A stretch of DNA of 64,000 nucleotides, from contig NC_069010.1 in NCBI RefSeq assembly GCF_001194135.2, forward strand, positions 9,010,585 through 9,074,584, written 5' to 3'. How positions within the stretch are numbered: the first letter of the stretch is position 1; the number at the start of each line of letters is the position of its first letter. The stretch is from Octopus bimaculoides (taxonomy: Eukaryota). A program made the position numbers and the translations under genes. Shown here one piece after another: positions 1-64,000 of the stretch. The notes beneath the pieces were generated by a model. It searched no databases. It was not told where the DNA came from and was given only the letters and a program-made list of their open reading frames with translations.

Positions 1-421
1 CCACATAAGGTTCTTACCACATTGTCTTAGAATGAAATTACTATATACAGGGGGACCCAAAAGTAGGTTCGCAGTTCTTCAACAATCTCTTTTGCATTCA
101 TATATTAACAGTTTAGATCTTAATTATAAAAAAATATGAAACCATTATTCTATGCCAATTTAGTTAATTGTAAGGTAGAAGGCATGTAAATAGCACCTTT
201 TGAGCGGGATCGTTACCAGCGTCGCCTTCCTGGCATCTGTGCCTGCGACACACGTGAAAGTGCATTGCATCCACAAGTCATCAAGCTAATCATTATCATG
301 CGAAATGAAGTTGATGTTTTTATTTATAATAGAAACAAATTAATTATTGCAATGAAAATATGAAATACAATTAACATCATTATCGTTTAACATTCGTTTT
401 TCAGGCTGTCATGGGTTAGAC

Positions 422-703
422 CAGAGGTTTTCAAACTTTTTGACTTGCGGACCCCTTTATATTTCAGGCTTTACCTTAGGGACCCCCTCGTAAACGCTTG
501 TGAAATTTATACATAAATATTTGCTTAAAATAACATATATTTTTACATTTGTTTATTTAACAGTATTTAACAAATAGGTTTATTGTCAATTAAAAGATTT
601 CGATTAAAAAACATGTATAAAATCAAATTGCCCATAAAAAGTATTTGCTGTCTTGTCCTGGCGGACCCCCTGTGGTCCGGGGACCACAGTTTGAAAACCC
701 CTG
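422..703. mobile_element. hAT-type MITE, copy 1
   Basis: TIRs CAGAGGTTTTCAAAC / GTTTGAAAACCCCTG; exact 8-bp TSD GGTTAGAC at 414-421 and 704-711; near-identical to 38606-38902. Confidence 0.9.
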
Positions 704-738
704 GGTTAGACTATTTCACATGATCTGAGATGAATTAC

Positions 739-1040
739 CTTCGGCAGCAGAAGGAAGGAAGACGAGAGAGATATTGAGGTTCGTGGAGCCGCAAAGCGTG
801 CAGCACCGTCGGCCTAGCGCACCGTATGCAGGCAGGCGCAGGCTGGGTGAAAACTGCGCGGTCGGCAGCAGCAGCAGGAACAAGTGCGGGCTTCTTCCTC
901 CTCCTTCTTCTTCTTCTTCGGCAGCAGCTGCACTGTTAGAGGGCTGACGAGTGCGAGGCGGCTTATGAAACCGGTTGCTGCTGCAGAGGCTGCGGTAATG
1001 ATCCTTGTTACGACTTTTTCACCATGGATAATGGACATTA
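739..1040. other. GC/CpG-rich unique segment, probable exon or first exon of an unidentified gene
   Basis: Sharp CpG-rich island in AT-rich context; minus-strand donor GAAG|GTAATT at 739/738; no recognisable protein. Confidence 0.35.
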
Positions 1041-1899
1041 AATGACGATGATGACAATTCTTTTTGTTAAACTTTTGCATTTTATCCTGAAGATCTACTT
1101 TAAATTTGATTTTATACATTCAATTTTCATTTCCAATGAAATCAATTTTAATATTTCAAATTCGAAAATATTCAACAAAATAAATTGAAAAAGTGAAGCA
1201 AGTACTACATTTATATTTGTAAAAACAACCGAGCATAATTGTACTAAAGTGAAACTAGGAAACAGAAAACTGTGTAAGCCCAGGGACAACTGTATTTTAT
1301 GAAAACATTGCATAAGGAATTAAACTGAAACAGATATCAACATGACACAAACAACCCATGCTAGTATGGAGAAAATGATTAGATATTTGTGTCGAGAGAA
1401 AATTCAATGACAATCGAATTTATCAGATTTTTGTAGATAAGCAACAACTCAAGAAAACCTTTCAAAATTCTATGTACTTACAATAAATTGATTGCAAGTA
1501 TTGTGGGAATGTAGACAACATAATTTCATGTTTTGTATGCATGTTTAAAATAAGTTTCATACCTATGTACATTTTTTCCATCGTAGCATGAGTGTAAAAA
1601 GTTTAACAGTGAGATAACCTTACTGTGGCTAATTCTGGGTTTTCTTACTAAAGGGATTCTTTTTTTTTTTTTTTTNNNNNNNNNNTTTTTTTTTTTTTCT
1701 TGTTTTTCTTTTGTTTTTTTCAGAGTGCAATTCTAACAAATTATTCATTTGTACACAAACATGACAAAAGTAAATAGGCATCCATTAATACATCGTTTTA
1801 TGGTTATTTTAATTTGAAGAGGTTTATATATTTTTTTTTTTATTGGTTGACATTTCTATGTTTCATGTTCTATATGTGACTGTTCAATCATGTCATGTA

Positions 1900-2200
1900 C
1901 AAAAGAAGCCTTGGAACTGTCCGAATTACAAACAAGCCATATGCTGGGTCAATTTCAAGGTTGGTTGGAAGAGAATGGCATTAAAAAGCTTCTGGGGCTA
2001 AGACAGTCACCAGATATGAACTATACTGAACTCCTGAGACATGATGGACAGGACACCTCCTAAAAAGAACAATAAAGCATCCTTAAAGCCAGATCTTTTG
2101 ATATTACTACATGAAACCTGGCAAGAAAATCTCTCAGAGGCACCCGCATATAGCTGTAAAAATCGATTTTCAACCATAACTTATAAGTTTTCCAGTGGAA
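1900..2200 (+). mobile_element. Degraded Tc1-like transposase C-terminal fragment
   Basis: Translates WLEENGIKKLLGLRQSPDMNYTE, resembling the Tc1 W.PQSPDLNPIE motif; frameshifted; ends approximate. Confidence 0.5.
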
Positions 2201-3419
2201 GAAAGCTTCGATTGTTTACAAAAAAAAAAAAGAGAAGTTAAGTCCCCCCCCCTCTAGCGACGCACACGTTTTTAAGACTTTTGTTGTTTTTTTTTTTTCC
2301 ATCGAGGAAAAAATGTTTTGTTGATATACGGGCGACACACATACGAACATGTATGCGTACCAAAAATATGTATGCAATTGGTGTATGTACATGCGTGTGT
2401 GTTCTCCAGAAAAATTTCGCTAAACGCCAGAACAGGACAAAATGAGAAATATACAGAATAAAGAATTATCTATGGACTGCTGCAGTTTCGAACATTAACG
2501 TTTTACTTTCGTTACATCCGTGTTCTCTTATATATATAGTAATTAATAAATAATTTGAATGTATAATTTCAGATTTAAATAAATTTTCGCAATTATAAGG
2601 ACGTCTATTTAATTCTGTCATGTCTATGAAGCAAAACACAGTAAAATTAATATTAAGAACATTTCAAAAACCTCTTTCAAGCTGAGCATTTTTAAATTTT
2701 TTTTTTTTTTTTTTATATCAAAAACCTTTCTTTAATTCTATCTCGGAGTGTCTCGAATGCATTTGTTGCCACACAAAAATGAATGATTTAACAAAAAAAC
2801 ACTCTACTCACTGGCGAAGCATCACACTGGTCTGCTGCCTTTACATTCTGAGTTCAAATTCTGCAGAGGTCGACTTCCCCTTCCTCGTCCACACTCCAAT
2901 CTGATTTGGCAGAGTTTCGACAGCTGGATGCCATTCCTAACGCCAACCACTCCGAGAGTGTAGTGGGTGCTTTTTACGTGCCACCGGCACATATACATAT
3001 AATCTCTTTCTCTCATATACACACACACCATCAACATTACTCTCTCTGTCTCTTCACACACACTCACAAAAGCAATTTATATACACACCACACATTCTGT
3101 CTTGCAAACCCCATCAAACACACAGCACGCACGCACATCAATTCTCCCGTCTCATGCAACTTCAATAGAACTTCACATGAGAAACACTGACAGTAAAAGA
3201 AAACTATTTCACTATCAAAACTGAAACAATCACATTTCGATAGTTTCAATTTAATGGTTTCTGGAGATGGGCCTTTGTGCCTGAAATAAAAACGGTTTCA
3301 TTAAACTGTCCACATTGTCCGAAACTTTCTATTCTCTCTTTTTCACTTTCTTTGAAAAGTGTGTGTGTGCACGCGTATGTATGTATGTATGTATGTATTA
3401 TTGGCCAGCTAAGCCATTG

Positions 3420-3960
3420 TCAGAGGCAGTCCAATGATGGCTTACCTAGCTGAAACTTTGAAGTCAATCACAATAATATTGTGTGGACTTGCTTTATTTG
3501 TCAAGCTACAATAAAAGCAGTTGAGCATTCAAAGTAGAAGCTCTCGTGTTGCACTGTCCGAAGCCATCTTTCTGCCAATTCTTGTCTTTCCGCTTGTTTG
3601 ATGAAGCCATGGATCAGAACAAGTACTAATTTGAGGGAGCTACATTTGGATTATATGTTAGGCATCAGTTTGATTCTCTCAAGATCCTAGAATTTATTCC
3701 ACATTATTCAAGCAATATGAAGTCTTGCATTGTCTTGCTGTAGAAGAGCTTGCTTTTTGTTTACTAAGACCAGGTATTTGTGTTGTAGAATGGCATCGAT
3801 AGTTCAACCATCAAGAATGAACTCAAATCAATTATCTCCTCATAGTTCCACCAAATGAAGACCATCACCTTCTGTTGGAAATCCCATATTTACCAACCAG
3901 TTCTGGAAGCTGGCCCCCTTGCTTAACCACTGCTTATTCCTTGGATTCTTAATTGTGACA
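3420..3960 (-). mobile_element. Degraded mariner transposase relic
   Basis: Minus-strand LLQQDNARLHIA (mariner HDNARPH motif) and IWWNYEEII-like segment; multiple stops; ends approximate. Confidence 0.6.
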
Positions 3961-4849
3961 TCATTAACTCTGATTGATAGGTACACACACACTCCAGACA
4001 TAAATCACATATATTCACTACACCAATGAAAACGACTCTTCTGGCCATTTCCCAGATATTCACGTTGTTTTTCAATTAACCATGCAGACATATGGCTTAA
4101 TGGTTAGGGTATTTGGCTTACAGTTGTAGGGACGTGAGTTCAATTCCTGGCAGTGCATTATGTCATTGAGCAAGATACTTTCTTTTGTGTTGCACCTGTA
4201 ATTCAAAGGGGCTAACTTTTTCACTTTCTGTCTCACACTGAATCTCCCTGAGAACTACATGAAGAGCATGTGCATTTGTGGAGTACTCAGCTACTTGCAT
4301 GTTAATTTCACAACCAACGGAGTGCCAATTTTGAATTAATCCTAGATTATCTCACAGTTTGGACGTTTTAATGATGTGATTGTCTGTTTTTAGAATGAAA
4401 TTGTAGGACAGGTGTGAGCAGATGGATCGTGCTGGTTTAAACCTAAAAGGTAGAATGTTTGAGTCAGATATGGCCAGTTGGGAAAAAAAACTTAAAGAAA
4501 AAAAAGAGACTTCTGTAAAAGAAAGATTCCTTTTTTTAAAAAGAAAACCATAAAAAATTATTTTGTAAAAAGGTTTTATGTCGGAAAAATTTAGCCGTTC
4601 TGGTGTAAAGTTCAAGATGATTCAGACCTTTTTAAAAGTGAAAGGCTTACACATGGATGCTTCTGAAAATTCAGTCAGCCAAACTTCTATAGACATAAGG
4701 ATACCCTAGATACACAGCGAGCTGGTAGAATTGTTAGCATGCTGGCTTTCATCCTTTCGGTTGAACTCTGAGGTCAATGTAATCAACTCAGCCTCAACCC
4801 CAAAATGTTTCAAGCCTTGGGCCTATTGAAGAAAGGATTGTTATCATTA

Positions 4850-5581
4850 TCAGAATGCATGAGCTTTAAGAATGTGTGTCTTAAGATGTGCCAAGTTGTC
4901 AGTAAACCGTCCACACTGGAGACAACAACATCGAATGTCCCCAACGTGTTTATTTATGTGCTGGTTGAATTGCAGATGTAGACGAAAAGTCATTTGACAG
5001 TATTTACACTTAAACGGCCTCACTGTATCATTGTGCATCAAAATGTGCTTCTCTAAACACTTTGCTGTTTTGAATTTCTTCTCACATTCACTGCATTTGT
5101 GTTTTCTTTCAGTCATGCCCAAGTGCTTTGCCACATGGGGTATCATTAAGGGCAGCTGTAATTTAGCACTACTGCAGAACTTACAAATCCAATACTTCAC
5201 TCCGTCTATATGTTTCGAAAACGTAGATTCCATTATTAGCTTATCACTGTTTTCTGTGTCATCACCATTATCATCACTGTTGGTTCCGTAACTCTGCGAT
5301 GATGTGGCTGAATTGCCCTCAGAAGTAGTACTCAATTTCTCAAGGCCCTTGTCTGTGGTGGTGGTGGTGGTATCTGAATCACATTTCTTGTTGCTCCTGT
5401 GAGCAATGTCTTTGTGAACAGAGAGAGTGCTGAACAGCTTGAAATGCTGGCCACAAACCTCACAATGGTACTGCCGAATATCTTTATGTACACGCTGGAC
5501 GTGTGACTGCATGAAGTGTTGTGTGAAAAACTTCTCTTTGCAACTGGTGCATTCATACTTCCTCTCCTTCACACTTGTCAT
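4850..5581 (-). CDS. C2H2 zinc-finger protein, 243 aa, six fingers (2 + 4) split by a Ser/Thr/Asp-rich spacer
   Basis: Fingers CTSC..HVQRVH, CEVC..HKDIAH, CKFC..HVAKH, CSEC..HILMH, CKYC..HINKH, CLQC..HILKAH; strong acceptor ttcttcttcattccacag| at 5584 two nt before the ATG. The true N-terminus could extend into an upstream exon. Confidence 0.9.
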   Translation of the reverse strand: MTSVKERKYECTSCKEKFFTQHFMQSHVQRVHKDIRQYHCEVCGQHFKLFSTLSVHKDIAHRSNKKCDSDTTTTTTDKGLEKLSTTSEGNSATSSQSYGTNSDDNGDDTENSDKLIMESTFSKHIDGVKYWICKFCSSAKLQLPLMIPHVAKHLGMTERKHKCSECEKKFKTAKCLEKHILMHNDTVRPFKCKYCQMTFRLHLQFNQHINKHVGDIRCCCLQCGRFTDNLAHLKTHILKAHAF

Positions 5582-5717
5582 ATCTGTGGAATGAAGAAGA
5601 AAAAAAAAAGAAACTGACTTTAACCATTAAGATGTACAAAGTGGAAGTTAACAAAAGTACTTGAAAATGAATGACAGGACATAATGCTTGAGTCAGTTGG
5701 TCCTTCTTAATAATTAC

Positions 5718-5779
5718 CTGTAACAACAACAAGTAAACGAGGTTGACCTTCACAGCAGCAGCAGCACAGAGCATTCTTA
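5718..5779 (-). other. Candidate 62-nt leader exon of the ZNF gene
   Basis: Acceptor ctttctccatcatcctgctttcag| (5780-81) and donor CAG|GTAATT (5716-17); 134-nt intron to the coding exon. Confidence 0.55.
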
Positions 5780-6159
5780 CTGAAAGCAGGATGATGGAGA
5801 AAGAGCCTGAAAATGGCCCTCCATGGTACATACCACTTGATTTTCTCATCAGGGCTCAACACATCTCATGATGTTAACACAAGATTGAAGAGGAGATTTA
5901 GAAACACATTCCACCCGTCTCAATGCAGCAAAGGCTTTTGTTGACCACTGCTATTCTGATGAAAACCAGGACATACTTGATGTTATCTTTTGCAGACTCC
6001 ACGTCTTAACAAAGGACAAAGACCACACAAACTACATTGGTATTATTGTTGGAGACACACATGGAACTGAGGACCAATTGCAGCTAACGAGACACATAGA
6101 TTCTTCATATGGCACGGGGAAACATCTTGAATGCAACCATTTTCAGCGAATACTAAGAA

Positions 6160-7900
6160 TCCAGCCTCTCAAAAATTATTACCATTATATTATTATTGTC
6201 TTGCTTCTCAGAGCTCTCGGTCTTACTTGCTCTGGTTAACTGTGAGAGTAGGCAGTAACCTGTCTCACAGGGTCTCTTCTCACAAATTATAAGACTTGGT
6301 TGTTGGATATCTCAACACCCAAGCATCAATCTCAAAATCCTAGCCATCCCCAGGAGATTTGTCAATAGCCTTTAACATGAGTATGAAAGGTTCCAGATTG
6401 CAAAGCAGTATATCAGAGGGAATAGAGTTGTTATGGGTAAGAAATGAGTGTAAATGGATATTGGTATGCTTGCACTTAGAAGAAAGAAGTATGACAGTGC
6501 CACTATGGAAAGTGTGAAGTATGGACCCAACCGAGAGACCAGAGTTGACAGCAATATGATAATGTAATTTAAAGATATGAGGACAGGAAAAGCCACTGGA
6601 CCATCAGGAATCACTGCTGAGACGATTAGAATATCTGGTAGAGTAATTTCCGGCCTAGTCACCTCTATAGCTTAATGACTGGTAGCAATAGTTACAGAGA
6701 TATTAAATTGCTGGAGAAATATCTAACTAAATGTAAACTATTGTACTTGGCTTTCTTCAACCTGGAGAAAGCTTCTGACAGAATCCCTTGCTCTGTAAGT
6801 GGCTTTTTAAATCTGTACAGGTTATACATAAGGTTGGTGTCATTGGGAAGAGATTCGGCCATGAGTATAGTGATGAATTTAGTGGTCAGGTAGGAATTCA
6901 CTTGGGCTCAGTTCTCAGACCCCACTTATTCATTATAATCATCCAAACCATAACAGAAGAATTTAAAACTGACTGTGCAGCAGAACTATTATATGGTGAT
7001 GACCATGCTCTTATAGTAGAATCTGTAACAGAATTGGATAAAAGATTCCAAGTAGGGAAGCAAAACCCGGAATCAAAGGGTCTTAAAGTTGACCTAGCAA
7101 AGACCAAAGTTGTAGTTAACAAGAAAGTAGATAAAACTTTCTTTCGCTAATGGGTTTGGAAGGAATTCTATTCACTGCATCCAGTGCAAGCTATGGACAT
7201 ATAAGAAGTGCAGTAGAATCACAGGTAATTAACAGAGAAAGCCATTTTAAAATGTGTAAAGTTGTGCAGGAACAATAAGAATTAAGGAGATTCCGTTGAG
7301 GTTGTAGATAGTTTCTGTTACCTAGGTGACCAATCATCAGTGGAAGAGGATGTGCTGAAAGTGTTGTCGCTTGAATAAGAATAGCATGGAGGAACTTAAG
7401 AGAGTTATTGCCTCCGTTGGAAACAAAAGTCCTCTCTCTCAGGATGAAAGGAAGATTGTATGATGCTTGTCCACAAAAAGCTCTGGCCCCGAATGCATAG
7501 AGAAGCAGGGAAAGAAATAAACCCATGCCTAACTTTGTTTCTGGTTAGAATCCAGCCTCTCTATTAGGTGAAATGTTTAGCAGTATTTCGTCTGCTGCTA
7601 CATTCTGATTTCAAATTCTGCCAAGGACAACTTTGCCTTTCATCCTTTTTGGGTCAATTAAATAAGTACCAGTAACTGACTTAATCCTTAACCCCAAATT
7701 TCAGGCCTTGTGCCTACAATAGAAAGGGTTGTTATTATTTTACTTCTCAGAGCTCTCAGTCTTACTTGCTCTGGTTGACTCTGTGAGAGAAGGCAGCCAC
7801 CTGTCCAACAGGGTCTCTTCCCACAAATCACAAGACTTGGTACTTGGATGTTAGATATTGTGGGAGATACGCAATACCCAAGCACTCAAAATCCCAGCTG
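6160..7900 (+). repeat. Pair of diverged direct repeats (~6160-6350 and ~7545-7900, the second interrupted by a SINE) flanking an RTE fragment
   Basis: Shared strings aatccagcctctc and cttctcagagctctc.gtcttacttgctctggtt.actgtgagag..ggcag...cctgtc..acagggtctcttc.cacaaat. Confidence 0.8.
6380..7500 (+). mobile_element. RTE-clade LINE reverse transcriptase fragment (decayed)
   Basis: GKATGPSGITAE, LYLAFFNLEKASDR, GIHLGSVLRPHLF, ELLYGDD (YADD), KGLKVDLAKTK; frameshifts. Confidence 0.85.
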
Positions 7901-9359
7901 TTTTACCAAGTTTGCATGGATCAGATGGAATTCACTGAGGCAGAGCTTCTCCAGCCAGATTGGAAACGACGGATACAAGCATTATGGCAGGCACACTGGT
8001 TTACATCCGTCACACCAATGTGTATCTATTGTTCTTTTACTAGTTTCAGTCATTGGACTGTGCCCATGCTGGGACACCACTTTCAAGGGTTCTTAGTTAA
8101 AGAAATTGACCTCTGTACTTTTATTTATCTATTTTTTTTTTTTAAGCCTGTCTTTTTTGCTAAACTACTAAGTTATGAGAACATACACAAACCAGCACTG
8201 GTTGTCAAGCAGTGGAGGAAGACAAATACATAAACATGTTACAGGCTTCTTTCAGTTTCCATATACTGGATCCACTCACAAGGTTTTGGTCAGCCTGAAG
8301 ATATTGTAGATGACACTTGTCTAAGGTGTCATGTAGTGGGGCTGAACCTAGAACCAAGTTTAAAATCACACAGCCACGCCTGCACCCATTATACGAATAT
8401 ATCAAAATCCTTGTCCTCATTTAACGTTTGCTTTTCCATGCTGGCATGGGTTGGACAGTTTGACAGAATAATGGCTGCATCAAGCTCCAGCATCAGCTTA
8501 GGTGCGGTTTCTATGGCTGGACACCCTTCTTAATGCCAACCACTTTACAGGGTGTGCAAAGGGTGCTTTTTACGTAGCTCTAGCACTGGCGAGGTTGCCA
8601 AGTAACTTGCAAGGAAAGAAAAGAACAAGAAGACAGAAGATGGAAAAAAAGAGTGAGGGAGAGAAGGATAGAGTCAAAGAGGGGAAGGGACATGGTGGGT
8701 GGGGTGAGTTGGAGGTAGAGTGGTAGTGAGAGGTATAGGAGTGGTTTGGGGATGAGAGCAAGAGAAGTGTTGAGAATGAAGTTATGGAAGAAGAGAGGGA
8801 TCAGTGGACGGAGACTTAGCAAGGAGGCAGTTGGTGGAAACAGTGTGAGCATGGAAGTGGTTTCAGAAAGGGAGCAAGGACAAAGGTAACCAGAAGGGAG
8901 GGGATGTGCTTACTCTGTTCTCAGGTGATTACAGCAATTTTTTTTTTTATATACCCAGGCCCCTTCCCCATCTTTTTTAGGAGGAGGTAGCCACAACAAG
9001 ACAAACACCAGGCGACTGACAAGTACCATAGATAAAGAAGGGATGTGATGTAGGGAAAATGCTTGATGGGGGGGGGGGCAGAGAGAGAGGAGGAGGGACA
9101 AAGCACCATACGTGCAAGCAGAACCAAAGTCGTTGATAAAATAAGTACCAGTTGCATACGGGGGTTGATGTAATTGACTTGCCCCCTCCCCTAGAATTTC
9201 TGGTCTTAGAGGGTCAAGGGCTGAGAGTTTCAGACATTTGACGCTTCACATCAGCAACAGCTGCATTTTAATGTTCCATGCGTCAGATGCCAGTTTCTAG
9301 AGGCAATTCTTTCTACGGCCACCGACTCTTATTTTTAGCTAAGCAAAATAATATCTCAG

Positions 9360-9600
9360 AAACTATATTTCCAGTGAGGGTGATGCAGAAGTTGAAGTCA
9401 AGACCAGTAATGGTAGGAAAGCAATGGCAATATTGAAAAGTTTTTGTCCAGTATGGAGTACAAAACCCTTCACTGAACTGTTGTTATACCAACAGCCATT
9501 TACGTGTAAGAAACCTGGAAGAAGACAGCGAAGGCCTCTCAATTGCTGGACAGAGTTGAGAAACATGGAGAAATGCTGTTGATGGACCATGTTCCTTAGG
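9360..9600 (+). mobile_element. Decayed non-LTR (RTE-like) ORF 3' fragment
   Basis: YISSEGDAEVEVK..KAMAIL and KPGRRQRRP resemble RTE C-terminal motifs. Confidence 0.45.
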
Positions 9601-9886
9601 CAGTGATCTAATCGACTGACCCTTCCCCCAAACTTTCGGGCCTTGTGCTTAGAGTAGAAAAGAATTATAAAGGAATGAAGTCGCTTGGGGCGCTAAACTG
9701 TAGTTATACCTTGTGTTGTTGTCGACACTTTGTTTTTTTTCCCCGTGACAACTCACGTAGAAAGGGTTTCTTCAAAACCGATAAATTAATTAAATGCTGG
9801 CCTTTAATTAGGGGACAGTTGGAGATAAAACAATAGCAATGAGAAAAAAGAAGGGAGAATTACCTACTTTCAGTAGAAAAGGTTAC

Positions 9887-9990
9887 CTGCATTCGAGAAG
9901 GATGTGGACGTCGGTATGACCCTGTCGCTTAAGACACCCAACAAAATACATAACAACCACGAAGTGTTCGAATACGAAACTGTATACTGA
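9887..9990 (-). other. Candidate first (non-coding) exon of the ZNF gene
   Basis: Begins after GC-box GGGGCGGG followed by TCAGT (Inr-like); ends at donor CAG|GTAACC (9885-86); second donor TAG|GTAATT at 9862-63. Confidence 0.5.
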
Positions 9991-10508
9991 CCCGCCCCTT
10001 TTTTTATCTAGTATTTCTAAATCATACTTTCGTACATTAATATCAACTCCTATGTGTGTATGTATGTATGTATGAATGAATGAGTGTGTGGATCTGTATG
10101 TACACGTTAGTTGGCTGCGCCTCGTGTTTCCGAGCTAGCAATCCAAGGGTTGCATGAAACATACGGGGACATTGTGGACATGGGATAGAAGGGGTTGGTT
10201 TGGGAAGGAGAAGGCAGTGCTTTCTCTCCTGTCTCTTGAGTTCAGCTCTTACGACTCGGGCTTTCTCAAAGATTTCTCCACAGGGGTCTGTTTGCTGAGA
10301 TATCTTCCCAGTGTGCAGGGTCGATGTTGGTGCTTTTCGGGGTTGATTTGAGTTGGTCCTTGTACCAACATACATACATAGGAGTTGATATTAATGTACG
10401 AAAGTATGATTTAGAAATACTAGATNNNNNNNNNNCAGTCCGCAGTTTCGTATGGTTGTTATGTATTTTGTTGGGTGTCTTAAGCGACAGGATCCAAATC
10501 CTTCTCGA
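9893..10508. promoter_or_regulatory. Inverted-repeat bidirectional promoter region between the ZNF gene (-) and FBXO8 (+)
   Basis: Perfect inverted matches 10006-10055/10376-10425 (50 nt) and 9921-9959/10453-10491 (39 nt) plus shorter blocks; lies between the two divergent genes; GC-box at 9991-9998. Confidence 0.65.
10110..10330 (-). mobile_element. RTE LINE 3' coding relic in the spacer of the inverted repeat
   Basis: KARVVRAELKRQERK...IPCPQCPRMFHATLGL matches the C-terminal zinc-finger-like tail of RTE ORFs. Confidence 0.65.
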
Positions 10509-11614
10509 GGATTAACGGATTTGGATGAAGAGAAGAGGAGAGAGAGAGAGAGATCCACCTCATGTTATTTAGCCTTCGGTTATTTCTTTAATATCTCTAT
10601 TATTCCATCGATCTCTTAATCTTGAAATTAATTCCACCAAATTACCCTCTCTTCTCCCTTTCTCTCTCTACTTTCTCTTCCTCCTCCTCCTTTTTCTCTC
10701 TCTATGTCTCTCTTTCTTACTTCTACTGCCTCTCACTACTCGCCTTATTTCCCTCTTACATCTCTTTTATGCTTTCTATTTTCCTTTCATCCCCTCAATC
10801 TATATTTTGTTCCTCTGCCTCAAACAAACAAGACAATGAAATGAAGCATTTGACAAAGAGGAGGAAGGGGAGGAACACGATGATGACGACGACTACGTTT
10901 CACTTCTCTTCCTTTTCCTCTGGCGCCTTGTTTTACTATTTCTACATTTGCTTCATCACCCTCTCTCTACATATCTTGTTCCTCTCTCTCCCTCCCCCCC
11001 TTGACTCATTCCCACCGCAGGATCAACGGATCGACGGAATAAGAGAATGAAGTCAATAACAAACGGCAGTGAAGAGCCAGAAGTGCAGAGGGGTTCGAAT
11101 TGAGGTGGGGACCAGGACATTATACCAAGGGCTGTCTCTCTCTCTCTCTCTCTCTCTCCTGCTGGTATTAATACATTTCTACGGAGATATTTCTACACAC
11201 ACACACACACCCCTTCGTATAAATATATACACTTCACAGCTCGTCCGGAACAGGAAGGCGACCAAAGACATCTTCTCAACGTATTTGTGTGTCTCTGAGA
11301 GAGAGAGAGATTCTGTGTATGTATAGTGTGTGTAAATAGAGATATATATTGTGTATAGTTGTTTCTTCATAGTTGTGTATATATAAAATCACCTTCAACA
11401 TACATAGACACACTTTATATATTAGATTATACTCTGTGCGTATATATTTGTGGTTATATGTGTGTACGTGTTTATATTGTGCAGTTACTTATTCGTAGAT
11501 GTATAAATATATACACACGTTCATGTATGATATATATGTGTGTGTGTGTGTGTATAATGAAGGGAAGCTTCTGCAAATGACGTGTGTGTTTATGATGTTT
11601 CCTCCCTTCAACAG

Positions 11615-11631
11615 AAACAACAACAATCGGG
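11615..11631 (+). other. Candidate 17-nt 5'UTR microexon of FBXO8
   Basis: gtttcctcccttcaacag|AAACAACAACAATCGGG|gtaagt. Confidence 0.35.
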
Positions 11632-11722
11632 GTAAGTGATTTATATATGTGTGTATATAGTTGTATAGGTGATAGTATATAAATAATTACTGTATTTATA
11701 TGTTTGTATATATGCTAGTGTT

Positions 11723-11773
<51 letters not shown>

Positions 11774-12730
11774 ATTCAGTATGTATGTATGGATGACAGA
11801 TGTCTGTGTGTTTATATATTTTGGTAAATAGACGTTCATGTGTTTTTGATTTACGTCAATTCTCTCTTAATAAACATAAACATAAACATATATGTTACGA
11901 TCAAGAGACAGTTTAAGCCCCGGCTTCACCTATGTTATTTTTGGACGTGTGTGTGTATAAATACTCAAATGGAGATAGTTTATATAGATAGATATATAAT
12001 AATTATCCTTCGAAGTCCCATATCGTTTAGAGAAAGAAACAACAGACAAAAACTGGGGGGGGGGGACGAATAAAAATTTCAAAATTTTTCTTAACAGAAA
12101 CACAAGCCTGAAAAAAAAAAAAAAGGCATGAAGGGACAACATCAGATCCCTCTAGTCAAAACTCTACAATTACCTAAAATATGTGTGTGTGTGTTTATCG
12201 CAGTATTGACCAGACTATCAAGTGTTATACATCGCTGATCACAGTGTGCTATGCAATGTTTTAGCCTTTGAAGGATGCCACCCCAGTAGCTTGGCGAGCA
12301 GCTAGTTTTCACTATATATATATCCTCTTTCCAGTGTTGAATCGAATCCTCCATTTTATTTCTAATTCCATTGAAATGAGATGTTTTTCTTTTTTTGTCT
12401 TTTCCAGTTTTATCTTCTAGAATGTTCTAAAAAGACATTGAATTTGGCAGTGAAGGAACCTAGCTCATGTAAGATATGTTTCACTTTTCTGTATGTTGGC
12501 CATGACTGGATTGCCAGTTAAGAAATTTGATCTGCAGCATCTACACAACCCTGACTCACCCTGGGTTTGTCAGGGTTGTCTCAGCTCCCACCCTGTTCAA
12601 TGCCTGCATGGATTGGATACCTGACCAAATGCTGGCTCAATCAAGTTGAATGCTAAGCGATGGGGATGTAAACACTATTGTCAGTTGTCACATGACTCTG
12701 GAAGGACAAACACACACATGTATGTATATA

Positions 12731-13955
12731 CAAGGGTTGGACAAAATAATGGAAACACTTTAGAATGTCAAACAAATCTATTTTAAAATGGGACAGGACC
12801 GTCTTTGGCAGTAATTACAGCTTGAATTCTATGAGGTATGAACTTGTACAAAGTTTGAATTGTTTCCAAAGGAATTTTTGTCCATTCTTCAGCTAAAACA
12901 GTCTCCAGTTCTTGTAATGATGATGGTGGCGGATATTGACTCCTTACTTGTTTTTCCGAAATGCACCATAAATGTTCGATAATATTGAGATCTGGGGAGT
13001 GTGGTGGCCAGATAAGATGTTCAACTTCTCTAGAATGTTCCTCGTGCCATTCAGTAACAACTTTAGCTATGTGAATTGGTGCATTATCATCCTGAAAGAT
13101 TGTGTTGCCCTCTGGAAACAATTCCGCAACCATAGGATGAATTTGATCAGAGAAAATGCTTAAATAGTCTTCACTATTAATTCTGCCATGAAGGGAAACC
13201 ATTGGGCTGGTGGATTTCCAAGATATAGCCCTTCAGATCATCACAGATCCTCCTCCATGTTTAACAGTGAGAAGAAGGCAGTCTGGGTCAAATTCTTCTT
13301 TTGAGTGTCTCCACACATATACTTGGCCAGTATAACATTCTTCCACTGCTCTAGGGACCAATTCTGTAGGTTTTTACTCCACTCGAAATGCTTTGCAACG
13401 TTTGTTTTTGAAAGTAGTGGTTTTCTGATTTCAGCCCTCCCATGAAATCTGGCTTTGTGCAGCTCCTGGCAAACGGTTTTTGTGGAAACTGGGTTCTCGA
13501 GGTGGTCATTAAGCTTTGCAGTAATTTTGGGAGCTGCACTTTTGTGATCCTTTCAAACAATTCACGAAAGAGTCTGACGGTCCCTATCTGAAAGTTTTGG
13601 TTTTCTTCCACCAGAGTTTTCTTTCAACAAGGAGGTTTTCCCCTCTTTCTCAAAGGCTGTCATTATTTTCGAAACAGTACTTCTTGATACACCAAACATT
13701 TTGACTGTTTTTGTTATGCTAGCACCTGTCATACGAGCACCGACAATTTGATCTCTTTGAAAGTCCAATAGAGCTGTCATTTTAATGAATTTTATTTACC
13801 TTTTTCTGGTGATATCTGAAAAGGAACAGCAATTTTAGTAAAACATGTTAAGCAACACTAATAATAAATCAAAAAACAAAAATAAACAAGGTTTTGACAG
13901 TTTTATAGATATTTCAAAATTATGATGCTAGATGTTTCCTTTTGTCCAACCCCTG
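12731..13955 (-). mobile_element. Near full-length Tc1-family DNA transposon, inactivated
   Basis: TIRs CAAGGGTTGGACAAAATAATGGAAACA / CAGGGGTTGGACAAAAGGAAACA with TA flanks; transposase pieces 13780-12783 include GARMTGAS..VSRSTVSK HTH, FQDDNAPIH and WPPHSPDLNIIEHLW. Confidence 0.92.
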
Positions 13956-14885
13956 TATATATATATATATATAATAGATAGATAGATAGAAAGATGTATA
14001 ATATATATGTGTATCTGTGTTTGTCGCTTGACAACCAATGCTGGTATGTTTACGTCCCCCGTCACTAAGCGGTTCGACAAGAGAAAACGATAGAATAAGT
14101 ACTAGGTTTAAAAAGAATAAGTCCTGGGGTCGATTTGCCCGACTAAAGGCGGTGCTCCAGCATCGCCACAGTCAAATGACTGAAACAAGTAAAAGAATAT
14201 ATATATATATATATATATGTATACATACATACACACGCACACACACAACAGGCTTCTTTCAGTTTTCATCTACCAAATCTACTCACAAGGTTTTGGTTGA
14301 CTCGAGGCTATAGTTGAAGACACTTGCCCAAGGTGCCACATAGTGGGACTGAACCCGGGACCATGTGGTTGGGAGGCAAGCTTCTTACCACACAGCCATG
14401 CATGTGCCTACACACACACACATATATATGTGTGTATATATAATGAAATTTCACGTACATACATACACAAGTCTCATCATCGTCATCGTTTAATGTTTGT
14501 TTTCCACGTTGGAAAGGGTGGATGGTTTGATGGGAGCTGGCCAGCTGAAGGGCTGTTCAGGATCCCAGTCTATTTTGGCATGCTTTGTACAGCTGGATGC
14601 CAACTATTTTGGTATTTGGAAGTCTATGTATGGATGTCTAGATGGGCTATTTTCATTTAACAGTCATTAGCGTGGATCACCCAAAAACTATCCCATTATC
14701 ATCATCATCTAATATCCTTTCTCCATGCTGGCATAAGTTGGATGGTTTGACAGGAGTTGAGAAGGCTGGGAGCCATACACTGACTGTACTCCCACCCCCT
14801 CCACTTACACATGTAGATGTAAGTTAATTTCTTTTATCCTCTTCTTCCAGGTTTTAGGAAATCTGTCCAAAGGTAAAAGTGCATC

Positions 14886-15103
14886 ATGGGCCAAGTTTTT
14901 CGTCGTCTTCAGGAACTCGAGAGGGAATGCGTCGGTCATCCTAACTACACGACCAAAACGTTGACCAGCAGTAGCTTTCCAGACTTAAGGGAGCTTCCAC
15001 CTGAATTGAGTTTAGCTGTCTTGTCCTATCTGAACGCCACCGACCTCTGTCTGGCTGCATGTGTGTGGGACACCCTTGGCAATGATGAGTTACTTTGGTT
15101 AAG
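14886..15103 (+). CDS. FBXO8: FBXO8 coding exon 1 (N-terminus and F-box)
   Basis: Acceptor ttcttccag| at 14850; MGQVFRR...LRELPPELSLAVLSYLNATDLCLAACVWDTLGNDELLWL matches the FBXO8 F-box; donor AG|gtaagc, phase 2. Confidence 0.95.
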
Positions 15104-15409
15104 GTAAGCAACTTTCTGGTTCATGTCACCCTTGAATCAACAACTCTTGTGCCTCAGGGCTGAAGTCCTTCTTTCTCCCACCTCAAACAGGGAAAGTCAG
15201 GAAATATTCATTGTCATCATCTCTGTAATGTCCTCTTTTACATGCTTGTATATGTTAGAGTTTATCAAGCCAATCTTTGGACTGTAGCCAAACTAGAGTA
15301 TCCTGGTACTTTTTTCATCTTTTAAGTCTGTTGCTAATTCTATTGCCAAAATGCTATCTCAGAGCTTTTACCCCTGTCAGCAACCAAAGGTCTCTCTCTC
15401 TCTCTCTCT

Positions 15410-15860
15410 CTCTCAATGTAAAAGGAAGATTGTATGATGCATGTATACAAACAGCAATGCTACATGGCATTGACATGTGGGTCCTGAATGCAGAACACGT
15501 GATGGCGAAAGAGGAATGAAGCTAGTATGCTTCACTGGATGTGCAATGACAGTGTATATGTGCAACAGAATGCAAGTGTTTTGAGGGGAAAAGTTGGGCA
15601 AAAGAAGAATTAGATGCAGTGTGCAAGAGAGAAGATTACACTGGTTTGGTCATGTGATGCAGATGGATGTGGACAATTGCACAGATAAGTGCTGACCACT
15701 TAAAGTGGATGGAAATTGTACTAGAGGGAGACATGGGAGGAAGCTTTGAAGGCTGATCTCAAGACACAGCCTTATGAAGGGGATGACCAAGGAGCAAGAT
15801 ACCTAGCACCCTGCTGTACTCAAGAAAACCCATCTGTCACAGCAGAATTGATACCAGTGA
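15410..15860 (+). mobile_element. RTE LINE 3' coding fragment
   Basis: VKGRLYDACIQTAMLHG..W, followed by ASMLHWMC and LHWFGHV-like segments. Confidence 0.75.
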
Positions 15861-16769
15861 TGGTGCCATGTTAGAAGCACCCTGTACGCTATATGGGGTA
15901 GTTGGCACTGGGAGGAGCATCCAACCTAGAAACCCTGCCAAAATAGACAGTGATGCAAACGTAAACAGAATTACTATTTAACCTTAAAACACATCGGACA
16001 TATTCAAAGAACCTTCTTGGTTTAGTGGTGCAGAACGTTTTTCTTGTATTATTCTTGTTTCAATCATTTGATGGTGGCCATGCTGGAGCACCACTCCTTA
16101 ATCGAAGAAATTGACCCCCTGGTTTTATTCCCTGTAAGACTTGTGCTTATTCTATCAGTCTCTTTTTTTGAAGAGCTAAGTTACAGGGATGCAAACACAC
16201 CAACAGTGGTTGTCATGAATGGAGGTGGGGGGGGGGGTCTTTTAGCTTTTGTTTACTTATACACATCAACAAATGAGCCAATTCAACAACTCTGTGTGGT
16301 TGTTCAATTTGCTAGAAATAACACCCAAATCTCTCTCATACTATGCTCTTGTTAGTATTAAGGAAAAGAAAAAAATAGAATTAATATTTTGGATTTTGAT
16401 TTTTTTTTTTTTTTCAATGCTTTCATCCATTACTTGATACTAGAAAAAAGGAATTGGAATAATCTTGACTAAAACAGAGAAATTGTAACTTACCCAAAAT
16501 ATGGAAAGAGAAAGGAAAGGTGTTCCAAAGCCAAAAGTTTTTTGAGCTGAGTTGTAATTCTATAATTAAAACAAATTCAAAATTTAAATTTCAGAACATA
16601 AGACTTAACGGTTCAAATGGGTAGACTACCTAAGAGGAAAATGGGTGTATGTGGTTGGGCCTTTAATAGCCAATTTTCCCATTGAGATTGTTGCTGCTTC
16701 AGTGGACCAGTAGGCATGGGATGGGTGTTGAGAAGTAGTAAAACTTGTGGTACTCCATTGGTTATGATG

Positions 16770-17050
16770 ACGAGGGTTCCAGTTGATCCAATCAACAGAA
16801 CAGCCTGCTCGTAAAATTAATGTGTAAGTGGCTGAGCACTCTACAGACACGTGTACCCTTGACGTAGTTAACAAGGCTGGCCCCTTTGAAATACAGGTAC
16901 AACAGAAACAGGAAAAAGGAGTGAGAAAAAATTGTGGTGAAAGAGTACAGCAGGGTTGGCCAAACACTCACAACGCCCAGTTTGGGAATCGAAACCGCAA
17001 TCTTACAACTATGAGTTTGCTGCCCTAACCACTGGGCCATTGCACCTCCA
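16770..17050 (-). mobile_element. tRNA-derived SINE
   Basis: Minus-strand head TGGCCCAGTGGTTAGGGC...GGTTTCGATTCC (A/B boxes); body recurs at ~61615-61780. Confidence 0.7.
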
Positions 17051-17159
17051 CAAAAGTAATACAACACATAGGTACTGGTTTCAAATCTCTTCCAGAAATT
17101 ACAAAATTTCTTTCTCTTAAGCATGACACACGTGTCAGGTACGTACAAAGAATAATTGG

Positions 17160-17480
17160 CATCACCATCATCATCGATTAATGTCTATTTTCCATGCTGG
17201 CATGGGTTGGACAGTTTGACTGAGGTCTGGAGAGCCAGCGGCTGCACCAGGCTCCAATCTGATCTGGCATGGTTTCTACAGCTGGATGCCGTTCCTAATG
17301 CCAACCACTCCGAGAGTGTAGTGGGTGCTTTTTACGTGCCACCGGCACAAGAGCCAGTAAGGCGAGCCTTTTTACGTGCCACCAGCACAGGAGCCAGTCA
17401 GGTGTATCTGGCATTGGCCATGTTCAGATGGTGCTTTTTACATGCCATCGACATGGGAGCCAGTCAGAGGGCATCGGTCC
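17160..17480 (-). mobile_element. RTE 3'UTR / (GAT)n tail repeat; representative of many copies (e.g. 2890-2990, 14490-14590, 23110-23260, 43620-43930, 50650-50980, 54260-54420, 60975-61370)
   Basis: Shared core tttctacagctggatgcccttcctaacgccaaccactccgagagtgtagtgggtgc; the same sequence follows RTE coding remnants at 47420-48075. Confidence 0.8.
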
Positions 17481-17671
17481 CAGCTATGGTATTGGGTTTT
17501 GATGATAGTAATAATAATGGTTTTAAATTTTGGCACAAGGCCAGTGATTATAATGATGCCAGTGCTCAACTGGTACTTATTTTTGTCGACCTCGGCAGAA
17601 TTTGAACTCAGAACATAAAGACAGACGAAATACTGCCTTCATGATGATAATAATAATGTTTCTCTTTTCAG

Positions 17672-17801
17672 CCTCTGCAAAGCATCATGGGGAGAAGTGA
17701 GTGTGTACCATCGGTGGCAAGACCAACCAGAATATTCTTACAAACGACTTTATTTATTGCTGGACGAAGCCTCCCTCACATTTAATGTGGATCCCCTTAT
17801 A
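17672..17801 (+). CDS. FBXO8: FBXO8 coding exon 2
   Basis: ttttcag|C CTC TGC...; LCKASWGEVSVYHRWQDQPEYSYKRLYLLLDEASLTFNVDPLI; |gtaagt; phase 2 to 0. Confidence 0.95.
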
Positions 17802-18461
17802 GTAAGTATCTGTGGAACATTCTGGATCAGTGTTTCTTTTTCTTCTTCCCAAAAAGAACTGATAAAGTAGCAAAAAAAATATACCGGGGTCAATTCATTC
17901 AACTAAAAAGTTGTTCAAGGCAATACCCCAGTATGGCCGCAGTCTAATGACTGAAAAAAGTAAAAGATAATAGATATTCTCTCTCTATATATATGTACAT
18001 ATCCTGTGTATCAGTGTTTCAAAACCATTTTGTGCCATGGACCCCTTTGATTCCGATTTTACTTGGCTGGACCATCCAATGTTTAAAAATACTATTATAT
18101 TTTAATTATTTTGTGTATTGTTCAAGCATTGGGCCTCACAGAGACAATCACGAATGACCAACACCTTTGGCTTTATGGTAAGCTTGAAGAGAAGACCCAT
18201 CAAGCCAAGTAAATTTATAGTTGTGGCAGATACTGGTGTCATGCAAATGGCACCTGTGCCAGTGGCATGTAAAAGCACCGATTACACTCTTGGAGTGTCC
18301 AGCATGGACAGCAGACGTTAAATGATGATGATGATAGAAGCAGAACAAAATCTTAGCATGGACCCTGGTTGTGGACCAATGCTGTGTATATTCTCTATAT
18401 TTTATATATTGTCTATATATTTTCTCCCTCATATATTATTTTTTTTCTTCTTCTCCGCCAG

Positions 18462-18580
18462 GGAATGGACTATTTATTCCGACAGAGTCTGGTCGACGAC
18501 AATCCTGTGGCCATCGCTAACTTCCTTCACTCAACAAAACGGCTCAACCCAGACATGAGAAGAGAATTCCTTTACAAACG
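18462..18580 (+). CDS. FBXO8: FBXO8 coding exon 3
   Basis: ccgccag|GMDYLFRQSLVDDNPVAIANFLHSTKRLNPDMRREFLYKR|gtaaat; phase 0 to 2. Confidence 0.95.
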
Positions 18581-19484
18581 GTAAATCACCAGATGTCGTG
18601 GTGGCAGAAAGGGGCAACAAACTTTCTCTACACATCCCAATCATTTACCTTTCTTTTAAGCTCCACTCAGGCCAACTCCAGTTGCTATCATGTTGTCCCC
18701 ACGTCTTCTTCCCTTCTTTCCTCCTACTGGCATCCAATCCATCATGATGGTAGTATGTCCCACGCTGGGTAATTAAAGCATATGGCCAGTAGACCATATC
18801 CATTGCTTAGTGACCGCTTGGTACCTCTTTGCTTCTCATTCTGTCCAGGATTGAATGGAGATGGTATCAGTGCAACATGTCCAGCAATTGAAAGGCCTTT
18901 GCTGTCTTTTCCCACGTTTCTTAGATGTGGATGGCTGTTAGTATAACGATATGAGGGTGGGCTGAAAAGTTCATATGCTGACCAAGATACTTTCATGGAA
19001 CGGGACCAAATGAGTCCCTGCTTGCAGTCCACGCACTTCTTCCATTATTGTTGCAGTGCTTTGATCCCATTGTTGAATAATCTTTCATCCTGTTTGTCAA
19101 AATAAACTACAGCAAATAAGAGATCGCCATCACTGTGATACTGGTTCTCAGCCAAGTGTTTTTTTCCGATGATTGTCAGACAGAGCCCAATCAGGAGACG
19201 GTCACAGGAGCATGCGAAGGGAGTAGACTAGGGAGCTGAAGGCAAGACTTCATGGTTCAGACATCAGGCTTCTGAAGGGGGCTCCACATATCTGGAGGAT
19301 GGGAGATAGAATCACTTGCATCACTGCATCACCCTCTGGAGATTGACTGAGTGAGTGATTGTTGATACTGTTGTCATTGGTGAATCTTTTGTCACATAAT
19401 TAGCAAATTTTTTATTTAATAGTGTTTAATTACCAATTGATAATTGATTTTCTACTTTCTTTCTTGCAATTAAATCCCTTTCAG

Positions 19485-19669
19485 GCGGGATGTTCTTCAC
19501 TATTTGATTCGGCTGCAGAACTTACGCAGCCTATTTTTGCCGACAGCACTTCGACAGTTTTTCAGTGAAGTTTCTGCTCCGGGTGAACGTGGAAGCTACC
19601 TGACTGACATGATAGAGATGTTCTCTGACCAGTATTGCCGCTGTAACCCAAACCTAGGATTGTCTAAAG
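19485..19669 (+). CDS. FBXO8: FBXO8 coding exon 4 (Sec7 domain core)
   Basis: ctttcag|RDVLHYLIRLQNLRSLFLPTALRQFFSEVSAPGERGSYLTDMIEMFSDQYCRCNPNLGLSK|gtaccc; phase 2 to 1. Confidence 0.95.
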
Positions 19670-20583
19670 GTACCCACTTAGATTTTATCTGAGTCTCTAC
19701 GGGGGTTGGGCGCTGGATTTGAGAACATTTGTATTTCTTTTTTTTTTTTTTTTCTATCTTTTATTTCTTTCAATCTTGGCACTCTTTACAACTATCATCC
19801 GTATGTAATGTGTGTGTGTGTGTGTGTTTCCTTGTCTTGATGTCATGTGATAGTTATGACTATCACACCAACCACTCCACAGTATGAAGAAATAACCAAT
19901 TTTGGACTTTGCAAATGAAATTCATAGATCTTAATCTAAATATAATCACCTTATAAGAATCACTAATTACGTCCTCATTCATTTACAAAATACCCTCCGT
20001 CCTATTAACATGGAATGAAAACTGTTGTAAGATTATCACTAATATTTTTGTCATAATTAGCACAAGTGAAATCGGTTGACTATACAGTGGGTGGGGTGTT
20101 TCAAAAGTAGTTATGTCATTAGGAAAACTTGTACAATACTTTTTTTTGTCAAAAAAATTTTTAAAGTTACAATAAAAGTATCATCATAGTTATGATAAAT
20201 ATATTATTACAATTAATGCACTGAAAATACTGATAGCGAGGCTAATTAATTTTAATTTAACGAATTAAATAGGTATACAGTACCGTGTGGTTTGGGAGCA
20301 CACATCTACATATGACAGGCTTCTTTCAGTTTCCATCTCTCAGAGCAATAATAGAAAGTACATACCCAAGGTGCCACTCAGTGAGACTGAACCAGCAGGA
20401 TGTGGTTGAGAAGCAAACTTCTTGTTTACACACACAAACAGCTTCCTTCAGTTTCCCTCATGCAAGGTTCTGGTTGGCCACAATGGTGGAGAAGGGGGCA
20501 CAGGCGAGGCATCGTGTTACCAAATTTTTATCCATTATTTCCATTCTAGTCTAGACTTTGTCTCTTGTTCTTCTCTTTTGCAG

Positions 20584-20822
20584 ACACTGTCTTTATTCTC
20601 TGTTTCTCACTGATCATGCTGTCCGTCGACCTCTGCAGCCCTCACGTCAAGAACAAGATGTCAAAACGTGAGTTCATTCGGAACACACGGCGGGCAGCCC
20701 ATGAGATCCAGGACGACCTCGCCGGCCACCTCTATGACAACATTTACCTCGTTGGACACGTAGCTATTGCTCAGAAAGCCATCACAGACGACCATCCTCA
20801 CAGTTACCGCATTATCACATGA
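20584..20822 (+). CDS. FBXO8: FBXO8 coding exon 5 (terminal)
   Basis: ttttgcag|DTVFILCFSLIMLSVDLCSPHVKNKMSKREFIRNTRRAAHEIQDDLAGHLYDNIYLVGHVA...TGA; total CDS 891 nt = 296 aa. Confidence 0.96.
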
Positions 20823-21061
20823 TGTTTCATACATATATACACTCACTGACTGAATACCAGACAAACGCAACACACACTTGTCTGTGTGTGGGTGGTTTTA
20901 TACATGTGTGTGTGTGTATATTGTAATGTATGTATATATATCTATATAGTTATACCTTGCGTGAATATATATATATATATATATATAAAATTGTGTGTAT
21001 TAATATATTGTATGTATACATATAGATGTATATGCATTGTAAATGTGTGTATAATTATACA

Positions 21062-21119
<58 letters not shown>

Positions 21120-21705
21120 CACACACACACACATACCTACACATTTAAACTCTCTGTCTCCTTCTGTTGTGTTTCTCCTTCACTTCCACATTTAGTCTTT
21201 ATCTCTTTTTTCGTGTGTGTGTGTGTATATATACACACACACACATCTATGTTTTTATAACTATTTCTTGAAACAACTTTAGCCATCACATGACCAGCAT
21301 GACTGCTACTACTACTACCATCACTATTTCTGCCACACCATTCCACTTCCCCACCCCAACTACATGACCACCACTCCTGCTATTGTCACTATTTTAATTT
21401 TGATGCCCCAAACCCCTCCAGCACTCTTGGGACTTCTGCCAATGCCGCCACCACTACCACCACCACAGCATTTACCACAAGCGCTACTGACACATTGTGA
21501 TGTGGTGGCTGTCACACAGTGACTAAGTCATTGTGTACAATGAACTTCATTGCACCTTACTATGCCCCCACAATCGCAAATGCACAGTGTAGACGTCACA
21601 TTGGATTTGATCTCAGAACACCACAGCATGTGTGACGTGAGCTGCTTCCGTTTATATTATTGTGTGTGTGTATATGTGTACACACACGCATATAGTGTAT
21701 ACATA

Positions 21706-21749
<44 letters not shown>

Positions 21750-24494
21750 ATGTGTGATTTTGTGCCTATGATAGCTACCATCATCATCATCATCATCATC
21801 TTTATTGTTGAGTTCAAATTCTGCTTAGGTCAGGTAAGTGCCATGAGTCACACACTGGGGTCCATGTAATCAACTAGCCCCGTCCCCTAAAATTTCAGGC
21901 CCTGTGTCATTATTACAAAGAATTATTATTTGATGAGAAGTGGCCCCATGCTGTGTTCCTAGTTTTTCTCGTTCTAAACCCATAAATCCTTGACTGCCAA
22001 CCCTTAATCCCACCTTGTGCTCCTGCTCCCTTCTGTTCACACCCTTTTCCCCTGCCACATACACACATACTATCTCCAACACTTCCTGGCCCACCGCAGA
22101 CAGTCTTTTGTCTCTTCCCACCGATGTGATGTCATGGGCTTTAATTCTGCTTCTCTTTGTTTTGCTATATTTTTTTTTTGCATCTTCTTATTAAACCCAC
22201 CCACCCACCAATCCTCTCTCTCATCCCCTGCCCCCCCCCCTCTTGGATCCTCTCTCTCTCTCTCATCTTCCATTGCTGTCACCCAGGTCTCTGGAACGTC
22301 TACGTAGGAGTAAAGGGATGCCACCAAATCAGCATCTCGCTATGTTCCACCCCTCTCCCTCCATCATTGCTTTTTGTGAAACACTCCAGCAGACATTCCA
22401 TCCATGGCTATCCTCTCTTTATGTCAAGCTTAGTACATGTGTATCTAGGACTACATTATCTAATGGGTCCCTCCCTGTTTTTGTTTAGCCCCAGATCAGT
22501 CCCAGTCTAGCAAACCTATGGACAAAGATGTTTAAGTGTGTGTGTATGTATGTGGTTGGTTATAATAGTGTCCCTTTTTTTTTTTGTTTTGGTTGCTGTT
22601 GTCCTCACTTCTTTTCTGCCCCATCCTAAACCCGTTCTCTTTCATCACAGACATAAAACAACAGTGGCAACCGCAACATGGTGGTCAGCTGATGTTTTCT
22701 AGTAGTTGTGGTGGTGGTAGTCAGCAACAAAATATTTGATATAATCTTTGCTTCAACTGTTTTTCTAAGGTCTTTTGGCATTGGGCTGTGCCCTACACCA
22801 ACACGTTTGAAGTATAAAGATAGAAATCTGTTGCCTGTGGGTATAGCCTACTTGTGAGGTGGACAGGCCAACATTGCTCCAGAATGGGATGCCAGTCCAT
22901 CACACTTTACAGCTGAGTGCAATGAAGCAACAGAGAACAACACGTTTTGCTAAAGAACCACCCCGTCGGGGAATTGAAAGCATGACTTATGCAGTTGTTA
23001 GTGCAACAATGCCTAATCACTTAGCCACCTGCCTTTACACGCATGTCTGTATACATGCATATATATCTTTATATATACATACACACACACATATATAGTC
23101 CAATCTGTTGAGGGGGGGGGGGGTAGGAAGGACATCCAGCCATAAAAACGGTACCAAAACTGACACAGAAGAGTCTGGTGCAGGCTCCTGCCTGGCCAGC
23201 TCCCATCAAACCATCCAACCCATGCCAGCATGTATGGAGGACAGTAAACAGTGATGATGATGACTATATATAATGTAATGTGCACAGTATTAAGATATGA
23301 ACTACAAATAGTTTTTTTCGTTTGGAGACATGGGTCTGGTCAAGTTTTCATAACACACCTTGTGTCTCCAAGCAATCTGCAGATATAAAGAGGAATCAGA
23401 AGAGAAAACGAGAAGAATTTTGATTCCATTTCCACTTTTTTACATCTACCTTCTTGTTTTTTTTTTTTCTCGTGATTTCTCTTGTACTAAACAGAAGACA
23501 CCATGTGCTCAGAGCCCGGAGATTGTTTGGAGACAAAGGCACATTATAAAAACCTACCTAGAACCCCGTCTCCAAATGCAAAAAAAAAAAACTATTAGAG
23601 CCCTTATCTTTATTTTGTGCACATTAAATGATATTTACCTCTCACTGGACGTTTTTTTGTTTTGTGTGTGTGTGTTAAATAGTAAAAATAGAGGGATCAA
23701 TTAGATTTAGGCAAACAAACAGTAAAGCACCATGTATTTTAGGCATTGTAGGTCTACCTTAAAATCTGTTTTATTCTCGTTTACTCTACATAATGTGTGC
23801 TCTTTAGATTTGTGTGTATGTGTGTAATTATGTGTATGCATGTGTGAGTAAATATTTGTGTGCGATCGATGCACTTGAATGTTTGTGCACATGTGGAGGT
23901 TTTTAACCCTTTAGCGTTCAGGTAATAGAAATTCGATTTGAATTAATCCTGCATTATTATCTCATAGCTTTGAGATTTCAATGATATTGTTGAGTAGGTG
24001 TGAGAGGCCAGATATGGCTGGTTTAAATGATAAAAGGTTAAATATATACTTGTATGTGTGTGTGTTTATAAATATATGTTTATATATACTGTTGTATTCA
24101 TGTATATTTGTATAAACAGATATAGATGTGTGTGTTTATACAAACATTGATTTAACTCACACATTCAACTAAAACTAACAGAATAATACAAAACAAACAA
24201 AAACAGTTTTAAAGGCAGTGCTCCAGCATGAATAAAATCATTGAGAAGAACTGACCCAGGAAAACAGTTGGGACAAAGAGAGAGATTTGAAACCCTTGTC
24301 TCCAGAACATGGGATCTAAGGACAACAGGCAGCTGAAAGACAGAGCAGGGGGGGTGGGTCATGTCCAGCACTGAGGACAGGACATTGAACATTGTAAAAA
24401 ATGAAAAACAATATTAATATAAAAACTGTGTTTTTTGTTATTTATGTTAATGTATGTGTGTGTGTTTGTTAATGAGTATAAAGTGCATGTTTTA

Positions 24495-24528
<34 letters not shown>

Positions 24529-25305
24529 CTTTGGGGTACCCAAAACGAACTGGAATTTTGCAGTGTTATTTTATTCACTTAGTTTTACATGTTTACACTT
24601 TTATCACCATCAAAATATTCTCCTTTTGAATCATTGTATTGGAACTCTTGCAAAGTGATAGCTTTTAATGTCTCTGTCCTGTTTTTTTTTTTTGTCTCAT
24701 CTCTGCCACATCTGCAAATTCCTGAGCATCAGTTTACACCACCAATGATGACTTTTGGGAAAAGGAAATCCGCATCAACTTCCGACTGTTCATTCACTCC
24801 TGACTGCTTTTCAGGTTCCGTGAGCAGCTCTTTTCATTTGCTAGGAGCTCCACGACACATAAGTCATATCAACAAGTTTATCAATTCTTCAGTGAAGGTC
24901 CTCCAAGACAAGTTCATGAATGTTTTCATTTGTTTAGGGAGGGGGTGGGGGTTGATGGTCGCCCCGAATGAGGTTGGTCAAGTGACCATTCATAAAGCTT
25001 GAACACCACTTGTAAACTTGTGTTTTGCTCATCACAGCATCCTTGTAAGCTTTCTGAAGCAGTTGCAACTGTTTCAGCTGCACAAAAAAAGATTTTCACA
25101 GAAGCACACTGTCCGTTCATTTCAGCCACAGCAAAAAATCAATGAACAGGGGAGAAGTACTACAGAACAAAGATGCACCGTGTGGCAGCAGGACTACAAT
25201 CAATGCTTCTGGTCCACATCAAGTGGCTTCTATCAGTGGAATCCTGAACTACAATGGGATTTGTCCCACAGAGAACATTTGAAGTTACTTTTGGGTACCC
25301 GTTCG
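24529..25305 (-). mobile_element. Mariner deletion derivative
   Basis: Imperfect TIRs with core GGGTACCCAAAA in TA tracts; minus-strand QCASVKIFF..ETVATASE and DQPHSGRPST (mariner N-terminal HTH region). Confidence 0.7.
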
Positions 25306-25504
25306 TATATATATATATATATATATTGTATACTATAAGTATACATGTATTTGTGTGTGTGTATATAATATGCATATATATATATGCAGTTTCCAATGCC
25401 TTTGTTGCCATTACTAGCCAATGAAAATCTATCGTAGCTCTTTGCTATAACATTCGAAAGTAAGTCTGAGTACTATAATGACAACCGTTTACTGTTTGTT
25501 CTAA

Positions 25505-26690
25505 ATTATCATCATCATCATCGTTTAACGTCCGCTTTCCATGCTAGCATGGGTTGGACGATTTGACTGAGGACTGGTGAAACCGGATGGCAACACCAGG
25601 CTCCAGCAGAGTTTCTACAGCTGGATGCCCTTCCTAACGCCAACCACTCAGAGAGTGTAGTGGGTGCTTTTACGTGTCACCCGCACGAAAACGGCCACGC
25701 TCGAAATGGTGTCTTTTATGTGCCACCCGCACAAGAGCCAGTCCAGGGGCACTGGCAACGATCTTACTTNNNNNNNNNNNNNNNNNNNNNNNNNNNNNNN
25801 NNNNNNNNNNNNNNNNNNNNNNNNNNNNNNNNNNNNNNNNNNNNNNNNNNNNNNNNNNNNNNNNNNNNNNNNNNNNNNNNNNNNNNNNNNNNNNNNNNNN
25901 NNNNNNNNNNNNNNNNNNNNNNNNNNNNNNNNNNNNNNNNNNNNNNNNNNNNNNNNNNNNNNNNNNNNNNNNNNNNNNNNNNNNNNNNNNNNNNNNNNNN
26001 NNNNNNNNNNNNNNNNNNNNNNNNNNNNNNNNNNNNNNNNNNNNNNNNNNNNNNNNNNNNNNNNNNNNNNNNNNNNNNNNNNNNNNNNNNNNNNNNNNNN
26101 NNNNNNNNNNNNNNNNNNNNNNNNNNNNNNNNNNNNNNNNNNNNNNNNNNNNNNNNNNNNNNNNNNNNNNNNNNNNNNNNNNNNNNNNNNNNNNNNNNNN
26201 NNNNNNNNNNNNNNNNNNNNNNNNNNNNNNNNNNNNNNNNNNNNNNNNNNNNNNNNNNNNNNNNNNNNNNNNNNNNNNNNNNNNNNNNNNNNNNNNNNNN
26301 NNNNNNNNNNNNNNNNNNNNNNNNNNNNNNNNNNNNNNNNNNNNNNNNCAAACAAAAACTAACTTGCTAGTTAACCTGCCTTTGATGTTGCTGCACCTCT
26401 TATGTGTCCATAGCTTGCACCGGGTACATCTTATAGAGTTACTACCTACTCCTTTTCTACATACTGAGCAGGGCCATCTACCTGAAGGGGTTTGTGTTTT
26501 ATCTACCTTCCTACTTATTAGGATTTTGGTTTTAGCTAGGTTGACTCTAAGGCCCTTCAATTCTAGACCTTGCTCCCACACCTGAAACTTATCCTCTAGT
26601 TCTGATAGTGACTCCGCAATTAGGGCAAGGTCATCAGCATAGAGGAGCTCCCAGTCTGTAGAACAAACAGTAAAAGGTTGTCCCTTTCTT
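25505..26690 (-). mobile_element. 5'-truncated RTE LINE spanning an assembly gap
   Basis: WELLYADDLALIAES...KGLRVNLAKTK...WPCSVCRKGVGSNSIRC at 26350-26680; matching 3'UTR and (GAT)n tail at 25505-25770. Confidence 0.88.
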
Positions 26691-26767
26691 GTATCACCTA
26701 ATTGTCTGCATGTTTTGTGTCCTTGTCCCATTCTGTATTATTTATACACACATATATATATATGTAT

Positions 26768-26800
<33 letters not shown>

Positions 26801-29365
26801 CGTGTGTATGGAATTTGGATGGAATTTAGAAATATTTCAATAGGTTGCTACGCATGTTTCTATGATCATAGTGTTTATTCCTGGAATGATTACAGTCCAG
26901 TCCGTCGTGTCCATGGACATCAGGGGGATGATGGTTCATGCATTCATTTCCTCTGGCAATATGGAATTAACGTTGGAAGCAGCAAATGCATAACTGAAGG
27001 TTGTTTATCCATTGGTGGGGAGGAGTGGAAGGGGAGAGAGAGGTGTGTCTGATATTAGACATATTTTTATACTTGCGTATGAAGATATCGGGGTGGATAG
27101 CATAAGTCCTTGGATTAACCTTAGTGACAGCAGGTACGTCCTCAATGAACTCGGATGTAGTACAGCTATTCATTGTCTCAGTTGACAAATTATATTCTCT
27201 TAAAATGTCCTCTTAATTACTTTTGATGGTGCAATTGCAGAGCTTATGAAAAGAATGGTTATTCTTTTAGTTAGTTATATTTTCGTCAGCCCACCTTCAT
27301 ATTGCATCCAACTCCCATTGCAGATGCACAATATTTCCAGGTTTCTGAATCTTCAGTGAGATTTTTCGGAGCAGCTAAGGGCATGTCTGACAGGGTCACT
27401 ATGGAAAGCGGTGGCCCTAAAACAGTGCTCTGTGGAACACCGCTTACTATTTAAATATCTAAGTGTATATGTAAATATCTACATAAGCATGTGTATATAT
27501 ATATATATATATATATACACACAGATATATAGCTTGCTTACCAACAATATGGCTCCAGGTTCAGTCCCACTGCCTGGCACCTTGGGCAAGTGTTTTCTAC
27601 TATAGCCTCAGGCCGACCAAAGCCTTGTGAGTGGATTTGGAAGACAGAAACTGAAAGAAGCCCATCCTCACGGTGGTGCACCAGCATGACCGCAGCCACT
27701 TGGCTGAAACACATAAATAAATAAATAAATATATATATATATGTGTGTTTGTTTGTGTGTTTACACGCTCAACATCGCTTGAATAAATACTCGGCTTACA
27801 AAGAATAAGTCCTGGGGTCGATTTGCTCGATTAGAGGTGGTGCTCCAGCATGTGTGTATGAACCATGTGTGCAGATGCGTGTGCAAGGCCAGGCGCTGAG
27901 GAAAGATGCATGCATGTGTATATGCAACAATACATTTTCAAAGTGAATGAGAAAAAAACATACATGCAAAATATGAATAAAAGTGAGAAGGCATGCAAAC
28001 CAAAATTCAGGTTATAAATAAATGTTTAGTTCATTTGAGTCTGATCGGATGGAAGCAGAGTCAATTTTAATCTAATATGACAAACTGAAACTTGAATTAG
28101 TGTAATGTGTTACAGGTATGGTCCTTGTGAAGTTTAGTGGAAAGAAAAAATCAATCAATAAATAAATTTTGTAACTGTTCGTTTGGAAATTAAGGCATTG
28201 GTGTCTGTAAATGACTCACCTGGAATTTTTTTGAAATGGAAAACTTGTATTTAATTGGCCGCCATCGGACTCTTTGCCTGCTTCGTGTTCAAGTTTGCAG
28301 TGAACACGTTGTACGTGGGTGCTCCCATTCTTTCTTTCAGTTTCTGGGCACGTAGCCGTCGAACTGATGCATTTCTGCCTTCCATGGTCGGCAAATTCCT
28401 TGTGCATCGGCAGTGTTGCATTGCAGTATAGAGCTTTGTGTAGCAGGTCGAAGGAGGGTGCATCATTAATTTACCTTTGGGTTTGCAACTGTTGATATGA
28501 AAGCTGCAGCGACATGTGGCATCAGAAGGCAGCAATTCTTTTGCTTGAGGTCACCAGTTTGTAACGACGAAATTAATTAGTGTAACAGCATGTTGTAGGA
28601 TGTGGAAGATGAACCTCATCGGTCAGGTTATAAAATCCGAGAGCATGCGAAAGTTAGATGGGGTAGAATTTTTCTTTGTATAGTTTTGTGCACACGTTCT
28701 CTTAGCAGTCAGCCACCGATAGCATTAGAATGATATTGTAAGAGAAGAGATATAGAGCTAGTGGAAGTTGTCTGGTTGTGGGACTTTATCTCACAGTTGC
28801 TGACAGTAGATTTCTTTTCTCTCGCCGACCATTGTCTGCTGTGATCACGATTCTAGTGTTCCGCTCCCTAACTGATGATGGCTGTCATTCGCTAACTTAT
28901 TGAGTTGTCACAAGCTGACTGACTGTCTTTTTGCTCAGGGTTGTTGCTTTTATAACTATTCAGAAGGATAGACATGTCATTGAGAACAATGGGCTTTGTT
29001 GGTGGTACTGTGATATCTCTATTCTAGCTTCTGGTGGAGTAGAAGAGGTTAGTGGTGAAGGCATTCTTTCAGCCTAGCTAAGGCATCTGGACTATGTACA
29101 ACTGCTGTCAGAGGAAAACCATAGTTCTACCGTGAGAAAAGTTCTGTTGAAGTTGACGCTTTAAGTCATATGGACAACTAAGAGGTGCAGCGGTATCACT
29201 AATGGAGAAAGTAGTCTTTGCAGGGTGTCCCAGAAAGATTTACATTTGTTTAAGAGGCTTGAAGTGTCAATCTAAATTCAGCTATGGTGGATTAAATCCA
29301 CTTCATGCTTGCAAGATTCACTACATATATAAAGATGTAAAAATATGTAAATATGTCTATCTACA

Positions 29366-30250
29366 CAGGGTGTCCCACAAAGATTTCCCATTGATATTTC
29401 TTAATTATTTCAAATAAACTTAAGGTTAAATAATGAAATATGACACACACATTCTAATGTAACTTATCAATTCATTGCAGTAATTATATTTTGAAATGAC
29501 CACTGTACCACCTCTTCATGCAACTTGTCCTATGAAGAGAGAAGGGCTTTCTTCACATCTGACATGTCTGAATAGGGATGAGCACAAAGTCCATGAGATT
29601 GAAGCAGGTCATATCATCTTGTCCCCCAAAAAACCCACTGAAATGCTCTTTGCACCACCTCTGTGTCAAATTGGATGTGTGGGCTGCAGCCCCATCTTGA
29701 GTGAAGTTGTAAAGGCCACCGAAGGTTTCTGTAAGCTTCACTGTTGACCTTGATGCCAGCATCAATGAAGATCAAAGGAGGCTTGGACCTATCAGATGCA
29801 ACGGCAGCCCATACCTGACTGTACAAGTCTCCTCCTCCTCCATTCACTGCATAAAGCCTGTCATTCTGCCTGTTGGAGGTAAGTGCTTCTACGGTGAAGA
29901 GCTTCTCATTAGACCAGATCAACACTTTGTTAGTGGTGTGCTTCATCTCAGCTAACATGGTTTTTATCCCTGTTGAGTTGTTTCTTCCTAGAAGCTGCTG
30001 CGATTGTTTCTTTAAAATCCCTCTGCATTGAATATTTCGAAATATCAAGAGCTTTTGCAGTTTTTCTTGCACTTCTGCAGGGATTTCAATTCATCACAGC
30101 TTCGACAGTTTGTTTGGTAGGAACTGATTGTCTTGCTAAAGGGAGTATGTCCTTGCCAGGTATTGAACACTGTTTTACAGCAAACACATTCAAGTGTTTT
30201 GTTATATCCTTGTTGCTCACTCCAGATGTTTTCAAAGTGACAATCTGACA
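29366..30250 (-). mobile_element. Decayed maT/DD37D-like Tc1-mariner transposon
   Basis: WSNEKLFTVE..NRQNDRLYA, VWAAVAS..KPPLIFIDAGIKVNSEAY, FTQDGAAAHTS; end CAGGGTGTCCCACAAAG with a second copy at 29221; other TIR not found. Confidence 0.75.
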
Positions 30251-30799
30251 TCTTGAGGCTTCTGCTGGTCTATGTCTACGTGGCTGTACTCATGCCCCCT
30301 ACTTGTCGGCGTATGTCTTCAGCCTACATCAATCATGTTCCTGCACTTTGTACACACTGCTCATCGCTACGACCGATCAAACAGTCCGGTGAGATCCGCA
30401 GATCTGGGTGACGAGTCCACATATGCATGGCGGCATTCAGCACTGTCGTTGGTGCGTTCTCTGATGACCTGGACAAGACAGCTGAACCCAATCGCTTAAA
30501 GGAAGTAAAAATCGTAACAAATTTCCATGGGTGAACCTGCAGAATGATCATTGCTGGTTTGCACAGAGTAGATTGTTCCGGGAGGCAGTCCACCCGTGTC
30601 TCCTCTTCCTCCACTGCTGACACCAATCAATCACATTCTTTTTGCCTTTCGTTGCAGCTGGACTCCATGCCTTCACAACCCATTTACAATGCACAACTGC
30701 TGGTTAAGGAGACGGCTTTGAGCTGTAAACAATTTTGAGTAGGAATCAGAAAGAGAAGAATAAACATGCAATGCACATATGAACACCAGGTTTGTAAAA

Positions 30800-31360
30800 T
30801 CATCATTATCGTTTAACGTCCGCTTTCCATGCTAGCATGGGTTGGACGATTTGACTGAGGACTGGTGAAACCAGATGGCTACACCAGGCTCCAATCTGAT
30901 TTGGCAGAGTTTCTACAGCTGGATGCCCTTCCTAACGCCAACCACTTGAGAGTGTAGTGGGTGCTTTTACGTGTCACCCGCACGAAGGCCAGTCAGGTGG
31001 TACTGGCAACGGCCAAACTCAAATGGTGTATTTTATGTGCCACCCGCACAAAAGCCAGTCTAGGGGCACTGGCAACGATCTCGCTCGAAAATCCTACAAA
31101 GGCCAGTCAGGCGGTACTGGCAACGGCCATGCTCAAAATGGTGTATTTTATGTGTCACCCACACAAGAGCCAGTCCAGGGGCACTGGCAACGATCTCGCT
31201 CGAAAGTCCTTACACATGTCACGGGCACAAGTGCTAGAAAGGCGATGCTGGGCACAGGTGCCATCACGATTTCGATTTCGCTTGCCCCAATAAGTCTTCG
31301 CAAGCTGAGTTTCATGTCCAATGAGGGAGACGACGTTGGCATGGGTGCCACTCGTCGAAT
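30800..31360 (-). mobile_element. RTE 3'UTR copy with internally duplicated sub-repeats
   Basis: Near-identical to 25505-25770 and to the reverse complement of 47560-48075. Confidence 0.85.
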
Positions 31361-33435
31361 TTCACTAAAATAGAAGAGAAATAAAAAAAAAAAGAAATAT
31401 GCGCAAGTCAAACAAGTTATATCATGTCACATGTGGCACCACTCTCATGCAACTTTGCTGCAATTTTCTTGTTTGGCAATGAGGTGAACATGTAAGAAAC
31501 CACAGACTTCGTCTTGTAAATGAGCAAAGCCTTGGCTCTTTACAGATGAGGAAATTATTGATGATATTCTTTGGACAAAGAGTTTACTCTTAAGCAAGGC
31601 AAGGTGAACATATCCAGAAGTTGAGAAGAGAACAGCCTATTATTACTCTCCTGTTTTTTGGGGGTTTTTTTTGTAATTCTGCCAGTGAGTTTGCCTGCAA
31701 TTGTTACTCCTGGGTGGAGTATGCAGCTATTGATTTTTTTTTTCTTTTTCTGAGGAGCCCAAGTGGAGGGTAAAGTTAGAGAGAGGGGCTCAGATCTGAG
31801 AGGGTTGACAAAACCAACAGGCCTCAAAAGTTTGCTAAGTTGGTCTTTTAACTAGAGAAAAGCACAATCAAATATAATTTCTTCAACACAAGCAAAATTC
31901 AACAATACCTGTGCAGCTTCCATCCAGACATCTTTTTTCTTCTAAACACAATAAAAACAACAATAATAAAACACGTTCAATTTCTATTGAGATTTTTTTA
32001 TTTTATCTTGTTTGTCCAAATTTTCAATCGAGAGAGAAAAAAATAAGAGGGGGGGGGGAGAAGAGAGGTGTAAGAGAAGGAGAAAAAAGGAGGGAGGTGA
32101 CATATATGCACCTGTGTGTGTGTGTGTATATACATAGACATACACACATACATACATGCATATAAACAAATAAAGCTAATAAAAGAAAATAAATATGTGT
32201 GTATATATATATAAATAATAATAAAAAAAAAATTAATCCAAATTTATTCTGTTCTTATATAATTAAACAATCGAGCGATTGATCTGACTTGATAGGTCGA
32301 TTGATTTTTGTTTTTATTTTTTTTTTGTTATAGAAACTTTTATTTATTTATTAAAAATGCAATTTNNNNNNNNNNNNNNNNNNNNNNNNNNNNNNNNNNN
32401 NNNNNNNNNNNNNNNNNNNNNNNNNNNNNNNNNNNNNNNNNNNNNNNNNNNNNNNNNNNNNNNNNNNNNNNNNNNNNNNNNNNNNNNNNNNNNNNNNNNN
32501 NNNNNNNNNNNNNNNNNNNNNNNNNNNNNNNNNNNNNNNNNNNNNNNNNNNNNNNNNNNNNNNNNNNNNNNNNNNNNNNNNNNNNNNNNNNNNNNNNNNN
32601 NNNNNNNNNNNNNNNNNNNNNNNNNNNNNNNNNNNNNNNNNNNNNNNNNNNNNNNNNNNNNNNNNNNNNNNNNNNNNNNNNNNNNNNNNNNNNNNNNNNN
32701 NNNNNNNNNNNNNNNNNNNNNNNNNNNNNNNGAGAAAGGATGTTGTGACAATCATGCTGGTCTGTTTAGCAAGAATGAAGTGAAAAAAAAAAGGTTGCTT
32801 GTTATAAGGCAGGAAGGACACAACTTCTCAGGGCCTCGACACACATTGATAGTAGTGGTGGTGGTGGGGATCAAATAACCCTGATCCAGTCATGACCATC
32901 ACATCTATTGGTGAGAGAGACCACCACATTGTTCAATATAGCCATCTGTTTCCTTTATGACAGCAGGGTGTGTGATTTGAGGGAGTGTGGGCTGCTATCA
33001 CTAACGGGTTGTGTGACCACGTACAGGATCCCTCGATGGCGGCAGTGATGACATTTTGCAGAAATCCAACGGCTACCATCCCAGCCACCACACAAAGACA
33101 TGTTGATTGTTTTTCAGGTTGATTCTGCATCATCAGAGAAGAAGGGTGGTGGTCAGAGTGGCAGCAGTGGAGTGTGTGAGTGCAATACGCAGAAGAGAGA
33201 GAGAGAGAGAGTAAGGTGTGAGTGAGTCACTTGTTCAAGAATTTGCTGCTGCTGCTTATGATTGTTGTTGTTGTTGTTGTTGTTGCCATGGCTGATGCAG
33301 TTCTTGTTGTTGTCGCCTCCTGCTGCCACCCGAACCAATCTGAGTTGAGAGTCACAGAAAAACAAAGACTCTTCCTTGACTCTGCTTCTAACCAAAGATG
33401 CTCATCATTCTATATACAGCTGCTTATTATACACC

Positions 33436-33518
<83 letters not shown>

Positions 33519-33632
33519 GTACATATATACGTATATATACATATATATATATATGCAAACATATGTATGCACATGTACAAATACATATGTATGCATGCAT
33601 ATATGAATACATATGTGTATACACACTCTATC

Positions 33633-33673
<41 letters not shown>

Positions 33674-33809
33674 TTATGTATGCACTCACCCATCCATTTA
33701 CACTTATATACACACATCCACAGTAATATTAGGCTTCTCTTCTGTACAAATGGTGAGGACATTGTCAGGGTTCAGCTCTTGTTATCCTGAGAAAGAGAAA
33801 GAGAAATTC

Positions 33810-33843
<34 letters not shown>

Positions 33844-34605
33844 CAACAACAACAATGATAATCCTTTGTATTAAAGGCAGAAAGCCTGAAACTTTGAGGG
33901 GAAGGGGACAAGTTGATTACATGAACCCCAGTATGTAACTGGTACTTAATTTATCTGCTGTTAAAGGATGAAAGACAAATGATTCTTAATAATAATAATA
34001 ATAATAATAATAATCATCCCTTGCATGATGGGCAAAAGGGAAAGTTGATTTCATCTTTGAAGTGGAAGTTTCTCTTAACAACCTTGAAGGAGGACAGATG
34101 AAGCTGACCTCAGAACATCTGGAAAAGAGCAGAGACGCACGGCTCAGCATTTTGTCTGGCCAAGAAGAATGATAATCCTTTCTACTGAAGGCACAGGCCC
34201 CGAAGAGGACTGGTCAATTACATCAACCCCAGTATTCAACTGGTACTTAGTTTATGGAATCCACCCCCCCACCGCCACAAAAAAAAAAGTATGAAAGGCA
34301 AAGTCAACCTCGGCTGAATTTGAATTCAGAACAGAAAAAACTGAGGAAAGACTGCAAAGCATTTTGCCTGACTTGTTCACAATTCTACCAGCTTACTGCC
34401 TTAGTTGTTATAATAATAACAATAATAACAATAATAATTTATTTTAACACGGGTCGACTGCTGTTCTATGGCTTATCTAAGATTGTAAACAAGCGCCCTG
34501 CTGACATCCAGTTTTGATCTGTACAGACAAATGAAGAGAGAAACAAGTTTATACGTACCTCGTGCAATAGACATATGCACCCACATGTATGTGGGTGTAT
34601 GTATG

Positions 34606-34641
<36 letters not shown>

Positions 34642-35039
34642 TATGTTTTGCTGCCCAAGTTAGTGAGATAAAATGAATAAAAAAATACAGGTAAAACATG
34701 TAAAAATAAAAACACAAAAACACAAAAAAATTAGTCAAGACAACACACTATTGTTGCTATGGCAACACACTATTGTTGGTAACATACTATAATTGTTATG
34801 GCAACACATTCTTGATACATTTGTAAAAATAAATTCAGTTATTCAGCAAATAAAGCAAGTGTGTGTGTGTGTGTGTGCGTGTGTGCGCATATCATTATCC
34901 AATGACAAGCAACCTTATTTAAAGGTTGTGGTGACCACTCAGTATCATGAAATCCAAGTGACCACCTCAACAGATGTGACCTTTGGGTAGAAGTAATGCA
35001 AATCTGAGTCAAATTGTTAATGTAAGTATTTACCCTTGA

Positions 35040-35330
35040 ATTAGTTTCAGCTGGGGCACTGCCATCAGCTTTACTCGAGACCTCCTGTGATATGCAGCAT
35101 TTGGTGAACGAGGGAGTTTGATGCTGCTGCCCTCATCTGGAATCCTTGACAGGTGGAGTTTCAGTTTTGTTTTGAAGACACCCACATCCACCCCATGCAA
35201 GTCTCTCAGGCTTTTCGGGAAGATACTGAAGAGCTGTGGGCCCTTGAAACACAAGCTGTTGCAGTATCTAGTCCTGTATCATGATGGCAATAAGCAGATT
35301 GTGAGGACTCTTTTCTTCTCACGTGTGTGC
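35040..35330 (-). mobile_element. CR1/L2-group LINE 3' coding relic
   Basis: FKGPQLFSIFPKSLRDLHGVDVGVFKTKLKLHLSRIPDE resembles the CR1-group ORF2 C-terminus. Confidence 0.6.
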
Positions 35331-37389
35331 TTTTATTCACTTGGCTCATTTGTTAAAGGGCTGTAAAATACTAAATTCTTTTGAGAGCCCTGAACATGTG
35401 TGTCACAGTAACTTTTTGCTATGCATTGCCTCAAGACAGTTTGAAGGAAAGGAGACACAAAAATGTCAAATATCTCCTTTCCACATGAAATGTGAGTTGC
35501 TGTTGGAAGCCATTTAAAAATCTGTTTTTCTAAGTGTATTTGAGAGTGTATGTGTGAGTATATATGTGTGTGTATGTATGTATGTATTAGAGCAACTGAA
35601 ATATCAAAATTAGATATATATATATATATATATGTCATCATCATCATCATCGTTTAACGTCCGCTTTCCATGCTGGTATGGGTTGGATGATTCGACTGAG
35701 GACTGGTATGTGTATGTAAAGCATCTGGGTGACATGCAGCTAGCGGTGCATGCTACAACATTTATTTGCACAACATTGACAACAACATACTATTTAACCG
35801 GCTAGAAATAGAAGCCAAATCTCCCTCAAAGTGCACACTGCCATGTTGGAAAAAAAAAATAGAGAGGATGTGACAATGTAGCTGTGGATGGAATGCTAGG
35901 TTCAATAGAAACAAGCAGAGTCTGGTGTCAGAGGGAAAGAGAAGACGTGTGGCTTCTTTCGGGCCTTTGTCGTACTGAGTTCAAGCCCAGTGCACAACAC
36001 TTGGGCCTTTTCCCTCATAGCCTGAAGTAGACCGAAGGCTTGAGAGTCGGTCCAGGTTAGATGGAGACTGTAAGGAAGCCTATCAAAGACACTGTTGTTC
36101 CTGTTTGTCAATGCTGGTCCTTTATTTTATTGACAAAAAGCAAAGTGGGCCCCCATCACAGCAAAAACAATTCCAAGGGGAGAAGGTGGTTGAGTACACC
36201 GACGACTGCAGTATTTGACTGGTACTTTATTTCATCGATCCCAAAAGGATGAAAAGCAAAGTCAACCTCAGCTGAATTTGAACTCAGAACACAAAGAGCT
36301 CGAAGAAAAGCTAACAAACGTTTCTGCCATCTTAAGAATAAGGATTGCATCCAGATTTCCTGTCTGAATCTATCCGGATGAAACAAAATATGAAAAAATA
36401 TGATGTAGACAGGAGAGGGAGAAAATTGAAAGTGAGTACGTGTGTGGTTTGAAGGGGAGATAATCCAGGAGAGAGAGTACGAGTGCGTTTAACAGGGAGA
36501 GTACACGAGAGTAAGAGGGATGGATGAATAAAGACACAGATAGGTCGAGAGAATTCTTGTATTTGTCTGCGTTCTTCAAATACATGTCACTAACTTGTCT
36601 TTGTTTCAATGATAAAAATTATGTCAGCCATAACTATTTTCTCCTCTGTTTTATATAAGTCCTCTTCATCTCCAGACAATAAACCTGTCCTCTTCTTTAA
36701 TGGCATGTCGGCTTTGGATTCTTGGGATGATCTCTTAATTACCGGTTGCTAATTATGATACATCCTCTTGAGAGAGGAGGAGATTATTTTAATAAATCAA
36801 CAATTTATGTTGTATGGTATTTGATATAACTGCATTTGTCTCGATAGACACATGGATGGATGGATGGATGGATGGGTAGACAGACGAGAGAGAGAGAGAG
36901 AGGGACCTTTCCTCTGCCCCTACCCCACATCCATACACACCACAATAACGAAAACAAGAAAAAAAGAGAAACACTGACATCATCATCATCATCATCAACA
37001 ACATTAACATGGCCAACAACATCAATCCTCCTCCTCCTCCTCATCCATCATCAGGAGCAAATGTGGGATCCTTTACGTGGTAGTTCAGCATGCTAGACAT
37101 AGTAGCCAAACATCACAGCCATGGACCCCCACCAACCCCATTGGAGAATGGGGTTGGTGGGAAGTTCCATGCCACGTAAGAAAAATTGACCAGATCGCCA
37201 TGGCTGGAATACCTTCGATACTAGGTCTGCTGGACAAGAGTCCAGTTGAGGGTCAAACAACATCATCAACAACATCAACATTGCCAACATAATCATCATC
37301 ATCATCATCATCATCAACTAGAACCCACACTTACCGAACGCCCAAAGAAGAACAAAAGAAACAAGCAAGAAATCAGATGCAGTACCACA

Positions 37390-37432
<43 letters not shown>

Positions 37433-37486
37433 ACGGCTATGGAGTGTCCGTGTGTCTGTGTATGTATATATATATATGCGTATGTG

Positions 37487-37594
37487 TTAGTGGTCGGAGC
37501 TCACGGCATCTGTACCCGAGTGTGCCAGACTGGAGTCTGGTAGCCGCAGGTCAAGGGTGCCCCCACCGCCGTCGCTATCACACATCTGCAGCCA
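37487..37594 (-). CDS. Candidate distal terminal coding exon of HIP1
   Basis: ttcttcttctctgttgtgattttcag|WLQMCDSDGGGGTLDLRLPDSSLAHSGTDAVSSDH*; phase 0; no homology recognised. Confidence 0.4.
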   Translation of the reverse strand, partial: WLQMCDSDGGGGTLDLRLPDSSLAHSGTDAVSSDH

Positions 37595-38605
37595 CTGAAA
37601 ATCACAACAGAGAAGAAGAAAAGGAAGAAGAAAAGGAGAGAGAGAGAGAGAGAGAGAGAGAGGAAGAAGAAGAAAGAAAGAGAGAGAGAAAAATATATAA
37701 AGTGACATTTCACAATGTGCAATTAGCAGTAATGACAGAAAATGAAGAACACAATAAATAACAACAACAATAATGATCTCAAATTTTGGCGCAAGGGGGA
37801 GGGGGAGTCAATTAGAACAACCTCAGTGTTTATTTTATCGACTCCAAAGGGCTGAAGGACAAAGTTGTCTTTGACAGATTTCAGCTCAGAACGTAAAGCG
37901 AGATGAAATGCCATTAAGCATCTTGGCTGCTCTGCTAACAAACCTTCCAACTCACCCCCTTCAAGAATAATAATAATAAGAAGAAGAAAGGGGTCAGAGA
38001 GCACAAACCTCTGCCAAGGCAACGCCAACATTAGCCAGGGATGATTCTTAAAACGAGAACATCTGAAATAAACTCAACTGCTCTCACAAACGAGAAAACT
38101 AAAACTGAGCACTCTCGAAAAATTAAGTAAAAAGACAGGAAAAATGATCCAGAATCCATGTCCGGTACTGGATCAATCTCAAAATCTAATCAGTTTGTGT
38201 CAGTCACGATGCAAAACATCCCTGAAAGTTTCATCTGAATCCATCCAGCGGTTTGTGAGATGTCTTGTCCACGGACAAACACACCTGAAAACAATACCTC
38301 CACCTTCGCTAAGGCAGAGGTAATAATAATAATAATATTGATTTCAAATTTTTGTCACAAGGACAGCTTGGGGGAGGGGATCAAGTTGATTACAATGACC
38401 CCAGTGTTCAACTGGTGCTTATATAAACATATGAGAAATAGCAGCCAAATCTCACTTAAATTGCACCCTGCTCTCTAATATGTATATATATGTATGAGCC
38501 AATGAAGAAGACTGGTACATTGTGATTAGGCATTGAAGAAATGGCAGTCAAATCTCCCTCAAATCCCATGTTATTAATGTAGGTCACAGCTGGAATGATT
38601 TAGAA

Positions 38606-38902
38606 CAGGGGTTTTCAAACGTTTTGACTTGGGGACCCCTTTATATTTCAGGCTTTACCTTAGGGACCCCCTCATAAACGCTTATGAAATTTATACATAA
38701 ATATTTGCTTAAAATAACATATATTTTTACATTTATTTATTTAACAGTGTTTAACAAATAGGTTTATTGTCAATTAAAAGATTTCGATTATAAAACATGT
38801 ATAAAATCAAATTGCCCATAAAAAGTATTTGCTGTCCATGGAACCCCTGTCTTGTCCTTGCGGACCCCCTGTGGTCCGCGGACCACAGTTTGAAAACCCC
38901 TG
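38606..38902. mobile_element. hAT-type MITE, copy 2
   Basis: TIRs CAGGGGTTTTCAAAC / GTTTGAAAACCCCTG; exact TSD ATTTAGAA at 38598-38605 and 38903-38910. Confidence 0.92.
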
Positions 38903-39042
38903 ATTTAGAATACCTTGATTAGAAAGACGACCCGAAATCAAAGAACAATCACACACACACACACACACACACACAAGTGCACAATACATACACATGTAAG
39001 TGGAGATGGAGAAAAAGATGAAGCACGAGAGAGAGAGAGAGG

Positions 39043-39074
<32 letters not shown>

Positions 39075-39076
39075 GG

Positions 39077-39108
<32 letters not shown>

Positions 39109-39432
39109 ATAATGAAATGTTGATGGAAATCTTAGAGGAGTCTGTAAATAGATCATGGTAAAGGGATTGGAAAGCGGGAAAGGAATTTTGGTTTGCAATG
39201 CATGAAAACCAGACACGCATCAGTGACTTTGGTGATAAAAGAACTCACAAAATAAAGATAGTCAATAATGGTTTGGATCTCTTTTAGGTAATAATAATAA
39301 TAATAATAATAATCCTTTCTACTGCAGGCAAAAGGCCTGAAATTTTAGGGGGTGAAAAGGATGAAAAGTAAAGCTAACCTTGGCTGAAAGTGAACTCAGA
39401 ACATAAACGTTTGTGTGTGTACACACACACAA

Positions 39433-39464
<32 letters not shown>

Positions 39465-39837
39465 GTATATGTATATATACACACATACATTTCTGTTTGT
39501 CAGCCTTCCTCACCACTCAACAAATGGTGTTGGTTTGTTGACATCCCAGTAACTTGACGGTTTGCCAAAAGAGACAGAATATACACCAGACTTTAAGGGA
39601 TCAAAAAACAACAACAAAATAAGTCCTGGGGCCACTTTGATAGACAAAATCCTCCAAGGCAGTGCACTGCCCCAGCATGGCCACAGTCCAATGACTTGAA
39701 ACAAATAAAAGATGAAACAATCCTAAACACACACACACACGCAGAACATCCAAATAGCAGACCAAACATATGAGGAGTGATGGTCATATCAGTGAGGGTG
39801 GAGGAGGAGGAGTGGATGATGGGTGAGGGTTGAATGT

Positions 39838-39942
39838 TTAACACATGCAGGATAGAAATATTGTCAGCATTCCCAAAACAATCAGGGGACGGACGGAGGT
39901 TAGTGGGGGGTCGTGACTTCTTTTCAACATCTCCAACATATG
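39838..39942 (-). CDS. Weak candidate alternative terminal exon of HIP1
   Basis: tctgtacag|HMLEMLKRSHDPPLTSVRPLIVLGMLTIFLSCMC*; phase 0; modest acceptor. Confidence 0.2.
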   Translation of the reverse strand, partial: HMLEMLKRSHDPPLTSVRPLIVLGMLTIFLSCMC

Positions 39943-40157
39943 CTGTACAGATATAAGGCTTTACACACACGTGTGTGTGTGTGTGTATACACATAGGTTT
40001 ATGGAGTGTGTATACGTATGCATATTTTACTGTGTACACACACACACATATCTGTAAGCCTGGTTGAGATGGGAGAAGGTAATGAAGTGCAAAAAAACAG
40101 AAGTCATGGAGGAGAAGGATGAAAGGGTCATGTGGCGAGGAATTTGGGAATTGGTAC

Positions 40158-40202
40158 CTGCTCTGTGTCAGACTGGTCTTGTTTCTCTATGACATCAAGT
40201 TC
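40158..40202 (-). CDS. Candidate 45-nt HIP1 exon (ELDVIEKQDQSDTEQ)
   Basis: ggtttattttgtgccag| ... CAG|gtacca; phase 0-0, in frame with the exon ending at 43435; acidic like the vertebrate HIP1 tail. Confidence 0.55.
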
Positions 40203-40899
40203 CTGGCACAAAATAAACCAACATTAATTGACAGTTAACAGAGAAAGTGCCTCATACCCCCAAACCTCCCTGAAACAAAACAAAACCTCAGAGATTAGAA
40301 AATTTAGGGAGAACACCAAATGTTAGGATGCTGTCCTTGTTTAATAGGAAATCACTTGACCTGTGACTCGGCACTGAAACTGGACCAATTACATCACCAT
40401 GACAACCATTTCTTTAAGCTGATCCACATCTTTTTCGTTTATTGCCTACCCTTTTGCCTGTCACGTGATACCCAGGACATATTTCCCTGGGGTCCATACA
40501 TCATATATGATGCACGTTCCAAATTTTTTTCAACCACCAATGTAGTTTAGGACTTATGAAAGGGAAGCTTCACATCAACTGAGAATGTTTGAAGACAACG
40601 GCTGAGTGAAAGTTCGAAGCACGAAAAAGGCTTAAGACAGGCAAAAGATTAAGGGATCACAATTTTGTAAACAATCAGTCCTTAGATTTCATATGGGGTC
40701 CAATAGGTTTGTCTTCTTGAAATTGAGGGTATAAGTTATGGGTGTAGTCACAGGTGTGTGGTTAGGAAGCTTACTTCACAACCATGTGGTTTGGGGTTCA
40801 ATACCATTGTGCAGCCCCACCACAGCTGCTTGCGCTACAGCCCTGGGCTGACCAGTGCCTTGCCTGAACTTGGAAACTGGAGGAATCACNNNNNNNNNN

Positions 40900-40933
<34 letters not shown>

Positions 40934-41408
40934 GTCCTGGTAGGGTATAAGGATAGGATATTTGCAATGCAGTACTTAACCTGAGTTAAAACTGCAAATC
41001 ACCATCGTCATCATTTAAGAGTCTTAAGAGTGTGAATTTGTCAAACAATGGTTTGTGACCGTTTCACAGTTTCATTTGGAAAATCTTTCTCCCTAAAGAA
41101 GTATTTGTTTCTTTCTGTTGTGGAATTGGAACAGGAATTTCTTTCTAACTTGTCCAAATACCATTACATATTTAGGAAGCAAAGGCCCGTTTTCAGAAGT
41201 GTACAGTCCCATCCAGCTACCCAAATGCCAGGAACTACAGGGACCACATTTCTTTGACTCTGCACTTCTGAAGATAGGTCTTTGTCCCCTAAATATAGAA
41301 ACGGTTTCACAACTTTCATCTCTTCATTGTTAGAAGCTTTCCTCATTTCCCTTTTCATTTCAGATTTTATTTCTGTACTACAATGCTTTAAGCCAACTAC
41401 AACACTCT

Positions 41409-41450
<42 letters not shown>

Positions 41451-41690
41451 AGAGAGAGAGAGAGAAAGACACACACACAAAGGCATTTCAAAAGTGACTA
41501 GTCACCTCTCATATCATTATTTTACCTGGGCAGACACTATTCTTCGTTATGAAACCCAAATTGATTTAAAATGTCTCCTAAATCTTAGATTAATTCATTA
41601 AACGAATCAAATGACATCAGTTTGTTTCCAGAAAGAAATCTTTCAAAAACGATGACATTGATACACTTTTGAAATGTTTGTATATATGTC

Positions 41691-41757
<67 letters not shown>

Positions 41758-42062
41758 GTATGACAACAAAAGAATGAAAGACACATCAATATTATGTAAA
41801 TAGAGGAATTTATCTGTAAATATAGTATGTGACAATTATTCGATTGCCCTGAAGTCATTCGAAACTCAGAGTTTTATGGCAACCAAATAATTGTCGCATA
41901 TCATATCATATTACAGACAGACATATATATATATATATATATATAGGAGAATATACAAATAATAACAACAGACGAGGACAGGTGGTGTAAATAACAAAAG
42001 TATATATTAGTATGACGCTCGGGAATACGGAAAGTCTTTGACGTTTCGAGCTACGCTCTTCA

Positions 42063-42102
<40 letters not shown>

Positions 42103-43139
42103 CAGGGTGTGTAAGGTATTTGAGGACATAGCTTTTTGGGGTCATTACTGCATTTTTTGCTAACTTTGTATAATCTTTGTTTCAGAATATAATAATGGCA
42201 GACCCTCAGCTTACTCAACAGACCATTGATTACAATCCCAAAAAGTCCATAAGGTCAGTTGCAAAAGATCTCCATTTGTCAGAAGGAACAGTCAGAAATG
42301 TTGTCCACAAAGACATCAGATATAAGTCTTAGATGATGAGGATATGTCAATTTGTCATAAAAAGCAAAAGAAAATCGCTACATCAGATCTAAAAAGCTCT
42401 TAAACAAACTGAAAACCCCAGCAGAAGAAGATTTGATTTGGTTTTTCTCAAACGAGTAAAACTTTGACCAAGATCAAAAAGTTAACAGAAGAAATGACAA
42501 ATGGTTATGGGCAGACCCTTCTGAAGTTCCAAGGGTTATGCATCCAAAATTTCCTGAAAACCATCATGGTTTTAGTTGTTGTCAGGAATGAAGGATATGT
42601 GATGCCTCCTTACTTCTTTCCATAAGGCTTCAGAGTTAACTCTGCCGCCTACATTGAGGTCCTGGAAACATTTGTTAAGCCCTGGATTAACATTGTATGC
42701 AATGGAAGACTCTGCACTATCGCACATGGCTCTAGTAACACAAGAATGGATGGCTGAAAATATTCATGATCACATAACCCCCTAACATTTGGCCTCTTAA
42801 TTCCCCAGATCTCAATCCATTGGACTATTTTACAAGTGGAGCATTGGTTGAGAGAGAGGTCAATGAACACGGCCATAACACCAAAGATTCTTTTAAAGCT
42901 GCCATAGTCCAGAGTAATGTCCAAAATGAACCAGGACCTCATGATTGGAGCATGGAGAGGATTTAGATCTCATATAGAAGCAGTTGTTGAAGCTGAAGGA
43001 GGCTTTGTTGAATGACATTATAGAAAAGAAGGGTTATTTTTATCCTCATAGCGTTTTCTGATAAATAAAGTTATTATCTGTTATAATATATCCGTTTTTT
43101 ATAAATATAAATCTGTCCTCAAATATCTTATGCAGCCTG
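42103..43139 (+). mobile_element. maT/DD37D-like Tc1-mariner element, inactivated, internally deleted
   Basis: TIRs CAGGGTGTGTAAGGTATTTGAGGACA / CAGGCTGCATAAGATATTTGAGGACA with TA flanks; KSIRSVAKDLHLSEGTVRNVV HTH, IWFFSNE, WPLNSPDLNPLDY. Confidence 0.88.
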
Positions 43140-43190
43140 TATGTGTGTAAAACAAAGTTATTCTATTCCACATGGGTAGAAATATAGGTA

Positions 43191-43353
43191 AAAATAGAAG
43201 TTGAAAATACAATGAGAATAGTTAAAATATTTTTTTATTATTAATATATTTAAAGCTTCAACCGGTTTCAGTTTCGACAGATTTTCAAAAAGTTCAAATC
43301 GAAAATCAATGCAATATTTTAACTATTCCCAATGCATTTTCAACTTCTATTTT
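43191..43353. repeat. Inverted repeat, 41-bp arms (43191-43231 / 43313-43353), 81-nt loop
   Basis: 38 of 41 positions complementary. Confidence 0.85.
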
Positions 43354-43434
43354 ATGTCAATCAGTGAGTCAGACACAAATAAACAGAACACATGGAATGG
43401 TAAGCAAAAGTGGAATTAAGAGTCAGCCCCTTAC

Positions 43435-43548
43435 CTCTTCAACATCCCAGCCTTCACTCTCACCAGCCAGCTGGTAATGGTGTTTGCGAATGTTGTTTAG
43501 TTTCTCATACTCATTCTTCAAGTCCTTCTCCATCTCAAGAATCAACAC
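43435..43548 (-). CDS. HIP1: HIP1 exon, end of I/LWEQ (THATCH) domain
   Basis: ttaacag|VLILEMEKDLKNEYEKLNNIRKHHYQLAGESEGWDVEE|gtaagg; read-through gives VRG-stop at 43423. Confidence 0.92.
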
Positions 43549-44902
43549 CTGTTAATTAAAACATTGCACTTTGATACAGGTACTAAATGTTGTGTCTATG
43601 TATGTATGTATGTGGATGTCTATGTGTGTATGTGGTCATGACCGATGCCAATGCCGTCTGATTAGCACGCAAAAAGCACCATTTGAGTATTGGGCCTCAT
43701 GGATGCAGTGACAGGTGACCAACACTCCTGGTGATACACCATGTTTGTGTTGACCTGTCAAGCCGAGTGAGACCACAGTTGTGGCCGATGCTGGTGTCAG
43801 GTCAATGGCACATCACAAGCACCCATGACACTCTCGCAGTGGATGATGTTCGGAAGGGCATCCAGCAGTAGAAATCTTGCCAAATCAGATTGGAACCTGG
43901 TGCAGCTCTCTGGTTAACCAGTTTTCAGTGAAATTGTCCAACATAGGTGTAGAGTTATATACACATGTGTATATGAATATATGTATGTATATGCATGGGT
44001 GTATCATCATCTTCGTTTAGCGTCCGCTTTCCATGCTAGTGTGTGTGTGTGTGTGTGTGCGTGTGCAAATATGTGTGCATATATATGTATGTATGTGCAT
44101 GAACAAATATGTGCATATATACACACACATACGTGGCTGTGTGGTAAGAAGTTTGTTTCCCAACCACATGGTTCTAGGTTCAGTCCCACAGTATGGTACC
44201 ATAGGTAAGTGTCTTCTATGCACTGATCAAAACCTTGAGACATTGTGAGTGGATTTGGTCGATGGAAACTGTAAGAAGCTCGTCATGTACATATGTGTGT
44301 TAATGTCTACCTGTCCCCTACTCCTGGTTGACAACTGGTGTTGGTGTGTTTACATCCCTGTAACTTAGTGGTTTGGCAAAACAGATTGATAGATTAAGAA
44401 CCAACATTTGAAGGATGTTTTTCACACATGGCATCAGCGATGACTGCAATTTCACACACACAACCATCGTCATTTAACGTTCCCCTTTCCATGCTGACTG
44501 CGGCTGGCTGGGCAGAAGACTGCACCGTGCTCTGCTGTTTGTTGTGGCATGTCTTGTACAGGTGGATGCTCTCTCTGCAGAGTGGACCAAGTGCTTTTTA
44601 TGTGGCACCAGCTCTGGCAAGGTCAGCAAGTAACTTGCAAGAGAATGTGGCATTGAAGATGATCTTGTGCCAGATGACGATATGCCAGAGTGTGACATGA
44701 GAGTAGGGTGTGATTTGAGGGAGATTTGGCTGCTGTTTCTACAATGCCTAGCTACCATGTAGAGCTCTCCCTCATTGGCTCATACATACATAAGACTGTA
44801 GGGTGTGATTTGAGGGAGATTTGGCTGCTGTTTCTACCATGGAGAAGCTCTCTTGTTGATTTATTGTGGAAAGCAATTCCTCGGGGGTGGTCATTTACTC
44901 AC

Positions 44903-44964
44903 CTTTATCTGCATTTCCTGCTTTTTGGTCTGATGTAAGTTTAGACTGGAAAAGTCCATTAAAC
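44903..44964 (-). CDS. HIP1: HIP1 exon
   Basis: ctccccag|(S)LMDFSSLNLHQTKKQEMQIK|gtgagt; phase 1 to 0; matches the MDFS..L.Q.K.QEM motif. Confidence 0.93.
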
Positions 44965-45804
44965 CTGGGGAGAAGAAGTGATTAGAATGATTCCTTTTCT
45001 TGCCACCAGAGGGACACAGAGGGGACATTACAAGTTGAGAGATGGAGAACAGATTAGGGGACTTTATCAAGATAGATTGATACAAAGGGAACAGAAGGGA
45101 CAGGTGGAGCAGAATTAACAAAATTTATTGAAACTTTTAAAGGTTTAAAGGAAGGCCAATAAGATTTTGGTGAGGGAGAGACAGAATGCCTAGGGTTAAA
45201 GAAAGATTGATGATGAAGGAAAAAATCAAAATACAAAAACAAACAAAACAAAAAACAAGAACAAAGAGCAGCAGGCAATCCCATGGTTTTTAGGTTCAGT
45301 CCCACTGCATGGCACACACACACACACAAGGTAAGCTAGCAGAATCGTTAGCATGTTGGACAAAATGCTTAGAGGTATTTCTTCTCTTTATTTTGAGAGT
45401 TCAAATCTTACTGAGGTCATCTTTTGCCTTTCATCTTTTCAGGGGTCATTCAAATAAAGAATCAGTCAAGTGTAGGGGTTCATGGAATCCCCTCAACAGA
45501 CATTCCCCCATTCAGAGAGTGTTGCTATCTTGGTCACTTATACGTCACGGAAACCAGGTAAATGGCCTTATTGGTCAAAACGAACGAGAAAATATATCTG
45601 TGTGTGAGTGTAACTTAGCAGTATGGCAAAAGAGACCAATATAATAAGTACTAGACTTTACAGAAAAAACAAACAAACAAGTACTGGGGTCAATTCATTC
45701 AACTGAAACCCTACAAGCCAGTGCCCCAGCATGGCCATAGCAAAAGATAAAGAAAAATCAAAAGAATGAAAGAAAATCTTGTTCGACAAGATAAAAAGTC
45801 TTAC

Positions 45805-46034
45805 TTCGTTCTTCGATAGCGTTTGCCCCTGTTTTAGCTGAACCAATCACTTTTCCGGCCGCTTGGTTGACCTTCTTTGAGGCATCGGTCAGTTCTGAGA
45901 GATGTTTGCTGTTGCGGTCAGCTTTGACCTTCGAAGCAACCACCAACTGGATTGTACTGGCAGCAATCTCTTTGGAATACACAATTAGTTCCTCAAATTT
46001 ACCTTCACCCTGGACAACTTTATCAGCAGCCTCC
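45805..46034 (-). CDS. HIP1: HIP1 exon (I/LWEQ core)
   Basis: EAADKVVQGEGKFEELIVYSKEIAASTIQLVVASKVKADRNSKHLSELTDASKKVNQAAGKVIGSAKTGANAIEER; phase 2 to 1. Confidence 0.96.
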
Positions 46035-46245
46035 CTGGAACAACAAATACACAGACAATTATGCATGTGTGTGAGTGTACATATGTGTATATATCATTAT
46101 TATTATTACTATTAATATTAATCCATTTATTATTTCGTTCTTTCGCATGAGCCTGATGCCCAAACCCCTGAACCATGTGGTTAGCCGCATATATATGTAT
46201 ATATATACATATATATGTGTATGTGTGGTGTGTGTGTATACTTAC

Positions 46246-46346
46246 ATGGTGGCAGTAGCTCCCCATCCGACAGCCTTGGCAGCTGAGAGGAGTCCCTCAG
46301 TCCAGCGATGGTGTTTGTTGTAAAACTCTTTGGCTGATGAGGCACC
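46246..46346 (-). CDS. HIP1: HIP1 exon
   Basis: ctatttcag|GASSAKEFYNKHHRWTEGLLSAAKAVGWGATAT|gtaagt; phase 0 to 2. Confidence 0.96.
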
Positions 46347-47136
46347 CTGAAATAGAGAGGTTACGGTTAGGGTCAGGGATAAGGTAGTAGTTTATGTAGA
46401 GAGGGACGAGGAAGGAAAGAGAGTGGGAGGTGGTATAGTGAGAGAGAGAATAGAAGGGAAAGAAAAGAGAGGTAATAAGAGAAGGAAGTGGAAGAGCAAA
46501 TGTGAAGGGGGGGGGGGAGAAAGAAAAACAGATTTAACTTCAATCCCCTGTCTCACCACTATTCTACAAATTGTGGGGCCATGTTGTCTTCCTTTATATT
46601 TTGAATTCAGTAAGTCCCTGGGGTCAATGTCATCAACCAAAATGTCTCCCACAAAATTTCACACTTTGGGACAATAATAAATAGAATTATTATTATTATT
46701 ATTTTTACTATTATTGCCATGTTCTGAGTTCAAATTCTGCCAAGGTTACTTTGCCTTTCATCCTTTCAGGGTTGATAAATTAAGTACCAGTGAAACATTG
46801 GGGTCACCTACTCCAAACTTTCAGGCCTTGTGTCTTTAGTAGAAAGGATTNNNNNNNNNNNNNNNNNNNNNNNNNNNNNNNNNNNNNNNNNNNNNNNNNN
46901 NNNNNNNNNNNNNNNNNNNNNNNNNNNNNNNNNNNNNNNNNNNNNNNNNNNNNNNNNNNNNNNNNNNNNNNNNNNNNNNNNNNNNNNNNNNNNNNNNNNN
47001 NNNNNNNNNCAACTTCTGTTTTACCCTTCAAATTGCTGACCAGGAAACAAAATTGGAAAGAATTATTATTATTTTTTTTTTGACATTTGGCTAAGAAAAG
47101 CGACCCCAGTTAAAGAAAAAGAAACATGTAACTTAC

Positions 47137-47199
47137 CCGTCCTTGGGCAACGATTTCTTTTTGTAAATCTCGAGATTTCTCAACAAGCACTTTTATAGC
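47137..47199 (-). CDS. HIP1: HIP1 exon
   Basis: ttttccag|AIKVLVEKSRDLQKEIVAQGR|gtaagt; phase 0-0. Confidence 0.95.
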
Positions 47200-47419
47200 C
47201 TGGAAAATAAATAAACAAACAAATAATAACAACAACAAGAGCACCCAGAGAGGGCAAACCTCCCCCAGGGCAACACCAACGTCCTCTCAACAATTAGTCA
47301 GAGATGATTTTTTAAATGAGAATATCTGAAATAAATTTGACTGCTCTCACAAAGGAGAATACTAAAAATGAACCCAACCACTCTCAAAAATTAAGTAAAA
47401 AACAACCAGAAAGATAATC

Positions 47420-48075
47420 CAGGAAGAGGTGGACCCAGGAAGACCTGGGATGAGGTGCTGAAGCACAACCGTCATACATTAGGCCTCACCGAGGCAATGA
47501 TTAGTGACCGAGACCTTTGGAAATATGCTGTGCGTGAGAAGACCCAGCAAGACAAGTGAGACCATAACCCATGGCCTTTGCCAGGGGTGTAACCAGCCCA
47601 CTTATGCGTACCTTTCCTTCATTGGACACTAAACTCTGCTTGTGAAGACCTGTTGGGGCAAGTGAAATCGAAATTGAACCAAATACGACGAATGGCACTG
47701 CTAACAACACCATCCGAGCATGACCATTGCCAGAACAGCTGCCTGGCTCCCATGCCGGCGGCACGTTAAAAAACACCATTTGAGCAGGATCGTTACCAGC
47801 ATTGCCTCACTGCTGACTGACTCCTGTGCAAGTGGCACATAAAAAACACCATTTTGAGTGTGGCCGTTGCCAGTACCGCCTGACTGGCCCTTGTGCCGGT
47901 GGCATGTAAAAGCACCCACTGCACTCTCAGAGTGGTTGGCGTTAGGAAGGGCATCCAGCTGTAGAAACTCTGCCAGATCAGATTGGAGCCTGGTGTAGCC
48001 ATCTGGTTCACCAGTCATCAGTCAAACCGTCCAACCCATGCTAGCATGGAAAGCGGACGTTAAACGCCGATGATG
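47420..48075 (+). mobile_element. RTE LINE 3' end (ORF tail, 3'UTR and (GAT)n tail)
   Basis: RGGPRKTWDEV..DRDLWKYAV followed by 3'UTR ending ccaacccatgctagcatggaaagcggacgttaaacg...gatgatgat. Confidence 0.85.
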
Positions 48076-48110
<35 letters not shown>

Positions 48111-48369
48111 CACATCTATATTTAATATATATATATAAAAGGTATGAATTTTTGCATAATCATTCATGATGGATCTTCCAAAAGAGAGACAAAAGCACAA
48201 AATAAATCGTTTTTATCCACAAATGCTGACTACTTCCTTTTCCTAACACAGTCTGTGCACCCCTTCAAAAAATCTACACACATGCAAAGATGGGTGTGTA
48301 TAGACTTCAACAAAGATCGAAACACTAATGATAACAACAACAGTAAAGGCAGCTGAATGCCTTCCTCAC

Positions 48370-48459
48370 CTGCATCAGGCCTGTGCATGCATCAAGAATA
48401 CTTTCGTTGACCTCCAGATTTAAACCAGTTGAGTCTTCCTGCGTTTTCTTCAACATTTC
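48370..48459 (-). CDS. HIP1: HIP1 exon
   Basis: cttttgtag|EMLKKTQEDSTGLNLEVNESILDACTGLMQ|gtgagg; phase 0-0. Confidence 0.95.
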
Positions 48460-48639
48460 CTACAAAAGACGTCAATGGACACAGTTTACTATGAGCCAAT
48501 GAGGGAGACCTCTGTATGGTAGCTAGACCTGATAGAAATAGCAGCCAAATCTCCCTCAAATCACACCCTACTCTCTTATGTACGGACAAGAAGGAGCCAG
48601 AACAACTCAAGTTATAAACTCATAGCCTTAACATAGATT

Positions 48640-49510
48640 TAAAATAACTAAATGATTTAAAATAAATAAATGATTTAACATAAATAAATGATTTAAATTA
48701 AATAATTTAAAATAAATAAATGATTTAAAATAAATAAATGATTTAAAATAAATTAAATGATTTAAAATAAATTAAATGATTTGAAATAAATTAAATGATT
48801 TAAAATAAATAAATGATTTAAAATAAATAAATGATTTAAAATAAATTAAATGATTTAAAATAAATTAAATGATTTAAAATAAATTAAATGATTTGAAATA
48901 AATTAAATGATTTAAAATAAATAAANNNNNNNNNNNNNNNNNNNNNNNNNNNNNNNNNNNNNNNNNNNNNNNNNNNNNNNNNNNNNNNNNNNNNNNNNNN
49001 NNNNNNNNNNNNNNNNNNNNNNNNNNNNNNNNNNNNNNNNNNNNNNNNNNNNNNNNNNNNNNNNNNNNNNNNNNNNNNNNNNNNNNNNNNNNNNNNNNNN
49101 NNNNNNNNNNNNNNNNNNNNNNNNNNNNNNNNNNNNNNNNNNNNNNNNNNNNNNNNNNNNNNNNNNNNNNNNNNNNNNNNNNNNNNNNNNNNNNNNNNNN
49201 NNNNNNNNNNNNNNNNNNNNNNNNNNNNNNNNNNNNNNNNNNNNNNNNNNNNNNNNNNNNNNNNNNNNNNNNNNNNNNNNNNNNNNNNNNNNNNNNNNNN
49301 NNNNNNNNNNNNNNNNNNNNNNNNNNNNNNNNNNNNNNNNNNNNNNNNNNNNNNNNNNNNNNNNNNNNNNNNNNNNNNNNNNNNNNNNNNNNNNNNNNNN
49401 NNNNNNNNNNNNNNNNNNNNNNNNNNNNNNNNNNNNNNAATAATTTAAAATAAATAAATGATTTAAAATAAATAAATGATTTAAAATAAATTAAATGATT
49501 TAAAATAAAT
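48640..49510. repeat. AT-rich 18/19-bp minisatellite spanning a gap
   Basis: Units TAAAATAAATAAATGATT and TAAAATAAATTAAATGATT on both sides of the N-run. Confidence 0.95.
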
Positions 49511-50058
49511 ATTTTAATTGTTTTTCCTTAGACTCTTGGCAAAGACACTCTGTGTCTGGCCTTGTCACAAACACACTCTTTCTTTCTTTCTCTCTCCTTC
49601 ACGTGCGTTCGGCACAGCTATGACTTCGCCATGGCAACAGACTTCAAAACTGGTAAAAGTTTCCAGCTATACGTGGGTGCCTCAGAGACAAAAAATTTGA
49701 CCAAAATGCTGGGTTATAACGAATCTCCTCCTAAAATTGGAGCGACATGTGTGCTAATTTGTAGACGTGCATAAAGTCCATTCACGTATACACACACATC
49801 TCCACTATTATAGATATGATTATAAGAAGATATATGTACCACATGACATCAAGGCAAGCAGACAACAACACACACTTACACATACATGAAGAGCTTCTTT
49901 CAGTTTCCATCCATCAAATCCATTCTCAAGCCTGAGGCTATAGTAGATGACACTTGCCAAGGTGCCACAGTGGGACTGAACCCAGAACCATGTGAGTGGA
50001 AAGGGAAGCATATTTCCTACGGCACAGTCACACCTGGTAAACAAAAGCAGCAACCTAC

Positions 50059-50240
50059 CTCAATTTTACTGGCTGCAAGATCGATGGCGCTTGTAGTGAG
50101 TTGCATCTCTGATTCAACCATGTCTCCAATCTCCTTGTCTTTCACATCGGCAATCTTTGGCAACAGCGTCTCAGCACAAGACTGCATCTTCTTGACATTT
50201 TCTAAGACTACATCAAACTGCGCCAACACAGAGTTCTCAT
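50059..50240 (-). CDS. HIP1: HIP1 exon
   Basis: cttgttgcag|(D)ENSVLAQFDVVLENVKKMQSCAETLLPKIADVKDKEIGDMVESEMQLTTSAIDLAASKIE|gtaggt; phase 1 to 0. Confidence 0.95.
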
Positions 50241-51844
50241 CTGCAACAAGCACACAAAATGGATATAATTTAATGCGTGGTGGCCTTGGGGGGAGAGCAA
50301 AAACATGTATTGAGACAAATTTCCTGACCAGGAGTTTGCATTGGGCAGAAGAAGGCACAGGTGGAAGACACCTTCGTCTACCTTGGCAGCTTGGTTCACT
50401 GCAAACAAGATAGGGTGAGGGAGCTTCATTGCAGAATGGGAAACATATCAGCAGAATTCAATTAGTTTAGTAAAACCCGGAAGAGCAAGAAATCTTCTCT
50501 GAAAGCCATATTGTGGTTCTGCAAATCTAACAAACTCTCTCCTCTTGCATATGGCTGTGAAACAAGGCAGCTGAAAAGCATCCCCAGAAAAAGAAACTGG
50601 ATGCATTTGGAAGTAAAGGCTTCTGGAAAATACTAAGCATCAAATATAAGGACTTTATCAGCATGTGATTGATGCCAGGACCGCCTGACTGGCCCCCCCC
50701 CCATGCTGGTGGCACGTTAAAAGGGGTCAATGCCAGTAGCCCCTGGCTAGCTCCCGTGCCAGAGGCATGTAAAAAGTACTATCGAAACGTGATCGATGCC
50801 GGGCCTGCCTGACAGGCTCCTGTGCCGGTGGCACATACAAAGTACCCACTACACTCTTGGAAAGGTAGATCAGATTGGTGCCTGGTGCAGCCATCCGGTT
50901 CACCAGACCTCAGTCAAACCGTCCAACCCATGCCAGCATGGAATATGGACATTAGACGATGATGATGATGATGATGAAGAGGTCACAAGAAGATCAGCCC
51001 AATGCCTAGCAACCATCACCATCTGCAAATACCAACAGAGTTGGCTGGAACATGTAAGATTTCCGACTATCAACACTCAATCCTTAAATAGAACCCTTAG
51101 AGGCAACAGTAGAGGGGACATCCTAAGAGGAACTGGCATCAAATGATGGACAGGGACCTTGCACTGAGGGAGGCTGTCGAATGACCCAGCTGGAGTACTT
51201 TGACTGCCTCATGGGCCACCCAATATGGGAGCATTGAAGTAAGTTCTAAAGGGGAGTAGTTGGAGGATAGAGTCCCATGGCTGGCAAGTGAAAAACAAAG
51301 AAAAAAGGAGGAGGGAGTGGTCCTTGAATCAAAAACTGTGGTCTTCCCAAGGGTCAAGGGGATGGTGTGAAACGTGACAATGAGAACAAATACAGTCTAT
51401 TCCATCAAACAGGGTTCCATACAGTTTCCTTCTCTCTCTAATATAAGATTTAGATTGACTAGAATGTACGACAGAAGCTGCTCAATCATTGAGACTGAAC
51501 CTGGGTCCCATTTAACACAGGGCTGAAGTGAAGGTCTTAACCACATGGCCAGGCACAGGAGTTTTTTTTTACAGGTGAATAATGTTAGTGTACAACATTA
51601 GTTTCAATCTTCTGATATATATAAGGGGAGGCAACATCAGATAGGCTTCAGCCATATTCTGACCTCCTCAGTGAACCACAGCCTTCACTGTGCTTCACAA
51701 TGTGTGAAAACTGCTAAATATTATACATTTGTGTGTGTGTGTGTGCACGTATGTTTGTAGTAGTAGTAGTAGTAGTAGTTCACATGTCTGTAGAAGCATA
51801 TTCAAACTTGATAAACTAAGTTTGTTTGATGAGTGTTGCTATTA

Positions 51845-51892
<48 letters not shown>

Positions 51893-52376
51893 ATATATAC
51901 ACACACACACACATACACACTGATGGAGTCACAAGCACTTTCGCAAACATATACACACAACAGAACTTCTGCCTACCAAATTCACTCGCAGGGCTTTGGG
52001 TGCCCAAGTCTACAGTTGAAGATAGTCACTCAAAGTGCTATGCAGTGAGACTGAACCTAGAACCATGTAATTGAGAATCAAGCTTCCTAACCATACAGCC
52101 ACATATGTGTGTGTGTACAGGCTTCCATACAGTTTCCATCTACCAAATTCACTCACAAGGCATTAGCCAGCCTAAGGCTATAGGGAGGAGACACTTGCCC
52201 AAGGTGTCATGCAGGGCGACTGAACCAGGAGCCATGTCGGTGCAGAGTAAGATTCTTAACCATAGAGCCATGCTGGTATTTATTGAAAAAAACCCAAATA
52301 AAAAATAACGACAGGATAGTCATGGCTGGAGAGGGGGAGAGAGAGGGAGCGGGTGGAAGGCAAAACGTTCACTTAC

Positions 52377-52442
52377 CTTTCTCTACTTGGGTTAAGGCTT
52401 TCATACTTTCTTCAATTGTGTTCTTACAAGTCATGTTTAATT
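52377..52442 (-). CDS. HIP1: HIP1 exon
   Basis: ctttcttcag|(E)LNMTCKNTIEESMKALTQVEK|gtaagt; phase 1-1. Confidence 0.9.
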
Positions 52443-53025
52443 CTGAAGAAAGAAACAAAATGAAAATACAAAATAGAAACAAACAAAAAATACACAAAAA
52501 CCAAATTCGTTTTCATTAAAAACTCATCCTTGCCCCCCCCCCTCTCTTCAACCATTCATCGCTCTTTCTTGCCTTCTCCTGCAAAAACCCCACCTAACAA
52601 CTCATTGTTTCTCTTTCACCATTCTCCTTGTCATCACCACTCTACTGCTCCCTTCCTACTATGACAAACCACCCTCACACCTCATTACCACTTCCCAGCA
52701 CCTCCCAATGATTCCTCGAGGGAGATTTGACTGCTATTTCTAGCAGGTCTCCCTCACAAACCTCTTCTGCCCCCGCCCCCAGGGCCTTTCTCTTTTCCCA
52801 TACTTCATCCCTCTCTACTCCTTCTTCTCCTAACATAGGTGCTCCACCTGCAAGCTGCATGGCAACTTCAGAAAGCACCCAAGTCACCCTGAAGTTGCAG
52901 AAACCCTGCCAAGTGCAGCACTGCACTTGGATGCAGTCCTTCATGCCATTGGATCTTGTCAAACTGTCCAACATGAAACATGGACACTAGATGATGATGA
53001 TGAAGACCACCACACAGCCGCTTAC

Positions 53026-53133
53026 CTTCACCAGCACTCAGCTGGGCCGAGTGAGACGTTGCTAAACCATACTGGACTGAGTCGGAAAGTCGGTGAGAAA
53101 AATCAACCATTGAAGTGATTAAGTCTTGAATAG
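53026..53133 (-). CDS. HIP1: HIP1 exon
   Basis: ctctcttgcag|(S)IQDLITSMVDFSHRLSDSVQYGLATSHSAQLSAGE|gtaagc; phase 1-1. Confidence 0.9.
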
Positions 53134-53138
53134 CTGCA

Positions 53139-53360
53139 AGAGAGAGAGAGAGAGAGACTGTGAGAGAGAGGGAGACTGTGAGAGAGTGAGTTGGGAGAGG
53201 GAGACTGTGAGAGAGTGAGGTGGGAGAGAGAGGGAGACTGTGAGAGAGTGAGGTGGGAGAGAGAGAGAGAGGGAGACTGTGAGAGAGAGGGAGACTGTGA
53301 GAGAGAGAGACTGTTAGAGAGTGAGGTGGGAGAGAGGAAGAGAGAGACTGAGAGGGAGAG
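53139..53360. repeat. GA-rich compound minisatellite (GAGAGAGGGAGACTGT / GAGAGAGTGAGGTGG units)
   Basis: Direct reading; abuts the acceptor of exon 53026-53133. Confidence 0.9.
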
Positions 53361-53520
53361 AGGTGGGGTAAAACTGGTAACTGAACATGAAAACAAACAT
53401 TTATACACACACACATATATATATATATATATACGTATGTATATAAAATGTGTGCTGTATATGTGTGTGTGTAGATATGAATGCAAACAACAAAGAGGAG
53501 AAAAGTAACAAAGAACTTAC

Positions 53521-53607
53521 AAATTGGATTAGATTTGTAATTCTGAAACGAGTTCCCTAATTTCTCCAAACACTCGTAAACAGGTAATATTCGGTCCAAT
53601 AAATAAT
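53521..53607 (-). CDS. HIP1: HIP1 exon
   Basis: gtattttag|(D)YLLDRILPVYECLEKLGNSFQNYKSNPI|gtaagt; phase 1-1. Confidence 0.9.
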
Positions 53608-54126
53608 CTAAAATACAAGGAAAATGTAATTAAGCATATTCATTAGCAATAGTAGTAGTAGTAGTAGTAGTAACATCATGCAAATTTATGCGCTTCCAAC
53701 TATGGCCATCAATACTGTACCCAAGTGAACAGAGTCCAATAGATTTGATGATTTTTCTCAGAAATATTTTATTTTTAGAAAGCCGCACTGAGTTCCTCTG
53801 AAAGACCACACTCAGTCCTTTAAAAGACCTGCACTCAGACCCGTCAAAGGCAGCACTCAGACTCGCCAAAGCCTGCATTCAGACCAGCCACAGCTCACAC
53901 TCAGACCTGCCAAAGCCTACACTTAAGCCTTTAGAAAACCCCTGCAAGCAAACCTCCAATGGCCACATCCAGACCCTTTGATCGCTCTATTCTTACTCAG
54001 CAAAGGTCAAACAGACGTTCAAACTGTCCCGGCCTCTGTCTTTCCTTTGGAGATCTGCAAGCCCCCACCCTCACCACCATCACCACCACCACCCATACAC
54101 ACAGTCGTGCCTCACTGGTAACTTAC

Positions 54127-54216
54127 CTGCTGAGCAACCTACAGTCAGGTGGAGAAGATTGTCTGATTGTTCTGTGGCATCCAAGAGAATGGAGTTGCAT
54201 TGCTTGACACAGCTTT
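54127..54216 (-). CDS. HIP1: HIP1 exon
   Basis: gcattttcag|(E)SCVKQCNSILLDATEQSDNLLHLTVGCSA|gtaagt; phase 1-1. Confidence 0.9.
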
Positions 54217-54887
54217 CTGAAAATGCAAAACAGCAGAAGGACAAACGGTTAGTGTTAGCATCATCATCATCATCATCATCATCATGTTTTCACTGACGAC
54301 ATCAGTTGAATGGTTTGACAGTAGTTGGCTCCAATTGTCTGTTTTGGCCGGGTTTCTACAGCTGGATGCCCTTCCTAATGCCAACCACTTCACAGAATGT
54401 CTGCTGGGTGCTTTTTACATTTAGAAAAATAAAGATGACAAAATAAGGCAGACGTTCTCAAGAATGGGCAGTACCTTCTTCAAACAGGCACCGAGCATGG
54501 CAAAAGAGGGGGGGGGGCGTTAGGCCTTAACAGGTAGTTAGGTAACATAACATAGTAAATTTTACCTATAGCAGTAATTATACATAATTAAGACTAGTAA
54601 CAGTCATTAAAATGAAATGGGACCTCATCAGGCTCGGGGAAGTGATTAACTTGCAATGGATAAATGTGAAAATGACAACTTTTGTCTTTGTGAATTTCTT
54701 AATTCTTTCACGGTTAAACTTAGACAATCCATTCTGAGAGTAAAATCTATAAATTGTATTCTATGGTTGGTAAGTTGAGTTGTGATACCTCACTCACCAC
54801 TTTAGTGGGTGTCAGGCATAGCAACGACTTAAAATGGGGCCGATACAAGGAAAAGGTTGAGAACCATTGATTTAAGTTTTCATATAA

Positions 54888-55010
54888 AGGGGTCGGACAA
54901 AATAATGGGGACACTTAGCATCGTAATTTTGAAATATCTATAAAAATTGTCAAAAGCATGTCCAATTTTATGTTTTTTGATTTATTATTAGTGTTGCTTA
55001 ATATATTAGA
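54888..55010. mobile_element. Terminal fragment of the same Tc1 family as 12731-13955
   Basis: aggggtcggacaaaataatgg...aattttgaaatatctataaaa...gatttattattagtgttgcttaa matches the reverse complement of 13840-13955. Confidence 0.8.
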
Positions 55011-55238
55011 CTGGATCAACATGAAATGAAGTGTTCTGCTCCAGGGGCCAAATGTGCTGCCGGGTCTGGGAATAGAAGTAAAGGCTTTGTGATCAGGGGT
55101 TCAATATCCTAGGTCACTAAGCCAGGTTTTGTGACAATAAAAAGAGTCATGGATCTGAAAAAAATAAAGTGAGAAGATAAAAGAGAGAACAATGGGGGAA
55201 GAGAGAGCAAACATTAAAACAAACCAATGATTCCTTAC

Positions 55239-55644
55239 CCAGAAGTAATTGGTAGAGTTTGTTGAGGGCTGCTTCATGTTCATTGTCACTGGTTTTTTTC
55301 TCTGTCAATAACTCTTCATATTTCCTCTCCATCTCCTCTTTATTTTTCGTATAATTCTCCTCTGCTGTCTGCTGTGTACCTTGGCTGCTCTTCAGTTGCG
55401 TTTCAACCACTTCCATTTCCTTCTTCAATGTTTCCTTGGCAACCACCATCTCTTTAGTTTTCTCTTCCAATTCATTCTGCAAACAGCTCACTTGCTTCTG
55501 CAGTTTCTCCGCCGTTTCATCTTTCTCGGCTTTCGTCGCCTGCAGGCTTTCCTCCAGTGCGATGCTGCTTGAACGGACATCTTTAAGATCCGTCTCCAGC
55601 TGCAGCTTCTGGGCTTTGATTAATTCGATTTCCTTGGTTAACTC
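55239..55644 (-). CDS. HIP1: HIP1 large coiled-coil exon (406 nt)
   Basis: gaccaacag|ELTKEIELIKAQKLQLETDLK...AALNKLYQLLL G|gtaagg; phase 0 to 1; heptad-rich and in frame with both neighbours. Confidence 0.9.
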
Positions 55645-55749
55645 CTGTTGGTCAGAGTGCAGAGAAAAAGGAAAGATGCATAAACAGAAGAGCACTCAAT
55701 GCAACAGAGCAGGGGTCGTTTGTCATCCCTCGACGATTCCTGCTTTGTC

Positions 55750-56950
55750 TCCCATCACAAATCTGATCGACTCTCCCATCAAAGAGGAAAGTGAACAACC
55801 TCCATAGTATGATTTTAAACTGCATCTGGTAGCAGAACCCTGATTTGGGAGTTTAAAAGTTTTCAGGAGTGTGGGACCGGGCTTCAGCACATATTGTACC
55901 CAGCCCTTCTCTGACCTACAGGGCCCCAGCTATGGGTTGATTAGCAGGTTATGGAAGAAACCCTGGGCACAAACCCTCACTGCTTTGTGAGTGCCTTGGG
56001 AAAGGAGAAAAGTTGAGGAATCGAGCTGGACAGCAAATCAAGGAGTGAAGTTCTTCAAGTGGTCTGGTTGCCGTTTTTGACACCCTTCCAGTAACTCCAG
56101 CCCCATAACGCAATCCACTTAACAGAAGGTCACTCTAGTGTAAAGCCTACAACTTGCTGAGCAGTGCAGCCATCTTAAATCACTGAGCCCCTTTAGTCAG
56201 ACGTCCAAATCTAAAGAATGGGAACAGATCAAGCAAACTGACTCTGAGGAAGCTCAGTGGCATCAGGGGCTGTTCTTCCAGAGGATCTTTGGACACGAAG
56301 AAACTGCCATCATCAGTGAAGGATTTAGGATGCAGATCACAGAGAGGGAGACCCTTTAATTAAGTCTTAATGGTTCGATTATTTAAGGATCACAAAAATT
56401 AGCATTTAATGAAGACAAAGATTTGAGAATAATTCATCAGAGGTTAAATGTGTTCCACGAATTGTGTCTACACAAAATACTGAAAACCACCGACAGGGAC
56501 AGAACCGGGAACTGGGAAGTTCTGGAAGAACCAGACTGAGGAGCTTGAAGGAGAAAGAAGAGTGAAAGTTCAAGGTTGTGTCTTCTGACAATTATACAAT
56601 AGGGACCACGAGAGGGAGAAAGGACAAAGAGAAGAAGACAGAATGCTGTAGCTTCAAAGATGTGAAACAACAACATAACAGCACCTGGGAAGAATGAAGA
56701 CCAAAGACAGGTTTAGAGTAGGAATGAGGGAGAAAGGAAGCAAAGGGAAAGGCAAAGGGACATGGTAGACCCCCTAGAAAGATCTGAATCAATTTAGAAG
56801 CACCTGGAAAGATGCAGGAGGCTGTGAGAAGAATGAAGAGCCAAGAACGGGTACGAAAAAAAGAGCTGGGAAGACACCAGCAGCAAAGATGAAAAGCAGA
56901 GACTGAAGAGGTCTCAGTGGATGATGTAGCGACCAAGTGTAGAGGAAAGG
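55750..56950 (-). mobile_element. Probable very decayed LINE reverse transcriptase relic
   Basis: DLIKGLPLCDLHPKSFTDDGSFF resembles the INDL...FADD RT motif; many stops; ends approximate. Confidence 0.35.
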
Positions 56951-57510
56951 AGCCAAGGCTAACGACAGACTGTATTAAGGGTCACAAAGAGGGGAGAAAA
57001 AACCTTTAATGAAGCCTAAATAAATTTAATGGGTTTAGCTTGGGAGGAGTGGTGGTGGTGGTGATGGTGGTCAGCATTTTACTAGACAGCCCAAGGGGTC
57101 AGAAATAGAATGTAAAAGTGAAGGGTTAGGGGGTAAGGGTAAAAAAAACATCCATGTCCCTCGCTCCCCCTGCCCCCCCGCCCCCTNNNNNNNNNNNNNN
57201 NNNNNNNNNNNNNNNNNNNNNNNNNNNNNNNNNNNNNNNNNNNNNNNNNNNNNNNNNNNNNNNNNNNNNNNNNNNNNNNNNNNNNNNNNNNNNNNNNNNN
57301 NNNNNNNNNNNNNNNNNNNNNNNNNNNNNNNNNNNNNNNNNNNNNNNNNNNNNNNNNNNNNNNNNNNNNNNNNNNNNNNNNNNNNNNNNNNNNNNNNNNN
57401 NNNNNNNNNNNNNNNNNNNNNNNNNNNNNNNNNNNNNNNNNNNNNNNNNGGAGGGTGAGTGGTTGCCTTGGAAAGCAGTAGCAGCCTGTCCCCAAGAGTA
57501 TGCATGAGAA

Positions 57511-57544
<34 letters not shown>

Positions 57545-58437
57545 CATGTATGCATATAGGTATATAGATATGTAGATATAGACATATATATATATATGTG
57601 TGTGTAGAGAGAGAGAGGGGGAGAGAGAGAGAGAGAAAGAGTGAAGGAGAGAAAGAGAGGTGAAGAGAAATAGAGTGAAGAAAAGAGAGGGGGAGAGAAG
57701 ACACACACACACACACATGCATAGGGGTGGGAGCCATAGACATTATTATTATTATTATTATTATTGACTCAGGCCAGTGACATTATGCAAATGAGTGTAG
57801 CCATTCCAGGTGAAGTCTAGTTTGTGGCTGAGCTGCACAGGAACCCTTTAGTTCCAAGGAACGGGGAGAGGGTGTTAGGGGAAACTCCTAGAAATCATTC
57901 GAAGGGATCCACAATTGAGTGGAATTTGCAGCTTAATTTTACTCAACCTAAGACAACCCTCCTGGGCCAAACAACTGCAGGATTGACAGGTTAATAACTC
58001 TTTCTCAATTCCACGAGTGGTGGCAAAGGTAAAGGTTACCTTCTCGGGGACACACGGATTCCCATCAATACAACTACTAGTGTGTGTGTATGTGTTCGTA
58101 CACCATTTGTCAAAACACGGTGGACCGCTGGTTTACAAATCCAACCTTGCCCCTGGCAGAGTCCAACCGGGAATGGCATTGCATTTGTACAGGTCCCTGC
58201 TTAGCACTGCCACCTCGTAATATATTTGGTGTTTACTTTATTTTCTGGTATTTTATTGCTACATCCATTGGAGGGTGTATACATTTCCAGAATCACGTAT
58301 GTATATGTACAAATATATATGTATACACACAATATCAAACCCTGGCACTGGTTAAAATGGGCAATATGATAAAAGTGACACCCTCACATCTGTTAGTATT
58401 TTTTGACAACGTGAGGTAATTTATACCTCCACCCCAC

Positions 58438-58479
<42 letters not shown>

Positions 58480-59561
58480 GAGAGAGAGAAATAGGGGACA
58501 CACACATACATTACATACACAAAGAGAGAGGTAAAGAGAGAGAGAGGCCTTGAAATGCAATAAATAGGTCTACAGATATACGGACAGACATGTATGTAAA
58601 AGTACACATGGCCCCCAAACGAGGAGAAGAATAATAACAGTTGTTAAGCATTTTGTTACTTTGCTATGACAGACACGAGCCTTGAACCGACGACAAAACA
58701 ACAACCAATAATAATAATAATAATAATAATAATAAAGATGATGATGATGGCATTGTCAACTACAATGAAAACTGCATGCTCCACAAGACGGTATTTTGTT
58801 GCATGCAACGAACAACAAAGTGACAGGAATCAGAGAAAATGGAGAAAAGACAACCATGCAAGATAGAAATATGAGGACATTGCAAAAGATTCCAAGATTT
58901 TCTACTGAAAGGAAGAGACAACAATGATGACATCAAGAAGGAAAAAGACAAAAGACTTTTTGGGGAGTTTCGTTTTCAAAAAGACTATCTTTCTTTCTTT
59001 TTTGGTTTCTGGTGATGCTGGGACTAATTACGATTACCTATCATTGACCATCCCTGGCTGGAAGGCCTGGACCATTGGGCAAGCAACCTCATGTCTACAT
59101 GTCTGTCTGTCCAGTAAGATGTCCACATCTGTGTCTCTCTCTCAGATATCCATGTGTCCAGCTGTCAAATGTCTTTGCGTCTCTGTTCAACCAAATGCTC
59201 ATGTCTGTCTGTCTGTCCAGTTAGATGGCCACATTTGTCATAGTGTTCTACCAGATGTCCATAAGTGCCTCTCCAACCATTTATGGTGCGCCCCCTCCAC
59301 AGTCCCTGCCCCCACCCACCCACGTCATCAATGATGGCCTAGAGAAGCCCAAACGATGTCTACCCTCAATAATTGGTAAACAGAGGCATGGTTAAGCTGC
59401 CGGGTGGACGGAGGATGGGGGGAGGGGGAAGATGAATGACAGGTGGACGGAGGTCATAGGCGACAGAGGACGGGGAGGAAGGAGGTGGGGGAGGAGGAGG
59501 AAGAGGAAACAGGACCAACAAAAAAACAAAAAAAAAATAAAAAAAGAAAGGGATAACAAAC

Positions 59562-59699
59562 CTGACAAGATTTCTCCAGTTGTGAACGTTGCTGAGTGGA
59601 AGATTGCAGCTGGAGGGAGACTTGGTCAGCCTTGGCCTGGGTGGTCACCTCAAGCTGTTTCTGCTCTTCACGGACACTGTCCAGCTCACTGTTTGTCTT
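59562..59699 (-). CDS. HIP1: HIP1 coiled-coil exon (most 5' well-supported exon in window)
   Basis: tagtag|KTNSELDSVREEQKQLEVTTQAKADQVSLQLQSSTQQRSQLEKSCQ|gtttgt; phase 0-0. Confidence 0.8.
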
Positions 59700-60200
59700 C
59701 TACTAGGTTCAAGGTTTCAAATCACACCCAGGGCAGAACGCAGTGGGTCAAAGCATGCAAGGTGGACCCAGAGGTTAAATTGGGAGGCGAATGGTGGCGG
59801 TGGGAGAGGTCGGGGGTGAAGGGTAGAAAAAAGAAAAACAAAATAAAAAACAACAAATTAAAAAAAAAATTAAACAAAATATCACAAACAAAAACAAAAA
59901 TGTAGTTGGAGGAGGAGGAGGGAATCAGAAGTGGAGGTTGTTTAGCCCTAGGTTAGTCATGATCCAATAGAGCTATGATCAATGCTGTTCCAACCGTGAC
60001 CACCCTGTTGTTATGTGCAGGGAATCACATCATTCAAAGAAGGAATCCTTCTTTTTAAAGTTTGAAGGAGATTTTGGCTGCTATTTCTAAAAGGCTGAAT
60101 ATGCAAGTAGAAAACTTGCTATTTGATTGAGTAAAGGTCAGCCGGCCACGACGCTTCCAGCTTTTTCTTCATCCCAAATGTGTCCGTTTAAAAGATGACC

Positions 60201-60500
60201 ATGGCTGCGTGGTAAGAAGTTTGCTTTCCAGCCACATGGTTCTGGGTTCAGTCCCACTGCGTGGCACCTTGGGCAAGTGTCTTCTACTATAGCCTCTGGC
60301 CGACCAAAGCCTTGAGAATAGCTTTGGTAGACGGAAACTGAAAGAAGCCTGTTGTATAATAATATAATATATGTATGTATATCTATGTGTGTGTGTTTGT
60401 CCTCCATCATCACTTGGCAACTAGTATTGGTGTGTTGAGGTACCTGTAACTTAGCGGTTCAGCAAAAGAGACCAATAGAATGAGTACTAGGCTTCAATTT
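60201..60500 (+). mobile_element. tRNA-derived SINE; representative of a family also at ~8240-8385, 14020-14405, 20315-20430, 27530-27665, 44130-44410, 49890-50010, 51960-52270
   Basis: TGGCTGCGTGG (A box) ... GGTTCAGTCCC (B box) then ccttgggcaagtgtcttctactatagcc...aactgaaagaagcc. Confidence 0.85.
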
Positions 60501-60923
60501 GTCCAACTAAAAAGCCTCAGTCAAGTAAGAGAGAAGGTGATACTTGCAGCAGGTTTGACTGTTGTTTCTAGCAGGTTGTATTTGTGTTACCTTCAGTGGT
60601 GTGCAATGTTGGCTTTTGTTTAGGTCCAGGTGAACCCTGAAAGAACCGGGCCAGGGGAGAGGGGACACAGTGTCAAAACATGGTAGGGGGCAGCAGTTAC
60701 AAAGGATGGTACAGACATTGTGTAGGGGGGAGGGGCATGTGGGGAGGGAGGGTGCAGTCTGTGACAACAAACATCAAACACAACAACAAGATGCAAGGAA
60801 ATTGGAAAACAAGCAGAAGTCTAAATTGGATTTTACTAACGAGCATACATAATTAATTACAACAACAAGAATAGTTAAAATATGGAAAAAATATCAAAAA
60901 AAGTTCCTCACCTTAATACTTAC

Positions 60924-60935
60924 CTCCTGAGAGAT
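60924..60935 (-). CDS. Candidate 12-nt HIP1 microexon (ISQE)
   Basis: ttggtctcttag|ATCTCTCAGGAG|gtaagt; phase 0-0; second in-frame donor AAG|gtgagg 12 nt further. Confidence 0.5.
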
Positions 60936-62276
60936 CTAAGAGACCAATCTATACATACATACATACATACATACATCATCATCATCGTTTTACATCTGCT
61001 TTCCATGCTGGTATGGGTGGGACGGTCTGACAGAGGACTGGCAAGGCAGGAGGCTGCACCAGGCTCCAATCTGATTTGGCAAAGTTTCTACGGCTGGAAG
61101 CCTTTCCTAACGCCAACCACTCCGAGAGTGTAGTGGGTGCTTTTACGTGCCACCGGCACAGAAGCGAGTTGGGGGGGGGGGGCACTGGGATTGACCATGT
61201 TTCGATGGTGCTTTTTACGTGCCACCCAATGGCACAGGAGCTAGTCAGGGAGCACTGGCATCAACCACGTTCGGACGGGGCTTTTGACATGCATTGATTC
61301 ATGCTTGAATGGCGCTTATTACGTGCCACCAGCAAGGGTGCCAGTCTGGCAGCACTGGCACCAGCCATTGTGATTTCAATATGCACACACACACACATAT
61401 ATACACATATATATACGTATATATATGTATATACACACACACACTATTGTATATAAGTCAGATTATTTTTCACATGATTTTAAGTGAAAGAAAAACTGGG
61501 ATGCTACAACTTACCCGTCATGGGGCAACGCAATAATAATTATGGAGACCAAAAACATTTTGTAAATTAAGAGTGTCATTTATATCATCTGATACTCAGT
61601 CAGTTATGATAACGAGGGTTCCAATCAATGGAATTGCTTGGTTGTGAAATTAATGTACTGAGCACTCGACAGACACACGTCTCCTCAAAGTAGTTCTCAG
61701 GGAGATTCAGCATGAAACAGAACGTGACAGGGCTGGGCCCTTTCAATGCAGCTGCACCTCACTTTTTGCCAGTTGAATGTGCTGCCGGATATTGTAGTCA
61801 TGGTCTTACAATCATCAGCTAAACAGACATTAAATGATGATGATGATGATGATGATGCTGGTGGTGATGGCACATCCATCCATATGTCCAGTGCTGTGTC
61901 CTGAAAATTCTGCCATAATATAAAGATCCGCAAGAAAAACCTGTTTTTGGCTGCAACTTTCGTTTTCGACAGAACTCAAAGGGAAAACAGGATTTGTGTT
62001 GTAGAGTTCTACCTTATCCTAAAGAACTTTCTGGAATGTGAAGCATCCGTAATGCTGCAAGAGATTTCTGGGGGTGAAGTGGGGGTGTTCGGAAGAGCAT
62101 CCACCTGAAGAAATCGGGGCTAAAGCAGACAGTAGAGTTTGGTGAAGTCCCCCCCCCACCCCCGGGTATTTACCAGTTCCTGTCAAACCATCATCCAACC
62201 CATGCCAGCATAGAAAACAGACTGATGATGACGATGGTAGCGATATAGTGTTCAGGTAAAATTCTGGCTAAGGACA

Positions 62277-63584
62277 TCTATATATATAAAAATGAGAATG
62301 TGTGTGTGTCTGTCTGTCTGTCTGTCTGTGTGAATCCCTAAAACTCGAGAACTACGCAACCAATTTCATTCAAATTTTACACATGCCTTACTTAGGGTTC
62401 CAGTTGTGTTTTAGTCAAAAAAAATTTTAACTTCTTCCAGAGTTCGAGCCCACAGCAACATAATATCTCCTCCACTATTTAAGTATTACGTGTCAAAAGT
62501 GAAACAAAAACACTCATGTCAAATACTTTCACTTTAAAAATGAAACTATTCTACTAACTGAAACAATCACATTTCGATACTGTAATGACAGATACTTTCA
62601 GAGAGAGAGANNNNNNNNNNNNNNNNNNNNNNNNNNNNNNNNNNNNNNNNNNNNNNNNNNNNNNNNNNNNNNNNNNNNNNNNNNNNNNNNNNNNNNNNNN
62701 NNNNNNNNNNNNNNNNNNNNNNNNNNNNNNNNNNNNNNNNNNNNNNNNNNNNNNNNNNNNNNNNNNNNNNNNNNNNNNNNNNNNNNNNNNNNNNNNNNNN
62801 NNNNNNNNNNNNNNNNNNNNNNNNNNNNNNNNNNNNNNNNNNNNNNNNNNNNNNNNNNNNNNNNNNNNNNNNNNNNNNNNNNNNNNNNNNNNNNNNNNNN
62901 NNNNNNNNNNNNNNNNNNNNNNNNNNNNNNNNNNNNNNNNNNNNNNNNNNNNNNNNNNNNNNNNNNNNNNNNNNNNNNNNNNNNNNNNNNNNNNNNNNNN
63001 NNNNNNNNNNNNNNNNNNNNNNNNNNNNNNNNNNNNNNNNNNNNNNNNNNNNNNNNNNNNNNNNNNNNNNNNNNNNNNNNNNNNNNNNNNNNNNNNNNNN
63101 NNNNNNNNNNNNNNNNNNNNNNNNNNNNNNNNNNNNNNNNNNNNNNNNNNNNNNNNNNNNNNNNNNNNNNNNNNNNNNNNNNNNNNNNNNNNNNNNNNNN
63201 NNNNNNNNNNNNNNNNNNNNNNNNNNNNNNNNNNNNNNNNNNNNNNNNNNNNNAATTGTCAAGTAAATGAGACGCATCTTTGCCTCCACTGATTCACTTG
63301 CAAAGTGTTAAGTAAAATTATTTCGTTGCAGACCTCCTTTGGGTCTTTTTATTATCACTGCGACACACATAGTCCCCAGGTGGTAACATTGATTTCAAGG
63401 CCCTCCTAGATGAGAGACTGGCATTCCACTTAATGTCTATGTTCCATGCTGGCATGGATTGGAGAGTTATTAATGTAGAAATATGGTATCGTAGCTACTA
63501 ACAGTTGAGGGTTGCGTAGTCTAGACAGCGTTTTTAGATTTCATTATTCTCTTTAACCCGGGCAAAGCCGGGTATTTCTGCTAG
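62277..63584 (+). mobile_element. Non-autonomous Helitron spanning a gap
   Basis: A|TCTATATATATAAAA 5' end; subterminal hairpin CCCGGGCAAAGCCGGG; CTAG|T 3' end; no TSD. Confidence 0.8.
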
Positions 63585-63669
63585 TAATCAAATAAATACA
63601 CACAAAAAGGGTTACTGTTGATTTACCACCTAAAACTCCAACTTGAACTGCAAAAACAATTGATAAGAA

Positions 63670-64000
63670 GAAGAATCCTTTCTACTATAGGGTCCAATGC
63701 TTGAAATTCAGGGGAAAGGGGCTCTTTGATTAGATCAAGCCCTCAAACCCAGACAGAGATGAAATCAAAGTTGATGTTGGTGTCACATGGACTCAGAACA
63801 TAAAAGCAGAACAAATGTCGCTAAGCATTCTGTGCGACATGCTAACAGTTCTGGCTGCTCACTGCCTGAATAAGAATCATCTTTCCTACAAAAGGCACAA
63901 AGCCTGAAGTTTGGGGGGGAGGGGGACTAGTCAATTACATCGTTGCCCCCAGTCTTTCACTGGTCCCTAATTTATCAATCCCAAAAGGATGAAAGGCAAA
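63670..64000 (-). mobile_element. Second SINE family, two partial copies; also ~4713-4845, 7560-7740, 34170-34400, 36170-36340, 37780-37960, 45330-45500, 46720-46850
   Basis: Shared core tgagttcaaattc.gcc.aggtcgactttgcctttcatcctttc..ggtcgataaa.taagtaccag. Confidence 0.75.

Follow-up and report, generated by a model that had tools for sequence, protein, structure and literature searches.

A LINE fragment enclosed by an inverted repeat between the divergent ZNF502-like and FBXO8 genes of Octopus bimaculoides

Two divergent genes of Octopus bimaculoides, a C2H2 zinc-finger (ZNF) gene and FBXO8, are separated by an interval that carries a compact inverted repeat, an arrangement that raises a simple question: are the two arms mirror copies of one promoter, each serving one of the genes, or is the repeat the trace of some other event? 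A preliminary description of this DNA had read it in the first sense, proposing that an inverted duplication gave one gene a copy of the other's promoter. We address the question within a 64-kb stretch of the genome (hereafter the window, to whose numbering all positions refer), together with 32 kb of sequence from related loci.

The inverted repeat and its setting

The pair of divergent genes placed on either side of the repeat in the preliminary description is present, with the ZNF coding sequence at 4850–5581 on the minus strand and FBXO8 coding sequence at 14886–15107 on the plus strand; the interval between them retains CpG.

4850–5581, minus strand: ZNF502-like C2H2 zinc-finger gene, a complete single-exon coding sequence of 243 amino acids with a polypyrimidine tract and an AG acceptor just upstream of its ATG.
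14851–15107, plus strand: first coding exon of FBXO8 (F-box), with its ATG at 14886 and an acceptor (ttcttccag/g, at 14850/14851) 35 nt upstream of it.
9500–12250, no strand: CpG-retaining domain of 2.7 kb, with a CpG observed/expected ratio of 0.54–1.1 as against 0.4 or less on either side; the repeat lies in its left third.

The zinc-finger protein shares 74% identity with the O. sinensis 'zinc finger protein 502', whose gene conserves the acceptor, and the arrangement at the FBXO8 acceptor is the same in a distant relative. A strong acceptor immediately precedes each coding exon, so each gene must have a non-coding leader exon further upstream. The interval that divides this head-to-head pair retains CpG as expected of a shared promoter region, and the domain, set between two CpG-depleted gene bodies, is presumably unmethylated in the germline. 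Within it lies the repeat, which measures 616 bp with arms and spacer taken together.

9893–10068, minus strand: left arm, which in the minus-strand reading gives a GC box, TCAGT and the candidate ZNF leader; its inner end (about 10051–10068) is an (ATGT)n microsatellite.
10363–10508, plus strand: right arm, which repeats the left arm in inverted orientation but lacks 13 nt and 11 nt of it, has six substitutions and is broken by an assembly gap.
10426–10435, no strand: 10-N assembly gap, matching 16 nt of the left arm (ACCCGCCCCTTTTTTT, an A7 run and the GC box on the outward strand).

When the left arm is aligned to the reverse complement of the right, 124 of 130 comparable positions match and six do not (95.4% ungapped identity, or a divergence of 4.6%). 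Both of the perfect inverted blocks reported earlier are there, one of 50 nt (10006–10055/10376–10425) and one of 38/39 nt (9921–9959/10453–10491; previously given as 39 nt), and the length differences noted in the outer parts of the arms are real indels, the left arm being longer by 13 nt at 9960–9972 and by 11 nt at about 9909–9919. Matches to the 50-nt block numbered two in the window and none across 100 shuffles, and a window-wide scan for inverted repeats of complex sequence with a range of 3 kb or less returned a single case, these arms, the remainder being microsatellites. The outer ends of the arms coincide and the inner ends both lie in the same microsatellite; past the arms, the sequences (...CCTGCAT on the left, GGATTAAC... 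on the right) are mutually unrelated, and we found no target-site duplication outside the arms (...TGCAT/TCGAG versus CTCGA/GGATT). The inverted repeat is confirmed as real in the assembly and stands far above chance expectation.

A feature that is real in the assembly might still have been made by it: the right arm, or the join across the 10-N gap, could be the work of a short-read assembler, through hairpin-like extension or a misplaced contig. The gap does sit within the arm, and the contig on its left breaks off precisely where the perfect 50-nt block ends, the point at which a de Bruijn assembler would be expected to fork. The outer right arm (10436–10508), however, shows two indels and five substitutions relative to its left counterpart and runs on into unique sequence toward FBXO8, and is therefore a separate genomic copy rather than a re-use of the same reads. 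Both contig ends follow the order of the left arm, only ~16 nt of which are absent between them; it is this collinearity that argues for the join, and from the left arm the content of the gap is predicted to be roughly A(n)GGGGCGGGT. Nine gaps occur in the window, three of them of exactly 10 N, and because the other two of these three fall within poly-T and (TA)n runs, the gap in the right arm looks like a short unclosed low-complexity stretch (here an A7/G-rich run, the missing piece holding a run of A7 or longer) and not like a misjoin. Heterozygosity in O. bimaculoides is reportedly low according to its genome paper, so that a copy diverged by 5% is unlikely to be allelic. Weighing these points, we regard an assembly artefact as distinctly improbable.

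Allelic mis-assembly was also considered in its own right and was rejected, since the sequences past each arm are unrelated to one another.

The spacer and the origin of the duplication

Between the arms lie 294 nt, and what they encode bears on how the repeat arose.

10059–10364, minus strand: spacer, a 5'-truncated fragment of a LINE (non-LTR retrotransposon) comprising the C-terminal region of ORF2 and the 3' end, with a zinc-knuckle motif (CPQCPRMFHATLGL), one frameshift and one internal deletion.
10051–10091, minus strand: microsatellite-like LINE tail, (TCAT)n(ACAT)n, continuous with the (ATGT)n that ends the left arm, where reverse transcription was presumably primed.

An open reading frame of 110 amino acids runs through the spacer on the minus strand (10375 to 10043) and matches several short 'C2H2-type domain' proteins of O. 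bimaculoides in UniRef, all TE-derived (P0046–P0051; 84–91% identity, E 5.6e-18), whose sequence (...NIDPAHWEDISANRPLWRHTIKTGSADFEKARVARAELKRRERKQR...PCPQCPRMFHATLGLRSHLRFKH) we take to be the C-terminal tail of a LINE ORF2. By tblastn the LINE homology spans the minus strand from 10364 to 10059, across the single frameshift, and occurs in one copy in the window and the two fetched loci. The fragment begins near ORF2 residue Y31 of P0051. At its other end, three related LINE copies part from one another directly after ...ARKHE(A/T)QPT; because they diverge just past ...QPT, the LINE 3' end is intact at ~10095, with the remainder being tail or flank. The truncated 5' end joins the right arm at 10353–10384 (...CCTTGTACCA/ACATACATACAT/AGGAG) with microhomology of the ACAT type and an overlap with the left-arm (ATGT)n. 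Judging from these homologies, the whole spacer is a minus-strand, 5'-truncated and 3'-intact fragment of LINE ORF2. It carries most of the hallmarks of a LINE insertion, namely homology to ORF2 and the 3' end, an intact and tailed 3' end, and 5' truncation; a direct target-site duplication is missing around it, because its two flanks, the arms, are reverse complements of each other and not direct repeats.

Pfam returned no family match for the spacer reading frame, and exact protein look-ups with the spacer reading frame, the ZNF reading frame and P0052 returned no record. The LINE nature of the spacer did not feature in the preliminary description.

Read across, the locus runs from a flank through the LINE tail and the truncated LINE to an inverted copy of that flank and then to an unrelated one, so that the inverted flank copy is joined to the truncated LINE 5' end with microhomology at the junction, as a snap-back would leave it. 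With a LINE fragment for a spacer, the duplication is most plausibly explained as a by-product of retrotransposition or break repair rather than as an event specific to the promoter. The idea of an inverted duplication that copied a promoter accordingly survives in part: a young inverted duplication does lie between the divergent genes, and the notion that it was specific to the promoter is not supported. We assign a probability of about 0.55 to the reading in which the inverted duplication is genuine and evolutionarily young, and arose together with, or at, an insertion of the LINE.

The order of events, and the snap-back step in particular, we infer as follows. A microsatellite-tailed LINE RNA, ending in (ACAU)n, would have been primed by the plus-strand 3' end ...CCTATGT(GT)(ATGT)n at ~10050–10070, which would make the left arm the 'primary' end of the insertion, and synthesis of ~300 nt of cDNA would have given a 5'-truncated copy. 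The growing 3' end (...CCTTGTACCAACA) may then have folded back to pair with the (ATGT)n run on its own strand and copied ~150–175 nt of the flank in reverse, producing the right arm; ligation of its end to the other side of the break (10508/10509) would have completed the event and left no target-site duplication. Slips of low-fidelity synthesis, or mutations that came later, could account for the right arm's two deletions and its clustered 3-nt change. On this model, the ancestral site would have lacked the LINE, a single arm running straight into GGATTAACGGATTTGG....

The events might also have run in the opposite order, a palindromic element (foldback- or MITE-like, or an older inverted duplication) having been in place already when the LINE landed in its (ATGT)n/(ACAT)n centre. 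A palindrome first, with a LINE inserted centrally, would yield an arm–LINE–arm sequence identical to the present one, from which the order of events is indistinguishable; moreover, microsatellite-tailed LINEs tend to prime on matching microsatellites, and it is precisely a microsatellite of this kind that occupies the middle of the palindrome as reconstructed. An ordinary insertion, however, would leave a target-site duplication, which this LINE does not have, and neither the junctions outside the arms nor the copy number of the arm, for which we found no further copy in the window or the fetched loci and no protein-level match, is what a pre-existing element would lead one to expect. We consider this order of events unlikely.

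The arm itself gives no indication of belonging to a repeat family. Self-BLAST detected no further copy of it in the 64-kb window, where, by contrast, a common octopus SINE occurs many times, and none was found in the 32 kb of related loci (L001 and L003). A 56-amino-acid open translation of the arm had no match among 1.84 billion representative proteins, whereas the LINE spacer readily matched octopus TE-derived proteins; an exact 38-mer of the arm had no match in metagenome contigs, Rfam gave nothing above noise, and ARAGORN detected no tRNA-like structure. The tRNA-like head with A and B boxes that defines a tRNA-derived SINE is absent, the sole B-box-like string being missing from the right arm, as is the target-site duplication outside the terminal inverted repeats that defines a MITE or foldback element. 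Across the window, the loci L001 and L003, and the protein and metagenome searches, the arm thus shows no sign of being a dispersed repeat.

These results also weigh on the notion that a low-copy, SINE-like retroposon with (ATGT)n tails inserted twice, independently and tail to tail, and that the LINE came to lie between the two copies by chance. That the arms share an outer end position and an inner microsatellite would fit such a pair, as would the B-box-like GTGTTCGAATA in the left arm; yet the B-box-like piece is exactly the 13 nt that the right arm lacks, and target-site duplications, a tRNA-like structure, an Rfam match, matches at the protein level and additional copies in the window, where the common octopus SINE recurs, are all wanting. 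Such a coincidence appears exceedingly improbable.

Returning to the LINE-associated inverted duplication, its age can be gauged against another octopus species. Alignable non-coding DNA is ~76–89% identical between this genome and that of O. sinensis, and the octopus common ancestor is placed at ~25 My (PMC8967140). With arms only 4.6% diverged, the duplication is therefore much younger than the split from O. sinensis, barring gene conversion, and is for that reason expected to be absent from O. sinensis. The O. sinensis ZNF502 locus (L003; CM016887.1:15393829-15414563) is collinear with window positions 4760–8858 only, giving way thereafter to a lineage-specific SINE and unrelated sequence; neither the arms nor the right flank are in the fetched part, which ends before the orthologous point. 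A protein search with FBXO8 exon 1 returned no Octopus match, its best match being 82% identical, and the contig with the best FBXO8 match (L001), which extends 1.5 kb upstream only, aligns in exons only, at ~73%.

Promoter and leader motifs in the two arms

However the repeat arose, its arms may carry signals for transcription, and four short features bear on whether each arm could serve a gene.

9986–9998, minus strand: candidate Sp1-type box and initiator, GGGGCGGG at 9991–9998 followed directly by TCAGT at 9986–9990; a motif match, with a putative function.
9881–9889, minus strand: candidate ZNF splice donor, CAG/GTAACC, with the last exon base at 9887; it is 5 nt beyond the edge of the repeat, and nothing equivalent adjoins the right arm.
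11102–11110, plus strand: alternative candidate donor for an FBXO8 leader, GAG/GTGGGG (at 11104), score 9.6.
11629–11637, plus strand: alternative candidate donor for an FBXO8 leader, GGG/GTAAGT (at 11631), score 9.8.

On the left, the order that the preliminary description had given, GC box, TCAGT, about 100 nt and then a donor, is borne out at these positions. The candidate ZNF first exon, from TCAGT to the donor at 9887, would be 102 nt long, and the left arm is plausibly the promoter and leader of the ZNF gene; the donor scores 7.6, a value reached by chance about once per kb per strand.

On the right, the companion claim, that the arm reads the same leader toward FBXO8, is not supported. 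The homology of the right arm stops at 9893/10508, 5 nt before the left donor, so that the donor has no counterpart there; no plus-strand donor scoring at least 5 was found in 10300–11100, and the best plus-strand donors lie 0.6–1.1 kb beyond the arm. A candidate donor thus follows the left arm (7.6, at 9887) and not the right. The position of the GC box falls within the 10-N gap and is unread; directly past the gap the right arm does read CAGT, paralleling the TCAGT that follows the GC box on the left, with three substitutions immediately after it. From the sequence, a start of FBXO8 from the copied leader is unsupported, though not contradicted.

It is nonetheless conceivable that both arms are active and that ZNF and FBXO8 transcripts start from mirror sequences, with a complementary 5' UTR in common. 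The head-to-head pair, in which both coding exons require an upstream leader exon, would suit this idea, as would the position of the repeat inside the CpG-retaining domain and the CAGT directly after the gap. It is harder to reconcile with a right arm that has no donor, the repeat ending short of the left one and the first plus-strand donor scoring at least 5 coming at 11104, with a GC box hidden in the gap, with the substitutions that directly follow the right-arm CAGT, and with a left donor of a strength that chance alone would supply at about that spacing. On balance we find two active mirror promoters unlikely.

The snap-back proposed above would nevertheless have consequences for this promoter region. 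The copied flank would include the ZNF core promoter and most of the 102-nt non-coding first exon, and an incomplete, donor-less inverted copy of promoter and leader would now face FBXO8. We see little likelihood in the stronger proposition that retrotransposition-coupled snap-back placed an inverted copy of a working ZNF core promoter and 5' leader before FBXO8, with both genes initiating from mirror sequences and with leaders, or promoter-upstream antisense RNAs, able to pair over 130 bp.

Pairing between the arms could also matter in RNA that merely crosses the repeat. When 9893–10508 is folded as RNA with the gap removed, 130 arm-to-arm pairs are predicted, at −291 kcal/mol and z ~ −20 relative to shuffles. 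Such a fold, together with the heavy RNA editing of cephalopods, might suggest a hairpin-RNA locus, in which the repeat, transcribed within either pre-mRNA or within a non-coding RNA, forms a duplex of ~130 bp, a substrate for ADAR editing or for dicing into small RNAs. Because any inverted repeat yields a strong predicted fold, however, this one follows automatically and is no evidence of function, and no Rfam family matches; we rate a hairpin-RNA locus as very unlikely.

A function as a cruciform was considered separately and rejected, a spacer of 294 nt making cruciform extrusion in duplex DNA unlikely.

Comparison with known systems

If the structure proposed here is true, it would be a sequence-resolved germline case of a LINE that duplicated its own flank in inverted orientation, in an invertebrate and by a LINE of a type other than human L1; to date, most documented events of this class come from human cell clones and tumours. 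Its location in a shared promoter region would also offer a natural test of whether ~150 bp of reversed core promoter and leader create a new start site. Should the right arm start no transcription, the repeat would simply be a neutral insertion scar; should the mirror promoter be true, the locus would record the birth of a promoter in the germline by LINE-mediated fold-back, with the potential for double-stranded RNA, ADAR editing and small-RNA cross-talk between the paired genes.

As a promoter region, the interval resembles metazoan bidirectional promoters, in which divergent genes surround a short CpG-retaining region that has a GC box and no clear TATA box. Ordinary bidirectional promoters, unlike the octopus arms, do not consist of a single sequence repeated in inverted orientation, and the candidate leaders would lie as close as ~450 nt only if the right arm is used. 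As a repeat, it resembles MITEs and foldback transposons in its long terminal inverted arms, its small size (616 bp) and its strong hairpin potential; unlike them, it has no target-site duplication and no second copy in the sequence searched, and its interior is a LINE fragment rather than anything element-specific.

Closer parallels come from retrotransposition itself. Twin priming, reportedly described by Ostertag and Kazazian in 2001 as the source of L1 5' inversions, is likewise a rearrangement coupled to retrotransposition, one that leaves a truncated LINE with inverted sequence on its 5' side. It inverts part of the LINE, however, and keeps the target-site duplication, whereas in the octopus the LINE is uninverted, it is the target DNA that is inverted, and no target-site duplication is present.

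The nearest likeness is with human L1. In experimental and cancer settings, L1 insertions have been found with inverted duplication of adjacent genomic DNA, the 3' end self-annealing at a 2-bp microhomology and priming synthesis, and foldback junctions have been found that contain truncated insertions made by TPRT (bioRxiv 10.1101/2024.12.14.628481 / PMC11702581). Like these cases, the octopus locus has a 5'-truncated, tailed LINE at the junction between a flank and inverted nearby DNA, with short microhomology and no canonical target-site duplication, and the mechanism proposed here would be the same: a 3' end anneals to its own strand and primes synthesis, after which the ends are joined. 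The human cases differ in being somatic (cell clones and tumours), in having a poly(A) tail and in showing mostly duplication at the reciprocal end or large foldbacks; the octopus case, by contrast, is found in a germline assembly and has a microsatellite-tailed LINE, its duplicated flank is the primary one, on the tail side, and only ~150 nt would have been copied before rejoining. Taken with these comparisons, the feature is best filed as an inverted flank duplication associated with a LINE insertion inside a divergent promoter region, a rearrangement of a kind already known.

Outer junction, assembly gaps and flanking composition of the inverted repeat

A 10-nt inverted pair, ATCCAAATCC at 10492-10501 and GGATTTGGAT at 10517-10526, spans the right arm's outer junction (10508/10509) and could reflect chance or be the remnant of a second small snap-back during ligation. 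The same arm contains one of the three 10-N gaps in the window:

1676-1685, 10-N gap at poly-T
10426-10435, 10-N gap at the inferred A-run with the GC box
40890-40899, 10-N gap at (TA)n

Homopolymer or microsatellite runs accompany all three, and this assembly apparently uses 10 N to stand in for short low-complexity stretches that were left unclosed.

Base composition is skewed on both sides of the repeat. To its left (8450-8900) the plus strand is purine-rich (GA), with a GC skew of +0.73, and to its right (10550-11000) it is pyrimidine-rich (CT), with a GC skew of -0.68, so that the sequence is CT-rich on either side when read outward; this pattern could be a strand asymmetry of divergent transcription or a mere low-complexity coincidence.

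Transposon remnants in the presumed first introns

Both presumed first introns, that of the ZNF502-like C2H2 gene (ZNF) and that of its divergent neighbour FBXO8, hold remnants of mobile elements:

6788-7150, plus strand, reverse-transcriptase fragment (RVT_1, score slightly under the Pfam cut-off)
12783-13780, minus strand, Tc1/mariner-type transposase remnant (two ORFs with a DDE_3 domain and HTH domains)

The RVT_1 fragment is located in the presumed ZNF first intron, and the Tc1/mariner-type remnant lies between the repeat and FBXO8, within the putative first intron of FBXO8. The segment carrying the latter is flanked by compound microsatellites in mirror image, (TG)n(TA)n at 11718-11777 and (TA)n(CA)n at 14195-14247, 2.4 kb apart.

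Collinearity with Octopus sinensis and coding sequence divergence

A common octopus SINE-like repeat, present in numerous copies, recurs in the window and at the O. sinensis ZNF502 locus (L003):

2894-2991, 8300-8575, 14260-14760 and 17152-17453 of the window, SINE-like repeat
1696-2030 of L003, SINE-like repeat

At L003, a lineage-specific SINE-like copy sits exactly where collinearity ends (window 8858), and the orthology comparison is blocked there as a result.

When the FBXO8 exon-1 peptide (14886-15107) was searched against 5.8 billion proteins, no Octopus protein was matched, and the top match was 82% identical. Exon 1 may therefore be missing from annotated octopus FBXO8 models, or the models themselves may be absent from the protein collection. 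The ZNF protein (window 4850-5581) and its O. sinensis orthologue (L003 10001-10735) share just 74% identity, even though the non-coding DNA around the gene is ~80% identical between the two species; judged by sequence comparison, ZNF is a C2H2 gene that is evolving fast.
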